A DNA stretch of 64,000 nucleotides from an uncultured Aquiluna sp. (GCA_964388525.1 CAYMAU010000002.1:17034-81033); one strand, 5' to 3'; positions 1 through 64,000 are shown, numbered from the stretch's first letter. Made by a program: numbers and translations. Notes: generated from the sequence alone by a model not told the origin.

Positions 1-101
1 AGATTGGCATCCAAGATGCTGTTCAGATCCGCGATGCTCTCAGAAGATTTGTAGCTCATTCTGTTGAGCTTGGTCCGCTCCGAGGAGCCTGGGGTACTCA
101 T
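1..101 (-). CDS. Partial ORF (N-terminus only), possibly the EIIC partner of the adjacent PTS EIIA/EIIB pair
   Basis: ATG at 101 (second in-frame ATG at 59) lies 9 nt downstream of the EIIB stop on the same strand and stays open to the window edge (MSTPGSSERTKLNRMSYKSSESIADLNSILDAN...). The function is guessed from operon position only. No clear SD. Confidence 0.3.
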   Translation of the reverse strand, partial: MSTPGSSERTKLNRMSYKSSESIADLNSILDAN

Positions 102-110
102 TCTGCAAGA

Positions 111-383
111 CTAGCTCAGCGTGGCTTTTAGCTTTTCGCCTAATTCACCCAAATCAAAAATGTTATTTATAGCAATTACCTCGGCAGGAATCCCGACAAG
201 TTGGTCGAGGATTTCCGGCGTAGCCAAAACCACCTGTGCCATTTTGTCGGCCCCACGAGCTTCTTCTATTGAGACAGCGCGAACCTCTGCTTCGATACCC
301 AGCATTGAAAGAGCCCTCTCGGCATTGGATTTCAGTAGAACACTGGTCCCAATCCCCGCTCCACACACTGCGTAAATTAACAT
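111..383 (-). CDS. PTS sugar transporter subunit EIIB (ascorbate/galactitol UlaB-like type)
   Basis: 90 aa. The N-terminal MLIYAVCGAGIGTSV carries the phospho-Cys loop typical of UlaB/SgaB-type IIB domains. Immediately follows an EIIA gene. Confidence 0.8.
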   Translation of the reverse strand: MLIYAVCGAGIGTSVLLKSNAERALSMLGIEAEVRAVSIEEARGADKMAQVVLATPEILDQLVGIPAEVIAINNIFDLGELGEKLKATLS

Positions 384-390
384 AACTAAA

Positions 391-864
391 TTAAAGCGCT
401 TTTTTAAAAAGAATGTCCTTAATGACGCTCACGGCAGAAGCATTTAACAAGTTATTCATAACCTCATCGGTACTCATTAGCTGTCCAAAATCGCCCAGCA
501 TTTCTATGTGCTCGCTGACATTTGGGGAGCACATCGAAAAAATCAGACTGACCGGATCATTTGCGGATCCAGAGATAACCGGCTCGGCAAGCCTCAGAAG
601 TGCCATGCCTGGGGCTGAAACTGAATTTGACGGCTTGGCATGAGCTAGAGCGAGTCCAGGGGCAATCACAAAGTACGGGCCCAAAGCTTTTAGGCTTTCT
701 GAAACCTCGTCGACATAACTGAGTTTCGCTTTACCTGATTCGACCAGAAGTAAAACCGATTGCGACACTGCGTCAGCGAAGCTTGGTGACTTGTCTTGAG
801 TGACAATAGATCCTGCGCCAAAATAGCTACTCAGCACCGTTTGCCTCAGCGAAACCGGCTTCAA
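391..864 (-). CDS. PTS EIIA component (PTS_EIIA_2, fructose/mannitol/ascorbate family)
   Basis: 157 aa with an LALAHAKP segment containing the candidate phospho-His. The start is uncertain: TTG at 864 overlaps the add stop by 38 nt, and an alternative in-frame GTG at 837 overlaps by 11 nt. Confidence 0.78.
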   Translation of the reverse strand: MKPVSLRQTVLSSYFGAGSIVTQDKSPSFADAVSQSVLLLVESGKAKLSYVDEVSESLKALGPYFVIAPGLALAHAKPSNSVSAPGMALLRLAEPVISGSANDPVSLIFSMCSPNVSEHIEMLGDFGQLMSTDEVMNNLLNASAVSVIKDILFKKAL

Positions 865-1918
865 TCATCTCGATTAGCTCTTCGCGCTCATCCACCGCTT
901 GAAAAGCGGCCTCGGCGGCGTTTAGCTGCAACTGCTCCAGGTCTGCCAGCTTGTAGCCAAAAGTATCGACCAAAATCTGCAGTTCCTTGGTGAGGTTTGT
1001 GGAACTCATAAGCCGGTTGTCAGTATTCACGGTTATGTTGAACCCGAGGTCATACATGATGTCGATCGGATGATCGGCCATCGTGTCGCCCAAGATACTA
1101 AAAGATCCAGTTTGCAGGTTCGAAGAAGGAGAGACCTCAAGGGCTATTTGTCGATCATGCACCCACTGAGCGACCGGGCCAAGAACCACTAGATCAGTGT
1201 CACCATCGGTTCTTGAGAACATGATGTCCTCCACCAATCGAACTCCGTGTCCTATCCTGAGCGCTCTTCCGGAAACTATTGCGTCCTTAATGGACTCAAT
1301 GCCGCTTCCTTCTCCTGCGTGAACGGTGCAGGGAAATAACTCAGCTGCGAGGTAGTCAAATGCCAATTGGTGCCTGGATGGTAAAAAGCCTTCTTCGGCC
1401 CCTGCAATGTCAAAGCCGACGACTCCATCGTTACGGTGCCTAACTGCAAGCTCCGCGACCTCGAGAGCCCTGTCCGCGTGACGCATCGCAATAATGATCT
1501 GACCAGTGCGAATGAACCCGCCTTGGTCACCCACTTCCTCCATGCCACGCTCAAGGCCGTCCTGCACTGCTTCAACTGCCTCATCAAGGCTTAGGCCCAA
1601 GTTCAAGTGCTGTTCGGGGGCCCACCGTAATTCCGCATAAATTATATTTTCGCTCGCCAAGTCAATGACAGCTTCAAAGGCGACTCGTTCGAGCCCCGCG
1701 CGAGTTTGCATGACACCCACGGTGTGCTGAAAAGTTGAGAGATACCTCTCCAAGGAGCCCGAGTCTGCATTTTCTGCAAACCAGTCCGCTAACTCCAGCG
1801 CATTGGTGCTTGGTAATTCGTGCCCAATTTCAGCGGCGAGGTCAATGATGGTTTGGGGCCTAAGCCCGCCATCTAGGTGGTCGTGGAGCGAAATTTTCGG
1901 AAGCGCTGCGATGTCCAT
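827..1918 (-). CDS. add: Adenosine deaminase
   Basis: 363 aa. N-terminal SLHDHLDGGLRP metal-binding motif, plus HAGE and SxNTDN-like (TVNTDNRL) motifs characteristic of adenosine deaminase. Confidence 0.93.
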   Translation of the reverse strand: MDIAALPKISLHDHLDGGLRPQTIIDLAAEIGHELPSTNALELADWFAENADSGSLERYLSTFQHTVGVMQTRAGLERVAFEAVIDLASENIIYAELRWAPEQHLNLGLSLDEAVEAVQDGLERGMEEVGDQGGFIRTGQIIIAMRHADRALEVAELAVRHRNDGVVGFDIAGAEEGFLPSRHQLAFDYLAAELFPCTVHAGEGSGIESIKDAIVSGRALRIGHGVRLVEDIMFSRTDGDTDLVVLGPVAQWVHDRQIALEVSPSSNLQTGSFSILGDTMADHPIDIMYDLGFNITVNTDNRLMSSTNLTKELQILVDTFGYKLADLEQLQLNAAEAAFQAVDEREELIEMIEAGFAEANGAE

Positions 1919-1955
1919 TTGTTCCTAACTAACCATGTTTCTTGTTGGTCTAGGT

Positions 1956-3233
1956 CTAATTGACCCGTCCAAGGATTAGCTTACGTTCCGCCGGCTTGCT
2001 TTCTTGGAATCCAATTGCCTCTTCGGCAATTGCGATTGCTCGCTCAAACCGCTCTGGGGTGTCGGTGTAAAGAGTCATTATCGGTTCTCCGGCTTTTACG
2101 TGGTCGCCGAGTTGAGCATGCAATTCGACTCCGGCTCCAAACTGAACCTCATCTTCTTTGCGCTCTCTTCCGGCTCCGAGCCTCCAGGAAGCGACGCCGA
2201 TTGACAAAGCTTCCAACTTCGAAATGAATCCGGACTGGCTAGCTCTAATAATGTGCGAATCCGTGGCCTTTGGCAGTTTGGCATCTGGGTCTCCACCCTG
2301 CGCCGCAATCATCTTCCGCCAAACATCAAGAGCTTTGCCGTTATTTAGATTCTCGCGAGGGTCCACGTCTGGCATACCGCTCAGCGAAAGCATCTCCCTG
2401 GCCAATTCCACCGTTAGTTCCACGACATCGGCTGGGCCTCCGCCAGAAAGAACCTCCACCGATTCCTCGACCTCGAGTGAGTTACCAATCTTCTTACCCA
2501 AAGGAGTAGACATGTCGGTCAATAGCGCCGAGGTGTTAACACCGGCATCTTTTCCGAGCTGTACCAACACCGTTGCCAATTCATTCGCTCTGTCAAGGGT
2601 CTTCATGAATGCGCCGGAACCGACCTTTACATCCAGAACCAGTGACGAAGTCCCTTCGGCAATCTTCTTGCTCATGATTGAAGAAGCGATAAGGGGAATT
2701 GCCTCCACTGTTCCCGTGACATCCCGCAGTGAATATAATTTGCGATCTGCAGGTGCAAGCCCTTGACCAGCGGCACAAATGACTGCCCCCACATCGGCTA
2801 GCTGGCTGTATAGCTCTGTGTTCGAAAGACTGGCCTGCCAACCCGGAATTGCCTCTAATTTATCCAGTGTCCCACCGGTATGGCCAAGACCACGACCACT
2901 TAGCTGAGGAACCGCAATCCCATAGGAAGCAACCAACGGAGCCAGCGGCAAGGTGATCTTGTCCCCCACGCCACCGGTGGAATGCTTGTCTGCGGTGGGC
3001 TGGGTGAGTCCAGAGAAGTTCAATCGCTCTCCGGAGGCAATCATCGCCATCGTCAGGTCTTTGATTTCATCTCGGCTCATGCCGTTTAGCAAAATAGCCA
3101 TGGCCATTGCAGACATTTGCTCGTCCGCCACCACGCCAGAGGTGTAGTTCTCAACCAGCCAGTTGATTTCGGCGGAACTAAGCGCTCCGTGTTCGCGCTT
3201 TTTAATAATCAGTTCTACGGCACTAAAGCTCAT
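1956..3233 (-). CDS. deoA: Thymidine/pyrimidine-nucleoside phosphorylase
   Basis: The long ORF runs 1956..3359. The conserved family N-terminus begins at ATG 3233 (MSFSAVELIIKKREHG...). The DKHSTGGVGDK and SGRGLGHTGGTLDKLE motifs are diagnostic. The upstream 42 codons overlap cdd and are probably not translated. Confidence 0.92.
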   Translation of the reverse strand: MSFSAVELIIKKREHGALSSAEINWLVENYTSGVVADEQMSAMAMAILLNGMSRDEIKDLTMAMIASGERLNFSGLTQPTADKHSTGGVGDKITLPLAPLVASYGIAVPQLSGRGLGHTGGTLDKLEAIPGWQASLSNTELYSQLADVGAVICAAGQGLAPADRKLYSLRDVTGTVEAIPLIASSIMSKKIAEGTSSLVLDVKVGSGAFMKTLDRANELATVLVQLGKDAGVNTSALLTDMSTPLGKKIGNSLEVEESVEVLSGGGPADVVELTVELAREMLSLSGMPDVDPRENLNNGKALDVWRKMIAAQGGDPDAKLPKATDSHIIRASQSGFISKLEALSIGVASWRLGAGRERKEDEVQFGAGVELHAQLGDHVKAGEPIMTLYTDTPERFERAIAIAEEAIGFQESKPAERKLILGRVN

Positions 3234-3621
3234 GGCGTTGAAGATCCTTCGGTCCAAAGGCATCCGGGAGTACCTCGTTGATTGTTTTAATTCCCGAAAC
3301 AGTTTGAAGAAGCATCCCCTCGGCACTGTGCTCATAGAGCAACTGCCGACATCGGCCACAAGGCATCAATGGATTTCCCTGACCGTCAACGCAAGCAAAT
3401 GCAACGAGTTGACCGCCTCCGGTGCGAAACAGCTCACTTACAAGCGAGCATTCCGCGCAGAGCGCGAGCCCGTAGGACGCATTCTCAACGTTAACGCCCG
3501 TGATGATGCGACCATCGTCACAGATAGCAGCGGCACCAACTGGAAACTTCGAGTACGGAGAATACGATTTTGGAAGCACATCAATGGCTTGTTGGGTTAG
3601 GTTCTCCCAGTCGATTTTCAT
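3223..3621 (-). CDS. cdd: Cytidine deaminase
   Basis: 132 aa. Zinc motifs CAECSLV and PCGRCRQ. Sits in the conserved cdd-deoA-add arrangement. Confidence 0.93.
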   Translation of the reverse strand: MKIDWENLTQQAIDVLPKSYSPYSKFPVGAAAICDDGRIITGVNVENASYGLALCAECSLVSELFRTGGGQLVAFACVDGQGNPLMPCGRCRQLLYEHSAEGMLLQTVSGIKTINEVLPDAFGPKDLQRHEL

Positions 3622-3624
3622 GCA

Positions 3625-4878
3625 CTATCCCTTCACGTATGGCACTGCTAGTGCCTTCGGAGGCCTGGATTTACCAACGAAACCGACAACCGCAATGATT
3701 GTTACTACGTAAGGGACCATGGTTATAAAGTCCGTCGGAATTCCCGGACTTACTTGGTTCGCCCACACTCTTAGAATGATCGAAAACCCGAACAAGAGTG
3801 CCGCAAGGGACGCGTAGATTGGGTTCCAGCGACCGAGGATGACCACCGCAAGAGCAATAAATCCAAAGCCTCCAGACATCTCTCGGCCAAAAGCTCCTGC
3901 GTTACCAATTGTTAGCGCAGCGCCGCCAAGGCCCGCTATTGACCCACCGATAGTTACCCACCAGAATCTGGTTCGCCCCACATTAATACCTACTGTGTCA
4001 GCGGCCAATGGGTGCTCACCAACTGCCCTTGCTCGAAGCCCCAATCTGGTCTTGAATAAAATGAACCAAATAGTAGGCACAATCAAAATGGCGAGGAAAA
4101 CCGTGATGCGATTTTCGAAGAACACGGGACCCAGAAGCGGAATGTCACTCAATACCGGAATTTTGATTATGTCCATGGTGCCGGGAAAGTTCACGTTCTG
4201 GGCATCCTCTGTGAGCCACTGCTGATATAAGAAATTAGTAACCCCGATAACCAGAACGTTCAGCACGACGCCAACAATAATCTGCTGCGCCAGGAACTTG
4301 ATGGAAAATATCGCCAAGATCATCGAAACTAGGGCGGAGGTGACCATTGCGGCGATTACTCCAAACAGAAAATTATCCGTGATTGATGACACGACTGCCG
4401 CCATGAACGCTCCGGTTAGAAGCTGGCCCTCGATGGCTATGTTCGTTATTCCCACGCGCTCACTCATGATTCCAGCCATCGCCCCAAGAATGATTGGGAC
4501 CGCCAAAACCAAAGCCGTGCCGGCGATAAACGCAATTGGAACCGATTTTTCAGCCGCTAGCCAGCCAAGTAACGCTGTTACTCCGACGGCACCAAAGACA
4601 ATCGAAACCCATATCGGGGTCTTGAGGTTCTTTATGGCCCTGGAAAGCGAAAAAGCCGCCAATGCAAACATTGCTAAGCCGGAGAGGACTCCAAGCAGAC
4701 TGGAGTCGATATCTAAGGTGGGGAGCTGAAGGGAATCGGTTCGCCTAGATATCTCAAAAGCGACCATTCCATCGCGCCCCAGAAGCCCTAAAAGCACAAG
4801 TGTCAAAAGGCCAATCGAGCCCATTACGATCGGCGACTTGTAGCCAACCTTTACTTCCGTTTCTTTTGAGGTGGTCAT
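3625..4878 (-). CDS. ABC transporter permease (BMP/nucleoside-type importer, second permease)
   Basis: 417 aa polytopic membrane protein. 4-nt overlap with the upstream permease. Part of the SBP-ATPase-permease-permease operon. Confidence 0.85.
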   Translation of the reverse strand: MTTSKETEVKVGYKSPIVMGSIGLLTLVLLGLLGRDGMVAFEISRRTDSLQLPTLDIDSSLLGVLSGLAMFALAAFSLSRAIKNLKTPIWVSIVFGAVGVTALLGWLAAEKSVPIAFIAGTALVLAVPIILGAMAGIMSERVGITNIAIEGQLLTGAFMAAVVSSITDNFLFGVIAAMVTSALVSMILAIFSIKFLAQQIIVGVVLNVLVIGVTNFLYQQWLTEDAQNVNFPGTMDIIKIPVLSDIPLLGPVFFENRITVFLAILIVPTIWFILFKTRLGLRARAVGEHPLAADTVGINVGRTRFWWVTIGGSIAGLGGAALTIGNAGAFGREMSGGFGFIALAVVILGRWNPIYASLAALLFGFSIILRVWANQVSPGIPTDFITMVPYVVTIIAVVGFVGKSRPPKALAVPYVKG

Positions 4879-6110
4879 TTGGAGCCTCCCCCGCGCGCGA
4901 ATATTCGTTTTCGGATGGATTCGAGGGCATTAGTCGTCTGTGGCTTAGGCAGTCTGAACAGTGCCCGAATCAAGGGCGGAGCCGCAATGAACAGCACTAT
5001 CGCTCCCTGAACGATTCCAAGCACTTCCGGGCTTACTCCGAAAACCTGCATGGAGGGCGCACCGGCCTTAAAGGCTCCGAAGAGCAGGCCGGCCAGCAAA
5101 ATTCCTGGTCCTGATGACCCGCCTAGCAAGGCAACCGTAATTGCATCAAAGCCAATGTTCGCGTGACTCGAAGGAGTAACACCGATTGCAGTTCCCAGAG
5201 TCTGGTTGGCTGCAGCAACGCCAACAAAACCGGCCGACAGCGCCATAGCTAAAATGTAAGTCTTTTCGACATTTATTCCGGCGGCCCTAGCGGCATCCGG
5301 ATTAAAGCCCACCATTCTCAACCGATACCCAATCGTGCTTCGCTCCATTAGCCACCAGAAAACCACAACTGCCAGCAGTGCGAAGATTAGACCCCAGTGC
5401 AGCGAATAATTATCTCCCAGCAATTTGGGAAGCAGTGCCGTTTCGGCAGCAGGGTCCGCCTTTGGGTTGCCGGACGCTCGAGATTCCTGCAACAGCGCAG
5501 GGTCTCGCATCAAGAACGTAAAGAAATAAAGCGCGATGTAGTTAAACATGATTGTCAAGATCACCTCATGTGCACCCGTCCTAGCCTTCAGGAAGCCCAC
5601 AAATGCACCCAAAAGCGCAGCGCCGACTATTCCGGCTATCAGAGCAACGACCATGTGTAGCACAAAGGGAAGCTCAAGCCTCGTAGCTACGAATGTCGCG
5701 AATATCATTCCGAAGATTAGCTGCCCGGTTCCACCAATATTGAATAGGCCCACCCGAAAAGTAAGCCCTATGCCAAGTCCGGCAGCAATAAGAGGTGCGC
5801 CCAAACGAAGAGTCTCCGTTAGCGGCCTGATTGCTTTTTCAAATGTTTCCGCATCGGCGTTGTAGATAGCTCCCCGGAAAAGCGCTCCATAGCCATCATT
5901 TACAACAGCGAAGGCAGCCCCTATGGCGTCTCCAGGCCGAGCCAATATGTATCCGAGGGACTCAACAAATTCCTTGTTTGAGCCAATCATGAATAACGCA
6001 CCCACCAAGAAACCTAGCAAGATGGAGATAACTGTTCGCACCAAACCACCGGAGAAAATTTCACGCATTACCTGCGGCATCGTGTTGTCAGCCTTGTTTA
6101 TTTCACTCAT
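4875..6110 (-). CDS. ABC transporter permease (BMP/nucleoside-type importer, first permease)
   Basis: 411 aa polytopic membrane protein. 4-nt overlaps with both neighbours. Confidence 0.85.
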   Translation of the reverse strand: MSEINKADNTMPQVMREIFSGGLVRTVISILLGFLVGALFMIGSNKEFVESLGYILARPGDAIGAAFAVVNDGYGALFRGAIYNADAETFEKAIRPLTETLRLGAPLIAAGLGIGLTFRVGLFNIGGTGQLIFGMIFATFVATRLELPFVLHMVVALIAGIVGAALLGAFVGFLKARTGAHEVILTIMFNYIALYFFTFLMRDPALLQESRASGNPKADPAAETALLPKLLGDNYSLHWGLIFALLAVVVFWWLMERSTIGYRLRMVGFNPDAARAAGINVEKTYILAMALSAGFVGVAAANQTLGTAIGVTPSSHANIGFDAITVALLGGSSGPGILLAGLLFGAFKAGAPSMQVFGVSPEVLGIVQGAIVLFIAAPPLIRALFRLPKPQTTNALESIRKRIFARGGGSK

Positions 6111-7612
6111 GCGGTCACTCCAGCCATTAGCTTGCCGAGATCTTCTCTAGAAGTATTCGGTTCTACAATTCCAACTATTTTGCCGCGATACATCACTGCA
6201 ATTCGATCGGCCAGCGCCAAGACTTCGTCGAGTTCGGAAGAAATCAAGATCACAGCCTTACCAGCATCTCGCTCAGCAATTATTTGCTCGTGTATAAACT
6301 CAATAGAGCCCACGTCTACCCCTCGGGTTGGCTGAGAGGCGATCAAGAGGCTTACCTCTCTAGATAGCTCCCTGGCGACAACTACTTTTTGTTGGTTACC
6401 GCCCGAAAGCTTATTAGCAACCGTCTCTGCGGATGGAGTTCGAACATCGAACTGCTCGACAAGCTCTTTGGCAATCCGCTTGCGAGCTCCAAAGTTTATG
6501 TTCAGACCCTTAGTGAACCTTGATTTATAAGAGGAGTTCAACATTAGATTTTCGGCAATCGTAAACTCGGAAACCAAGCCATCGCTCTGGCGATCTTCAG
6601 GAATAAACCCGACGCCACTCTCCAGAACCTCGCGCACTGACTTGTTTGTTATCTCCTTGCCGTTTAGGTTCACTTTGGCTTTTGACCCCAGGGCCTTCCT
6701 CAGCCCAAGTAAGAATTCGGCTAGTTCGGTTTGACCGTTGCCCTGAACTCCGGCAAGGGCCAAAATCTCTCCGCCTCGAACCTCGAAGCTCACATCATTT
6801 ACTGCCTTTTGAGATCGATCATCTAGGACGGTTATGTGCTCGGCTTCTAAAACCACATCTCCCAGTACTGCTGGCTTCTTGTTCACCGTCAGCATCACTT
6901 CACGACCAACCATTAGAGATGCAAGTTCCGAGGTTTCAGCATCGGGCTTGGCCGAGCCGACAACTTTGCCGAGCCGAATAACAGTGATTCGGTCAGCCAC
7001 TGCTTTTACTTCACGAAGCTTGTGGGTGATAAAAACAATGGAGGTGCCGCTTTTGGCAAGTTGGCGCATGATCTCCATCAGCTCGTCAGTCTCCTGAGGA
7101 GTGAGTACTGCAGTTGGCTCGTCCAGCACGAGGATCTTGGCGTCTCTTGAAAGCGCCTTGATAATTTCGACTCGCTGCTGGGCTCCCACTGGAAGGTCCT
7201 CAATTAGAGCGTCCGGGTCGATGTTGAAGCCAAACCGCTCCGATATCTCTAAAACTTGCTTTTTCGCCTGAGCTAAATCAATTACCCCAAAGGCCTTAGT
7301 CGGCTCGTGGCCGAGGGCAACGTTCTCTGCAACAGTAAAGACGGGGATGAGCATGAAGTGCTGATGCACCATTCCGATTCCGGCCGCCATGGCATCGCCT
7401 GGTCCGGAGAAGTTCTGCCTAACGCCATCGATTTCTATGTGGCCCTCATCGGCGGTGTATAGGCCGTAGAGGACGTTCATCAACGTGGACTTGCCAGCGC
7501 CATTTTCGCCGAGCAGAGCATGAATCTCACCGGGTTCAATAACTAGGTCAATATCTTCGTTCGCAGTGACTGCGCCAAAGCGCTTCGTGATTCCGCGTAG
7601 TTCAAGTTTCAA
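6107..7612 (-). CDS. ABC transporter ATP-binding protein with duplicated ATPase domains (sugar/nucleoside importer type)
   Basis: 501 aa. Walker A GENGAGKST, signature LSGGNQQK and a second degenerate NBD. TTG start at 7612 preceded by AAGGGG. Confidence 0.9.
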   Translation of the reverse strand: MKLELRGITKRFGAVTANEDIDLVIEPGEIHALLGENGAGKSTLMNVLYGLYTADEGHIEIDGVRQNFSGPGDAMAAGIGMVHQHFMLIPVFTVAENVALGHEPTKAFGVIDLAQAKKQVLEISERFGFNIDPDALIEDLPVGAQQRVEIIKALSRDAKILVLDEPTAVLTPQETDELMEIMRQLAKSGTSIVFITHKLREVKAVADRITVIRLGKVVGSAKPDAETSELASLMVGREVMLTVNKKPAVLGDVVLEAEHITVLDDRSQKAVNDVSFEVRGGEILALAGVQGNGQTELAEFLLGLRKALGSKAKVNLNGKEITNKSVREVLESGVGFIPEDRQSDGLVSEFTIAENLMLNSSYKSRFTKGLNINFGARKRIAKELVEQFDVRTPSAETVANKLSGGNQQKVVVARELSREVSLLIASQPTRGVDVGSIEFIHEQIIAERDAGKAVILISSELDEVLALADRIAVMYRGKIVGIVEPNTSREDLGKLMAGVTA

Positions 7613-7650
7613 AAGACACCCCTTTGTGCATTTACTTTATGTCAAAAACT

Positions 7651-7700
7651 AAAAGCAAAAAGGCCGTGGGATTTACCCCACGGCCTTTTTGCTTTTTTTA
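7651..7700 (-). terminator. Intra-operon intrinsic terminator/attenuator hairpin between the SBP gene and the ATPase gene
   Basis: Perfect 20-bp inverted repeat, aaaagcaaaaaggccgtggg (7651-7670) with cccacggcctttttgctttt (7677-7696), and a 6-nt loop. A- and T-tracts on both flanks make it bidirectional in form. Confidence 0.7.
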
Positions 7701-7701
7701 A

Positions 7702-8793
7702 CTAGCTCTTCGGATCAATTTCACCGGAGTTGATTCCGGCTTCAATCTCGACTAGTCGAGCCTTTAGTTCGTCAGATAGCTTGGAGTCGAAGTCGTAGAA
7801 CGGGCTTAGGCCAGTTCCGCCATTCGCAAGCGTTCCAACGTATGCCTCACCGTCGAATGCTCCACCAGCTGAAAGCTCAGCAATGATGTCGTAAACGGCG
7901 TTGGTCATGCGCTTCTCAGCTGAAGTAAGCACGAATGGTGCATACTCTGGGGAGGTAAGGGCTACGTCCTTGTCAACACCAATCATGACGCCATCGATGC
8001 CGGCTTCCTTGATTGCTTCGGATGAAGCACCGAACTGGTCGCCACCAACTGGGAACAATACGTCAGCACCTTCGTTGATAAGAGCGGCAGCAATTGACTT
8101 TGAGGTTCCAGAGTTTGGAACGAAGTCACCGATGAACTGACCGGTTTGGGCCATTGGGTCCCAGCCAACAACGGTCACAGGGACACCGTTTTCGTTAGCC
8201 CAGGCCATTGCGCCATAATAGAAACCGTCCATGAAGTCAGTAACTGCTGGGATCTGAACTCCACCGTAAGTTCCAACAACCTTGGTTGTCGAGTATGCAG
8301 CAGCTGCATATCCTGCAAGGTAAGAAGACTCAGCCATGTTGTAAATAACTGGCTTTAGGTTTGCGTTGCCCTCTGACCATCCATCGATGGTTACGAAGCT
8401 CATGGTTGGGTTAGCAGCTGCGATTGCGTTAGCATCGGCCACCAAGTTAAAGCCCACTGCGAATGTAATGTCGCAGTTCGCGTCAACCATTGCCTGCAAG
8501 TTAGGAGCAAAGTCTTCGGCGGAGATTGACTCAGCGTCGGCAATCTGTGCTCCAAGGTCTGCTACGGCTTTTTCTAGGCCGTCGTATACCGACTCGTTGA
8601 ATGACTTGTCGTTCCAGCTACCTTCGTCAGAAACTGCACATGCCAAGTAGTCAATGGCTGGTGCTGCTTCTTCGGTTGCGGTAGCGGCGACTGTCTCGGT
8701 TGGCTCGGCCTCTGGGGCGGCAGCACAGCCTGACAGCACTAGTGCTGATACGCCCATTAGAGCGAAAGCAGCGGATGCATTATGTAGCTTCAA
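7702..8793 (-). CDS. BMP-family (basic membrane protein/PnrA-like) substrate-binding lipoprotein of the ABC importer
   Basis: The ORF extends to 8829. TTG at 8793 is preceded by AGGAGG at 4 nt and gives MKLHNASAAFALMGVSALVLSGC, a textbook lipoprotein signal with an LSGC lipobox. The body resembles the BMP/Med family. Confidence 0.88.
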   Translation of the reverse strand: MKLHNASAAFALMGVSALVLSGCAAAPEAEPTETVAATATEEAAPAIDYLACAVSDEGSWNDKSFNESVYDGLEKAVADLGAQIADAESISAEDFAPNLQAMVDANCDITFAVGFNLVADANAIAAANPTMSFVTIDGWSEGNANLKPVIYNMAESSYLAGYAAAAYSTTKVVGTYGGVQIPAVTDFMDGFYYGAMAWANENGVPVTVVGWDPMAQTGQFIGDFVPNSGTSKSIAAALINEGADVLFPVGGDQFGASSEAIKEAGIDGVMIGVDKDVALTSPEYAPFVLTSAEKRMTNAVYDIIAELSAGGAFDGEAYVGTLANGGTGLSPFYDFDSKLSDELKARLVEIEAGINSGEIDPKS

Positions 8794-8907
8794 GGTTCCT
8801 CCTGAATTATTTGAAGGCGCTCTTCGCACCTATTTAAGGGTTACTATAGCGCCAGAAATCGCATCTGAAACCCATATTCCAAAGCTTTACATTATCGAGA
8901 TGTTTGA

Positions 8908-10017
8908 CTAAAGAAGGTCAGAGTGGCCGGTCTGCTTGAGCGCCTCAACCATAGCTTTAACCTTCTGAGCGTGGGCCTTTGTAGTGATGAGAAGTGCATC
9001 CGCTGTGTCCACCACAATGATGTCCTCAAGTCCAATGAGCGCAACCAATCGGTTAGTGTCACTCACCAATATTCCTGACGACGAATCGGACAGGACTTTC
9101 GCTGATCCCAGCACCGCCAGGTTGTTACTATTGCCCTGTGACTGCAGTTCCGCGATTGCCGCGAAGTCTCCAACGTCATGCCATTCAAAATTACCGGGCA
9201 CTACGGCCACTAAGCCCAGCTTTGCTGCTGGCTCGGCTATGGCGTAGTCGATTGCGATCTTGTCGAGTCCTGGCCAGATTGAATGCAACTTCGCGGCTCG
9301 ATTCTCAGTGTCCCAGTGCTCAGCTAGCTCCATGACGCCTGCGTGAAGTCTTGGTTGCGTCTTTGCAAGCACATCGAGCAAAAGTTTTGCAGGTGCGATG
9401 AACATTCCGGCGTTCCAAAGGTACTTTTTTGAGGCCACAAATTTTCCGGCCTTTTTTATGTTCGGCTTTTCAATGAAGTCAGCCACCTCAAATCCTTCGG
9501 TGCCCGAGATTGAAGAACCTTTTTTGATATACCCAAAAGCCACGGATGCTTCAGTAGGAACGATGCCGATGGTGACGATCTTCCCAGTGGCGGCTATTTC
9601 AATTGAGGCTTCGATTGCCTTCAAAAGCTTTTCATTATCTCTGATTACATGGTCTGCGGCGAAAGAGCCGACTATTACTGCCGGATTTCTTTTATAAAGC
9701 ACGGCAGCTGCCAGAGCGATAGCTGCGGTCGAGTCCTTTGGTGAGGGTTCAAGAATTAGATTTGCTTGGTCTAAATGAGGCAGGTGCTTTGCAACCGTCG
9801 TGGCATGCACATCGCCGGTCACAACCATCATCCGATCGCCCACCAAGGGCGATAGGCGATCCCAGGTGTCTTGAAGCAACGTTTGGCCGGAACCGGTCAG
9901 GTCGTGCAGAAACTTTGGGGCACTGGCTCTAGAAAGTGGCCACAGCCTCGATCCCACGCCACCGGCCGGAATTATTGCGAAAAAATTGTCATGGCCAGCG
10001 GTTGTTTTTTTATTCAC
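8908..10017 (-). CDS. manC: Mannose-1-phosphate guanylyltransferase (GDP-mannose pyrophosphorylase)
   Basis: 369 aa. N-terminal IIPAGGVGSRLWPLSR nucleotidyltransferase loop typical of ManC/Rv3264c-like enzymes. GTG start. Confidence 0.85.
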   Translation of the reverse strand: MNKKTTAGHDNFFAIIPAGGVGSRLWPLSRASAPKFLHDLTGSGQTLLQDTWDRLSPLVGDRMMVVTGDVHATTVAKHLPHLDQANLILEPSPKDSTAAIALAAAVLYKRNPAVIVGSFAADHVIRDNEKLLKAIEASIEIAATGKIVTIGIVPTEASVAFGYIKKGSSISGTEGFEVADFIEKPNIKKAGKFVASKKYLWNAGMFIAPAKLLLDVLAKTQPRLHAGVMELAEHWDTENRAAKLHSIWPGLDKIAIDYAIAEPAAKLGLVAVVPGNFEWHDVGDFAAIAELQSQGNSNNLAVLGSAKVLSDSSSGILVSDTNRLVALIGLEDIIVVDTADALLITTKAHAQKVKAMVEALKQTGHSDLL

Positions 10018-10100
10018 GAAATCACTCTAGGTGTTATTCGCCTAGATTCAAAAGGTTGGCTTTTACTGGGTTAGACTTAAATACACATTCTGTTCTATCC

Positions 10101-10490
10101 ATGGAGGCTAGCTTGGCAATAAAGCCGGCAGGAACCCTATACCGAGGCAAAGTTGGTATGTGGTCCTGGGTACTGCACCGCATCAGCGGCGTAGGCATCT
10201 TTTTCTTTTTACTCGTCCACGTTTTGGACACCGCCCTCGTTCGAGTGAGTCCTGAGGCCTACAACATAGTCATCGAGTCCTACAAAACCCCGGTGGTCGG
10301 GCTAGCAGAGCTGGGCCTGGTCGGGGCAATCTTGTTTCACGGCCTGAATGGTCTTCGCGTAATCGCGATTGACTTCTGGTCTAAGGGAACGAAATATCAA
10401 AGCGCGATGTTCTGGATTGTGATTGCGGTGACTGTCATCGCTGTTGCAGGGTTCACTCCGATGCATCTTGCACGAGTATTCGGACACTAG
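10101..10490 (+). CDS. sdhC: Succinate dehydrogenase cytochrome b subunit
   Basis: ATG 10101 (MEASLAIKPAGTLYRGKVGMWSWVLHRISG...). Three predicted TM helices with conserved His. First gene of the sdhCDAB order. The track ORF from 9936 overlaps manC and is probably over-extended. Confidence 0.8.
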   Translation: MEASLAIKPAGTLYRGKVGMWSWVLHRISGVGIFFFLLVHVLDTALVRVSPEAYNIVIESYKTPVVGLAELGLVGAILFHGLNGLRVIAIDFWSKGTKYQSAMFWIVIAVTVIAVAGFTPMHLARVFGH

Positions 10491-10497
10491 GGGGTTG

Positions 10498-10941
10498 ATG
10501 ATGAGCGTAACTATCGAAGTACCAAATCGTCCTCGGACTCGCAAGCAAGCTAACTGGGAGAAGTACGGCTGGCTGTTCATGCGTGTTAGCGGTCCTTTAC
10601 TAATCGTTCTTATTTTCACCCACCTTGTGGTGAACCTTGTTCTTGGCGATGGCATCAAAGCTATCGACTTTGCATTTGTGGCTGGCAAGTGGGCGGACCC
10701 CTTCTGGCAGGTTTGGGATCTAGCGATGCTTTGGCTCGCTCTGATTCACGGAACCAACGGAATGAGAACTATTGTCAACGACTACGCCGGCCAGGTCAAG
10801 GTACGTAGAGCTCTCACGACAACATTGTGGGCCGTGTGTGCGCTTCTGATTTTGCTGGGAACTCTAGTAATTTTCACATTCGACCCATGTCCAGCTGGCG
10901 CATCTGCTGAGCTGTTGGCCTCATTCTGCCCAGCGCAGTAA
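10498..10941 (+). CDS. sdhD: Succinate dehydrogenase hydrophobic membrane anchor subunit
   Basis: ATG 10498/10501 follows GGGGG just after the sdhC stop. 147 aa, hydrophobic, positioned between sdhC and sdhA. Confidence 0.75.
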   Translation: MMSVTIEVPNRPRTRKQANWEKYGWLFMRVSGPLLIVLIFTHLVVNLVLGDGIKAIDFAFVAGKWADPFWQVWDLAMLWLALIHGTNGMRTIVNDYAGQVKVRRALTTTLWAVCALLILLGTLVIFTFDPCPAGASAELLASFCPAQ

Positions 10942-10955
10942 GTAAGGGAAATAAA

Positions 10956-12734
10956 TTGGCGGAACAAGTATCGGTAGACGACAACATCACATATCACTCG
11001 TTTGACGTGCTGATCGTTGGTGCCGGAGGTGCCGGCATGCGAGCTGCAATCGAGGCTGGGACGGACCTAAAGGTAGGTGTCGTTTCCAAACTATTCCCAA
11101 CTAGAAGCCACACCGGAGCCGCCCAGGGCGGAATGGCCGCAGCACTTGCAAACGTCGAGGAAGACAACTGGGAGTGGCACACATTCGACACAGTTAAAGG
11201 TGGGGACTACTTAGTTGACCAGGACGCAGCCGAAATCTTGGCAAAAGAATCGGTTCAGGCAGTAATTGACTTAGAGAACATGGGGCTGCCCTTTAATAGG
11301 ACCCCAGACGGCAAGATTGACCAGCGCCGCTTCGGTGGTCACACCAGGGACCACGGCAAGGCACCGGTTAGGCGCAGCTGTTACGCAGCTGACCGCACCG
11401 GCCACATGATTCTGCAGACTTTGTACCAGAACTGCGTCAAGCTCGGAATCAATTTTTTCAACGAGTTCTACGTTCTAGATTTGGTAATGAACGATGGCAA
11501 GCCAGCTGGAGTTGTTGCCTACGAGCTTGCTACCGGCGACATACATGTTTTCCAGGCAAAGTCGATTGTTTTTGCAACCGGTGGATTTGGGAAGATCTAC
11601 AAGACCACTTCGAACGCTCACACCTTGACCGGCGATGGAGTGGCGATTGCCTTTAGAAGAGGTATCCCACTGGAGGACATGGAGTTTTACCAGTTCCACC
11701 CGACCGGCCTTGCCGGACTTGGCATCTTGCTTTCCGAGGCAGCCAGAGGTGAGGGCGGAATTCTCAGGAACTCCTCCGGCGAAAGATTTATGGAGCGCTA
11801 CGCCCCGACCATTAAAGACCTTGCTCCAAGAGACATGGTTGCACGAGCAATGGCAAACGAGGTTCGTGAGGGCCGTGGTGGCGGACCGAATAAGGATTAT
11901 GTTTTCCTTGACCTGACTCACCTTGAGCCTGCGGTCATCGACGCAAAGCTTCCGGACATCACAGAGTTTGCAAGAACCTATCTTGGGGTTGAGCCTTACA
12001 CCGAGCAGATACCAGTTTTTCCAACCGCTCACTACGCAATGGGTGGCATCCCGACCAACATCAAGGCCGAAGTGCTCTCGGATAACGACACTGTCATTCC
12101 AGGTCTATACGCGGCTGGAGAGTGTGCTTGTGTTTCAGTACACGGCGCAAACCGCCTGGGCACCAACTCTCTGTTAGACATCAATGTGTTCGGGAAGCGC
12201 GCCGGACAGTATTCAGTCGAGTATGCGAGAACCGCAACTCAGGTGCCGATGCCGGAAAACGCAGCCGATGATGTGATTGCGATGATCGCCAAGGTGCGCA
12301 AAGCAAAGGGCAAGGAGAAAATTGCTCAGCTTCGTAAAGAGCTACAGGAGACGATGGACAAGAACGCTCAGGTCTTTAGAACCGAAGAAACCCTGAACGA
12401 AGCATTGGAGAAAGTCCAGGAACTTCGCAAGCGCTACGAAAACATCTCTATTCAGGATCAGGGCAAGCGATTCAACACCGATCTACTGGAAGCGATCGAA
12501 TTAGGCTTCCTACTGGATCTTGCCGAGGTCACGGTAATTGCTTGCCGCGAGCGCCGGGAATCACGCGGTGCACACCTGCGCGAGGACTACACAGAGCGAG
12601 ATGACAAGAAATTCATGGTTCACTCCATGGTCTACAAGCAGGAAAAAATCGAAAAGAACACCGGGACAAACATGAGAATTGGCTGGAAGCCCGTTGTTGT
12701 GACTAACTACCAACCTATGGAGCGCAAGTACTAA
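10956..12734 (+). CDS. sdhA: Succinate dehydrogenase flavoprotein subunit
   Basis: 592 aa. FAD-binding VLIVGAGGAGMRAA, covalent-FAD His context RSHTGAAQGG, and active-site HPTG and RGEGG segments. TTG start. Confidence 0.95.
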   Translation: MAEQVSVDDNITYHSFDVLIVGAGGAGMRAAIEAGTDLKVGVVSKLFPTRSHTGAAQGGMAAALANVEEDNWEWHTFDTVKGGDYLVDQDAAEILAKESVQAVIDLENMGLPFNRTPDGKIDQRRFGGHTRDHGKAPVRRSCYAADRTGHMILQTLYQNCVKLGINFFNEFYVLDLVMNDGKPAGVVAYELATGDIHVFQAKSIVFATGGFGKIYKTTSNAHTLTGDGVAIAFRRGIPLEDMEFYQFHPTGLAGLGILLSEAARGEGGILRNSSGERFMERYAPTIKDLAPRDMVARAMANEVREGRGGGPNKDYVFLDLTHLEPAVIDAKLPDITEFARTYLGVEPYTEQIPVFPTAHYAMGGIPTNIKAEVLSDNDTVIPGLYAAGECACVSVHGANRLGTNSLLDINVFGKRAGQYSVEYARTATQVPMPENAADDVIAMIAKVRKAKGKEKIAQLRKELQETMDKNAQVFRTEETLNEALEKVQELRKRYENISIQDQGKRFNTDLLEAIELGFLLDLAEVTVIACRERRESRGAHLREDYTERDDKKFMVHSMVYKQEKIEKNTGTNMRIGWKPVVVTNYQPMERKY

Positions 12735-13468
12735 TGGCTGAACTATCCGTTCCAACGATTGAGTCCTTCACGGTCACACTTATCGTCAGAAGATTCGACC
12801 CAGAGAACGACACAGAACCGAAGTGGGAGGATTTTGACGTTGAAATGTATGGAACCGACCGGGTCCTAGACGCGCTTCACAAAATCAAGTGGGAGCAAGA
12901 TGGCTCACTGACCTTCCGTCGCTCTTGCGCACACGGTGTTTGCGGCTCCGATGCAATGCGTATCAACGGCAGAAACCGACTTGCCTGCAAGACTCTTATC
13001 AAGGACCTTGACATCTCTAAGCCGATCTACGTGGAGCCAATCAAGGGCCTACCGGTAGAGAAGGACCTAATTGTTGACATGACGCCTTTCTACAAGGCGT
13101 ACCTGGAAATCAACCCATTCTTGGTTGCCACCGATAAGCCCAAGAAGGAGCGCCTGCAGTCTCCCGAAGATCGTGCGCGCTACGACGACACGACCAAGTG
13201 CATCCTTTGTGCCGCATGCACAAGTAGCTGTCCAGTGTTCTGGACCGATGGTCAGTACTTCGGTCCAGCCGCAATCGTGAACGCCCACCGCTTCATCTTT
13301 GACTCCAGAGACGAAAACGCAGAACTGCGTTTGGATATATTGAACGATAAAGAAGGTGTTTGGCGCTGCCGCACTACCTTTAACTGCACCGAAGCGTGCC
13401 CGAGAGGGATTGAAGTCACTAAAGCCATAGCCGAGGTGAAGCAAGCCATCTTGCGTGGAAGAGCTTAG
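12734..13468 (+). CDS. sdhB: Succinate dehydrogenase iron-sulfur subunit
   Basis: 244 aa. Cys clusters CAHGVCGSDAMRING, CILCAACTSSCP and CTEACP. TAATG overlap with sdhA. Confidence 0.95.
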   Translation: MAELSVPTIESFTVTLIVRRFDPENDTEPKWEDFDVEMYGTDRVLDALHKIKWEQDGSLTFRRSCAHGVCGSDAMRINGRNRLACKTLIKDLDISKPIYVEPIKGLPVEKDLIVDMTPFYKAYLEINPFLVATDKPKKERLQSPEDRARYDDTTKCILCAACTSSCPVFWTDGQYFGPAAIVNAHRFIFDSRDENAELRLDILNDKEGVWRCRTTFNCTEACPRGIEVTKAIAEVKQAILRGRA

Positions 13469-13491
13469 GCAATTTATTTGTTGAAAACTCA

Positions 13492-13938
13492 ATGACCTTA
13501 AATAGACGAGCTGCCCTTACTGGGATTGTCGCAACATCTGCCGCCTTTACCCTTGCTGCCTGCGCCTCTGAAGCCCAGCCAGTAAAAACCACTCTCCCTA
13601 GCGCCACCGTAGACGCATCAAGCGCGCCGCCTCCATCAGAGCAATTACTTGGAAAAGCCAGTGAAGTGATTGTCGGATCCGGAATGAAGTACAAAATAAG
13701 CGATGCGCTCACCATCTTGGTTACGCGTCCCGCTCTAGAAACCTTCCGTGCCTTCAACGCGACCTGTACCCACGCCGGCTGCATCGTTACCGGCGTTCGA
13801 GAAAATCAGATAGCTTGCGGTTGCCATGGCGCTAGGTTCGACACCGACACCGGCGAACCTCAGTCCGGTCCGGCAAGAAGCGCCTTGGGCAAAATAATTA
13901 TTGAAGTGCGCGGTGAAGACCTCTACGCGCTTATCTAG
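13492..13938 (+). CDS. Small Rieske [2Fe-2S] domain protein with a Tat signal and lipobox
   Basis: 148 aa. The N-terminus MTLNRRAALTGIVATSAAFTLAAC carries a twin-Arg plus an LAAC lipobox. Rieske boxes CTHAGC and CGCHGARF. Starts 23 nt after sdhB. Confidence 0.85.
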   Translation: MTLNRRAALTGIVATSAAFTLAACASEAQPVKTTLPSATVDASSAPPPSEQLLGKASEVIVGSGMKYKISDALTILVTRPALETFRAFNATCTHAGCIVTGVRENQIACGCHGARFDTDTGEPQSGPARSALGKIIIEVRGEDLYALI

Positions 13939-13955
13939 CTCATAGATTGGTGTAG

Positions 13956-14765
13956 ATGCTAAAGATTGCCAGCGTTAATGTAAACGGAGTCCGCGCAGCA
14001 GCTCGCAAGAACATGGGCGACTGGGTTCAAGAATCCAACCCCGATGTACTCTGCCTTCAAGAGGTCCGCGCCCCGAGCGAAGACCTGATTGAACTTTCAA
14101 CTAACGGTCCGCTCTCAGTTCCTGAGGGCTGGAACATTTTTGATGACCTTGCCACCGCCAAGGGTAGAGCCGGTGTCGCGGTCCTTTCCAAGCACAGGGT
14201 CTTGTCCACCTCAACCAAACTCGGCCCAGATGATTTTGATTCAGCTGGCAGATGGCTTGAGGCTGAAATCGAAGTTGGTGGCCACAAGGTCACTGTCATC
14301 AGTTGCTACGTCCACTCTGGAGAAGTAGCTACCCCCAAGCAAGTTGAGAAATATAAGTTCTTGGATGCCATGACGATTCGCATGCAGGAGCTGATGGACT
14401 CGGGTCAACACGCGGTCGTCGTTGGAGACCTAAACGTTGGCCACACCGAACTAGATATAAAAAATTGGAAGGGCAATCTGAAAAACTCCGGCTTCCTGCA
14501 GGAAGAGCGTGTGTATTTCGATGGCTTCCAAAAAATGGGCTGGGTAGATGTGGGAAGAACCAGCCACCCAGACCAACCTGGCCCCTATACCTGGTGGTCC
14601 TATCGAGGTAAAGCTTTCGACACTGATGCTGGTTGGCGAATTGATTACCAGCTGGCTACACCAGCATTGGCAAAACTGAGCCAGACTTATCAGGTAGATC
14701 GAGCACCGAGCTATGACACCAGGTGGAGCGACCACTCTCCGGTTGTCGTTGAGTACGAACTGTAG
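13956..14765 (+). CDS. xthA: Exodeoxyribonuclease III (AP endonuclease)
   Basis: 269 aa. ExoIII/EEP family pattern: N-terminal MLKIASVNVNG, LCLQE, GDLNV and a C-terminal SDHSPV motif. Confidence 0.9.
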   Translation: MLKIASVNVNGVRAAARKNMGDWVQESNPDVLCLQEVRAPSEDLIELSTNGPLSVPEGWNIFDDLATAKGRAGVAVLSKHRVLSTSTKLGPDDFDSAGRWLEAEIEVGGHKVTVISCYVHSGEVATPKQVEKYKFLDAMTIRMQELMDSGQHAVVVGDLNVGHTELDIKNWKGNLKNSGFLQEERVYFDGFQKMGWVDVGRTSHPDQPGPYTWWSYRGKAFDTDAGWRIDYQLATPALAKLSQTYQVDRAPSYDTRWSDHSPVVVEYEL

Positions 14766-14774
14766 GAACAGAAG

Positions 14775-15779
14775 ATGACTAAACCAAGCCTGCTCTCAGG
14801 AATGCAACCATCGGCGGCAAGCCTTCACCTTGGAAACTATCTTGGTGCTCTTACCCAGTGGGTGGCGATGCAAGATCAGTTCAACGCCTACTACGTAATT
14901 GTTGACCTGCACGCGATCACGGTTCCGCAGGATCCGAACCTGCTCCGCGAAAACACCCGTCGGACAGCGGCTCAGTATCTGGCCGCCGGATTGGACCCAG
15001 CCAAGAGTGCTTTGTTTGTGCAGTCTCATGTCCCTGCTCACGCTCAACTAGCCTGGGTGCTGAACTGCATTACCGGTTTCGGCGAAGCCTCGAGAATGAC
15101 ACAGTTCAAAGACAAGAGCCAAAAAGGTGGAGCAGACAATTCATCCGTCGGTTTATTCACATACCCAATCTTGCAAGCGGCTGACATTTTGCTTTATCAA
15201 CCAACCGCCGTCCCTGTCGGCGAAGACCAGCGTCAACACCTCGAACTTACCCGCGATTTGGCGATGCGGTTTAATGCAAGATACGGCGAGACCTTCACCA
15301 TTCCAAAAGCGGAAATCTTAAAAGAAACCGCCAAAATTTACGACCTTCAGGTGCCGACAGCGAAGATGTCAAAGTCAGCTCATGACCCCAAGGGATTGAT
15401 AAACCTCATGGACGAGCCTGCGCAAATAACAAAAAAAATAAAATCTGCAGTCACCGACACCGATGGAGACATCCGGTTTGACCCAGAAAACAAGCCGGGA
15501 ATTTCTAACCTTCTCGGTATTTATTCTGCACTCACCGGAGAGCCGGTCGCCAAATTAGAAGCAGGCCTTTCTGGCAGTGGCTACGGAACACTCAAGACTG
15601 AAGTGGCCGAAGTAGTAGTTGCAGCACTGGAGCCAATCCGAACTAGAGCCAATGAACTTCTCGAGGATCCGGCTGAATTAGATCGTCTGCTTGCCAAAGG
15701 GGCGGCTAGCGCCAACGAGACTGCGGAAAAAACCCTCAAGGCCGTCTATCAAAACCTTGGGCTGGTAACTCCGGTCTGA
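14775..15779 (+). CDS. trpS: Tryptophan--tRNA ligase
   Basis: 334 aa. HIGH-type motif (LHLGNYLG), the KMSKS motif is present verbatim, and a [13 protein letters not shown] segment typical of TrpRS. Confidence 0.95.
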
Positions 15780-15817
15780 GGAATTTCTCAGCTCAAAAGA
15801 GTATTGTTTCAAGTAAG

Positions 15818-15964
15818 CACAGTTCTTCGGGGTCAGTGAAAATCTGAACCGGCGGTTATAGTCCGCGACCCGACTGGAAACATCGCAGCCGGCGATGATA
15901 CTCCAGGCGGTTGACTTGGTGGAAATCCAAGACCGACGGTTAAAGTCCGGATGAGAGAAGAACT
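15818..15964 (+). promoter_or_regulatory. FMN riboswitch (RFN element) controlling the rib operon
   Basis: Conserved RFN blocks: ttcttcggggtcagtgaaaatctgaaccggcggttatagtccgcgaccc ... gaccgacggttaaagtccggatgagagaagaa. The P1 helix is agttcttc/gaagaact. Located 70 nt upstream of ribD. Confidence 0.9.
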
Positions 15965-15992
15965 AGGGCGCTATTTGCGCCCTCTTATTTTT
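15965..15992 (+). terminator. Riboswitch expression-platform terminator
   Basis: Hairpin agggcgc-tattt-gcgccct followed by cttattttt, directly 3' of the aptamer P1 strand. Confidence 0.7.
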
Positions 15993-16033
15993 CCGTTCCC
16001 GCGGTTCTGTGTTGTCAGAATCGAAAGGGAAAG

Positions 16034-17062
16034 ATGCCAAGCGCAGAGCAATACGAATCCGCGATGCGCCGCGCTCTCGAGATCTCTCTAAACGGGCCAG
16101 CTGTTGGAATAAACCCTCAGGTTGGCGCGGTAATTTTGGATCCGACTGGCGCCGTTGTGAGTGAGGGCTGGCATACAGGTACCGGCAGCGACCACGCCGA
16201 GGTTATGGCCCTCAAGCAATTTGCCCAGAATTTTACGAATTCTTCTCTTGAAAATCACACCGCAGTCGTGACGCTAGAGCCGTGCAACCATGTTGGTAAG
16301 ACTGGACCCTGCGCCTGGGCCCTTGTTGAGGCTGGAATCAGTCGTGTCGTGTTCGCATCTGCTGATCCCGGGGATCAGTCAAGCCAAGGATCTCAAACTC
16401 TGAAGGATGCTGGTATCGAGGTAATACCCGGCGTCCTCCTTCAGCAAGCCGAGGAGCAAAATCGGGTCTGGCTAGTCTCTAAAAGACTTAGCAGACCATT
16501 TGTGACCCTAAAGTGGGCTAGCTCGTTAGATGGCCGCAGTGCGGCCTCTGATGGCACTAGCCAATGGATTAGCGGCCCTGAATCAAGGGCAGATACTCAT
16601 TCGAGGCGTGCAAGCGCGGATAGCATTTTGGTGGGAACCGGCACCGCCATTGCCGATGACCCTGAACTGACGGCCAGGAGGCCAGACGGTAGTTATTTTG
16701 AAGATCAACCAATCCGGATAGTTTTGGGCGAATCGGCAATTCCAAATACTTTGCGTCTCTTTAGTGACAAGGCAAAAACAATTCAAATCCAAACGCGCGA
16801 CCTGCACGACGCCCTGCAGCAAATTTGGGCGCAGGGCATAAAGCACGTTTTTGTTGAAGGTGGACCAAAGCTTGCGAGCGCATTTGTTGCAGCCAAATTG
16901 GTGGATGAATTCATTGTTTACCTAGCTCCCAAGCTTCTCGGTGGCCCAAACATGGCACTTGACCAAATAGGAATTACCAGCATCGAAGACGCAGCACGAC
17001 TTCAAGTGCTGGAAACCAAACAACTTGGAAACGACATATTCATCAGAGCGAGGAGCGCCTAA
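16034..17062 (+). CDS. ribD: Bifunctional diaminohydroxyphosphoribosylaminopyrimidine deaminase / 5-amino-6-(5-phosphoribosylamino)uracil reductase
   Basis: 342 aa. Deaminase zinc motifs HAEVMAL and PCNHVGKTGPC. C-terminal RibD_C reductase domain. First gene after the FMN riboswitch. Confidence 0.93.
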   Translation: MPSAEQYESAMRRALEISLNGPAVGINPQVGAVILDPTGAVVSEGWHTGTGSDHAEVMALKQFAQNFTNSSLENHTAVVTLEPCNHVGKTGPCAWALVEAGISRVVFASADPGDQSSQGSQTLKDAGIEVIPGVLLQQAEEQNRVWLVSKRLSRPFVTLKWASSLDGRSAASDGTSQWISGPESRADTHSRRASADSILVGTGTAIADDPELTARRPDGSYFEDQPIRIVLGESAIPNTLRLFSDKAKTIQIQTRDLHDALQQIWAQGIKHVFVEGGPKLASAFVAAKLVDEFIVYLAPKLLGGPNMALDQIGITSIEDAARLQVLETKQLGNDIFIRARSA

Positions 17063-17652
17063 TGTTCACCGGAATCATTGAAGAACTTGGAACCGTAACT
17101 GGAATTACCAGGCAGTCAGATGCATTGCGTTTAACGATAAAGGGCAAAATGGTGCTGGAAGACCTGAAGCGAGGAGATTCGATCTCCTGCTCGGGCACTT
17201 GCCTAACCGCTATCGAGATTGACGAGAATGGCTTCACCGCAGACGTCATGATGGAAACCATCAAGCTAACCAGCCTCATGGAGGTGGTAGTTGGTGACCC
17301 AATAAACCTGGAGCGTGCAATGAACGCGCAAACTCGTTACGGCGGGCACGTCGTCCAAGGGCACATCGACGGTGTCGGAGAGTTTGTCTCGCGCGAGACC
17401 AGTGAGAACTGGGATTGGGTAAGAATCAGGATCCCGCGCGAGCTCTTGCGCTACGTGGTGATGAAGGGGTCAATCACCTTTGACGGCATCTCGCTCACCG
17501 TCAATGAAATATCCGACGACGTAATTGGGCTTTCCCTTATTCCTGAGACGCTGCAGGTGACAACCCTGGGTTCCAAAAAGCCCGGATCAAAGGTCAACGT
17601 TGAGGTTGATGTGATGGCAAAGCACATCGAGAGACTCATGGAGTTCAAGTAA
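17062..17652 (+). CDS. ribE: Riboflavin synthase (alpha chain)
   Basis: 196 aa. N-terminal MFTGIIEELG and the internal repeat typical of riboflavin synthase (GDSISCSGTCLT / GSITFDGISLTV). Confidence 0.93.
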   Translation: MFTGIIEELGTVTGITRQSDALRLTIKGKMVLEDLKRGDSISCSGTCLTAIEIDENGFTADVMMETIKLTSLMEVVVGDPINLERAMNAQTRYGGHVVQGHIDGVGEFVSRETSENWDWVRIRIPRELLRYVVMKGSITFDGISLTVNEISDDVIGLSLIPETLQVTTLGSKKPGSKVNVEVDVMAKHIERLMEFK

Positions 17653-18894
17653 ATGGAAATTATTGAATCAAGTATTGAAGAGGTTCTTGCTGCCCTTAGG
17701 GCCGGCAAGCCGGTTTTGGTCACTGACGCTGCAGACCGAGAAGACGAGGGGGACGCAATAATCGCTGCTGAGTTTGCAACTACCGAGTGGATGGCATGGA
17801 TGATCCGCTACACCTCAGGATATATCTGTGCTCCTATGACTGAGCAGCGAGCCAACGAACTTGACTTGCCATTGATGTGGGTAAAAACCCAAGACCCCCA
17901 CCGCACCGCCTACACGGTAAGCGTCGATGCTACCGACCGCGCGACAACCGGTATCTCGGCCGCAGACAGAGGTCTGACGGCCAGAGTTCTGGCTGACCGG
18001 AACTCTGGACCCCTTTCGCTAATGCGCCCAGGTCACGTTCTTCCGCTGCGAGCGAAGGACGGTGGTGTGCTAGAAAGAGCCGGTCACACCGAAGCAGCGG
18101 TTGATCTCATGAAACTGGCGGGACTTGAGCCGGTCGCAATGATGGCCGAGATGGTCAACGACGACGGAACCATGATGCGGCGCGAGGAATTATTTCAGAC
18201 CTCCGTAAGGTTTGGGTTACCTATGACTAGCATTTCTAATCTGAAGGATCACTTGGCTAAGCTCTCCCCGAAGATGAATCCCAGCAGTAACAGGATTCGT
18301 TTCGATGCCGAGGCCAACTTGCCTACCACGCACGGTGACTTCCGCGTCCGAGGCTATTACGACGTGCAGACCACTGCCGATCATGTCGCCATCATCGCGG
18401 GCAACCCAACTGGAAAGAATGTTCTTGTCCGCCTGCACTCAGAGTGCATCACGGGAGAGGCCTTCGGGTCGCTGAAATGTGAATGTGGCCCACAACTAGA
18501 TGCTGCAATGGATGCCATTGCCGCTGACCCAAAAGGCGGAGTAGTTATTTACCTGCGTGGCCAAGAGGGCCGAGGTATTGGGCTACTTAACAAGCTAAAG
18601 GCTTATGCGTTGCAAGAACAAGGCTTGGACACAGTGGATGCGAACCTCGCGCTTGGACTCCCAAGCGAAGCGCGCGAGTACGGAGCAGCGATTGCTATTT
18701 TGCAAGACTTGGGCATCGAAAGCGTTCGCTTGCTGACAAATAATCCTGAAAAGCGAGAGTCTCTGGAGAACGCTGACATAGCTGTCACCGAGACAGTTCC
18801 CCTGATTGTTGGCGTAGTAGAACAGAACCTCGGGTATCTAGCCGCTAAGCGCGAGCGCATGGGACATGAGTTACCCGCTAATCTGGACAAGTGA
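17653..18894 (+). CDS. ribBA: Bifunctional 3,4-dihydroxy-2-butanone-4-phosphate synthase / GTP cyclohydrolase II
   Basis: 413 aa. DHBP synthase region (DREDEGD, RAGHTEAAVDL) and GCH-II Cys motif (HSECITGEAFGSLKCECG). Confidence 0.93.
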   Translation: MEIIESSIEEVLAALRAGKPVLVTDAADREDEGDAIIAAEFATTEWMAWMIRYTSGYICAPMTEQRANELDLPLMWVKTQDPHRTAYTVSVDATDRATTGISAADRGLTARVLADRNSGPLSLMRPGHVLPLRAKDGGVLERAGHTEAAVDLMKLAGLEPVAMMAEMVNDDGTMMRREELFQTSVRFGLPMTSISNLKDHLAKLSPKMNPSSNRIRFDAEANLPTTHGDFRVRGYYDVQTTADHVAIIAGNPTGKNVLVRLHSECITGEAFGSLKCECGPQLDAAMDAIAADPKGGVVIYLRGQEGRGIGLLNKLKAYALQEQGLDTVDANLALGLPSEAREYGAAIAILQDLGIESVRLLTNNPEKRESLENADIAVTETVPLIVGVVEQNLGYLAAKRERMGHELPANLDK

Positions 18895-19355
18895 GCGGTA
18901 GCGGAGCACCAAACCTAAAGGTTTTAGCAGTCGGCAAAAACGTCGTCATTGTTGCAACCTCTTGGCACCCTGAGATTGTGAATGGCCTTATTGCCGGCGC
19001 CCAAAAGGAACTTGAACAATCTGGTGCCGTCAATGTTGAGCTAATAATGGTTCCAGGAGCGTTTGAGCTTCCGCTCGCTGCAAAATGGGCCTTCGACCAA
19101 GGCGCGGATCTTGTTATTGCGCTGGGAGTTGTGATTCAAGGCGGGACCCCACACTTCGATTACATTTGCTCTTCTGCAACTGAAGGTCTGACTCGAGTTC
19201 AATTAGATTGCAATAAACCCATCGGGTTTGGCCTTCTCACCGTAAACAATGAGCAAGAGGCTCTTGATCGCGCCGGACTCGAAGGCTCTAAAGAGAACAA
19301 AGGCGCTGAGGCGGTCCAGGCCGCGCTTGCAATGGCGGCTCTGCTAGACACCTAG
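18891..19355 (+). CDS. ribH: 6,7-dimethyl-8-ribityllumazine synthase
   Basis: 154 aa. VPGAFELP motif and TPHFDY segment. GTG start overlapping the ribBA stop by 4 nt. Confidence 0.93.
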   Translation: MSGSGAPNLKVLAVGKNVVIVATSWHPEIVNGLIAGAQKELEQSGAVNVELIMVPGAFELPLAAKWAFDQGADLVIALGVVIQGGTPHFDYICSSATEGLTRVQLDCNKPIGFGLLTVNNEQEALDRAGLEGSKENKGAEAVQAALAMAALLDT

Positions 19356-19438
19356 AGGTACGCATAGGCGCATTAAGGGACTTAGCCCCATTATTGAACC
19401 TGACGTCGTTAGACTGAAATCAATAAAAGGAGCACCCC

Positions 19439-19816
19439 ATGGGTTTAGCAATTGAGATCACTCGCGACACATTATTGATTCTGCACTTCATTGGCCTAGC
19501 GTCACTGCTGGGTGGGTTTCTCACCCAAGTGAAAGCCCTGGCTCAATCAGCCGCCAGAATTGCGCCGGCAATGGTTCATGGAGCCTGGACAATGGTGGCT
19601 ACTGGGCTGTTGCTTGTGACCCTTGCCGAGTGGCGAGTGGCCATGGGCGCCGATTTTGAAATCAACCACACCAAGGTTGGAATCAAGCTTGTCGTGGTGC
19701 TGGTTATCTTGGTTCTTGTTCTTCTAAACCGAAAAAAGGTTCAGGTCTCCTCAGCCATAGTTGGCTCCATAGGAGCCCTTAGCATTTTGAACATAATCTT
19801 GGCCGTTGTCCTCTAG
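19439..19816 (+). CDS. Small integral membrane protein of unknown function (positional equivalent of the membrane protein that follows ribH in mycobacteria)
   Basis: 125 aa with about 4 hydrophobic helices. AAAGGAG SD 6 nt upstream of the ATG. Function unknown. The Rv1417-like synteny is recalled from memory. Confidence 0.6.
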   Translation: MGLAIEITRDTLLILHFIGLASLLGGFLTQVKALAQSAARIAPAMVHGAWTMVATGLLLVTLAEWRVAMGADFEINHTKVGIKLVVVLVILVLVLLNRKKVQVSSAIVGSIGALSILNIILAVVL

Positions 19817-19853
19817 AGAAACACTTGGACACTGGCGCTTGTATCTTTAGTAA

Positions 19854-20699
19854 ATGACTAAAAAGCTTGGTAACCGCAGGGTTAGCGGAACCGAGCAGTA
19901 TTACACCCCTAAGGCCCTCGCCAACCAGCTCGTTGAGCTAACCCTTAAGACAATCCCAAATGCCGCCGAAAAGGCTTTCCTGGAGCCGGCAGGGGGCACG
20001 GGAAGTTTCATTGATGCCCTTAGGCAATCCGGCATAACCTCAATTACCTCCGTCGATAAGTACCCCAAACATCCCAGTGTTTCTCAAGCCGATTTCCTTG
20101 AGTGGCAGACCAGTGACACTGGACTCATCACGATCTCCAATCCCCCATTCGGAAGAAATAACGCACTCTCCGTGCCATTTTTTAATCACGCTGCCGAGTT
20201 CTCAAGCCACATTGCATTTTTGGTCCCCCGATCTTGGCGCAAGTGGTCGGTCCAAAACCGACTAGACCTAAGATTTCATCTGGTCCACGATGTCGACATT
20301 GCGGTTCAGTACGAAGATGTTTTGGGTGAAAAAATTGCGAAGCGCAACGATCTACGCACCTGCTTCCAAATTTGGGAAAAACGCGTCGAATTGCGCCAGG
20401 CGGTCTCTGTCCCAGATAACGGCTTCCTCGAAAAAACAAGCCCAGAACAGGCGGACCTGGCAATCCGAGTTTTTGGCTACGGATGCGGAACCGTCATCGA
20501 TGACTTTCCGCGCAGGCCAAACACAACAATGATGTTCCTGAGAGTTTTAGATAAAACCATCAAACCAACTCTCAAGGACTTAGATTATGAGAGGTTTTCA
20601 ATAAACACTGCCTACACTAGGGCCCTGTCATTTCAAGAGATCAACTTTCTGATCAATGAGCGGGTATTTGGGGATGGCTTCCATAAAAAGTTAGGTTGA
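19854..20699 (+). CDS. Orphan SAM-dependent N6-adenine methyltransferase (gamma-class, TaqI-like motif order), probably a DNA MTase
   Basis: 281 aa. Motif X-like QYYTP, motif I FLEPAGGTGSF, motif IV ISNPPFG in the order X-I-IV, and a C-terminal ~150 aa candidate target-recognition domain. Spot GC counts are 37-47% here versus 52-58% in neighbours. Confidence 0.7.
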   Translation: MTKKLGNRRVSGTEQYYTPKALANQLVELTLKTIPNAAEKAFLEPAGGTGSFIDALRQSGITSITSVDKYPKHPSVSQADFLEWQTSDTGLITISNPPFGRNNALSVPFFNHAAEFSSHIAFLVPRSWRKWSVQNRLDLRFHLVHDVDIAVQYEDVLGEKIAKRNDLRTCFQIWEKRVELRQAVSVPDNGFLEKTSPEQADLAIRVFGYGCGTVIDDFPRRPNTTMMFLRVLDKTIKPTLKDLDYERFSINTAYTRALSFQEINFLINERVFGDGFHKKLG

Positions 20700-20706
20700 A
20701 CAAAGC

Positions 20707-22494
20707 GTGAGCGAGTATTACCAAGATCCAACCCAAAACCCGAAGAGCCGCGACTACCGTGGGCCACGGGCCAAACTAACCGACCTTTTGCCATACCTAA
20801 AAGACCACCGGCCCACCCTAATTCTTGCCTTAGTCCTCTCGGTGTTGGGGTCAGCCCTCGCCCTCGGCCAGCCATTACTAATAGGCCAGCTCATAACCGC
20901 AGTACAGGAGAGTCTCGATACCACCCTTCTTGCCGCGGTGATTGTGGTTTTGGTCATCACCTCTGCACTCGTGAACGCCTTTCAGTACTACCTGCTCTAT
21001 AAAACAGGCGAGGGTGTAGTGCTTTCCACCAGAAAAGCTTTGGTTGCCAGAATGCTTCGTCTCCCGATCTGGCAGTACGACCGCAGACGTATCGGAGACC
21101 TCGTGTCCCGAGTCGGCTCTGACTCAACTCTTTTGAAGGCAGTGCTTACTCAAGGGTTGGTTGACGCGCTCGGAGGACTGCTCCAGTTTGCTGGCGCAAT
21201 CATCGTGATGGCCTTTATTGACCCGCTGCTTCTTGGAACAACGCTGCTTGTTGTCTTCGCTGCAGTTGGAGCGATTGCGCTTACCGGTAGGCGAATCCGC
21301 TCTGCAACGACCAAGGCGCAGATGCGAGTTGGTGAGATGAGCGCTGCAGTTGAACGAGCGCTAAGTGCGATCCGAACCATAAAAGCTTCCCGGGCCGAGG
21401 CTCGCGAAACTGAGGAAATCCATAAGGACGCTGAGGCCGCATACGACCAGGGCCTCAGCATCGCAAGACTTTCAGCCATCGTCTCCCCTATTGCACAGGT
21501 TGCCTTCAACTCAGCGTTCATAATTGTGCTGGGGCTAGGTGGCCTGAGGGTTGCAACTGGCGCAACAACCATCGCCTCACTAGTTACCTTTGTAATCCTG
21601 CTGTTTTTCATGATCGGTCCACTTATCTCGGCCTTTGGAGCCTACACATCAGTGATGGGTGCCTTGGGTGCGCTGGCCCGAATCAAGGAGATCATGGATC
21701 TTGATGAAGAAGAGCCTGGTGGCGACAAGCTACCCAGAAAAGGCACCAACAAAACCGCCATTGAATTCAAGGAAGTTGAGTTCCACTACGCGACCGAGGA
21801 AGGCGAAGAGCCTCAGCCGATATTGAAAAAGCTGAATCTGAAAATTGCTCGCGGTTCAAGAGTTGCGCTGGTGGGGCCATCCGGTGCTGGCAAATCTACG
21901 GTTTTCTCACTGATCGAGCGGTTCTACGAGCCAACAAGTGGACAAATTCTGCTCGACGGTCAGCCGGTAACTGAATTTTCAAGAGACTCACTTCGGCAGC
22001 AACTTGGCTATGTTGAGCAGGACGCTCCAGTGTTAGCTGGATCGCTAAAGGACAACTTGTTGCTGGGCAAAGCTGACGCAACTGATGACGAGTTAGAAAG
22101 CGTGCTGAAGCAGGTGAACCTCGCAGAGGTCCTGAAGCGCGACACCAAAGGCCTGGCAGCCGAAGTCGGTGAAGATGGCATCATGCTCTCGGGTGGTGAG
22201 CGACAGCGCTTGGCTATTGCCAGAGCGTTGCTGGCCTCTCCCGAAATCCTTCTGCTAGATGAGTCAACCAGTGCTCTGGACGGCCCGAATGAGCAGCGCA
22301 TGCGCGAGGCCATTGACGCCGTAGCGCATGACCGCACGCTCTTGATAATTGCTCACAGGCTTTCCACCGTGGTGGATTCAGACCAGATTATTGTTCTGGA
22401 ACATGGAGAAATTGTTGGGGTTGGAACCCATTCCGAGCTCGTGAAGTCCACCCCTCTCTACACGGACCTAGCAAAGCACCAACTGCTGGTTTAG
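20707..22494 (+). CDS. ABC transporter, fused permease/ATP-binding protein (exporter, MsbA/MDR type)
   Basis: 595 aa. N-terminal 6-TM domain, Walker A GPSGAGKST, signature LSGGERQRLAIARA, Walker B LLLDE. GTG start 7 nt after the MTase stop. Confidence 0.88.
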   Translation: MSEYYQDPTQNPKSRDYRGPRAKLTDLLPYLKDHRPTLILALVLSVLGSALALGQPLLIGQLITAVQESLDTTLLAAVIVVLVITSALVNAFQYYLLYKTGEGVVLSTRKALVARMLRLPIWQYDRRRIGDLVSRVGSDSTLLKAVLTQGLVDALGGLLQFAGAIIVMAFIDPLLLGTTLLVVFAAVGAIALTGRRIRSATTKAQMRVGEMSAAVERALSAIRTIKASRAEARETEEIHKDAEAAYDQGLSIARLSAIVSPIAQVAFNSAFIIVLGLGGLRVATGATTIASLVTFVILLFFMIGPLISAFGAYTSVMGALGALARIKEIMDLDEEEPGGDKLPRKGTNKTAIEFKEVEFHYATEEGEEPQPILKKLNLKIARGSRVALVGPSGAGKSTVFSLIERFYEPTSGQILLDGQPVTEFSRDSLRQQLGYVEQDAPVLAGSLKDNLLLGKADATDDELESVLKQVNLAEVLKRDTKGLAAEVGEDGIMLSGGERQRLAIARALLASPEILLLDESTSALDGPNEQRMREAIDAVAHDRTLLIIAHRLSTVVDSDQIIVLEHGEIVGVGTHSELVKSTPLYTDLAKHQLLV

Positions 22495-22510
22495 CAATAG
22501 AGTATGGGGC

Positions 22511-23815
22511 ATGACCGCTCATAATCAGATAACTGCCGAACAAGTCTCACTTCTTGACACCAACGATCCATTGGCACACTTTCGCGACGAGTTTGTGATT
22601 TCGGACTCTGAGGTTTGCTACCTAGATGGCAACTCATTGGGCAGGCTGCCAAAGCGCACAATCGAAGAAGTAAATAAGTTTTTGACCAATGAGTGGGGGC
22701 CGGAGTTAGTAGACGGTTGGTCACACTGGATAGACCAGGCTCAGCCCGCAGGAGACCTTCTGGCCCGCGCTGTGCTCGGGGCAGGCGAAGGTCAAACCCT
22801 GGTGTGTGATACCACCAGCGTTAATTTCTACCAACTTTGCGTCGCTGCAATAAAGGCCAGGCCGGGGCGCAAGACAGTCATTATCGATTCATCCAACTTC
22901 CCCACCGACAGATACATTCTTGCTGGCATCGCCGAATCAATGGGGCTCAATCTTGTAACGCTTGATACCGACGGCTCCGGTGGGCCTGGTGCCGTAGAAA
23001 TCGAGTCCGAGTTTGAAAGGGTAACTGCCTCCGAGCTTGCTAAACACCTGAACGACGACGTCGCGATGGTGACACTTCAGGCAATCAACTATCGATCCGG
23101 AGCAAGGCAGGACCTCAAAGCAATCACCGATTTAGTCCGCCAACACGGAGGGCTTGTGGTCTGGGATTGCTCTCACGCCGCTGGTTCTATCCAGCTAGAT
23201 TTTGAGAAAAATGGCGTTGACCTAGCGGTTGGGTGCACCTACAAATATGGCAATTCTGGACCCGGATCACCGGCTTGGCTTTTTGTCTCAAAATCGATTC
23301 AAACAGAGCTTCGGGTTCCAATTCAGGGCTGGTTCGCGCAAGAAATGCAGTTTGAAATGGGGCCGGATTTTGAGCCTGCAGACACCATACGGCGCTACCA
23401 GATTGCCAGCCCCTCAATCATCGGCATCAGAGCAGTTGAGGTTGCCTACGAGATGATCGAACGTGCCGGTATCGCACTTATTGAACAGAAGGCTGCCAGA
23501 GGCACGGAGCTGATGATGGATTTGTTCAAGCAATGGCTGGAGCCACTTGGATTTGAGGTTGCCTCCCCTTCTCAGGCTGCACTAAGGGGTGGCCACATAA
23601 TCTTGACTCACCCAGATGCAAGGCAAATCGCATACGCGATGCGGAAGATTTCGAAGGTAATACCCGATTATCGAGAACCCAACGCGATTCGGGTGGCCAT
23701 TTCCCCCCTCGCAACAAGCTATACGGAGGTATTCGAGGGGTTTTCGCGATTGCGAGACTTGGTCGAAAGCGGAAATTACATGAGCATCGAGCAAGATGCT
23801 AACCGCGTCACCTAA
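22511..23815 (+). CDS. kynU: Kynureninase
   Basis: 434 aa. YLDGNSLGRLP, DTTSVNFYQL and the PLP-Lys context CTYKYGNSGPG align with remembered Pseudomonas KynU segments. Confidence 0.88.
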   Translation: MTAHNQITAEQVSLLDTNDPLAHFRDEFVISDSEVCYLDGNSLGRLPKRTIEEVNKFLTNEWGPELVDGWSHWIDQAQPAGDLLARAVLGAGEGQTLVCDTTSVNFYQLCVAAIKARPGRKTVIIDSSNFPTDRYILAGIAESMGLNLVTLDTDGSGGPGAVEIESEFERVTASELAKHLNDDVAMVTLQAINYRSGARQDLKAITDLVRQHGGLVVWDCSHAAGSIQLDFEKNGVDLAVGCTYKYGNSGPGSPAWLFVSKSIQTELRVPIQGWFAQEMQFEMGPDFEPADTIRRYQIASPSIIGIRAVEVAYEMIERAGIALIEQKAARGTELMMDLFKQWLEPLGFEVASPSQAALRGGHIILTHPDARQIAYAMRKISKVIPDYREPNAIRVAISPLATSYTEVFEGFSRLRDLVESGNYMSIEQDANRVT

Positions 23816-23895
23816 GACTCAGGCCTTCTCTTAGACGCAAACTAAATAGCCAGAAAAGCTGGCATTGAACACTCGGACAGAGCGAATGGATAACA

Positions 23896-24720
23896 GTGGA
23901 ACAGAATAAGCACGTCACCTACATTTCTTACCTCAAAATTGATGAACTGCTCTCGCTGCAACAGCCGCTGAGCGACGGCCCAGAGCACGATGAATTGCTT
24001 TTCATAACCATCCACCAGGTCTATGAACTCTGGTTCAAGCAGGTCCTTCACGAAGTTGCCGCGCTGCAGGTCACTCTAGAAGCCGGCAACTCTCACCGAT
24101 CCATGGCGCTGTTGGGTCGAATCCGAGCCATTATGAAGACTTGCGTCTCTCAACTGGACATCCTGGAAACAATGACGCCGCTGCAGTTCAATTCATTTCG
24201 AGAGCGCTTGAGTTCAGCAAGCGGATTTCAGTCCGCCCAGTTCCGCGAGCTAGAGGCCGTGCTGGGAAGACGGGATCAGGCTGGGGCAAAAGCCGATGCC
24301 AAATCGGGCATGGGCATGGCTGAGCACCTGATTGCCGGCTCCCCCGCTCGAGCAAGAGTAGAAGCTGCAATGACAAGAATGTCGTTGTGGGATTCGGCGC
24401 TGCATTATTTCAACTCACGGAAAGCCATACCCGAAGAGTTGCTATCTAGAGACGTCACCGAGGCCTGGGAGCCTCACGATGGCCTCCAGGATGTTCTTAT
24501 TGAACTTCACCGCAATGACCCGGAAGCGTCCATGATTGGTGAGGCTCTGGTCGATTTGGATGAGGGACTGCAGGAGTGGCGTTATCGTCACGTCAAGATG
24601 GTTGAGCGCACTATCGGGCACAAAATCGGATCCGGAGGCTCCTCGGGAGCAGGCTATTTGGCAAGCACTCTTTTCAACCCGGTGTTCCCGGATCTGTGGG
24701 CTATCAGGTCGCGTTTCTAG
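23896..24720 (+). CDS. kynA: Tryptophan 2,3-dioxygenase
   Basis: 274 aa. [18 protein letters not shown]...[23 protein letters not shown] matches the bacterial TDO N-terminal helix pattern. C-terminal GGSSGAGYL motif. GTG start. Confidence 0.88.
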
Positions 24721-25568
24721 CGGGCAGCCAGGACAACGTTTCTAACGAGCATTGCGCGGGTCATCGGACCCACACCGCCCGGATTCGGGGACATATAACC
24801 GGCAACCTTCGAAACCTTAGGGTCGACATCACCTAAAAGCTTTCCGTCAACTCTGGTTATTCCAACATCCAACACCGCAGCACCGGGCTTTATCCATTCG
24901 GGTCTTATGAAGTGAGGGCTTCCTAAAGCCGCCACCACAATATCAGAACGCGAAATAACTTCCTCGATGTGCCTAGATGCGCTGTGGAGCAAAGTTGGTG
25001 TCGCATCAATGCCCTTGCGAGTAAGCATTAGCCCCAGCGGTCTGCCCACCGTCAGGCCTCTACCGATGATTGCAACCTCTGCCCCTCGAAGGCTAACTTC
25101 GTAGCGCTCTAGAAGTTCGATGATCCCGCTTGGAGTGCAGGGCAGTGGACTACCGATTTGACCCCCGGTGTTCATAACCAACCGGCCAAGATTCACCGGG
25201 TGTAGTCCATCGGCATCTTTATCAGGATCGATTAGCTCCAGCATTTCGTTGGCATCGATTCCACCCGGAAGCGGCAACTGAACTATAAACCCGGTCACTT
25301 CACTAGCTTGATTGAGGTCCTTTATTGCAGCCAGGACATCAACTCTAGAGGCAGTTGCTGGAAGGTCGATTCGAATTGATTCGATTCCAATCTCAGCACA
25401 ATCCCTGTGTTTACCGGAAACATAAGAAAGTGATCCCGGGTCGTCGCCAACCAAGATAGTTCCAAGCCCAACGGCTATGTCCCTGGCCTTCAGACCAACA
25501 ACCTGAGCTGCAAGCTCTGTCTTTATGGCCTTGGCTGTTGCTAAGCCATCAAGTATTAGAGCGGTCAA
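24717..25568 (-). CDS. folD: Bifunctional methylenetetrahydrofolate dehydrogenase / methenyltetrahydrofolate cyclohydrolase
   Basis: 283 aa. [28 protein letters not shown] and PGGVGPMT motifs. Confidence 0.93.
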
Positions 25569-25572
25569 CCAG

Positions 25573-26853
25573 CTACCTAGTTTCTAGTCCGTCATAAAGG
25601 GGGAAAGCTTCGGTCAAAACTCGAACTCTGGCTTTCAGGGCGGGAAGATTAGCACCTGGAATAAGAGCGTTAGCAATGATGTCAGCAACCTCTACGAACT
25701 CTTCATCGCCAAAGCCTCTAGTTGCTAGGGCCGCTGTTCCAATGCGAACTCCGGAGGTCACCATTGGCGGCCTAGGGTCGTTAGGAACTGAGTTCTTGTT
25801 AACCGTCACACCGGCCTCGTGAAGCAAATTCTCGGCCATTTGACCGTCTACCTCAGAATTTCTAAGGTCAACAAGCACCAAGTGAACATCAGTGCCGCCT
25901 GTCAATACTGAAACTCCAGCTCCAGTGACATCGGCTTGGTTAAGCCTGTCCGCAATAATTCGCGCACCCGAAATCGTGCGTTCTTGACGCTCTCGAAACT
26001 CCGGCTGCATAGCCGCCTTAAAGGCAACGGCCTTGCCGGCAATGACGTGCATCAACGGTCCGCCCTGCTGTCCAGGGAAAACAGCGGAGTCAATCTTCTT
26101 TGCCCACTCTTGCTTACAAAGAATCAGACCGGAGCGAGGGCCGCCAAGGGTCTTGTGAACGGTAGTAGAAATCACATCGGCGTAGGGAACTGGGCTTGGG
26201 TGAACTCCGGCAGCTACAAGGCCTGCAAAGTGAGCCATGTCCACCCACAACTTGGCGCCAACCTCATCGGCGATTGCCCTGAATTCAGCAAAATCTAGGT
26301 GCCTTGAGTATGCGGACCATCCCGCAATCAGAACCGCTGGCTTTACCTCGATTGCGCGCTGACGAACGGTCTCCATGTCAATCAGATGCGTCTCTGGATC
26401 TAGTTCGTACGAGTGCCCCTCATACATACGCCCCGAGAAGTTCAGCTTCATGCCGTGAGTCAAGTGACCGCCGTGGGCAAGGCTCAGACCCAAAATACGA
26501 TCTCCCGGACTTGCCAGTGCCATGAGTACTGCCGCATTTGCTGAGGCTCCGGAGTGCGGCTGAACGTTTGCGTGTTCCGCGCCAAACAATTCCTTTGCAC
26601 GCTCTCTTGCAAGATCTTCCGCGATGTCTACCGCTTCACAACCGCCGTAGTAACGTTTGCCCGGGTAACCCTCAGCGTACTTATTGGTGAGGACTGATCC
26701 TTGGGTTTCTAAAATTGCAGCGGAGACAAAGTTCTCGCTCGCAATCATTTCCAAGGTGTGGCGTTGACGATCAAGCTCCTGCTGTAAAACCGCAGCAATT
26801 TCCGGATCGGCCTGACTTAGCGGGGCCATAAAGTTCACTGAATGAGTAAGCAT
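25573..26853 (-). CDS. glyA: Serine hydroxymethyltransferase
   Basis: 426 aa. [21 protein letters not shown] and [13 protein letters not shown] (PLP-Lys) motifs. An alternative ATG lies at 26829. Confidence 0.95.
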
Positions 26854-26911
26854 GCCTCAACTTTATCAGAGTTATTTCGGTCGGAATGGTAGGCGCCAAT
26901 AGTATTGAGGA

Positions 26912-27769
26912 ATGCAATCTGCCAAAGAACATTGGGTTCTGACTTTTATATGCCCGGACCGACCCGGCATAGTCCACGCAATCTCCGGAGCCGTAGTGGC
27001 AGCCGTTGGAAACATTACCGAGAGTCAACAGTTCACCTCACAAGACACTGGCCGATTTTTTATGAGACTGCAGATTGAAGCGGACATAACCAAGGCAGAC
27101 TTCGAGAAGCAATTTGAGGCCATCGCCGAGACTTTTCAGATGCAGTACGTGCTTGACCATGTAGACAGGCCAATGAGCACCGTCGTACTAGTGACCAAAG
27201 CCGATCACTGTCTAAATGACCTTCTCTATCGTCAGCGCGCTGGGCAAATTGGCATCGAAATCCCTAAAGTGTTTGGAAACACTGACGACCTGAACGAGTT
27301 GGCCAGTTTTTTTGGAATTGATTTTGAATCACTCCCGACTAACAATCTCAGCGATAAGGCCGGCTTTGAAAAGCGTTTGCGTGAAATTATTATCGAACAC
27401 GACATCGAACTTATAGTTCTGGCTCGTTACATGCAGATTCTTTCCGCCGAATTCTGCGCGGAGTTTGCCGGGAAGATAATAAACATCCACCACTCATTTT
27501 TGCCAGGCTTTAAGGGCGCGAACCCATACGCCCAGGCTCACGCTCGAGGTGTGAAGCTAATCGGCGCAACCGCCCACTTTGTTACCGAGGATCTCGATGA
27601 AGGTCCGATTATTGAACAAAATGTGACGCGAGTTGAACACGCATCGACCAAGTCACACCTGGTTCAGATTGGCCAGGACGTGGAGTCCAAGACGCTTACT
27701 CAAGCAGTTCGATGGTTCGCCGAGCATCGAGTACTGTTGGATGGTCAACGCACCATCATCTTCCGATAG
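26912..27769 (+). CDS. purU: Formyltetrahydrofolate deformylase
   Basis: 285 aa. N-terminal ACT domain (CPDRPGIVHAISG) plus a formyltransferase core (NIHHSFLPGFKGANPY, GATAHFVTEDLDEGPII). Confidence 0.92.
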   Translation: MQSAKEHWVLTFICPDRPGIVHAISGAVVAAVGNITESQQFTSQDTGRFFMRLQIEADITKADFEKQFEAIAETFQMQYVLDHVDRPMSTVVLVTKADHCLNDLLYRQRAGQIGIEIPKVFGNTDDLNELASFFGIDFESLPTNNLSDKAGFEKRLREIIIEHDIELIVLARYMQILSAEFCAEFAGKIINIHHSFLPGFKGANPYAQAHARGVKLIGATAHFVTEDLDEGPIIEQNVTRVEHASTKSHLVQIGQDVESKTLTQAVRWFAEHRVLLDGQRTIIFR

Positions 27770-29892
27770 CCAATAAAAGTCAGGACTACGGCTACCGCCC
27801 CGCCAACCAACCAGGGTGACATCCAAGCAGCAGAGTCTGGTGCCGCAGGTTTTTGTTCTCTCGAAGCCAACTCGGCTACATAGGCTGACCGTGTAGGTGT
27901 TTCGGTCCGATTCAGTAGATCCACTTCGTCATTTGTCACCGTGGCTTCTCGTTCAAGTTCTGCAGGCTCGGACTCAGGAGTGACCGGCGTTGGCTTTGGC
28001 TCAGTCGGAGCTTTGGGAATCACTTGGCTTGGCGATTCCTGATCAGCGGGAAGAATTTCTTCGCTTTCAATAAACTCCAGAATTTCTTCGCCAACCTCTG
28101 GGTCTATAAACTCAGGAGCCTCGATTGGTGATTGCATCTCATCCGGCAACTCTGGCGCTAGTTGACTCGGAATCTGTAAAGCGGGTTGCCTTGGAGCCAC
28201 CTCCGGCACCGGCGCTGTTGGAGTTGGCACTGGAGTTGGCACTGAGGCAACAAGTGTTAGTTCGAGAACTGCGTCGCTAGCTGGACCTAAGTTTCCGGCC
28301 GCGTCAATCAAAGAAAATGCTGGCAATTTCCAGCTCATGCTTCCAGGCGTGCAGCCAAGATATTCGAAGGTTATTTCTCCTTTTGCGGATGTTGTAACTG
28401 GCAGACAACTGATATCAGAGGTCAGAAACTCGACAGCCGCGTCGTCCATCAGCGAATCTTCATGTCTGAGTGAGATTACCAAATTAAAAGTGCCCTCTAT
28501 CTCTGTGATTTCAGGCTCGAGCCATTGCGATGTCGGAGCGATTGTGTCTCTTAAGAATTCGAGGACAGTAGGTCCGGAAGGGCCCAAGTTGCCCATTGAG
28601 TCACTCACAGCTTTTGAAGCAAGAGTTATTGTGATATCGCCCTCCTGGCAATCGTTCAGGCTTAGCTCGTGGTTCTGAAGCGCAGTTGAGTCACATCCGC
28701 TGACAACAATGTCATCTGAAGACAAACCTGTGTGGTCCTCATCGCCAACAAGGTCAAAAAGGTAGTCGTGATCGATAGAAACAACTTGATCGAAGGTGAA
28801 CTCCGGGCCAGCCAAGTCAAGCTCGATCTGCAGAGAAGCACTCGTGTCATCAATTAGCAAAGCGGCGACTTCAGGTGCCAGTGCAGCTTGAAAGCGAGAG
28901 TCGACGCAGTCCAGAATTTGAAAGACGTATGTTGATCCTGTTACCCCGGGTTCTCCCGCGACGCAGGCAGGATCTGCAATCTCTAGGTCGGTCGATTTAG
29001 GGATGTAGCTGCCCTCTACCTCCATGCTGATCAAGACCTCGTTGTTACTTTGCTGGCTGGCCGCAAATAAGGTTATTTTGGAGGCAACCTCATAGCGAAT
29101 AATCACCCGACCAGATGAACTCTGCACTCCTGCTTGATGGCCGATGTTAGTCACTAGAGACGTGTTTGAATATGAAGACCCGCCGCCTCCGCCGCCGGCA
29201 TCAGAACAGCAAGAATCATCGTCCGCACCGCCGCCGCCGCCGCCAAACCAGCCGCCGCCGCCTCCGCCGCCGCCGGCGTTCCAGCTACTACCTCCAGTTC
29301 CACCAACTCCAAAACCACCTGGCTGCGAAGCGCTGCCGCCGTTAGATGCACCCCCGGAACCACCGGAGTTTTCCCGACCGCCGCCGCCGCCGGAACCTTG
29401 CCCGGAGCCACCGTTTTCAGCAACCAGATTTCCACCGACACCGCCAGCAGCTCCGGCATAACCCCCGCCGCCACCGCCGCCACCGGCCACGACGATTCGC
29501 TCGTTTATGTTGGCACCAGAGCGAATATCGCTGGCTCCCCCACCAGAGCCCTCGTTACCTCTAGATCCTCCGGCCCGGCCACCGCCGTTATATCCGCCTG
29601 GGGCCTCGGCATTAATAACACCCTCACCACCCACAAACACCCAGAACCCAGCTGGGGCATCGATGAACTGGCCGGTTACCCGACCGCCCATGCCGCCTCT
29701 GCCCCCAGCCGCGCCGCTGATTTCAAATGATATGTTTTCGGCGCCGTCGGGGACCGTAAAGTACTCTGGGCTACCGGTGTATTCAAAGACGAGTACGCAG
29801 ATTCCGTCTGGGCACTCTTCGGCTTGAGCCGGTACGGCTCCAAAAGCCAAAGATGAGAAAAAAGCTAAAGCTATGAGTGATCGAAGTTTCAT
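27745..29892 (-). CDS. Secreted, C-terminally membrane-anchored glycine-rich surface protein (Gly_rich/ALK-GRD-like domain + Ig-like repeats + Pro/Glu stalk)
   Basis: ATG 29892 gives the signal peptide MKLRSLIALAFFSSLAFGAVPAQA. FEYTGSPEYFTVPDGAENISFEISGAAGGRGG opens a ~250-aa domain with multiple G6-G8 runs. Three Cys-pair modules follow; two end in a DxxGNLGP motif (DSMGNLGPS, DAAGNLGPA). Then a PTPVPTPTAPVP stalk and a terminal TM helix with a YRKMMVR tail. The track ORF extends to GTG 29940, so the start is not certain. Confidence 0.8.
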   Translation of the reverse strand: MKLRSLIALAFFSSLAFGAVPAQAEECPDGICVLVFEYTGSPEYFTVPDGAENISFEISGAAGGRGGMGGRVTGQFIDAPAGFWVFVGGEGVINAEAPGGYNGGGRAGGSRGNEGSGGGASDIRSGANINERIVVAGGGGGGGGYAGAAGGVGGNLVAENGGSGQGSGGGGGRENSGGSGGASNGGSASQPGGFGVGGTGGSSWNAGGGGGGGGWFGGGGGGADDDSCCSDAGGGGGGSSYSNTSLVTNIGHQAGVQSSSGRVIIRYEVASKITLFAASQQSNNEVLISMEVEGSYIPKSTDLEIADPACVAGEPGVTGSTYVFQILDCVDSRFQAALAPEVAALLIDDTSASLQIELDLAGPEFTFDQVVSIDHDYLFDLVGDEDHTGLSSDDIVVSGCDSTALQNHELSLNDCQEGDITITLASKAVSDSMGNLGPSGPTVLEFLRDTIAPTSQWLEPEITEIEGTFNLVISLRHEDSLMDDAAVEFLTSDISCLPVTTSAKGEITFEYLGCTPGSMSWKLPAFSLIDAAGNLGPASDAVLELTLVASVPTPVPTPTAPVPEVAPRQPALQIPSQLAPELPDEMQSPIEAPEFIDPEVGEEILEFIESEEILPADQESPSQVIPKAPTEPKPTPVTPESEPAELEREATVTNDEVDLLNRTETPTRSAYVAELASREQKPAAPDSAAWMSPWLVGGAVAVVLTFIGYRKMMVR
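29178..29495. repeat. GCC/GGC-rich low-complexity tract encoding the polyglycine runs
   Basis: Runs such as ccgccgccgccgccgccaaaccagccgccgccgcctccgccgccgccggcg on the + strand, which are GGN codons on the - strand. It is an imperfect trinucleotide periodic tract, not a tandem array with a fixed unit. Confidence 0.6.
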
Positions 29893-29904
29893 GACACACA
29901 AACT

Positions 29905-29936
29905 AAAACTCCCCGCGGTTTCCTGCAGGGAGTTTT
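29905..29936 (-). terminator. Possible terminator/attenuator hairpin between icd and the glycine-rich protein gene
   Basis: 9-bp stem aaaactccc/gggagtttt with a 14-nt loop. On the - strand it is followed by agtttgtgtgtc and then ATG 29892. The stem is only moderately GC-rich. Confidence 0.4.
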
Positions 29937-29962
29937 CCACAAGCCGCTAGCGGCCTGGTTTT

Positions 29963-31180
29963 TTAGGCCATTTTTGACTGAAGGTTCTCGGCAATCGATG
30001 CCATGAACTCATCGGTCGACTGCCAAGGTTGATCCTTTCCAACCAGAGCAGCCAAGTCCTTTGTCATTTTTCCAGACTCAACCGTTTCGATAATGACATC
30101 TTCAAGAGTCTGCGCAAACTTTGCCACCTCTGGGGTGTTATCCAGTTTTGCTCGGTGCATCAAGCCTCTTGTCCAAGCAAAGATTGAGGCAATTGGGTTA
30201 GTCGAGGTCTTGTTGCCCTGCTGCCACTGGCGGTAATGACGGGTCACGGTTCCGTGAGCAGCCTCGGCCAGTGCTGTCTGACCATCTGGAGTTGTTAGCA
30301 CCGAGGTCATTAGACCCAAAGAGCCAAAGCCTTGAGCCACGGTGTCTGACTGCACATCACCGTCATAATTCTTGCAGGCCCAAACGTATCCGCCTTCCCA
30401 CTTCAAGCAGGCCGCAACCATGTCGTCGATTAGGCGGTGCTCGTAGGTGAGGCCGGCTTTTTCAAACCTGTCTTTGTACTCGGAGTTGAAGACATCCTCG
30501 AAGGCGTCCTTGAACGCGCCGTCGTAGGCCTTCAAAATTGTGTTCTTGGTGGACATGTAGACCGGGTAGTTACGAGCAAGGCCGTAGTTGAAGGAGGCTC
30601 TTGCAAAGTCGCGAATAGAGTCCATGTAGTTATACATTCCCATTGCAACTCCGCCGTTTTCCGGGAAGTCCGCGATCGTCAAAACCTGCGGCTCTGAGCC
30701 GTCGGCAGGTGCCCAAGTCATGGTGACCCTGCCCTTGCCAGGTATTTTGATGTCCGTGGCCTTGTACTGGTCACCGTGTGCATGACGACCAATGATGATC
30801 GGCTTAGTCCAGCCTGGGACTAGCCTCGGCACGTTAGAGATGATAATTGGCTCGCGAAATACAACGCCGTCAAGGATGTTTCGAATGGTTCCGTTCGGAG
30901 AACGCCACATTTTTTTCAAACCGAATTCGACCACTCGGTCCTCATCCGGAGTAATCGTTGCGCACTTGACCCCAACGCCGTACTTCTTGATGGCGTGAGC
31001 TGCATCAATGGTGATCTGATCGTCAGTTGCATCTCGATTTTCAACCGACAGGTCGTAATACTCGAGGTCAATATCCAGGTAAGGAAGAATCAGCTTGTCT
31101 TTGATGTCCTGCCAGATGATGCGGGTCATCTCATCGCCGTCTAGCTCAACAACTTTTCCAGCAACACTGATTTTGTTCAT
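29963..31180 (-). CDS. icd: NADP-dependent isocitrate dehydrogenase (homodimeric, eukaryote-like IDH1/2 subfamily)
   Basis: 405 aa. The N-terminus [46 protein letters not shown] is typical of the type II (IDH1-like) subfamily. AGGAGAG SD. Confidence 0.93.
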
Positions 31181-31252
31181 TACTCTCCTGATTAACCGCG
31201 TGATTCGGGCCTAAATGACCATTCATAGCCTATCGGCTTCAGTCGATGCGCC

Positions 31253-33058
31253 CTAAACCAGAGAATCTTTCCAAGATTTGTAGAGCTTCGAGAATTTACC
31301 TCCCGAGGCAACTAGCTGTTCCGGTGAACCGTCCTCAATAATTTTTCCATGCTCCATTACCAGCACTCGATCCGCTATCGAAACTGTTGAGAGTCGATGC
31401 GCGATGATGACAGCAGTCCTTCCTGCAAGCAGAGTCTTTAGGCCAAGTTGTACCATTGCCTCGGAGGGAATATCCAAGGAGGAAGTTGCCTCATCGAGAA
31501 TCAACACTGCAGGGTCCGCCAGGAAGGCACGTGCGAAGGAGATCAGTTGACGCTGGCCGCTTGAAACTCTGCCACCGCGTTTGTTCACATCCGTCTCATA
31601 GCCGTAGGGCAGTTCCAGAATAAATTCATGCGCGCCTACTGCCTTGGCTGCCTTGACTACATCGTCCATCGACGCGCCCGGGCGACCTAGCTGAATGTTC
31701 TGAGCCACCGACCCGGTAAATAGATAAGCCTCCTGCGTCACCATCACGACCTTTTGACGCAGATTCACATTGGAAATGTCTCTTAGGTCGTAATCGTCGA
31801 GACGAACAACACCTTCGCTAGGGTCGTAGAACCTTGAAATGAGCTTGGCAAGAGTTGATTTGCCAGCGCCTGTAGTCCCGACCATCGCGATTGTTTGACC
31901 GCCGGGAATATCCAACGAGAACGGGTGCAGCACGACATCACCGGTGTCGTACTGAAACTTCACCTTGTCAAAAACTAAACCGCCCTTGATGTTCTTTAGC
32001 TCAACCGGGTTCTCGGGTTCTGGAACCGAAGGCTCTTCTTGCAGCACACCGGAAATCTTCTCAAGAGCAGCGGAAGCCGACTGGTAAGAGTTGTAGAAAA
32101 TTGCAATCTGTTCCATCGGGTCAAAAAACCTTCTGGCGTAAAGAATTGCTGCCGTCAAAACCCCGATACCCAAAGTGCCGTCAAGCACTCGGAATCCACC
32201 CACGAGCAAGATCGCAGCGACGGTCGCGTTGCCGATCAATATCAATGCTGGATCGTAGATTCCGAAGAGCTGAATAAGCTTTGCGTTCAATAGCCGGTAC
32301 TTTTCCACCAAGCCACCAAAGTGCTTCTCGTTGCGACCCTCCTTGCGGAAAGCCTTGACGGCACGGATGCCAGTCATGGTCTCTACAAAGTTTTGAATCA
32401 AGGTGGAAGATGCAACCCGTTGTGCCCTGAAGCCTCGGTTCGTGTTTATCTGAAACCACCTAGTCACAATCGCAAGCGGAATCACTGCCGCCATAAGAAC
32501 AAGGAAGCTGATTGGGTCAAGGACCAGGAGTGCGCCGGCGGTGAAAACCATGAAAAAGATTCCAACCACTAATTCTCCAAGGCCACCAGACAATAGTTCG
32601 GAAATGGACTCTAGGTCCGAGGTCTGCCTCGCGATTACTCGCCCAGCGGTATAGCGCTCATGGAATTCGACTGAAAGCTTTTGAGTGTGGATGAACATTC
32701 TGTTCCGCAAGGCAAACAGCATGGACTGAGCAATCTTTGCCGTGAGAATCATGAAGTAATAAACCATCAGTGCACTGAAAGCTGCAGCTCCCAGATAAAG
32801 CAGGATTAGCATCCATAGCGGATAAAAGTCGTCTTCGATGGCCCTCGGAAGCGCCCAGTCGATCGCGAAGGCTATGAGCGCCGGGCCCGCAACCCTGAGC
32901 GTGGTAGAGATAAAAATCATTGCCACGGCGATCCAAAGCCTTGCGCGGAGTGGGAGCAATAACGAACCCAGAAGCTTTCTGGATCGCTGTCTAATGAACC
33001 TAGATTCGGTTTTGGTTAGATCGGTTCTTTCTTCGTTATTGGTGCCGTAAAGACTCAT
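31253..33058 (-). CDS. ABC transporter, fused permease/ATP-binding protein (exporter, second subunit of a probable heterodimer)
   Basis: 601 aa. TMD plus NBD with Walker [10 protein letters not shown], signature [13 protein letters not shown] and Walker B LILDE. 4-nt overlap with the upstream paralogue. Confidence 0.88.
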
Positions 33059-34830
33059 ACGTTCACCTCGCGCTCTTTCTGGTCGGTATCCAGAGAGGTG
33101 ATCACGTGGCGATATTCAGGGCTGGTGTCTAGAAGTTCACGGTGAGTACCGAAGGCAATAATCTTGCCATCTTGCATCAAAGCGACCTTGTCGGCCAGCA
33201 TCACGGTCGAAGGTCGGTGGGCGACTATAAGGGCAGTAGTCGATTTCAGCACATGTCGAAGCGCCTCTTCGACCATCGCCTCGGTGTCGACATCCACAGC
33301 CGACAATGGATCATCCAAAACCAAAATCTTAGGTTTCGCCGCAACCGCTCTTGCCAATGCCAATCGCTGACGTTGACCCCCTGAAAGGCTTAGGCCCTCA
33401 TCGCCGATTGGCGTATCAAGGCCCTTCGGTAAATCGTAGGCAAACTGCGCCTGAGCAATCTCGAGAGCTTGCTTTAGATCATCCTCACTTTGATCTTTAT
33501 TGCCCAGCAGCACGTTGTCGCGCACACTGGATGAGAAAAGAGTGGCGTCCTCAAAGGCCATCGCGATGTTCGACCTAAGCTCGTCTCGAGTCAAGTCCCT
33601 AATCTCAACCCCATCGATGGTTATCGAGCCGCCCGTTACCTCATACAACCTTGTCGTTAGAGCCGTCAGGGTTGTCTTGCCGCTTCCGGTAAGCCCAATA
33701 AGCGCTACCGACTGACCAGGCTCTATTCGCAAACTCACGCCGTCTACCAAGTCGCGATTCTTCGGATCAGCATCCGGGTAGTGAAAGTGGACGTCGTGAA
33801 ACTCAAGCAGACCCTTGGGTTCTTTTATCGTCCTTGGAGAAACCGGATCAGCAATTAGGTCCGGCTCATCCAGCACCTCGAAAATTCTCGTGGTGGCGGT
33901 CTTCGCCTCGAGGGTCATGCCCAGCAAGAAACCAAGAGACTCAGTTGGCCAACGAAGTACCATCGCAGTTGCAACAAAAGCCACCAGTGTTCCAACGGTC
34001 ATTTCGCCGTTAGCCGTAAACCAAATCCCAGCCAATAAAGCCAGACCAAGAGCGAACTCCGGAATCATAATTAGGTAGAGCCATATGTTTGCGACGGCCT
34101 TGGCCTTACTAATTTCTGTGCTCCTAAGTTCTGAAGCCTGGGTTGCAAACTGGTCAGCTGCAAAACCACCACGACCAAAGGCCTTCAGAACCCTGACGCC
34201 GTGAACAGATTCTTCTACCCTTGTTGCCAGGTCCCCCGACTGATCCTGAGCAAGCCTGGCAATAGAGCCAAAACCGCGCTCAAAGCGAAACCCAATGAGC
34301 CAAATCGGAATCGATGCAACCGAAAAGATAAGGCCCAGCCAGAAGTTGTAGGTGAACAGAATCAGCAGTCCAACCACCAGAGTGATGAAGTTCGCGATCA
34401 GCAGCACAATTCCGAAGCTGAGCCAACGCCTGATTAGACCCAGATCGGCAACCGCCCTGGAAAGTAACTGCCCCGATGGCCAACGATCATGAAATGCAAC
34501 CGGCAAATCTTGAAGCTTGGCGAACAGCGTGTTGCGCATGTCGGCCTCAACAAATGTGCCGGGCGTAAGAACCAACCAACGTCTGAGAAGTACTAGAGCT
34601 GCCTCTAAAACTCCAAGCAGGAGAATCAAACCGACCGCCGGCAGCAATGCGCCCCGACCGCCGTCCACCAGTGAGTTCACCAGTGACTGCAAAAATTGCG
34701 GGATTGAAAGAGCAATCATGTGGGCGCCGATTGCTGCCAGTATGCCAAGGCCAATGCGCCAGAGTGCCCGTCTTGCGAACGGGACCAGTCGCCAAAGGGT
34801 TTTTATCGTCCCCAATTCAGCCTGCTGCAT
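33055..34830 (-). CDS. ABC transporter, fused permease/ATP-binding protein (exporter, first subunit of a probable heterodimer)
   Basis: ATG 34830 ([18 protein letters not shown]...) is preceded by GGAGAG. Walker [10 protein letters not shown], signature [14 protein letters not shown]. The track ORF start at 34962 would overlap purH and is rejected. Confidence 0.85.
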
Positions 34831-34897
34831 AGTTCTCTCCGAGGTAATTTTGGCCAAACGGCCTTTTTCGTCAACATGTGGTGCGCTTTGATTATTT

Positions 34898-36439
34898 CTA
34901 ATGGAAAAAATGTCTTTCGCCCGTGAAGTACATGCTAATGCCGGCCTTACTGGCCGCGGCAATTACTTCCTGATCTCGAACGCTTCCACCCGGCTGGACA
35001 ACTGCCGAAACCCCTGCATCTATCAGGACCTGAAGGCCGTCGGCGAATGGGAAAAACGCGTCGGAGGCTGCGACCGAACCAACGACTCTGTCGCCAGCTC
35101 GTGCGACCGCCAGTCTGCAAGAATCCAGTCTGTTGACCTGACCCATGCCAATCCCAACGGCGGCCTGATTTTTAGCCAGCAAAATCGCGTTTGATTTCAC
35201 TGACCGGCAAGCGATCCAGGCGAACTCTAAATCGAGCATCCGGGCAGTTTCGACACCCTCGCCAGCAACTAATTGCCAACTCCGAGTGTTCAGGCCTTCA
35301 AATCCGTCTGAATCCTGAACAAGCATGCCGCCCGAGACCTGACGAATATCTAAGGCTGCTCTTACATAAGGATTTGAAAGCTCCAAAATTCGCAAGTTCT
35401 TTTTCTTTTTCAGTATTTCAATCGCCGTCGGGCTGAACGAGGGCGCAATTATGACCTCGGTGAAGACTTCAGCAACGGCTAGGGCCATTGCCTCGGTAAC
35501 TTCGCTATTGGTTGCAATTACTCCTCCGAAGGCCGAAACCGGGTCGGTATTGTGGGCAGCTTGATAGGCAGTTGCGACATCCGCTCCGGTAGCAATCCCG
35601 CACGGGTTAGCATGCTTGATGATCGCGACCGCGGGGGCGTGAAAATCATAGGCTGCCCGAAGCGCAGCGTCTGCATCAACAAAGTTGTTGTAACTCATCT
35701 GTTTGCCCGAATGCTGAATGGCAGTTGCAACTCCTGAAGAATCACCGGAGAAATAGATGGCTGCCGACTGATGAGAGTTCTCGCCGTATCTCAAGTCCTG
35801 GTCTTTGGTGAGCGAAATGTTGATTGATTCTGAGGTCATCTCTTCACCGAATTCGCGAGCCAGGAAGCTTGCGACCGCCGAGTCATAATCGGCGGTGTGA
35901 GCAAATGCCTGCTGAGCAAGTTTTTGTCGAAACTTTAGGCTCGTGCCACCGTCATCGAGCGCATCAATCAAAAGCGGGTAGTTCTTGGAATCGACAATTA
36001 TCGCGACATTGGCGTGGTTTTTAGCGGCAGCTCGCACCATTGCAGGTCCGCCGATGTCAATCTGCTCGATGGCGGCATCCCCGGTTGAGCCGCTGGCAAC
36101 GGTCTCGACAAACGGGTAAAGATTTACAACCACTAGCTGAAAAGCTTCGATGTTTAGCTCGGCAAGCTCTTGATTGTGCTTTTCAAGTCTCATGTCGGCA
36201 AGAATGCCGCCGTGTATAGACGGGTGTAGCGTCTTCACACGGCCATCCAGGCTTTCAGGAAATCCGGTTACTTCGCTGACTTCTGTCACGGCCATACCAG
36301 CAGACGCGATTTGTTTGGCAGTTGAACCGGTTGACACTAGCTGGACTCCAGCCGCGGTCAGAGCTGCAGCCAGGTCAATCAAGCCGGTCTTATCCGACAC
36401 GGAAATTAATGCCCTTTTTATGGCCACTACATCAGGCAT
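34898..36439 (-). CDS. purH: Bifunctional AICAR transformylase / IMP cyclohydrolase
   Basis: 513 aa. N-terminal MGS-like domain ([20 protein letters not shown]), VVVNLYPF, and a C-terminal AICARFT domain ending GERHFFH. Confidence 0.95.
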
Positions 36440-37028
36440 TTTGTTCCTTTTCAGTCAGCAAGAGTGATCCGGCTGCAATGTCTCGAACCGCTTGAACTAG
36501 ATGCTGCTGTTCCACTAGTTTAATCTGCTCATGCAAATCAATTTCTGAGATACCGGGAGCAACTGGAATGCTTGCTTGAGTCAGTACCTTGCCGGTATCC
36601 ACGCCCTCATCAACTATGTGGATGGTAGCGCCAGTTACTAGAGCCCCAGCTGCCAAGGCATCTGCAACGGCATTGGCTCCTGGAAAATCCGGTAGCAACG
36701 ATGGGTGCAGATTAATCATTCTGGGGGAAAGCTTGTTAACGATGTTTGCAGGCAACACCCTCATGAACCCAGCCAAGACAACTAGGTCGGGTTTATGGAA
36801 CTCAATATTCGAAAGCAAAACCTCGGCCCAAGCTTCGCGGGTTTCAAACCTTGAAGGTTCGACAACGAAGGTCGAAACCCCAAACTCCTCGGCGTGCTCT
36901 AAGCCGGTAGCGGCCTTATCGGACCCGACCGCAACTACTTTTGCCGGGTAGAACGGGCTGGCAGCGGCCGTCAAAAGGGCACGAAGGTTTGAGCCACCAC
37001 CTGAAATAAGCACTACAACCGAGAACAT
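36432..37028 (-). CDS. purN: Phosphoribosylglycinamide formyltransferase
   Basis: 198 aa. [22 protein letters not shown] and [14 protein letters not shown] motifs. 8-nt overlap with purH. Confidence 0.93.
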
Positions 37029-37037
37029 TGCCCCAGT

Positions 37038-38285
37038 CTACTTTCGCTCGGAGGCATCACCGTATGGCCTGGCAATTACTAAAGCAGCTAGGAAGCTCGG
37101 CACTAGGACTTCCACGAAAACCGCCGCCGCGAACACAAGCGGGTCCGCCCCAACAGTTTCAAACCGACCCGGGCCAAAGCTGCCTGATGCTGCCTGGCTT
37201 ACCAAGAAGACCGCGATGGCTGCGGTTGAGGCGGAAACTAACGATAATGACAGAGCCCCACTTAGTCTGGTGCTGTATTCCCAGCGCAATTGATCCGCAT
37301 GCCTCGCTACAAAAAAGGTTGCGATAAGTGCGGCCAAGATAGGAATCAGCACAAAAATGAGTCCGCGCTCAAAGCCTCCGGTTGGCAGTGCTGCAAACAC
37401 CGGGAGCGCGGGAAGTGGGCCCAGCTCAGATGCGAATGGGGAAACATAAGAGCCAGTGCCGATTGCAAATCCAGCACCAGAAATCCAAGAGGCCCCGTAG
37501 ACAATCAGGTTTGGCAAAATTGCCAGCTGGCCAATGGTCACCATGACCCCGCCCAGAATACTCAAGCCCAGCCCCTGATAAAGCCCGATTACTTGAATCC
37601 AGCCGAAACCTAAACCAAGAGCAATCAATGCCGAGCTTGCAAAAATCAAAACTGCCACGACCGACAACCCAACCCTGACACCGGGATTTAGTGCGGCTCG
37701 AATCGACCAGTGCAACTTCGCATAGGCGATCGTAAAAAGACCTCTGATCCATATGCGCTCTTTGGCCTCTGGGCCATTTGCGCCCTCGAATAGCTCAAAT
37801 CTTCTGCCGCTCACGGACGATGCAACAAGTATTAATCCAAAAAATATTGCTGGGTAATAGAGTGGCGCCCAGGTGCCAGCAATCACCGAATCATCCGCCA
37901 CAAGTAATGACGCTCCGTAGCTGATGCCGCCAAAAGCCAGCGACCCGCCCAGCCACGCGGGCCAAAGCGAAGCAGCCGCCGATAGTCGATGACCGATTCT
38001 GATTGCCATTAAGACGATCAGTCCGGTAAGCCCGAGTGGCAGCGCCGTGAGGAAGAAAGCCCCAAAACTGATGCCTAAGAAATCACCTTCCGCGAATCCA
38101 ATTGGAACTCCGCATGCCAGCAAGAACGCATAGACAGCTACCCTCAGCGCCAGGATCCATTCAACTTGTCCATTGCCCTCGATAAACCAGGCCAGTGTTA
38201 GTGGAGCAATAATCAGTCCCACCACGGTGGCAATGATTATCAAAGCCTGCAGTGCGGCTATTGCGAAGCTAAGCCCCCGGTTCAC
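37038..38285 (-). CDS. Polytopic membrane protein, PerM-like (DUF6350-type) by position
   Basis: 415 aa with about 10 TM helices. Sits between sucD and purN, where Mycobacterium tuberculosis carries perM (Rv0955). The assignment rests on synteny and topology only. GTG start. Confidence 0.55.
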   Translation of the reverse strand: MNRGLSFAIAALQALIIIATVVGLIIAPLTLAWFIEGNGQVEWILALRVAVYAFLLACGVPIGFAEGDFLGISFGAFFLTALPLGLTGLIVLMAIRIGHRLSAAASLWPAWLGGSLAFGGISYGASLLVADDSVIAGTWAPLYYPAIFFGLILVASSVSGRRFELFEGANGPEAKERIWIRGLFTIAYAKLHWSIRAALNPGVRVGLSVVAVLIFASSALIALGLGFGWIQVIGLYQGLGLSILGGVMVTIGQLAILPNLIVYGASWISGAGFAIGTGSYVSPFASELGPLPALPVFAALPTGGFERGLIFVLIPILAALIATFFVARHADQLRWEYSTRLSGALSLSLVSASTAAIAVFLVSQAASGSFGPGRFETVGADPLVFAAAVFVEVLVPSFLAALVIARPYGDASERK

Positions 38286-38293
38286 GGTTCGCG

Positions 38294-39181
38294 CTATAGG
38301 TTGGCGATAATGTCGCGCATCAAGGTGGCGGTCTCAGATGGCGTCTTGCCAACCTTCACACCAACGGCTTCGAATGCTTCTTTTTTACCCTGAGCTGTTC
38401 CAGCAGATCCAGAAACGATCGCGCCGGCGTGACCCATGGTCTTGCCCTCTGGCGCGGTAAATCCAGCTACGTAGGCAACAACCGGCTTGGTGACGCGCTT
38501 GGAGATGTATTCCGCTGCCTTCTCTTCGCTGTCGCCGCCAATTTCACCAATCAAAACAATAGCTTTGGTCTCAGTATCATTCTCAAATGCCTCGAGAGCG
38601 TCAATGTGAGTGGTTCCAATAACAGGATCCCCGCCTATACCAATTCCAGTTGTGAAGCCGATGTCTCTGAGTTCAAACATCATCTGATAAGTAAGAGTCC
38701 CCGACTTGGAGACCAGGCCAATCGGTCCCTTTCCGGTGATGTTCCAAGGAGTGATTCCGGCATTTGATTCACCCGGGCTAATGATTCCCGGGCAATTTGG
38801 GCCGATAAGTCTGGTTTTCAGTCCTTTTTCGACGTTGTATGCCCAAGCCGAAGCTGAGTCGTGAACCGGGATTCCCTCGGTAATAGCAACTGCGAGTGGA
38901 ATCTCAGCGTCTATTGCTTCGACGATTGCCTGCTTGGCGAAAGCCGGCGGCACGAAGATGACAGAAACGTTTGCACCGGTCGCGTTCATCGCTTCCGCGA
39001 CAGTTCCGAAGACTGGAAGGGACCTGCCTTCAACTTCGACAGTTTCGCCGGCCTTGCGAGGATTTACGCCGCCAACGATGTTTGATCCACCAGCCAGCAT
39101 TCGCTGAGTGTGCTTCATTCCTTCGGCACCGGTCATGCCTTGAACAATGATTTTGGAATCTGAGTTTAGAAAAATTGCCAT
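38294..39181 (-). CDS. sucD: Succinate--CoA ligase subunit alpha
   Basis: 295 aa. [21 protein letters not shown] and the phospho-His context MGHAGAI. Confidence 0.95.
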
Positions 39182-39192
39182 TTTTTAGCCCC

Positions 39193-40350
39193 TTAGCCGT
39201 TCGCGAGTTCAGCGGCGGTGTTAGCCCCACCATCCATGGTGTCCGCAAGTACCACTAGCGGGTGGTTGAATTCCTTCAAAATTGTTCTGCCCTCTTCAAC
39301 GTTGTTTCCATCAAGTCTGACAACAAGTGGCTTAGAAGCCTTGGCTCCAAGAGTATTGAGAGCTCCAACGATGCCGTTAGCAACAGCGTCGCAGGCAGTG
39401 ATGCCGCCAAAGACGTTCACAAACACGCTTTTGACCTGTGGGTCATTCAGAATTACGTCTAGACCCGCAGCCATTACTTCTGCCGAGGCTCCGCCGCCGA
39501 TGTCCAAGAAGTTCGCGGGCTTGACTCCGCCATTGGCCTCCCCGGCGTAAGCCACGACGTCAAGCGTGGACATAACAAGCCCAGCACCGTTTCCGATGAT
39601 TCCTACTTCGCCGTCCAGCTTCACGTAGTTCAGATCCATCGCCTTAGCCTTGGCTTCTAGTGGGTCGAGCGCATCGCGCTCCATGTCATCGCGCTGGTGA
39701 CGGAAATCCGCGTTTTCATCGAGGGTGATTTTGCCATCAAGGGCAAGAATCTGGCCGTCTTCGGTAAGTACCAGCGGGTTTACCTCAACCAAAGTCGCAT
39801 CTTCCTTTACGAAAACGTTATATAGCTTGAGGATTACATCACTGACTGAGTCGATTAGTTCCTCTGGGAACCTGCCGGCCTTCGCAATCTCGATGGCCAT
39901 GGCCTTGTCTATGCCGGTAACAGCGGAGACCGGAATCTTTGCCAATGCATCCGGGCGCTCAACGGCAAGCTGCTCGATCTCCATGCCGCCCTCTACAGAA
40001 CAAAGTGACAAGAAGGTCCGGTTTGAGCGGTCTAGAAGGACTGAGAAGTAAAACTCCTGCGCTATCTTGGCGCCCTCCGCAATCATTAGGCGCTTTACAA
40101 CATGACCTTTGATATCGAGTCCAAGAATTTCTTCGGCTTTTTGCCGAGCCTCGGCTGGGCTGTGAGCCACTTTTACACCGCCGGCCTTGCCGCGCCCTCC
40201 GGTCTTTACCTGGGCTTTGACAACAACTGTGCCGCCAATAGCGGTTGCTGCTGCTTCTGCTTCTTCAGGTGTATCTGCGATTCGACCCTGTAAAACCGGA
40301 ACTCCGTGTTTTTCAAAAAGGTCGCGGGCTTGATATTCAAATAGATCCAC
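39193..40350 (-). CDS. sucC: Succinate--CoA ligase (ADP-forming) subunit beta
   Basis: 385 aa. N-terminal [15 protein letters not shown]-grasp segment [18 protein letters not shown], and C-terminal [13 protein letters not shown] start. Confidence 0.95.
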
Positions 40351-40421
40351 TTTGGTCTTTCAGTTTTTTAGCCGACATTTAACTTTCTAAAGTCTAGTGA
40401 TTGAAAAAACGCATTCATTAC

Positions 40422-42701
40422 CTAAAGCTTGGTTATTGGTGCCATTTTCACGAGAAGACGCTTTGTGACCCCTGATTCAAAACGAACCTCGGCGGTTTGT
40501 CTTGGGTTTTGACCCGAGACACTGACCACAGAGCCCTCACCGAAAGTGTCGTGACTGACTCGGTCGCCCACTGCAAGCTCAAGGTCCTTATTGTCACGGA
40601 CCGCACTTGGTGAGTTGATCGCGCCCTTCCACTTTGAAGGCTCTCTTGTGAAGCCAACCGACCGCTCATAGGCCCTATCGGTTGATCGTTCGGTTCCCTC
40701 GGCCTCAACAAGTTCCTGGGGTATGTCAGCCAAGAACATCGAGGTGGTGAAACCAGAGGTGTTTCCAAAAATCGTTCGCTGAAGCGCATGAGAGACAAAC
40801 AGTTGCTCACGGGCCCGCGTCATGCCGACATACATCAGTCGTCGTTCCTCCTGCAACCCGCCGGGCTCATCAAAAGACCGGATGTGAGGCAGTGTGCCCT
40901 GCTCAAGACCAATCATGAACACAACCTGATACTCAAGCCCCTTGGCAGTGTGAAGGGTCATCAAAGAAATGCTGCCAGATTCATCTTCGATCTCGTCCGC
41001 AGCTGCCGAAAGCGTAACTTCAGCAAGATAATCGGCGACAGTGCCCTCCGGAAACTGAGCTTGCCACTCGAATACCTGTCCAAGCAGGGCATCTAAGTTT
41101 TCAACCCTTGCCTCATCTTGGGGGTCCCTTGATAGCTCCAGCTCAGAGCGATATCCGCTCCTAGTAAGCGCTAACTTCAAGACCTCGGCGGGGCCATCAG
41201 TAACAGTCATTGCTTCTAATTCGTTGAGCAATTCCCCAAAGGCCATCACGGATGCTTGGAGCTTGGGTCCGAGTTGCAAGTCGGCCGCAAATAACAGTGC
41301 TTGCCGGAAGCTCATTTCATTTGTCCTGGCGAACTGAGCAATTTTTAGCTCAGTCTTCTGACCAATGCCACGGGTTGGGATGTTTATGACTCTTCTTACG
41401 GCCTCATCGTTGCGCCCATTTGAAATTGCGGACAAATAGGCCAACGCATCTTTGATTTCTCGGCGCTCAAAAAACTTCAAGCCCCCGATAACCGCATAGG
41501 GAATCTGCTGGCTTTTGAGTTCAGCCTCTAGAGATGGCGTCAGTGAGTTGGTGCGATAAAGGACCGCGATGTCTCGGTAATTTACGCCTTCGTCGTGCAG
41601 CTTCTTGACTCTATCGACGACAAACGCCGCTTCATTTCGTTCGTCATAGGCAGTGAACATGGTGATCTTGTCACCGGCGCCCGAATCGGTCCAAAGGTTT
41701 TTAGCTGGTCGATATGGGTTTTGCGAAATAACTGCGTTCGCAGCCGAAAGTATGTTTTGGGTGGAGCGGTAATTTTGCTCGAGCAAAATAGTTTCTGCAC
41801 CCGGAAAGTCGCGCTCAAACTCTGTGATGTTCCTAATCGAAGCTCCACGAAATGCGTAAATTGACTGGTCCGAGTCTCCAACTACTGTTAGGTCAGCCGG
41901 ACCAAGCGCCTCGCCGGTTTGCTCATCAAAAATTGCATGTTCCTCTGGCAATGGCCTGGTGAACTCTCGAATCAGTGCGTATTGGGCATGGTTGGTGTCT
42001 TGATACTCATCGACGAGAACGTGGCGGAAACGCTTTTGATACCTAGCGCGAAGCTCTGGAAAGGCTTGGAATAGGCCAACAGTCTCGACAATTAGGTCAT
42101 CAAAATCAAAGGCGTTGTTTCTGCGCAGTTCGGACGTGTAAGCCTGGAACACCTCGGCAACCAGGCGCTCTCTGGGGTTTGACCGATCGGCATTTCGAGC
42201 GAAATCCTCGGCGTCCTTCAATTCGTTTTTCGCATTGGAGATGATTGCGGCTGCCTGCGAAGGTTTTATGTCCGCGTCTTCAGCACCGGCCTCTCGAAGC
42301 AGTCGCTTCAGTAGAGCGCGCGTGTCCCCGGTGTCATAGACACTGAAGTTTGAGTCGTGGCCGAGACGTTGCGCTTCGCGTCTAAGGATTTGCAGGCAAG
42401 CAGAGTGGAAGGTCTTCAGCCACATGCCCTGACCAGCTTGCCCAATGAGGCTCTCAACCCGATCCCTCATTTCGGCGGCAGCTTTATTGGTGAAGGTAAT
42501 GGCGAGAATCTGAGATGGCCAAATCTCTTTATTTGCAAGCATGTGTGCCATGCGGTGAGTTAGCACCCTGGTCTTACCGGACCCGGCTCCGGCGACAATT
42601 AGCAGTGCTCGTCCGCGATAGCGCACTGCCTGCTGCTGCTGCGGGTTTAGTCCGGTTAGTAAATCATCCGGATTCGGTTGCTCAAAAATCTCTAACGACA
42701 T
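40422..42701 (-). CDS. pcrA: ATP-dependent DNA helicase PcrA/UvrD (SF1)
   Basis: 759 aa. Motif [13 protein letters not shown], motif [17 protein letters not shown] and [10 protein letters not shown]. Conserved position upstream of sucCD, as for mycobacterial uvrD1. Confidence 0.92.
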
Positions 42702-42711
42702 CGCAGGTAGT

Positions 42712-43560
42712 TTAGGTCAGGTCGGCTACGGTTTTAAGTAATAGGTCGGGCTGATCGGCAAAGATTCCATCGACCCCAGTCGAAACAAGACGTTCAAACC
42801 ATTTTTCGACATTTCCTTCGGCTGTTTCCAAGCGGGCTGTGAAGGCATAGATGTCTAGCCCCATCTTTTTCGCCCTCGCCACAAGATCACCGGTCAGAAC
42901 CATCGACATCGCAACGGACACAGCATCGAAGTTGTCAGCGATTTCAACCAGTAAGTCATCAGTCAGTTCCGTTATGCCCTCGGGCAGAGTGTCCCTAGCA
43001 CTCAGAAATACGTAATTAATTTCTGGCCCAATCTCAAGTTTGGCTCTTTTCAGAAATTCAAACTCAAAGCTCTCGAGGCTAATTTTCATCCCGCGGCTTG
43101 ACCAGTCGCTTTGTTCAAGAAGAGTCTTCACTTCCTGGATTGGATCTATTCCAATAGCCTCAAAATGAGCTCCGTGCTTTATCTCGATGATCAGATGCTT
43201 GCCATTGAATTGCTGGTTTGCCAACAACTGGCGGAGGGTTGGCACGAAGTATTTACCATCTTGGGTCGCGGAATCAACCCTGCCATCCGGGTAGCGCTCT
43301 TTGGCTCGCAGCCTTGAGACATCCGCCTTTGTGAGTTGATCAATCTTGGTGGACAGGAAGCTGTGGTCGTTGATGTCGGTGGTGCTAGCAAGATCTAGGT
43401 CATGGCGAATAATTGCGTGACCATCCTTGGTGAAGACCACATCAAATTCAACGGCATCCGCACCCTGTTCAAAAGCGAGTTCCATCGATTCGATGGTGTT
43501 TTCAGGAAGGTATCCGCACGCCCCGCGGTGACCAAAAACCAGCACGCTATTCCCACTCAA
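42712..43560 (-). CDS. Glycerophosphodiester phosphodiesterase family protein
   Basis: 282 aa. N-terminal [34 protein letters not shown] is the GDPD catalytic signature. The start overlaps the guaA stop by 14 nt. An alternative in-frame GTG lies at 43545. Confidence 0.85.
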
Positions 43561-45100
43561 TCGTGCCCGGAGGCTTTGAAGTGATGTCCAACACGACTCG
43601 ATTCACATCTTGAACCTCATTGGTAATGCGATTAGAAATCTTTGCCAGAAGGTCATAGGGCAACCTGGACCAGTCGGCCGTCATTGCGTCCTCTGAAGAA
43701 ACCGGCCGAAGCACGATTGGATGGCCGTAGCTTCGGCCATCTCCCTGAACCCCCACCGAGCGCACGTCGGCCAAAAGGACAACCGGGCACTGCCAAATTT
43801 CAGCGTCTTTGCCGGCCGCCGAAAGCTCTTCTCGAACAATTGCGTCCGCCTTGCGAAGTAAATCAAGTCTTTCTTTTGTGACCTCGCCGACAATTCGAAT
43901 TCCGAGACCAGGGCCTGGGAACGGCTGCCTGGAAACTATCTCGTCCGGCAGCCCTAACTCAGCGCCAATTGCTCGCACCTCATCCTTGAATAGCTCCCGA
44001 AGCGGCTCAATCAGCTCAAATTGCAGATCCTCTGGAAGGCCACCCACGTTGTGGTGGCTCTTAATCCCAGCCGTTGCGCCACCACCGGATTCGACTACAT
44101 CGGGATAAAGCGTTCCCTGAACCAAGAACTTTATTGGTCGATTATCGGCCTTAGCCTCAGCGATGAGCTTCTGCTCCGCTTTTTCGAAGCTGCGGATAAA
44201 CTCGCGTCCAATGATCTTGCGCTTTTGCTCTGGATCACTGACGCCAGCAAGGGCCGATAAAAAGACATCTTCAGCGCTCTCAGTTACAAGCCTGATGCCC
44301 GTTGCCGCGACATAGTCGCGCTCAACCTGTTCTTTTTCGCCTTCGCGCAATAAACCGTGATCAACGAATACTGCCGTTAGCTGGTCTCCAATGGCCTTAT
44401 GAACAAGGGCGGCGGCGACCGCGGAGTCAACCCCGCCGGACAGGCCACATATGACCCTGGCATCTCCAACCTGCGCACGAATTTTGGCAACCTGCTCGGC
44501 GATTACATTTCCAGAATTCCAAGTTGGCTCAATCCCGGCTCCTAAATATAGAAAGTTTTCTAGGACTCGTTGACCCTGGTCAGAGTGAACAACCTCTGGG
44601 TGCCATTGAACTCCGTAAATCTTGCGCTCTTTGGACTCAAAGGCGGCAACTGGCGTTGTGGCAGTGGAGGCCAAAACATCAAAGCCTTCTGGGGCCTGAA
44701 CGACCTGATCACCATGACTCATCCAGCAAACCTGAGATATCGGCTGGTCGCCCAAAAGAGTTCCGGACTGGTTCACCGTAAGGTCAGTGCCGCCGTATTC
44801 TTTCTTGCCAGTCTTGTCTACTCGGCCACCTAAGTGATGGGCGAGAACTTGAAAGCCGTAACAAATACCGAGAATTGGAATCCCAAGTTCCAAAATCTTT
44901 GGATCAAGCGATGGCGACCCGTCTTCGTAGACACTTGAGGGACCGCCGGAAAGAATAATTGCCGTCGGTTCTTTGGCTGCGATCTCGGCGGCTGTGACGC
45001 TGTGGTGAACAATCTCCGAATAAACATTGGCTTCACGAACGCGCCTGGCTATTAGCTGGGCGTACTGAGCTCCAAAGTCAATAACTAGAACCGGCTTCAT
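43547..45100 (-). CDS. guaA: GMP synthase (glutamine-hydrolysing)
   Basis: 517 aa. GATase (GICYGFQ, WMSHGD), ATP-PPase loop GLSGGVDS, and a C-terminal KPPGTIEWE. Confidence 0.95.
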
Positions 45101-45531
45101 TTGTCCTCCAGTTTTGACAGCTGTTCATGCGCCATCTTGGCGTAGCGATTCTCAGTGTAAAAGCTCAAAAACGGAATGACGCCGCCGAGGGCAATTAATA
45201 AAAACCTAGTGAAAGACCAGCGCATGAGAGTCCAGATTCGAAAGTCCGCAACTAGATAAACCACATAGAGCCAGCCGTGGATAATTAGGATCCAAACCGT
45301 CAGGTTGAACCCGACATCGGGCAAGCCTTCGCCATCAACGCCGTACTGTTCAAAGCTAAAAAACCCGTTTGGACCGAGCAGCCAAAGATCAAAACCTAAA
45401 AATGGTAAGCGTCGAATGCCCCAAGTGATCATGAGCAAAATCAGGAACCCACCCGTTACATAAGAAGATGCCTTATAAAAACGGAGAACCTTTTTTATTT
45501 GAGGAACTTGAGCTGCATTCGGGCTTGACAT
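45097..45531 (-). CDS. Small membrane protein, DUF3817-like
   Basis: ATG 45531 avoids overlap with ptsI. 144 aa with 4 TM helices. The [13 protein letters not shown] segment resembles the DUF3817 signature. 4-nt overlap with guaA. Confidence 0.55.
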
Positions 45532-45541
45532 GCTCTTGAGT

Positions 45542-47173
45542 TTACTTGGCTGAGATTCCAGCAAGGGCCGCTAGGGCCGCAGATTTTGCTTGATCGGCGT
45601 CAAGACCAGTGAGTGCTGCCTCAAAAACTTCTTTGGCCTGTTGCTTTGTCACGGAGCTCAGAGCCTGTCTGACTATTCCCACCTGAGAACGAGACGAGGA
45701 CACTGACTGGAACCCCATGCCTGCAAGAACTACGGCAAAGGCTGGATCCGACGCGCTCTCACCGCAAACGCCCGAATAAACACCAGCTTCTTGGCAGACA
45801 GTCGCAATTTGCTCCAGCGCTCTCAATAGGGCAGGTTGCCACGGATTTAGCATCGCTCCGAGAGATGGGTTCATACGGTCAGCCGCAAATAGATATTGAG
45901 ACAAATCGTTGGTGCCCACCGAGATAAAGTCCAAGACATCTGCTAGTTGTGCAATCTGATAAACGATGCTCGGTGTTTCCACCATGATTCCGACCTTGAA
46001 CTTTCCAGCTTTCCTGGCGAGCTCCGCGAACTCAATTGCCTCGGAGTAAGTCGAAACCATCGGGGCCATGACCCAAACTTCGCGTCCCGATTGCTCTCTT
46101 GCGATTTCGAGGCTTTCTAGTTGGTCAACAATGAAGTCTCGGTGATTCTCAATCAGGCGATATCCCCGAACGCCGAGTGCTGGATTTTCTTCGTCACCCA
46201 TGTCTAAGAACGGAACCGGCTTGTCGCTGCCGGCATCGATGGTGCGGACAACAATTGGCCCGGCTGGAGCCGCCTTCAGAATCTCCGTGTAGCTAGCGGC
46301 CTGGGCCTGCTTAGTCGGCTGGGTCTTGGCAGACAAGTACAGTAGCTCAGTTCTAAATAGTCCTACCCCTTCGGCCGCTGAGGCGCTTGCCGCAATCGCG
46401 TCTTCAAGCGAACCAATGTTTGCGCGCACCGGAATGATCGGGTCCGCGCTCTTAGCAATGAAGGATAGAGCTTCGGTGATGTCGCTTTCTTGACCATCCA
46501 CCACAACTCGATCCCCCACCGGGTCAACTAGCACTTGCATCCCGTCAACCAAGTCTTTAGCCTGCTGGCATGAAACAACCGCTGGGATCGATTTTGATCT
46601 GCAAATGATTGCAGTGTGAGAGGTTGGGCCACCCTGGATCGTGACAACTCCGACAACTGCCTCAGTGAATTGCGCAGTGTCAGCCGGTGAGAAGTCCTCG
46701 CCTACGATTACGAACCTTCCAGTGGTGGGAATATCCAGTCCAAGTGAAATGCCCGCGATCGAGGCGGCAACTCTTTTGGCAAGGTCGCGAATATCGTTTA
46801 GTCGCTCTTCGAAGGTGGCATCACCTGCAAAAATATCGGCGTATTCTTCGACCGCGTTAATAAAAGCAGTGCCGGCATTCCAGCCCTGCGAGATTTGATC
46901 CGACGCAGTTTCGAATAGCTCTTCATCTTCTAGCAGCATGATCAGGGCCTCGAAAATTTCAGCGGAGGTCTCGCCTGCCTTTTCGGCTAGGCCATTCATT
47001 TCCAGTGAAACTGCCGCGATGGCAGCCTTCAGGCTTTCTGTTTCCAGAGCTTCATCACCGGAGTGCTTAGCCGCCTCTGGCAATGACGCCAAAGGCTTTA
47101 CTCGAAATACTTCGGCGGCGACGGAGCCAAGACCCACGCCCATGCCGGTAAGAATTGTGCCGCTATCTAGCAA
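45542..47173 (-). CDS. ptsI: Phosphoenolpyruvate--protein phosphotransferase (PTS Enzyme I)
   Basis: 543 aa. Phospho-His domain GGPTSHTAII and PEP-utilizer TIM barrel (GTNDLSQY, CGE). TTG start 2 nt after the ptsH stop. Confidence 0.9.
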   Translation of the reverse strand: MLDSGTILTGMGVGLGSVAAEVFRVKPLASLPEAAKHSGDEALETESLKAAIAAVSLEMNGLAEKAGETSAEIFEALIMLLEDEELFETASDQISQGWNAGTAFINAVEEYADIFAGDATFEERLNDIRDLAKRVAASIAGISLGLDIPTTGRFVIVGEDFSPADTAQFTEAVVGVVTIQGGPTSHTAIICRSKSIPAVVSCQQAKDLVDGMQVLVDPVGDRVVVDGQESDITEALSFIAKSADPIIPVRANIGSLEDAIAASASAAEGVGLFRTELLYLSAKTQPTKQAQAASYTEILKAAPAGPIVVRTIDAGSDKPVPFLDMGDEENPALGVRGYRLIENHRDFIVDQLESLEIAREQSGREVWVMAPMVSTYSEAIEFAELARKAGKFKVGIMVETPSIVYQIAQLADVLDFISVGTNDLSQYLFAADRMNPSLGAMLNPWQPALLRALEQIATVCQEAGVYSGVCGESASDPAFAVVLAGMGFQSVSSSRSQVGIVRQALSSVTKQQAKEVFEAALTGLDADQAKSAALAALAGISAK

Positions 47174-47175
47174 AT

Positions 47176-47445
47176 CTAGCCCTTCAAAAAATCTTGAACC
47201 TGGGCGATTAGGGCAGTGGCTACAGCCTCGTCATCAGATTCGACTTCTATGGTCAACTCTTCACCCGTCCTAGCCTTGAGGGCCATCATGCGAAGAGGCG
47301 AGTTTGCCTTAGCTAACTCCTGACCAGCCTTGCCAATTCGAACCTCAAGCCCTGACTCCTTTACTAGCTTCACGATTTGACCAGCGGGCCTGGCGTGCAG
47401 GCCGATCGGATCCAACACGGTAATGGAGCCTTTTATTGTGGCCAT
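47176..47445 (-). CDS. ptsH: Phosphocarrier protein HPr
   Basis: ATG 47445 is preceded by AAGGAG. 89 aa. The GLHARPAG His-15 motif is present. The track ORF start at 47460 adds 5 residues without an SD. Confidence 0.9.
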   Translation of the reverse strand: MATIKGSITVLDPIGLHARPAGQIVKLVKESGLEVRIGKAGQELAKANSPLRMMALKARTGEELTIEVESDDEAVATALIAQVQDFLKG

Positions 47446-47507
47446 TGGTTTCTCCTTCAAGGTTCTAATAAAAAATACTAACTAACTCCCGGCGTGATAC
47501 CGGCTGG

Positions 47508-48650
47508 TCATTTGTGACTAAGCGTCCGTTGGTGTTTTGCGATTGCCTGCTCTAGTGAGATAGCCAATGGATGGTCGTGGGGGATTCCGCATACCTGTAA
47601 TGCGAATTCCGAGGGCGACAAGGCGTCCAGCTTGGAGTTCACCAACGCTACCTCTGGGTCGTTTTGACTAGAGAATTCCAAAGATGCCTCAACCACTTCT
47701 AGTAGCGCGCTGGGCTTCTCGCCCAGCTCAGCCAAAAGCGCTGCGGGTCCAATAAGGCGCTCAAACCTGGATAGCTTTCTCAACGGCTGCCTGCCAACTC
47801 GCTCGACCTGGTCATCTAGCAAAGGGTTTGCAAGGCGCAGTAGAGTCCTGTGGACATATTTTGCATGGTCACTCGAATCAAAGCCGTGCTTAGTGACCAG
47901 AACCATAGAAGTCTCTTCCATTACTCTGGCCACAATATTCCGAACAATCGGGTCCCTTAGTGACTCGGCGATTGTGTCGTGGCCATGACGCTGACCCATG
48001 TACGCAATTGTCAAGTGCGCCGTGTTCACCGTATAGAGCTTTCGCTCGATAAAAGGCTGTAGGTCATCGACCATGTTTGCCGCGGGAATCTTTAGATCGG
48101 TTTCGGCTAGCCCGCTTTTATCAATGACCCATTCGCAAAAGCTTTCCGCAGCAACGTCTGGCTCAGTGTCTGCCTGCTGCTTTGGAACGATCCGGTCGAC
48201 AGCGGTATTAGCAAAAAGGATGTTTTTTGGGAGTCTCTCAAGTATCTTCAAAATCTTGGAGCTCAAAATATCTGTGGCATTAATCGCGTTTTCACAGGCC
48301 ATGATCACAAGCGGGGAGTCACTCGTGCGAGATTGAATTCCACGCGAAATCACTGGCGCAATGGCGAGCAGGATATTCGTGCCAACCGATGCGGTAATGA
48401 CATCGGCCTGGCCGATGGCAGCTATGAGCGCGGCTTCGTCAGACGTTGAATGTAGGACTTCGAAGTTTTCATAATGAGTTTCTTTTTGTGCTTCACCAAG
48501 TTCAATGAGGCTGTATCCATTCGAGGATCGCAACTTGTCGATCAACTCTTTATTCACGTCTGCGAAAGTCACAAAATAACCGGCGTCTTGAAGAACTGCC
48601 CCGATGAAGCCTCGCCCGATGTTTCCGGCTCCAAAGTGAACTGCCCGCAT
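47508..48650 (-). CDS. mtlD: Mannitol-1-phosphate 5-dehydrogenase
   Basis: 380 aa. N-terminal AVHFGAGNIGRGFIG matches the MtlD Rossmann signature. Lies next to the mannitol PTS genes. Confidence 0.9.
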   Translation of the reverse strand: MRAVHFGAGNIGRGFIGAVLQDAGYFVTFADVNKELIDKLRSSNGYSLIELGEAQKETHYENFEVLHSTSDEAALIAAIGQADVITASVGTNILLAIAPVISRGIQSRTSDSPLVIMACENAINATDILSSKILKILERLPKNILFANTAVDRIVPKQQADTEPDVAAESFCEWVIDKSGLAETDLKIPAANMVDDLQPFIERKLYTVNTAHLTIAYMGQRHGHDTIAESLRDPIVRNIVARVMEETSMVLVTKHGFDSSDHAKYVHRTLLRLANPLLDDQVERVGRQPLRKLSRFERLIGPAALLAELGEKPSALLEVVEASLEFSSQNDPEVALVNSKLDALSPSEFALQVCGIPHDHPLAISLEQAIAKHQRTLSHK

Positions 48651-48735
48651 AGTTTTTCTCCTGTAACTGTTCTGAGTGCTACTAGATTTTGTCTTACTCA
48701 GTGGCTATTTGATTTTTTCTTACTTTGACTTACAG

Positions 48736-49167
48736 CTAGTCATTGCCAAGAAGTAGTTGAGCAATTTCCTCGGGGCTCTGAGAGTTTTGCAAGATCGCTA
48801 ATTTGTCCTCGTCTTGAATCATTTCGGCTAAGTTGCCAAGTAACTCCACGTGGCCATCACCCTGTGAGGCGATCCCAAGAACGCAAGTAACTTCATCATC
48901 AGCCCACTCGATTGGCTTGGCCAATCGAACAAACACCAGCTGATCGAAAATGACGTGCGCTCGCGATTCGTCGGTCCCGTGTGGAATGGCAAAGCCCATG
49001 CCGATAGCGGAGGGAAAGATTTCCTCTCGCTCCCACATCGCGTCCGCGTAGGCGCTTGTGACCGCACCTAGCTCGACGAGCAGCTTGCCGCAGATGTCCA
49101 CAGCCTCCTCCGGAGAGGAGGCTGTGGCATCTAGCTTTATTCCGGCCTGTTGGACTAAATCAGTCAT
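48736..49167 (-). CDS. mtlF: PTS mannitol-specific EIIA component
   Basis: 143 aa. PTS_EIIA_2 fold with GFAIPHGT (phospho-His), as in the IIA domain of E. coli MtlA. 8-nt overlap with EIIB. Confidence 0.86.
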   Translation of the reverse strand: MTDLVQQAGIKLDATASSPEEAVDICGKLLVELGAVTSAYADAMWEREEIFPSAIGMGFAIPHGTDESRAHVIFDQLVFVRLAKPIEWADDEVTCVLGIASQGDGHVELLGNLAEMIQDEDKLAILQNSQSPEEIAQLLLGND

Positions 49168-49474
49168 CGCTGATGTCGTCGCCCGACTTAATTTTTGACA
49201 CGATTTCAGCGATTTTTAGATCGCCTAGAAACATGTCAAACATGATTACAACCGAGTTCGGCACCGCTTGCTTGGCCCTTGAGCCAAGCCCGCGGTGACA
49301 AAGAACTAAATCGTGCTCAGTTTCAGTCAGTTGGTTCACAGGGGAATGAGTCACTGAGACCTCTTGGGCCTTCAGTTGCTTAGCAAGCTGCTTCGCAACC
49401 ATTACAGATGAGCCCATTCCGGCCTCGCAAGCAACAACTATGTTCTTTACAGAGGCACCCGATATAGTCGCCAT
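49160..49474 (-). CDS. PTS mannitol-specific EIIB component
   Basis: 104 aa. The VKNIVVACEAGMGSSVM phospho-Cys loop matches the MtlA IIB domain. Confidence 0.85.
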   Translation of the reverse strand: MATISGASVKNIVVACEAGMGSSVMVAKQLAKQLKAQEVSVTHSPVNQLTETEHDLVLCHRGLGSRAKQAVPNSVVIMFDMFLGDLKIAEIVSKIKSGDDISDD

Positions 49475-49476
49475 AA

Positions 49477-50595
49477 TTACGCAGCATCTCCGGTCTTCAT
49501 GGCCTGGCTCTTTGCCTTCGAAGCGTCTAGATCTGCAGCATCATCTCCGGAGCGGGTTGCCTTCAAGATGAAGAAGGCCACAACGAAGGAAACAGCTGCT
49601 GACAACGCAATGCCCAAAAGCACGCCGAAGTGGTTACCCGGAGGGGTCATCGCCATGTAGGCGAAAATCGATCCTGGCGATGGGGTGGCGACAAGGCCAA
49701 CTCCAGTAGCCGCGAAAGTAGCAACACCAGTTGCACCACCGGCAATCGCTGCAAGAACAACGATTGGCTTAAGTAGTACGTATGGGAAGTAAATTTCGTG
49801 GATTCCACCAAGGAAGTGGATAACGATTGCACCCGGAGCTGAACCGCGAAGAATCTTCGGTCCTGCCAACCAGAATGCAACTAGTAGGCCAAGTCCTGGG
49901 CCTGGGTTTGACTCAAGCATGAACATGATTGACTTGCCCGTTTCTTCAGCTTCGACCGCTCCAATTGGAGCCAGAACACCGAAGTTGATGGCGTTGTTCA
50001 AGAACAAGATCTTTGCTGGCTCAATCAAGATTGAAGCCAAGGGCAAGAAGCCTGTATCAACTAGAACCTTCACACCGTTTCCGAGAACATCGGAGAACGC
50101 GTTAACGGTTGGTCCGATTCCAAGGAATCCAAGGATTGCCATAAGCATTCCGGTGATTCCTAGTGAGAAGTTACCAATCAACATCTCGAATCCGGTTGGG
50201 GTTACTGGGTCTAGCACAGCATCAATCTTCTTCAATACCCATGCAGCCAATGGACCAATAAGCATGGCGCCAAGGAACATAGGAATCGTAGTTCCAACAA
50301 TCACACCAACGGTTGCAACAGCACCGATAACGGCACCACGCTGACCGTGGACCAAACGTCCACCGGTATAACCGATGAGGATTGGCAATAGGTTGATGAT
50401 CATTGGGCCAACCATTGAACTTAGCTCTTCATTTGGGAGCCAGCCGGTTGGGATAAACAGTGCAGTCAGCAAGCCCCAGGCGATAAATGCGCCAATGTTT
50501 GGGATTACCATGCCGGCGAGGTTGCCACCGACTTTTTGAACGAACGACTTCCAGCCTGTGTGAGTGCCGTCACCCGCGGGGATGAAATTAGCCAT
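49477..50595 (-). CDS. mtlA: PTS mannitol-specific EIIC permease
   Basis: 372 aa. Long collinear similarity to remembered E. coli MtlA IIC: PNIGAFIAWGLLTALFIPTGWLPNE, LLPILIGYTGG, EPAKILFLNNAINFG, ESNPGPGLG. Confidence 0.92.
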   Translation of the reverse strand: MANFIPAGDGTHTGWKSFVQKVGGNLAGMVIPNIGAFIAWGLLTALFIPTGWLPNEELSSMVGPMIINLLPILIGYTGGRLVHGQRGAVIGAVATVGVIVGTTIPMFLGAMLIGPLAAWVLKKIDAVLDPVTPTGFEMLIGNFSLGITGMLMAILGFLGIGPTVNAFSDVLGNGVKVLVDTGFLPLASILIEPAKILFLNNAINFGVLAPIGAVEAEETGKSIMFMLESNPGPGLGLLVAFWLAGPKILRGSAPGAIVIHFLGGIHEIYFPYVLLKPIVVLAAIAGGATGVATFAATGVGLVATPSPGSIFAYMAMTPPGNHFGVLLGIALSAAVSFVVAFFILKATRSGDDAADLDASKAKSQAMKTGDAA

Positions 50596-50715
50596 GGGTA
50601 CTACCTTCCTAATAAGGGATTGTTTTTATCAAATAGAGTCCGGTCAACTGTTTGCTTGCAGGCACGCAGCTGGCTTTTCTCCGTCCATTTCCACTCGCTT
50701 CTCTGCCAGTGAAAT

Positions 50716-51480
50716 TTATTGTTGGGCCAGAGCAATCTGGACCCCGCTTCCCGCAAGCGCATCCGTGAACGAAGCGTCAACATCGACGTTTGTCACTATG
50801 CGGTCAAAACCTGAAAAAGCAGAAAACTTAGCCGGGTAGGTCGAGCCAAACTTACTGCTGTCGACCAAGAGGATTCGCTCCCGCGAGTTAGCCATCATCG
50901 TCTTTTTCACTAAGGCCTCATCGGTATCAAATGCCGTGGCCCCTGCTTCTAGAGAAAAACCGTTTGCACCAATGAAGCTCACCGAAGCATTTAGCTCGCG
51001 CAAGTCCTCGCAGGTCTTAGCGCCCACGGCGCTCAAAGTGGCGGGCCTAATTTTGCCACCCAGCAAATAAGTCTGCGTGGTCGAATCAGCGATCTTGCCG
51101 GCCAAGGTCAGGTTGTTGGTTACGACCAACAGACCGGGCTTGTTTCGAAGGTAAACAGCCAGGCACTCAGTAGTAGTGCCACCATCGACGAAGATGCAAC
51201 CCTCATCAGGGATAAAGGAAGCCGCAACATCGGCAACGAGGCGCTTTTGATTTGGATTCTGTCCATAGCGCTCGGGGATTGTGAACTCGTGAGCAAATCT
51301 TTCAAGCGAAATTGCTCCGCCGTGCACTCGACGCAAAACACCTCTGCGCTGAAGAACATCTAAGTCTCTTCTAACGGTCTCCACTGCGACATCTAAGCTC
51401 GAGGCGGCTACGTTTGCGTCAACACGGCCATCTACTCGAGCCCACTCGCTCAGCTGTAGCCTTCGCTCTTCTGCCAACAT
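50716..51480 (-). CDS. DeoR-family transcriptional regulator (probable mannitol operon repressor)
   Basis: 254 aa. N-terminal HTH (ASSLDVAVETVRRDLDVLQRRGVLRRVHGGA) and a C-terminal DeoR sugar-binding domain. Heads the mtl gene string. Confidence 0.88.
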   Translation of the reverse strand: MLAEERRLQLSEWARVDGRVDANVAASSLDVAVETVRRDLDVLQRRGVLRRVHGGAISLERFAHEFTIPERYGQNPNQKRLVADVAASFIPDEGCIFVDGGTTTECLAVYLRNKPGLLVVTNNLTLAGKIADSTTQTYLLGGKIRPATLSAVGAKTCEDLRELNASVSFIGANGFSLEAGATAFDTDEALVKKTMMANSRERILLVDSSKFGSTYPAKFSAFSGFDRIVTNVDVDASFTDALAGSGVQIALAQQ

Positions 51481-51593
51481 CTTTGTAGTCTCCGAAATTG
51501 TCTGGTTTCCGTGTTATCAGATAAATTAGCAGTCTTTTCTCAGCTAAGTAGATAGAAACGGGCAGAAAACCACAATAAAAAATAACAATTCGG

Positions 51594-52340
51594 TCACGTA
51601 CTGAGTCGCACCCGCTCATCCTGAACTAGTCGCCACCAAAGATAAAAAGCCACCAGGGCGAAAAAGGCCCACTCGATTGCATAAAAAGCGGTCAACCAAT
51701 TGACCTCTATTTCTTGAGCTCTAATGTCGATCGATATGCTCTCGACCGGAAGATCTATGCCGTCGCTGAGTATCAGGTAAACCGGAAAGCTAACTACCTG
51801 TTCGGGACTGTAGAGATTCACGAGTTGCGCGAGCGAAACCGAACCAAGGAAATCTTTAGATTCAGTTTCTTTGACTGCCTCGTTTGGCTCAACGAAGCCG
51901 GTGATGTTGTAATTCGAACTGTCCAGTTCGCTCTGTGCCATGCGAAGTTCCGTGACGTCCTGCGAGTAGCCTAGGGCAACTGTGAGGCTGACTAACTGGT
52001 CACCAATCTCGACAAAAGAGTTGGTTATGAGCCAATAACCTGGCACTAAATCATCGCCAACCAGCTGAAGGCGGTCCTGCACAATAAACGAGTTTTCTGG
52101 ATCTAGAGTGACGTTCACAGTTGCAAGACGATCGTAGGCTCCAGGAGTAACGCCCTCGAGTCCAGCAAGTTCATCTAGTGAAACAGGTGCTAGCTCCTGC
52201 TCGCTGACGCCGACATAGCTGAATGTTCGCTGCAACTGCCACTGCATTAACAACGAGAAAGAGATTGCCACCAATGCGGCTATCGCTAGCCCCCCGAGCC
52301 ATTTGGGCTTGCGAGCAATCGAGAAGAAACTGGGTTTCAT
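51594..52340 (-). CDS. SURF1-like membrane protein
   Basis: 248 aa with N- and C-terminal TM helices flanking an external domain. N-terminal LLMQWQLQR and C-terminal YAIEWAFFALVAF resemble SURF1 signatures. The start abuts the guaB3 stop (TAAATG). Confidence 0.55.
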   Translation of the reverse strand: MKPSFFSIARKPKWLGGLAIAALVAISFSLLMQWQLQRTFSYVGVSEQELAPVSLDELAGLEGVTPGAYDRLATVNVTLDPENSFIVQDRLQLVGDDLVPGYWLITNSFVEIGDQLVSLTVALGYSQDVTELRMAQSELDSSNYNITGFVEPNEAVKETESKDFLGSVSLAQLVNLYSPEQVVSFPVYLILSDGIDLPVESISIDIRAQEIEVNWLTAFYAIEWAFFALVAFYLWWRLVQDERVRLST

Positions 52341-53456
52341 TTAGATGTATGAATTCGCAACTACATCGACGCGCTGGAATTCTTTGACGTCTGAATAGCC
52401 GGTGGTGGCCATTGAGCGACGTAATGCTCCTATTAGGTTTGCGGTACCGTCTGCGGAGCTCGTGGGGCCCATCAAAATTTGCTCAAGTGGAGCATGTGAG
52501 CCAACCCACACTCGCTGACCTCTTGGAAGCGAGGGATTTACAGCCTCTGGACCCCAGTGCCACCCGTGCCCCGGTGCTTCGGCGGCTCTTGCAAGAACGG
52601 TGCCCAACATCACGGCATCCGCTCCACAAGCAATAGCTTTAACCATGTCGCCGGATGTGCCAAGGCCACCGTCAGCAATTACGTGAACGTAGCGACCACC
52701 GGATTCATCCATGTAGTCACGACGGGCCGCAGCCACGTCAGCAACGGCAGTAGCCATCGGGGCATGAATGCCTAAAACTTTTCTGGTAGCGCTAGCTGCT
52801 CCGCCGCCGAAGCCAACCAAGACTCCGGCTGCACCAGTGCGCATAAGGTGCAATGCGGCCGTGTAGGTGGCAGCTCCGCCCACAATCACAGGAACATCCA
52901 GTTGGTAAATGAATTCTTTAAGATTTAGCGGTTCTGTGCCTTGCGACACGTGCTCCGCAGAAACGGTATTTCCACGAATGACAAACATATCGACTCCGGA
53001 TTTCAAAACAATCTCGGAAAACTCTGCTGTTCGCTGAGGAGAAAGTGCTCCAGCAAGCCTGACACCGGCGGCCCGAATTTCTCCAAGACGAGCCTTGATG
53101 AGTTCGGCCTGGATTGGTTGAGAGTAGACGCGTTGCAAAACTGCCGTGGCGTCCTCGTCCTTGGCGTTCGCGATTTCAGCTAACTGCTGGGTTGGATCCT
53201 CGTACCTAGTCCAGAGACCTTCCAAATCCAGAACACCGAGTCCGCCAAGCTTCCCGAGCGCAATCACGGTAGCGGGGCTCATTGCTGAATCGGTCGGTGC
53301 AGCGATTACGGGCATATCGAACTGGAAAGCGTCAATGCTCCAACTGGTTGAAACATCGCCTGGGTCGCGAGTCCTTCGGGTTGGCACAATTGCAATGTCA
53401 TCGAATGCGTAGCCGTTTATTGCTCTCTTCGATCTGCCAATTTCTACTTCAGTCAT
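52341..53456 (-). CDS. guaB3: GuaB3-type IMP dehydrogenase family protein (no CBS domains)
   Basis: 371 aa IMPDH-like TIM barrel lacking the CBS insert. Directly downstream of guaB, as in mycobacteria (Rv3411c/Rv3410c). Confidence 0.85.
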   Translation of the reverse strand: MTEVEIGRSKRAINGYAFDDIAIVPTRRTRDPGDVSTSWSIDAFQFDMPVIAAPTDSAMSPATVIALGKLGGLGVLDLEGLWTRYEDPTQQLAEIANAKDEDATAVLQRVYSQPIQAELIKARLGEIRAAGVRLAGALSPQRTAEFSEIVLKSGVDMFVIRGNTVSAEHVSQGTEPLNLKEFIYQLDVPVIVGGAATYTAALHLMRTGAAGVLVGFGGGAASATRKVLGIHAPMATAVADVAAARRDYMDESGGRYVHVIADGGLGTSGDMVKAIACGADAVMLGTVLARAAEAPGHGWHWGPEAVNPSLPRGQRVWVGSHAPLEQILMGPTSSADGTANLIGALRRSMATTGYSDVKEFQRVDVVANSYI

Positions 53457-53471
53457 TTTTTTATTGCCTGC

Positions 53472-55052
<1,581 letters not shown>

Positions 55053-55167
55053 TTATTACGAAGAGGTCACGGCGGCAACTGTGTATTGTTATCAATTGGT
55101 ATTGTGTTGCAATACCCCTTTTAGGGTCAACTGTGAGCAATGCGGCTCACCAAGATATGGAGGATCG

Positions 55168-56469
55168 GTGAATTTCCTCTTCGTGGGCAATCCAAAACGT
55201 TTCCTGAAGCTCGTAGTAGTCGTGTTTACCGCTCTCATAATTGGCCTTGGCCTTCTGGTGTCACCGGCCCAAGCCGACAGCGTCGGAGAAGAGTTTGACC
55301 ACGCCGTGCTCGGAAACGTCAAGATTAAAGGCGAACCAATTGGTGGGGTCCGAATTGTGGTCGAAGGGCCTTCCTATACCGCTGAGGCTCTGACCAGCGA
55401 TGACGGAAGCTGGCTAATTGGGGTTCCGACTAAGGACACCTACAAAGTCACCCTCGACCAAGAAACACTTCCTGCAGGCATTGCTGTCTTGGAAGGTGGA
55501 GCCTCACAAGATGTCGACCTTGGACTTTCCGACCGCGTCGTGAAAAACTTTTTTATTGGTCAAGGTGAGCGCAATGAAGTTTCGTTCTTTGACCAATTCG
55601 TTGCGCGGCTTATTTACGGGATCAACTTCGGACTCATGCTCGGGCTTGCCTCGGTAGGTCTGTCTCTAGTATTCGGAACAACAGGTCTTTCTAACTTTGC
55701 TCATGGAGAGATGGTCACCTTCGGAGCTGTCGCTGCCCTAATTCTCGGTGTGGTTCTAGAAGTACCAATTTGGGTCGCGATTCCCGCGGCGGTGATCATT
55801 TCCGCCGGGTTCGGGTGGTCGATGGATGCCGGGTTGTGGAAACCCCTTCGAAAAAAGGGCCTGGGCATTGTTCAGTTGATGATCATTTCCATCGGCCTAT
55901 CGCTGACTCTTCGGTACATAATTCAGTTCTTCATCGGTGGTGGAACCGAACAGCTTCCAGGCTTTGATTCACCGAAGATTACTCTCTTTGGATCCGTTGC
56001 ACTGAGCGTCAATGACCTCTACTCGATGGGCATTTCCATCGTTGCGATTCTTGCATTTGCCTTCTGGCTACTTAGAACCAACACTGGGAAAGCTACGCGC
56101 GCAATCTCGGACAACCCGGACCTGGCCGCGGCCTCTGGTATCGACGTGGATAAAGTAGTGCGAATTGTTTGGATCGTATCGGCTGCACTAGCGGGACTCT
56201 CGGGCGTGCTCTGGGCATATTTCCGACCAGGCATCAAATGGGACATGGGAACGCAGATCCTCCTCCTTATCTTCGCCGCAGTTACCCTCGGCGGTCTCGG
56301 GACCGCATTCGGTGCACTGATTGGTGCGCTCGTTGTGGGAATTCTGGTCGAGACATCTAGCTTGTTCATCCCTTCAGATCTGAAATATGTAGGCGCGCTG
56401 GTCGTGCTAATTGGAGTACTACTCTTTAGGCCACAGGGCCTTATGGGACGAAGACAGAGAGTCGGATAG
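55168..56469 (+). CDS. livH: Branched-chain amino acid ABC transporter permease (LivH type) with an N-terminal signal peptide and extracytoplasmic beta-sandwich-like extension
   Basis: GTG 55168 follows AGGAGGA. The canonical LivH core starts near 55585 (FFDQFVARLIYGINFGLMLGLASVGLSLVFGTTGLSNFAHGEM). The preceding 139 aa are a signal-like segment ending AQA plus GNVKIKGEPIGGVRIVVEG...DDGSWLIGVPTKDTYKV. Confidence 0.85.
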   Translation: MNFLFVGNPKRFLKLVVVVFTALIIGLGLLVSPAQADSVGEEFDHAVLGNVKIKGEPIGGVRIVVEGPSYTAEALTSDDGSWLIGVPTKDTYKVTLDQETLPAGIAVLEGGASQDVDLGLSDRVVKNFFIGQGERNEVSFFDQFVARLIYGINFGLMLGLASVGLSLVFGTTGLSNFAHGEMVTFGAVAALILGVVLEVPIWVAIPAAVIISAGFGWSMDAGLWKPLRKKGLGIVQLMIISIGLSLTLRYIIQFFIGGGTEQLPGFDSPKITLFGSVALSVNDLYSMGISIVAILAFAFWLLRTNTGKATRAISDNPDLAAASGIDVDKVVRIVWIVSAALAGLSGVLWAYFRPGIKWDMGTQILLLIFAAVTLGGLGTAFGALIGALVVGILVETSSLFIPSDLKYVGALVVLIGVLLFRPQGLMGRRQRVG

Positions 56470-56479
56470 GAGGTAGCTC

Positions 56480-57463
56480 ATGGACTGGGGAACGATTATA
56501 AATAACACCTTGGCAGGGCTGCTAACGCCCACCACAATTGCGTTCGCACTTGCAGCACTCGGCTTGGCAATGCACTTTGGATTTGCCGGTCTGCTGAACT
56601 TCGGTATCGCAGGATTCATGGCCATCGGTGCCTACGGGTATGCGATCTCGGTTCTAACTTTTGGTTTCCCTTGGTGGGGCGGAATGATCGTCGGCATCAT
56701 CGGATCTATTTTGTTTGCGATTCTGCTGGGAGTTCCGACGCTGAGGCTTCGTGGAGACTACCTAGCAATTGTGACCATTGCGGCCGCTGAAATTGTGAGG
56801 CTGTTGTTCCTAACCACAGCATTCACCGATGTCACAGGAAGCGCCGACGGTCTCTTTGGCTACAACAACTCGGGCGGGTTCACCAGTGCGAACCCATTCC
56901 CTCCTGGATCCTACGGTTGGGGACCCTGGACCTACAACTCAGAGACTCTTTGGGTTCTTACCTTTGGACTTGGAGTCCTAGCTGTTTGTGTTTGGTTCCT
57001 GTGGGCTCTCATGCGATCTCCCTGGGGAAGAGTCATCAAGGGCATCCGCGAGGACGAGGAGGCCATAAGGGCTCTCGGTAAAAACGTCTTCGCCTACAAA
57101 CTTCAGGCACTTATCATCGGTGGAATATTCGGTGGAATGGGTGGAATTATTTACGCCGCATTCGCCAACGTTTCTCCGGGTGTCTACGTGACCTCAATCA
57201 CCTTCTTCATCTGGACATCACTGCTACTCGGAGGCGCCGCAACTATTTGGGGTCCAGTTATCGGTGCAGTTATCTTCTGGACGCTGCAGGCCTTCTTATC
57301 AAACATCTTGCCGGAGCTAGCGCTAGCTGGAATCTTGCCAGTGTCCGGCACTCAAGCGGCAACACTAAGATTCGTGCTGGTAGGTATCGGGTTGATGTTG
57401 CTTGTGATTTACAGGCCTCAGGGTATTTTCGGAGACAAGAGGGAGCTGACCTTTGTCAAATAG
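56480..57463 (+). CDS. livM: Branched-chain amino acid ABC transporter permease (LivM type)
   Basis: 327 aa polytopic protein with LRLRGDYLAIVTIAAAEIVR, typical of LivM. GGAGG SD. Confidence 0.88.
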   Translation: MDWGTIINNTLAGLLTPTTIAFALAALGLAMHFGFAGLLNFGIAGFMAIGAYGYAISVLTFGFPWWGGMIVGIIGSILFAILLGVPTLRLRGDYLAIVTIAAAEIVRLLFLTTAFTDVTGSADGLFGYNNSGGFTSANPFPPGSYGWGPWTYNSETLWVLTFGLGVLAVCVWFLWALMRSPWGRVIKGIREDEEAIRALGKNVFAYKLQALIIGGIFGGMGGIIYAAFANVSPGVYVTSITFFIWTSLLLGGAATIWGPVIGAVIFWTLQAFLSNILPELALAGILPVSGTQAATLRFVLVGIGLMLLVIYRPQGIFGDKRELTFVK

Positions 57464-58346
57464 CGACTCACCACAAAAATCAACCGATCTACACATCGGA
57501 GAAGCCGCACCAGGCTGCAAGAAAACTGATCCAATGCTCATTATTGACCATGTCAAAAAGAGCTTCGGTGGCTTGACAGCAGTGGACGTCAAGCACCTAG
57601 AGATTCCGAAGAACGCCATCACGGCGCTTATCGGGCCAAATGGTGCGGGCAAGACAACACTGTTTAATCTGCTAACTGGCTTTGATACACCTGACACCGG
57701 CGAGTGGGAGTTCCTTGGGACCTCGCTATCGGGAGTCCCGAGCTACAAGGTTGCTCAAATGGGTCAAGTTAGAACCTTCCAGCTAACCAAAGCCCTCAGC
57801 CTGCTGACGGTGCTGGACAACATGAAGCTTGGCGCCAAGAATCAAGTCGGCGAAAGCATATTCCGCGCGCTGTTTCCAGGTTCTTGGAGAAAACAGGATG
57901 CTGAGATTGAAGTCAAGGCAATTGAACTACTGAAGCGGTTCAAGCTTGACACCAAGCAGGCGGACTTCGCGGCTTCTCTATCGGGTGGTCAGCGCAAACT
58001 TCTAGAAATGGCGAGGGCATTGATGACCGACCCTGTGTTGGTAATGCTCGATGAGCCAATGGCCGGTGTGAACCCTGCTTTGACCCAGTCTTTGCTTGGC
58101 CATGTGCTGGACCTGAAAAAAGAAGGTATGACTGTGTTGTTTGTTGAGCACGACATGCACATGGTTCGACACATTGCCGACTGGGTCGTCGTAATGGCCG
58201 AAGGCAAGGTCGTGGCCGAGGGCCCACCCGAAACGGTCATGAACGAACAGGCAGTAATCGATGCCTACCTAGGTGCCCATCAGGACACTGATCTTGGTGT
58301 TGTCACCGGAAGAATTAGCATCATCGACCAGGAGAAAGACAAATGA
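57453..58346 (+). CDS. livG: Branched-chain amino acid ABC transporter ATP-binding protein (LivG type)
   Basis: 297 aa. Walker A GPNGAGKTT, signature LSGGQRKLLEMARA, Walker B VMLDEP. An alternative start lies at 57534 (MLIIDHVKK). Confidence 0.9.
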   Translation: MSNSDSPQKSTDLHIGEAAPGCKKTDPMLIIDHVKKSFGGLTAVDVKHLEIPKNAITALIGPNGAGKTTLFNLLTGFDTPDTGEWEFLGTSLSGVPSYKVAQMGQVRTFQLTKALSLLTVLDNMKLGAKNQVGESIFRALFPGSWRKQDAEIEVKAIELLKRFKLDTKQADFAASLSGGQRKLLEMARALMTDPVLVMLDEPMAGVNPALTQSLLGHVLDLKKEGMTVLFVEHDMHMVRHIADWVVVMAEGKVVAEGPPETVMNEQAVIDAYLGAHQDTDLGVVTGRISIIDQEKDK

Positions 58347-59062
58347 CCCGAGTTGTAGATGTCAAGAACCTCACCGCCGGCTACTTACCCGGAGTGAACA
58401 TCCTGAATGAGGCAAACCTCTACGCCGACAAAGGTGAACTAATCGGAATCATCGGACCCAACGGAGCGGGTAAATCAACCCTTCTGAAATCAATCTTCGG
58501 ACTCGTTAAGGTTCGTGAAGGATCAATAACGCTAAACGGTGAAGACATCGTGGGTCAAAAGCCAAACCAGCTTGTAGCGAAGGGTGTGGGTTACATCCCC
58601 CAAAACAACAATGTCTTTCCTTCGCTCACCATTGAAGAGAATCTGCAAATGGGTGTTTTCCAAGATCCAAAAAGCTACGACAAGCGTCTTGAATTCGTAG
58701 TCTCTATTTTTGACGAGCTCGGCAAGCGCCTAAAGCAGCGCGCCGGCTCACTATCCGGCGGAGAACGTCAAATGGTTGCCATGGGCAGGGCACTAATGAT
58801 GGAGCCAAGCGTTCTATTGCTTGACGAGCCTTCTGCTGGCCTTAGCCCCGTGCGACAGGATGAGGCCTTCCTTCGAGTCTCAGAGATCAACAAGGCGGGC
58901 GTGACCTGCATCATGGTTGAACAGAACGCTCGCCGTTGCCTTCAAATCGCCGACCGAGGTTACGTTCTAGATCAGGGCACCGATGCCGTAACAGGCACCG
59001 GTAGAGAGCTCCTGAACGACCCACAGGTCGTCGGTCTCTACCTAGGAACTCTTGGCACCTAA
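58343..59062 (+). CDS. livF: Branched-chain amino acid ABC transporter ATP-binding protein (LivF type)
   Basis: 239 aa. Walker A GPNGAGKST, signature LSGGERQMVAMGRA, Walker B LLLDEP. 4-nt overlap with livG. Confidence 0.9.
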   Translation: MTRVVDVKNLTAGYLPGVNILNEANLYADKGELIGIIGPNGAGKSTLLKSIFGLVKVREGSITLNGEDIVGQKPNQLVAKGVGYIPQNNNVFPSLTIEENLQMGVFQDPKSYDKRLEFVVSIFDELGKRLKQRAGSLSGGERQMVAMGRALMMEPSVLLLDEPSAGLSPVRQDEAFLRVSEINKAGVTCIMVEQNARRCLQIADRGYVLDQGTDAVTGTGRELLNDPQVVGLYLGTLGT

Positions 59063-59099
59063 AAAGAACCGTCCTCCAGGCTTTTTCGTCGCAATAGGT

Positions 59100-59210
59100 A
59101 TGGCGATTGGTGTGGGTTTTGGCGTAGCGATCGACAACATTGGTCTAGGCATTGCCCTTGGGGTTGCCATCGGAGCAGCGTTAGAAGTGACCTTACGCAG
59201 GTCCAAGTAG
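59100..59210 (+). CDS. Candidate small glycine-zipper membrane peptide (36 aa from the ATG; up to 52 aa if TTG 59052 is used)
   Basis: Unlisted short ORF MAIGVGFGVAIDNIGLGIALGVAIGAALEVTLRRSK. It lies between the livF stop and the first strong terminator (59238). There is no clear SD and it is below the ORF-track length cut-off. Confidence 0.3.
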   Translation: MAIGVGFGVAIDNIGLGIALGVAIGAALEVTLRRSK

Positions 59211-59237
59211 AGTTACCAACCCCGTTCAGTTGGAGCA

Positions 59238-59276
59238 AAGTAACCCCTCGGCCACGCTGAGGGGTTACTTCTTTAT
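59238..59276 (+). terminator. Intrinsic terminator of the liv operon transcript
   Basis: 12-bp stem aagtaacccctc/gaggggttactt with a 9-nt loop, followed by ctttat. Confidence 0.7.
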
Positions 59277-59373
59277 GCGCTTTCAGCCACAAGCGGCTCT
59301 TGACATGGTTCCAGACTAAAGTGCCTGACACCCAGTCGTTGGATTTCAGTCAAGGCTAAAACGCTTGGTTAAG

Positions 59374-59411
59374 AGAGAACCCCCTCGGGCCCAAGCCCGA
59401 GGGGGTTCTCT
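59374..59411 (-). terminator. Hairpin terminator downstream of the LivJ-like gene
   Basis: 16-17 bp GC-rich stem gagaaccccctcgggc/gcccgagggggttctc with a 4-nt loop, starting 17 nt after the stop at 59428. The trailing U-tract is weak. Confidence 0.6.
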
Positions 59412-59427
59412 TGATTGAAACTAGTTA

Positions 59428-60690
59428 CTAGCCACGGATGGTGGCTGGAACGTTGTTTCCATCGAACTGCTGGATCAAGATGTTACCGTCTGTTGGGTCT
59501 CCAACGTCATTGAAGGTAATGTTTCCCGATGGACCGTCATAGTCTGCGGTTCCACCACCGTTGATGATGTCAGCACACTCAGCAAAGCTGGTGCACTTGG
59601 TGCCGTTTCCAGTACCTCCAGAAACTTCCTGAAGTTTCTCTGACATGTTGGCACCCTGGGTGCTACGCGCCTCTAGAGCAGCAAGTGCAAGCACTATAAC
59701 TGCGTCATAGGTCTCAGGACCGTAAGCGTTTAGCTCCAAGGCTGCGTTGCCGCGTGCCTGCCAGTTGGCATCAAGCTTCGCAACGAAGTCAGCAATGTTT
59801 GCCTCGTTCACGCCTGGGTAGGTACCCTTAGCACCCTCAAGGGTGCCAGCAGCGAAGTCTTCAGAGTAGTTGGTTAGGTTACCGTCAACGAAGTAAAGCT
59901 TGTCACCAGGGAACTGGCTTGTTAGCTCAGGCACGATGGTCTTTGCCTCGTCGAATGTAATTAGAACGATTGCGTCTGGATCTCCGGCTAGTGCCTCAGC
60001 AATCTGAGCGGTGAAGTTAGTGTCACCAGTGTTGTAGGTAGGCTCAGCAATAACCTCGCCACCAGCAGCCTCGAAGGCAGCCTTGGTGAATGCAGCTAGA
60101 CCGGTACCGTATGAGTCGTTTAGAACGATGAATGAGATTCTCTGGTGGCCATCTTCTGCGATTAGGTTACCCAGAACTTCGCCCTGAAGTACGTCTGAAG
60201 GAGCGGTACGGAAGTACAGTCCCTTGTCCTCGTAGTCAGTGAAAGCTGCTGAGGTGTTAGCTGGTGAGAAGTGAATTACACACTCAGCAATAACGCGGTC
60301 GATGAACTGAAGTGATACACCTGAAGATGCAGCACCAACGATTGCCTGAGCACCTGCGCCTAGAAGACGTGGGATTTCAGTGTCGTAAGCCTTGTTGTCG
60401 GTGTCACCAGAGTCGCCAAAAGTAGCGTCAATTGTGAGTCCCTTGTTGGCAGCGTTGATCTCGTCAATCGCTAGAGCAGCACCAGCTTCTTCTGGTGGGC
60501 CTAGGAAAGCGAGGTTACCGGTCAAAGGCAGTGCGGTACCTAGGTTTAGTACTAGGTCTCCATCCTGCTCAGGACCTAGCTCACAGCCGCCGGCGGTTGT
60601 TGTCGCTGCACAGCCAGCCAGAACAAGCGCCGAAACGCCTGCTGCAGACAAAGCCATGAGTGCACGCGACCTGTTGTTCTTTACGGTCAT
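59428..60690 (-). CDS. Branched-chain amino acid ABC transporter substrate-binding lipoprotein (LivJ/K-like, Peripla_BP_6)
   Basis: ATG 60690 is preceded by AAGGAG and gives MTVKNNRSRALMALSAAGVSALVLAGC with an LAGC lipobox. The body has the type I periplasmic binding fold pattern (GAASSGVS, YGTGLA). Confidence 0.88.
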   Translation of the reverse strand: MTVKNNRSRALMALSAAGVSALVLAGCAATTTAGGCELGPEQDGDLVLNLGTALPLTGNLAFLGPPEEAGAALAIDEINAANKGLTIDATFGDSGDTDNKAYDTEIPRLLGAGAQAIVGAASSGVSLQFIDRVIAECVIHFSPANTSAAFTDYEDKGLYFRTAPSDVLQGEVLGNLIAEDGHQRISFIVLNDSYGTGLAAFTKAAFEAAGGEVIAEPTYNTGDTNFTAQIAEALAGDPDAIVLITFDEAKTIVPELTSQFPGDKLYFVDGNLTNYSEDFAAGTLEGAKGTYPGVNEANIADFVAKLDANWQARGNAALELNAYGPETYDAVIVLALAALEARSTQGANMSEKLQEVSGGTGNGTKCTSFAECADIINGGGTADYDGPSGNITFNDVGDPTDGNILIQQFDGNNVPATIRG

Positions 60691-60941
60691 TGTTGCTCCT
60701 TGAAATAGCAATTTAAAATGCGAACACAGGCAGGGAGCCCGCGCGCTAACTAAAGCATACTAACTGCTTCATTTCATGGAGGTTAACGCACCGCCTAAAA
60801 CTAAAAATCAAATCGACCCCGATAATAGATTCGTAGTTTTTGTAAGATATTTCAACGATATCGGTGAAAAAGAGCCCAGATACTAAGCAAAACATAACTA
60901 TTTGCTCAAAAGTTAGATTGAGTAACAATTCTATTGCGAAT

Positions 60942-61850
60942 CTAAAGGGCTTCCAAAATAGGGGAGATCGGCCTTCTTCGGAAGGCATCTGAGGTCAGAA
61001 TCACCAGAGACACCCAAACCAATCCAAATCCGATCCAACGGACCGGAGGCATTTCCTCGCTCAATATGAAGTAGCCGGCTGAAAACTGCAGCACCGGCGT
61101 TAGGTACTGAATAAACCCGATCATCGAGAGGGGGATCCGACTTGCAGCAGCGCCGAACAAAATCAACGGCACCGCGGTCATTATTCCAAGGCCAATCAGG
61201 ACTGCTGCCTCCATCGGGCCGCTTAGGAGCATTATCGGTCCGAAGGATGCCACGACAATTAGTTGAATGATGGCGATTGGCAGCACCGTCGCTGATTCGA
61301 TTGTGAAACTCTGCAGGGCACCAATGTTTCGACCCACTCTGTTTTTCGCAAGCGAGTAGGTTCCAAAGCTCAACGCAAGAACAATAGCTATCCAGGGTGG
61401 GCGACCGTAGTCGACGGTCAGGACCAAGACCGCGATGAGTCCGACGCCTAGTGCCACCCACTGCATTCGTCTGAGCTTTTCTTTCAGTAAAACCACTGCA
61501 AACATGACGGTGACCAGTGGGTTTATGAAATAACCAAGAGAGGTCTCGATCACATTACCGGTAACAACCGCGACCACGTAAACCTGCCAATTGATAAAGA
61601 TAAAAATCGCCGCGACTGCAACCCAGACAAGTTTTTTCGGGGTTTTTACCAGAGCCAGAATCTGGCCCCAGGTCTTGGTGATTGTTACCAAAATCGCGGC
61701 AAACAAAAAGCCAAACACCACTCGCCAAACGACAGTCTCAAAAGGAGAGGCAAATTTTGATAGCTGGAAAAGTAGCGGAAACGAACCCCAAATCAAATAA
61801 GCGCCTGCTCCAAATGCCAGGCCCACCGTATTTACAGAACGCTTCTTCAC
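60942..61850 (-). CDS. rarD: EamA/RarD-family (DMT superfamily) transporter
   Basis: 302 aa with 10 TM helices. The N-terminal GAGAYLIWGSFPLLF is typical of RarD. GTG start. Confidence 0.78.
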   Translation of the reverse strand: MKKRSVNTVGLAFGAGAYLIWGSFPLLFQLSKFASPFETVVWRVVFGFLFAAILVTITKTWGQILALVKTPKKLVWVAVAAIFIFINWQVYVVAVVTGNVIETSLGYFINPLVTVMFAVVLLKEKLRRMQWVALGVGLIAVLVLTVDYGRPPWIAIVLALSFGTYSLAKNRVGRNIGALQSFTIESATVLPIAIIQLIVVASFGPIMLLSGPMEAAVLIGLGIMTAVPLILFGAAASRIPLSMIGFIQYLTPVLQFSAGYFILSEEMPPVRWIGFGLVWVSLVILTSDAFRRRPISPILEAL

Positions 61851-61874
61851 CTTGCAAGCCTAGGGGCATTAAAC

Positions 61875-61908
61875 GCAAAAAAGGACCCGGATTTCCGGGT
61901 CCTTTTTT
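61875..61908 (-). terminator. Intrinsic terminator immediately after groES (bidirectional form)
   Basis: aaaaaaggacccgg-attt-ccgggtcctttttt: 8-bp GC core extended by A/T tracts, 8 nt downstream of the groES stop. Confidence 0.8.
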
Positions 61909-61916
61909 GTGAATTT

Positions 61917-62213
61917 CTAGCGTTCGATAACCGCAAGAATGTCGCGGGCTGACAGCACAAGAAAGTCCTGGCCATCGTAACGAAGCTCAGTTCCGCCATA
62001 TTTGGAGAAGATAACAAGATCTCCAACTTTCAAGTCGACAGGTATGCGCTCGCCGTCCTCGCTGAAGCGACCCGGGCCAACTGAAATGACCTCGGCCTCT
62101 TGTGGCTTTTCCTTCGCTGTGTCTGGGATAACCAGACCTGACGCAGTTACCTGCTCGGCCTCAAGTGGACGAACAACAACGCGATCTTCAAGTGGCTTAA
62201 TAGAAACCGACAC
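61917..62213 (-). CDS. groES: Co-chaperonin GroES
   Basis: 98 aa. [10 protein letters not shown], the mobile-loop region [19 protein letters not shown], and [13 protein letters not shown] start with GAAGAGG SD. Confidence 0.95.
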
Positions 62214-62244
62214 TGTTACCTCTTCTTTGTCTAAAGTTTGTGAA

Positions 62245-62271
62245 TTAGCAGACTCCCATCGAGAGTGCTAA
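62245..62271 (-). promoter_or_regulatory. CIRCE operator (HrcA binding site) upstream of groES
   Basis: On the - strand TTAGCACTC-N9-GTCTGCTAA versus consensus TTAGCACTC-N9-GAGTGCTAA (16/18 arm positions). Lies 32-58 nt upstream of the groES start. Confidence 0.75.
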
Positions 62272-62275
62272 TGCA

Positions 62276-62304
62276 ACTTTAGGTGTTATCAAGCGCTTGG
62301 TCAA
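62276..62304 (-). promoter_or_regulatory. Candidate sigma-70-type promoter of groES
   Basis: On the - strand TTGACC, a 17-nt spacer, then TAAAGT, ending 4 nt upstream of CIRCE. Confidence 0.5.
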
Positions 62305-62341
62305 GGTCAGTAGCCGCTATCGACAGCGGTAAGTTTAATGA

Positions 62342-63520
62342 GTGCCCGATCTAGACGAGAAAATTTTTGGACCCGAAGCTAGTCAGTTACTTAGCAAGCT
62401 GGGCTTCCTGGACGCAAAAGCAGACCTACTCAAACTGACAACCGATCTTAGAAAGCAAGGATACGAACCTCAGCTAGTGGCTCTGTGCATCTCCCAAGCA
62501 AAACTGCGTTCAAGAGCGGTGTCAAAATTTGGCTCAGAGCTTGCAAGCACAATGCTCTTCACGGAAGAAGGCCTCGAGCAAGCAACTCGACAGCAAGTTG
62601 CCGCTTGGCATGCCCAAAAGTTCTTGACTCACGGAATCAAGTCGGTCACGGATCTTGGTTGTGGCATCGGCGGAGACGCACTGGCCTTCGCCCAGGCAGG
62701 GCTTGGGGTTGCGGCCCTAGAAAAGGACGAACTGACGGCCAAAATCGCACGGCACAATTTGGCTGACTACCCAATGGCAAGGGTCTCCATTGCTGATGCT
62801 CTCGACATTGAAGCCGAATCGACATCATTCTGGCTCGACCCGGCCAGAAGAAAACTCAGCTCAAAAGCAACAGGAAGAGTCATGCTCAAGCCCGAGGACT
62901 TTTCGCCGAATCTGAATTTCGCCTTTGAGATCGGTGGCAGGCACACCGCGGGCATAAAGCTCGCCGGGAGCTTGCCTCACGAATTGATCCCGGAGGACTG
63001 CGAAGCAAATTGGGTGTCTCATAACAATGAACTTGTAGAAACCGTGCTCTGGTTTGGGGAACTTGGCCAAAGTGGCAAAAGGTCAGCCCTTATTTTGGCC
63101 GACACGATAATTGAATATTCCGCTGACTTGATTCAGGCACCGATAAGTGAAGTTGGCAAGTACGTTTACGACCCCAACCCAGCACTGGTTAGGTCTCACC
63201 TACTTGGAGCGTTTGCGATTGAAAATGGACTCTGGGGCATCGCACCCTCAATCGCATACCTCAGTTCCGACATTGAACTTAGTTCGCCCTGGCTAAGGGG
63301 GTTTGAGGTGATGGAGTCCTTGCCGCTTGATGTCAAGAGGATTGCCAAGAGAATGAGTGAACTTGATATTGGAACACTTGAAATAAAAAAACGCGGAGTA
63401 GACATCACTCCTGAGCAGCTTCGACCAAAGTTGAAACTAAAAGGAAAAAACGCCGCCACCCTGATTCTCACCAGGGTGGGCGACGCTCGTAAAGCACTGG
63501 TCTGTCAGCCCCTCAGCTAA
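62342..63520 (+). CDS. Class I SAM-dependent methyltransferase with a C-terminal THUMP-like region (probable RNA methyltransferase)
   Basis: 392 aa. Motif I VTDLGCGIGGDALAFAQAG. The overall length and architecture resemble actinobacterial THUMP-like-domain methyltransferases. GTG start. Substrate unknown. Confidence 0.6.
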   Translation: MPDLDEKIFGPEASQLLSKLGFLDAKADLLKLTTDLRKQGYEPQLVALCISQAKLRSRAVSKFGSELASTMLFTEEGLEQATRQQVAAWHAQKFLTHGIKSVTDLGCGIGGDALAFAQAGLGVAALEKDELTAKIARHNLADYPMARVSIADALDIEAESTSFWLDPARRKLSSKATGRVMLKPEDFSPNLNFAFEIGGRHTAGIKLAGSLPHELIPEDCEANWVSHNNELVETVLWFGELGQSGKRSALILADTIIEYSADLIQAPISEVGKYVYDPNPALVRSHLLGAFAIENGLWGIAPSIAYLSSDIELSSPWLRGFEVMESLPLDVKRIAKRMSELDIGTLEIKKRGVDITPEQLRPKLKLKGKNAATLILTRVGDARKALVCQPLS

Positions 63521-63537
63521 CGACTAGCAACCTGTGA

Positions 63538-63972
63538 CTAGTCGTCATGACCATGCATGCCACCGAATCCCCGCTGCAATTCGAACATGTCCTGCCCAAA
63601 AGGCTGGTGGCCAAATGACCCTGGCTCTACAAAAGCCGTAACGGAAGCTGCGAGTATTCCAAAAACAACCCACAATCCGATAGTCACATATCCGATGGTG
63701 ACACCGGTAATTGCCAGCTTGCGACCGTTTTGGTCGGACCGCTTTATCTGAGCCAACGCAATGTGCCCGGTGATAATTGCAGCCACCGCACCAATGCTTG
63801 TAAGCGCAGTCGCCAAGGAGACAACTGCCAAGCTATTGAGAGAGCGCCAATCAAACCGCTGTCTGTTTACCACTGCTACTTCTGGTGCTTGTTCGGGATG
63901 GATCTGCTCAGCGGACTCTTGATCCTTTGCAGCGGATGAATCTTTCGATTTCTTCGGAACCTTGTCGGTCAT
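63538..63972 (-). CDS. DUF4190-like small membrane protein
   Basis: 144 aa. Polar N-terminus, then two TM helices with the IITGHIALAQIKR...GRKLAITGVTIGY pattern typical of DUF4190, and a Gly/His-rich C-terminus. Confidence 0.6.
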   Translation of the reverse strand: MTDKVPKKSKDSSAAKDQESAEQIHPEQAPEVAVVNRQRFDWRSLNSLAVVSLATALTSIGAVAAIITGHIALAQIKRSDQNGRKLAITGVTIGYVTIGLWVVFGILAASVTAFVEPGSFGHQPFGQDMFELQRGFGGMHGHDD

Positions 63973-64000
63973 AATCTATTTTCCTGTCTACTTATTAGTG

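Follow-up and report, generated by a model that had tools for sequence, protein, structure and literature searches.

A predicted membrane-anchored protein of Aquiluna and Rhodoluna carries a conserved ALK/LTK-type glycine-rich domain

The window analysed here, a 64,000-nucleotide stretch of DNA from an uncultured Aquiluna sp., contains an open reading frame at 27745..29940 (minus strand) that, read from the ATG at 29892, encodes a 715-aa protein. A disrupted frame would have spoken against a functional gene, and we found the ORF (27745..29892, minus strand) uninterrupted and under purifying selection; its last 25 nt are shared with the 3' end of the convergent purU. The gene belongs to a 27-kb co-directional block on the minus strand (27745-55013), in which the other annotated ORFs mostly encode core metabolism (icd, purH, purN, sucCD, pcrA, guaA, guaB), as an earlier reading of the sequence alone had proposed. 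The same block also carries two ABC exporters, DUF6350, GDPD and a mannitol PTS, and its annotation excludes ORFs below 120-150 aa and three ORFs of 155-254 aa. The protein consists of a signal peptide, an N-terminal PF12810 domain, three Cys-pair Ig-like modules, a Pro/Glu stalk and a C-terminal transmembrane (TM) helix, and every string quoted in the earlier reading was found in it (FEYTGSPEYFTVPDGAENISFEISGAAGGRGG, the Gly runs, DSMGNLGPS at residues 431-439 and DAAGNLGPA at 530-538). The features of the leader and the gene are:

29942..29955, minus strand: variable first hairpin (GGCCGCTAGCGGCT), directly after the icd stop codon
29932..29942, minus strand: conserved box (C/T)TGTG(G/T)A(A/T)AAC, just 5' of the conserved hairpin and overlapping its A-tract
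29905..29936, minus strand: conserved, terminator-like 12-14-bp hairpin (AAAACTCC...GGAGTTTT) followed by a U-tract, with its 3' end 12 nt upstream of the ATG
29900..29905, minus strand: TAGTTT, a TANNNT -10-like hexamer 7 nt before the ATG, candidate promoter of a leaderless mRNA
29821..29892, minus strand: start codon and Sec-type signal peptide (residues 1-24, cleavage after AQA)
29083..29814, minus strand: TNF-like and glycine-rich (TG/GRD) domain (residues 27-270; PF12810 over 56-251, nt 29140-29727)
28807..29082, minus strand: Ig-like module 1 (residues 271-362, Cys310/Cys329; beta-sandwich in the AF2 model, pLDDT >90)
28537..28806, minus strand: Ig-like module 2 (residues 363-452, Cys400/Cys415, DSMGNLGP)
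28243..28536, minus strand: Ig-like module 3 (residues 453-550, Cys496/Cys514, DAAGNLGP)
27829..28242, minus strand: Pro/Glu-rich disordered stalk, presumed wall-spanning spacer (residues 551-688)
27745..27828, minus strand: C-terminal TM helix, basic tail RKMMVR and stop codon, from hydropathy, the AF2 model and the ORF coordinates

Many database entries for this gene start 16 codons further upstream (N terminus 'MENSLQETAGSFSL...'), at a GTG inside the conserved box that gene callers have taken for a start codon. The stretch between that GTG and the ATG includes a nucleotide hairpin present in 20/20 aligned syntenic loci, with compensatory changes in 6 of its 11 consensus pairs, and 1-nt indels between hairpin and ATG shift the frame in six loci (L002, L004, L007, L009, L010, L015). 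Thus, we reject the 731-aa form (as in P0001) and conclude that the upstream start is a gene-calling artefact. From the ATG at 29892 the N terminus reads MKLRSLIALAFFSSLAFGAVPAQA followed by EE, an n-h-c signal peptide with an AxA motif.

Within the leader alignment, the TGTG, A and AAC of the box are invariant columns; the box resembles TGTGNATAA, which we take to be the complement of the DnaA-box consensus. A TANNNT hexamer stands 6-7 nt before the ATG in ~18 of 20 leaders (counted by eye), and we suggest that transcription may be leaderless, starting from this hexamer behind the icd terminator. The first hairpin is more variable, at -8 to -13 kcal/mol in most loci and absent or much weaker in six (0 to -0.2 in L009, L010 and L015, -2.3 in L006, -4.4 in L020, -5.1 in L008). 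An Rfam search with the conserved hairpin gave no credible family, every match lying far below the gathering score. We also considered the hairpin as a regulon-wide motif and rejected this, as it occurs once in the whole window and the single further match among the fetched loci, at L025, is a normal bidirectional terminator lacking the TGTG box. A pilin-GRD gene at another locus (L024) has an AT-rich, unrelated leader; for an amidotransferase flanking it on that contig we found 691 homologs, the nearest of those in NCBI being 51% identical.

The topology signals are widely retained. The signal-peptide pattern (basic start, hydrophobic region, AxA, CxxxxC) is present in 109/115 orthologs, with A24 unchanged throughout a 27-sequence alignment, and a hydrophobic C terminus with a basic tail is present in all 115. 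In the window protein the TM helix spans approximately residues 689-709 by hydropathy and 694-714 in the AF2 model. These data agree with the Sec signal peptide and single C-terminal TM helix with basic tail that the sequence-only reading had described, and together with the 6-residue length of the tail they place the bulk of the protein outside the cytoplasm. The label 'tail-anchored' has to be dropped, however, as in its strict sense it needs a cytosolic bulk and no N-terminal signal; because the N-terminal signal peptide is cleavable and conserved, we assign a type I single-pass topology with an extracytoplasmic bulk, and the protein is predicted to be exposed at the cell surface.

As also claimed earlier, the window protein has no LPXTG or LAxTG before the C-terminal hydrophobic segment; LATTG occurs in 2/115 orthologs only. 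No NCBIfam sorting-signal model matched at E<=1, and we therefore reject a known sorting signal; presumably the protein stays anchored in the membrane without linkage to peptidoglycan. The stalk is rich in Pro and Glu as described (138 aa, P 19%, E 17%, pI 4.05, pLDDT <50).

The proposal of three Ig-like Cys-pair modules stood in its main points. The modules are homologous repeats (hhalign probabilities 98.2% for module 1 versus 2, 98.5% and 93.1%) that fold as beta-sandwiches in AF2, and fold matches of the array include titin, invasin and SbsC. As to bacterial Ig-like families, the window protein has no Pfam match over these modules at E<=1, and orthologs show weak Big_12 matches in 3/27 (best 3e-4) and Big_13 in 1/27. 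The Cys pairs 310/329, 400/415 and 496/514, as well as C27/C32 and the vicinal C228-C229, are invariant across the 115 orthologs.

The N-terminal domain had been expected to match PF12810 at residues ~30-280, and it does so over 56-251 (ALK_LTK_GRD, formerly Gly_rich; E 2.5e-16, 60.9 bits against a curated gathering cut-off of 24.5 bits, model positions 12-204 of 243). All 27 orthologs tested match the same family, the best at E 1.8e-22. AF2 models of the Gly region are confident and not disordered (pLDDT >90); the GRD modelled alone (pLDDT 92.8, pTM 0.87) has strands at both ends and ~110 confident residues that have no DSSP class. A Foldseek search of the PDB returned ALK/LTK GRDs as its top 15 matches (E 1.2e-5 to 7.2e-4, probability 1.00). 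The remaining significant or near-significant matches were phage tail-tip and tail-fibre proteins, among them the Bxb1 tail tip (9d93_Qb, E 7.5e-4, probability 0.98, TM ~0.3) and the Pam3 fibre (7ypx_A, E 1.1e-2, probability 0.98). From these fold matches and the lack of a DSSP class, the Gly runs probably adopt polyglycine-II (PGII) geometry. The conserved polar residues of the domain are N113, E114, D122, R124, D224-D226 and H252.

Two observations count against the ALK-like fold assignment. TM-scores to ALK/LTK are only 0.30-0.43 (around 0.4), with rmsd of 9-10 A and 14-23% identity, and PDB sequence searches with the protein, the GRD alone and the family profile gave no ALK/LTK match, these being found by fold comparison alone.

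The gene is real and well conserved in the tiny planktonic actinobacteria of the Aquiluna/Rhodoluna group. In all of the ~23 fetched Aquiluna/Rhodoluna-type loci that have flanking sequence it adjoins icd and/or purU, a housekeeping context that is syntenic in two genera and has no mobile or defence-island setting. It is single-copy and vertically inherited. A survey of relatives, which the sequence-only reading had called for, also showed that divergence is very unevenly spread over the protein. Identity in distant orthologs is 61% for the GRD, 16-28% for the Ig modules, 17% for the stalk and 22% for the TM segment; dN/dS is 0.2 over the whole gene, and 0.09 in the GRD, 0.3 in the Ig modules and 0.3-0.4 in the stalk, so no region nears 1. 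The number of Ig modules varies from 0 to 5 among relatives, with signal peptide, GRD, stalk and TM helix constant. By these comparisons the GRD is the most constrained part of a protein that, as a whole, changes ~10-20 times faster than the products of neighbouring genes.

Our preferred reading, held with moderate confidence, is that this is a type I membrane-anchored surface display protein of Luna-cluster Microbacteriaceae (Aquiluna/Rhodoluna), with a distal GRD that binds a conserved external ligand in the manner of an adhesin. Exported by Sec and freed of its signal peptide, the protein would be kept in the membrane by its C-terminal helix and basic tail. Three Ig-like spacers and the acidic stalk, whose 138 residues could reach up to about 40-50 nm when extended, would carry the GRD through and past the Gram-positive wall. 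There it would present a TNF-like beta-sandwich, probably fused to glycine-rich extended strands packed as a lattice. We infer that this domain binds a ligand and that the stalk spans the wall; the ligand could be a glycan or protein on particles or other cells, which would make the protein an adhesin or capture module. Against this reading, Luna-cluster cells are free-living and planktonic, and their need for an adhesin is not obvious. Also, the distal loops of phage fibres are hypervariable but the whole GRD is strongly conserved here, so the recognition logic may differ between the two. The suggestion of an adhesin or ligand-facing module was already part of the sequence-only reading, and is strengthened by the constraint on the GRD, by its occurrence at the ends of pilin-like proteins and by the assignment of host-receptor recognition to the Pam3 counterpart (PMC9608196).

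An envelope structural role, in which the wall or coat of the cell itself is what the GRD binds (glycine-containing B-type peptidoglycan, or lateral GRD-GRD contacts) so as to organise a surface layer, is unlikely but has several points in its favour. The genomes are streamlined and the gene is single, syntenic and inherited vertically, all consistent with it; strong GRD conservation suggests an invariant and possibly self ligand, and S-layer SbsC Ig-like arrays are among the weak fold matches. Additionally, a reported AlphaFold prediction has a polyglycine peptide docking onto a phage PGII bundle (PMC13243192). However, the membrane-distal N-terminal position of the GRD, beyond ~280 residues of Ig modules and the stalk, puts it at a distance from the wall; the same GRD is found on pilin-like proteins and phage fibres, and searches of Pfam and NCBIfam detected no S-layer, SLH or peptidoglycan-binding domains.

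A phage-related role, either as a docking receptor of Luna-cluster phages or as a protein that hinders infection, be it a decoy or a receptor-binding module domesticated from phages, seems to us quite improbable. Among virion and tail proteins of phages, both fold and sequence family are abundant, and the fast change of the protein relative to its neighbours and its variable Ig module number would fit such a role. Yet the exposed tip is the slowest-evolving part, which is why we do not favour the earlier 'phage-facing' variant, and in no region does dN/dS approach 1. The setting is a core, syntenic locus; of the viral GRDs found, the closest have only 37-40% identity, and no PADLOC family matches the protein, so we reject a known defence protein.

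Very improbable is a ligand-sensing receptor like ALK/LTK, in which ligand-induced clustering would be relayed by way of the TM helix to a partner protein in the membrane. The ligand-binding fold and single-pass topology recall such receptors, but with only six cytoplasmic residues signalling by the protein alone is impossible: it has no kinase or other output domain and no EGF-like module, its TM segment is poorly conserved, and the adjacent genes are icd and purU, not a conserved partner.

Stalked display of this kind is formally like that of bacterial ice adhesins. Least plausible of all is nonetheless an ice- or surface-binding module, with flat PGII lattice faces binding ice or mineral as in snow-flea antifreeze proteins: PGII bundles do include antifreeze proteins (PMC12227593), but none is among the fold matches, the family is kept equally in temperate freshwater Rhodoluna, and conserved polar and acidic residues are unexpected on an ice-binding face.

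Returning to the display protein with a ligand-binding tip, its GRD is also found in other settings. PF12810 comprises 4,625 cluster representatives at E<=1e-3, and the domain forms the C-terminal end of pilin-like proteins (P0104, P0155, L017), follows He_PIG Ig arrays or is repeated in tandem arrays. The GRD of one pilin-like protein, P0104, shares 88-89% identity with the GRD of an Aquiluna ortholog and falls within the window protein's own subclade, whereas true orthologs of other Luna-cluster species reach only ~61%; the contig that carries P0104 comes from a poorly sampled organism and has 41% GC. This suggests recent transfer of the domain, as well as exchange of the module as one unit. 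Among viruses, four PHROG families match, and predicted viral proteins are better matches than the solved fibre tips: the best are structural proteins of cyanophage virions (E 2.6e-13), and H9YQ77 has TMt 0.58. A tblastn search of GenBank phages with the GRD gave no match, the query probably having been masked by the low-complexity filter. UniRef members from bacteria and phages carry names such as 'receptor protein-tyrosine kinase', which are apparently domain-transfer errors, as the window ortholog and the scanned architectures have no kinase domain.

On this basis one could picture the GRD as a portable cassette, passed from cell to cell as well as between cells and phages, by which cells recognise each other, a speculation to which we give little credence. 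Should the organism carrying P0104 be Aquiluna's partner, epibiont or predator, the specificity of stalked protein and pilus tip would be one and the same, either through homotypic GRD-GRD contact or through one ligand common to both. Ultra-small planktonic actinobacteria would then possess a dedicated inter-cellular docking system, built from the module with which phages find their hosts.

Public databases already contained the family, its spread in bacteria and viruses, and ortholog entries; NCBI and UniRef list Aquiluna borgnonia, Aquiluna sp. and Rhodoluna MAG orthologs as 'glycine-rich protein' or 'glycine-rich domain-containing protein'. With this gene an already known family gains a further member, a find of moderate novelty. 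Our search of the literature on PF12810 and bacterial ALK-type GRDs found no functional study, in line with the earlier statement that bacterial members have no assigned function; a wider statement, covering every member outside ALK/LTK, would overlook the phage fibres. The polyglycine-II/TNF-like 'TG' module was first solved in 2021, in ALK/LTK, and is still considered a rare fold. To our knowledge, its function is known only from animal cytokine receptors and, by inference, phage fibres. Aquiluna borgnonia and Rhodoluna spp. are cultivable, with ~1.4-Mb genomes that retain few surface proteins. Thus, the gene offers a tractable cellular bacterial example of the TG module that is single-copy, vertically inherited, strongly constrained and present in cultivable hosts. 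The identity of its ligand would reveal what the TG fold recognises outside animals, and might also explain why streamlined plankton retain a 2.1-kb surface gene.

The protein can be compared with several known systems. With the ALK/LTK TG supradomain (PF12810; PDB 7NX1, 7LRZ, 7N00, 7LIR) it shares a predicted beta-sandwich that has about twelve extended Gly-rich segments interleaved in it, carried extracellularly on a single-pass membrane protein; in ALK/LTK this is the ligand-binding module. In contrast to ALK/LTK, Pfam finds PF12810 only, the kinase, the EGF-like module and a long cytoplasmic tail all being absent, and the GRD is membrane-distal and N-terminal where that of ALK/LTK is membrane-proximal. 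ALK and LTK bind ALKAL cytokines through the TNF-like/glycine-rich fold; we know of no ALKAL-type ligand in bacteria.

Phage fibres offer a second parallel. In Pam3 gp24 (PDB 7YPX/7YFW), S16 gp38 and Bxb1 gp33/gp29 (9D93), a TNF-like domain together with a glycine-rich lattice sits at the tip of an elongated display device, as proposed here, and the TNF-like and Gly-rich domains of cyanophage Pam3 gp24 are described as its receptor-recognition part, similar to ALK (PMC9608196). Phage fibres are, however, trimers that belong to the virion, dock through an alpha-helical domain and have hypervariable tips, whereas the window protein is cellular and membrane-anchored with a highly conserved GRD; in place of a baseplate-docking helix and phage gene context it has a signal peptide, a TM anchor and a syntenic chromosomal housekeeping locus.

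In overall layout the protein also resembles Gram-positive wall-spanning adhesins of the LPXTG/sortase type, which likewise have an N-terminal signal peptide, a binding domain at the distal end, Ig-like spacers, an acidic stalk rich in Pro and a hydrophobic C terminus with basic tail, although the window protein differs from sortase substrates in having no conserved LPXTG/LAxTG and no NCBIfam sorting-signal match. Other bacterial PF12810 proteins belong to the same family but have the GRD at the C terminus, on pilins or as arrays. Located at icd/purU, the order signal peptide, GRD, three Ig-like modules, stalk and TM helix is specific to the Luna cluster.

From the protein's domain family and topology signals, from synteny and constraint, and from re-use of the domain elsewhere, we infer that the gene at window 27745-29892 (minus strand; the GRD gene) encodes a type I display protein that spans the wall and whose distal TNF-like plus glycine-rich (TG/GRD, here GRD) module would bind a conserved external ligand. 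A single long ORF lies at window 27745..29940 on the minus strand, and the ATG at 29892 gives a 715-aa product opening MKLRSLIALAFFSSLAFGAVPAQA and then EE, in which all strings quoted by the sequence-only reading were found. The Sec signal peptide proposed there is borne out: the n-region is basic, the core is hydrophobic, and there is an AxA site. A C-terminal hydrophobic segment with a basic tail is present in 115 of 115 orthologs and an LAxTG-like string in only two of them, and NCBIfam, whose models include the known C-terminal sorting signals, has no match to the product. The protein is not a sortase substrate, and "tail-anchored", as it had been described, is wrong in the strict sense, since a product with an N-terminal signal peptide is type I.

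Regions of the product, with median identity to the window product over 92 distant orthologs (<45% identical overall) and dN/dS between the window and the loci of two close relatives (L028 and L029, about 80% identical); neighbouring genes for comparison
Mature protein, residues 25-715: pI about 4.05
GRD, residues 27-270: 35% Gly; identity 61%; dN/dS 0.09
Ig-like modules: identity 16% (Ig1), 27% (Ig2) and 26% (Ig3); dN/dS 0.29-0.33
Stalk, residues 551-688: 19% Pro, 17% Glu; identity 17%; dN/dS 0.30-0.42
TM helix and tail: identity 22%; tail, residues 710-715, RKMMVR
Whole GRD gene: dN/dS 0.20-0.21
icd: dN/dS 0.02
purU: dN/dS 0.03-0.04

The GRD protein belongs to Pfam PF12810. The predicted match to this family (ALK_LTK_GRD) was recovered at residues 56-251 (E 2.5e-16, 60.9 bits against a gathering score of 24.5) as the sole Pfam match in the product, and all 27 orthologs tested also match. 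Residues 33-276 match four PHROG families of unknown function (E down to 1.8e-20), and no defence family in PADLOC matches the product. The Gly region, for which disorder was to be checked, is instead modelled confidently: the full-length AlphaFold2 model, built from 115 sequences, has pLDDT >90 over residues 30-550, below 50 over stalk residues 552-687, and a helix at residues 694-714. In a GRD-only model (pLDDT 92.8, pTM 0.87), beta-strands occupy the two ends, and about 110 confident residues belong to neither the alpha nor the beta class; to judge from this and from the fold matches below, the Gly runs would adopt polyglycine-II geometry, for which phi/psi is about -75/+145 and the hexagonal spacing roughly 4.7-5 A.

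Searches of the PDB by sequence alone were without success. By structure, the top 15 Foldseek matches in the PDB were exclusively LTK/ALK TG/GRD structures (probability 1.00, TM 0.30-0.43; 7NX1 at E 1.2e-5), followed by two phage structures, the tail tip of mycobacteriophage Bxb1 (9D93, E 7.5e-4) and the fibre of cyanophage Pam3 (7YPX, E 1.1e-2), with nothing further significant in that database. The best-matching predicted viral structures were Synechococcus-phage virion structural proteins (E 2.6e-13) and the 314-aa H9YQ77 (TMt 0.58). The likeness of the Pam3 fibre to C. elegans ALK has been remarked on (PMC9608196), and a 2026 paper places ALK, S16 gp38, the Pam3 fibre and Bxb1 gp33/gp29 among PPII-bundle proteins (PMC13243192).

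Residues 271-362, 363-452 and 453-550 are homologous repeats (hhalign probabilities 98.2, 98.5 and 93.1%). The earlier suggestion of three Cys-pair Ig-like modules holds in that each forms a beta-sandwich and has a single Cys pair, but a named Ig family is poorly backed by Pfam, with weak matches to Big_12 in 3 of 27 orthologs and to Big_13 in one. All ten Cys of the product (residues 27, 32, 228, 229, 310, 329, 400, 415, 496 and 514) are retained without exception in the 27- and 115-ortholog alignments. These include the C27/C32 pair at the GRD N-terminus and a vicinal Cys-Cys at residues 228-229 (window 29206-29211), within the conserved motif DDDxCCxD(A/G)GGGGGG. Polar positions N113, E114, D122, R124, D224-D226 and H252 are conserved as well.

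The dN/dS values, together with a dN of 0.10-0.11 for the GRD gene versus 0.005-0.009 for icd and purU, show that the gene is translated and under selection. Its rate of evolution is 10-20 times that of the neighbouring genes, and the region comparison identifies the distal GRD as the protected part. In the GRD (window 29083-29814 against L028 and L029) dS is 0.66-0.76, which exceeds the dS of icd and purU (0.24-0.27) and that of the Ig modules by a factor of about 2.5. Such synonymous divergence may have arisen through recombination, slippage or codon effects within the GGN runs. The number of spacer modules varies: a syntenic ortholog in Rhodoluna limnophila (L010:960-2462) is without Ig modules, its GRD leading straight onto the stalk, and others, from Rhodoluna and Micrococcales MAGs (L011, L012 and L013 among the loci), carry three to five. 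The other parts of the protein (signal peptide, GRD, stalk, TM helix and basic tail) do not vary.

The order icd, GRD gene, convergent purU, then glyA and folD is shared by the window, at least 20 genome loci (from genomes chosen by their GRD matches) and three metagenome contigs. Thus, the GRD gene is a vertically inherited lineage gene rather than an island. Named homologs are Aquiluna and Rhodoluna proteins labelled "glycine-rich protein" or hypothetical, and the window's GC of 52% agrees with the Luna-1 subcluster (PMC12422013). The 27-kb co-directional minus-strand block was confirmed at 27745-55013; leaving aside smaller ORFs and three of 155-254 aa, its other annotated ORFs are icd, two ABC exporters, purH, purN, DUF6350, sucD, sucC, pcrA, GDPD, guaA, PTS EI, mannitol dehydrogenase, EIIC, an IMPDH-like gene and guaB. 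The DUF6350 protein (415 aa, window 37038-38285, minus strand, between purN and sucD) is another unknown-function gene in this core block. The 3' ends of the GRD gene and purU overlap by 25 nt (window 27745-27769) with no terminator between them; L001, L028, L029 and L030 have a comparable overlap. An FMN riboswitch (RF00050; 100.7 bits, E 3.4e-22) lies at window 15819-15966 on the plus strand.

Between the icd stop and the ATG are 70 nt (window 29893-29962, minus strand), with a layout common to loci L001-L022:

Element 1: variable hairpin, first after the icd stop
Element 2: box (C/T)TGTG(G/T)A(A/T)AAC, with TGTG, A and AAC invariant in 20 of 20 leaders
Element 3: 12-14-bp hairpin, outer 8 bp nearly invariant (AAAACTCC/GGAGTTTT), inner pairs covarying
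Element 4: U-tract running into a TANNNT hexamer, 6-7 nt before the ATG

RNAalifold found compensatory double changes at 6 of 11 consensus pairs, and a register-corrected count found CG, GC, AU and UA all represented at pairs 9-14 of the second hairpin. This hairpin, scored as terminator-like by a terminator scan, occurs once in the window and has no matching Rfam family. The simplest reading of these leaders is that an icd terminator abuts the -10 box of a putatively leaderless GRD mRNA. That reading leaves the invariance of the outer stem and TGTG box unexplained, and the hairpin is better conserved in sequence than a plain terminator requires. The TGTG box presumably resembles the complement of a DnaA box. 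An upstream GTG start inside the conserved box was rejected, as the 16-residue N-terminus that it adds (window 29893-29940, minus strand) has its frame broken by 1-nt indels in other loci; the spurious "MENSLQETAGSFSL" N-terminus of many database entries (P0001, P0002, P0004 and others) is translated leader element.

When 1.84 billion cluster representatives were searched exhaustively with phmmer, 4,625 proteins fell into the GRD family at E<=1e-3, of which 1,185 also passed E<=1e-10. Giant members have up to 10 matched GRD stretches, with 7-10 in P0121 (3070 aa), P0122 (7819 aa) and P0134 (3528 aa). Sampled architectures include He_PIG Ig arrays with a terminal GRD, seven tandem GRDs and, in three independent cases, a pilin-type protein (an N-methylation motif and either fn3 or Flg_new repeats) with the GRD at the end. 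Multi-GRD genes lie side by side on two large viral contigs (among them L026, at 2338-7770), as a pair that adjoins an intein-containing radical-SAM gene. Extracellular GRD modules are thus widespread, and the usual place for one is the distal tip of a display device. The automatic UniRef/UniProt name "receptor protein-tyrosine kinase" on the bacterial and viral GRD proteins P0087 and, from BFVD, A0A2P0VMX4, A0A1D7SXD8 and A0A8S5PNX1 looks like mis-annotation spread from PF12810.

One case of re-use is P0104 (L024:1274-3088), a pilin-like protein with an N-methylation motif, Flg_new repeats and the GRD at its end. Its GRD is 89% identical to that of the Aquiluna ortholog P0015 over 233 ungapped residues by BLASTP (88% over alignment columns), about 80% identical to the window GRD in protein and 76% in DNA, and falls within the window's own subclade; across all aligned orthologs the median of its identities is 63%. 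The L024 contig, from sample 3300037343, has 41% GC, GC3 rises from 0.30 over the pilin part to 0.44 over the GRD part of the gene versus 0.55 in the window GRD, and no close named relatives of the flanking genes were found. We take the P0104 GRD to be a recent domain transfer, with an Aquiluna-like donor and the pilin gene of another organism as recipient. A chimera from assembly is improbable, given that both junctions keep the reading frame.

The GRD family and its Aquiluna and Rhodoluna orthologs are already in databases. New in this analysis are synteny across the lineage, a map of constraint, the variation in spacer number, a near-identical GRD borne by a pilin and a conserved element in the leader; so far none of them assigns the protein's function. 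Among other readings, a self-binding envelope organiser is the least improbable, though we consider it unlikely, and a phage receptor or decoy is more doubtful again. We give little credence to a signalling co-receptor, and least of all to an ice or surface binder. As a ligand-binding display protein, the GRD protein would work as an adhesin or a phage receptor-binding tip does; unlike ALK and LTK, it is not a kinase receptor of their type.
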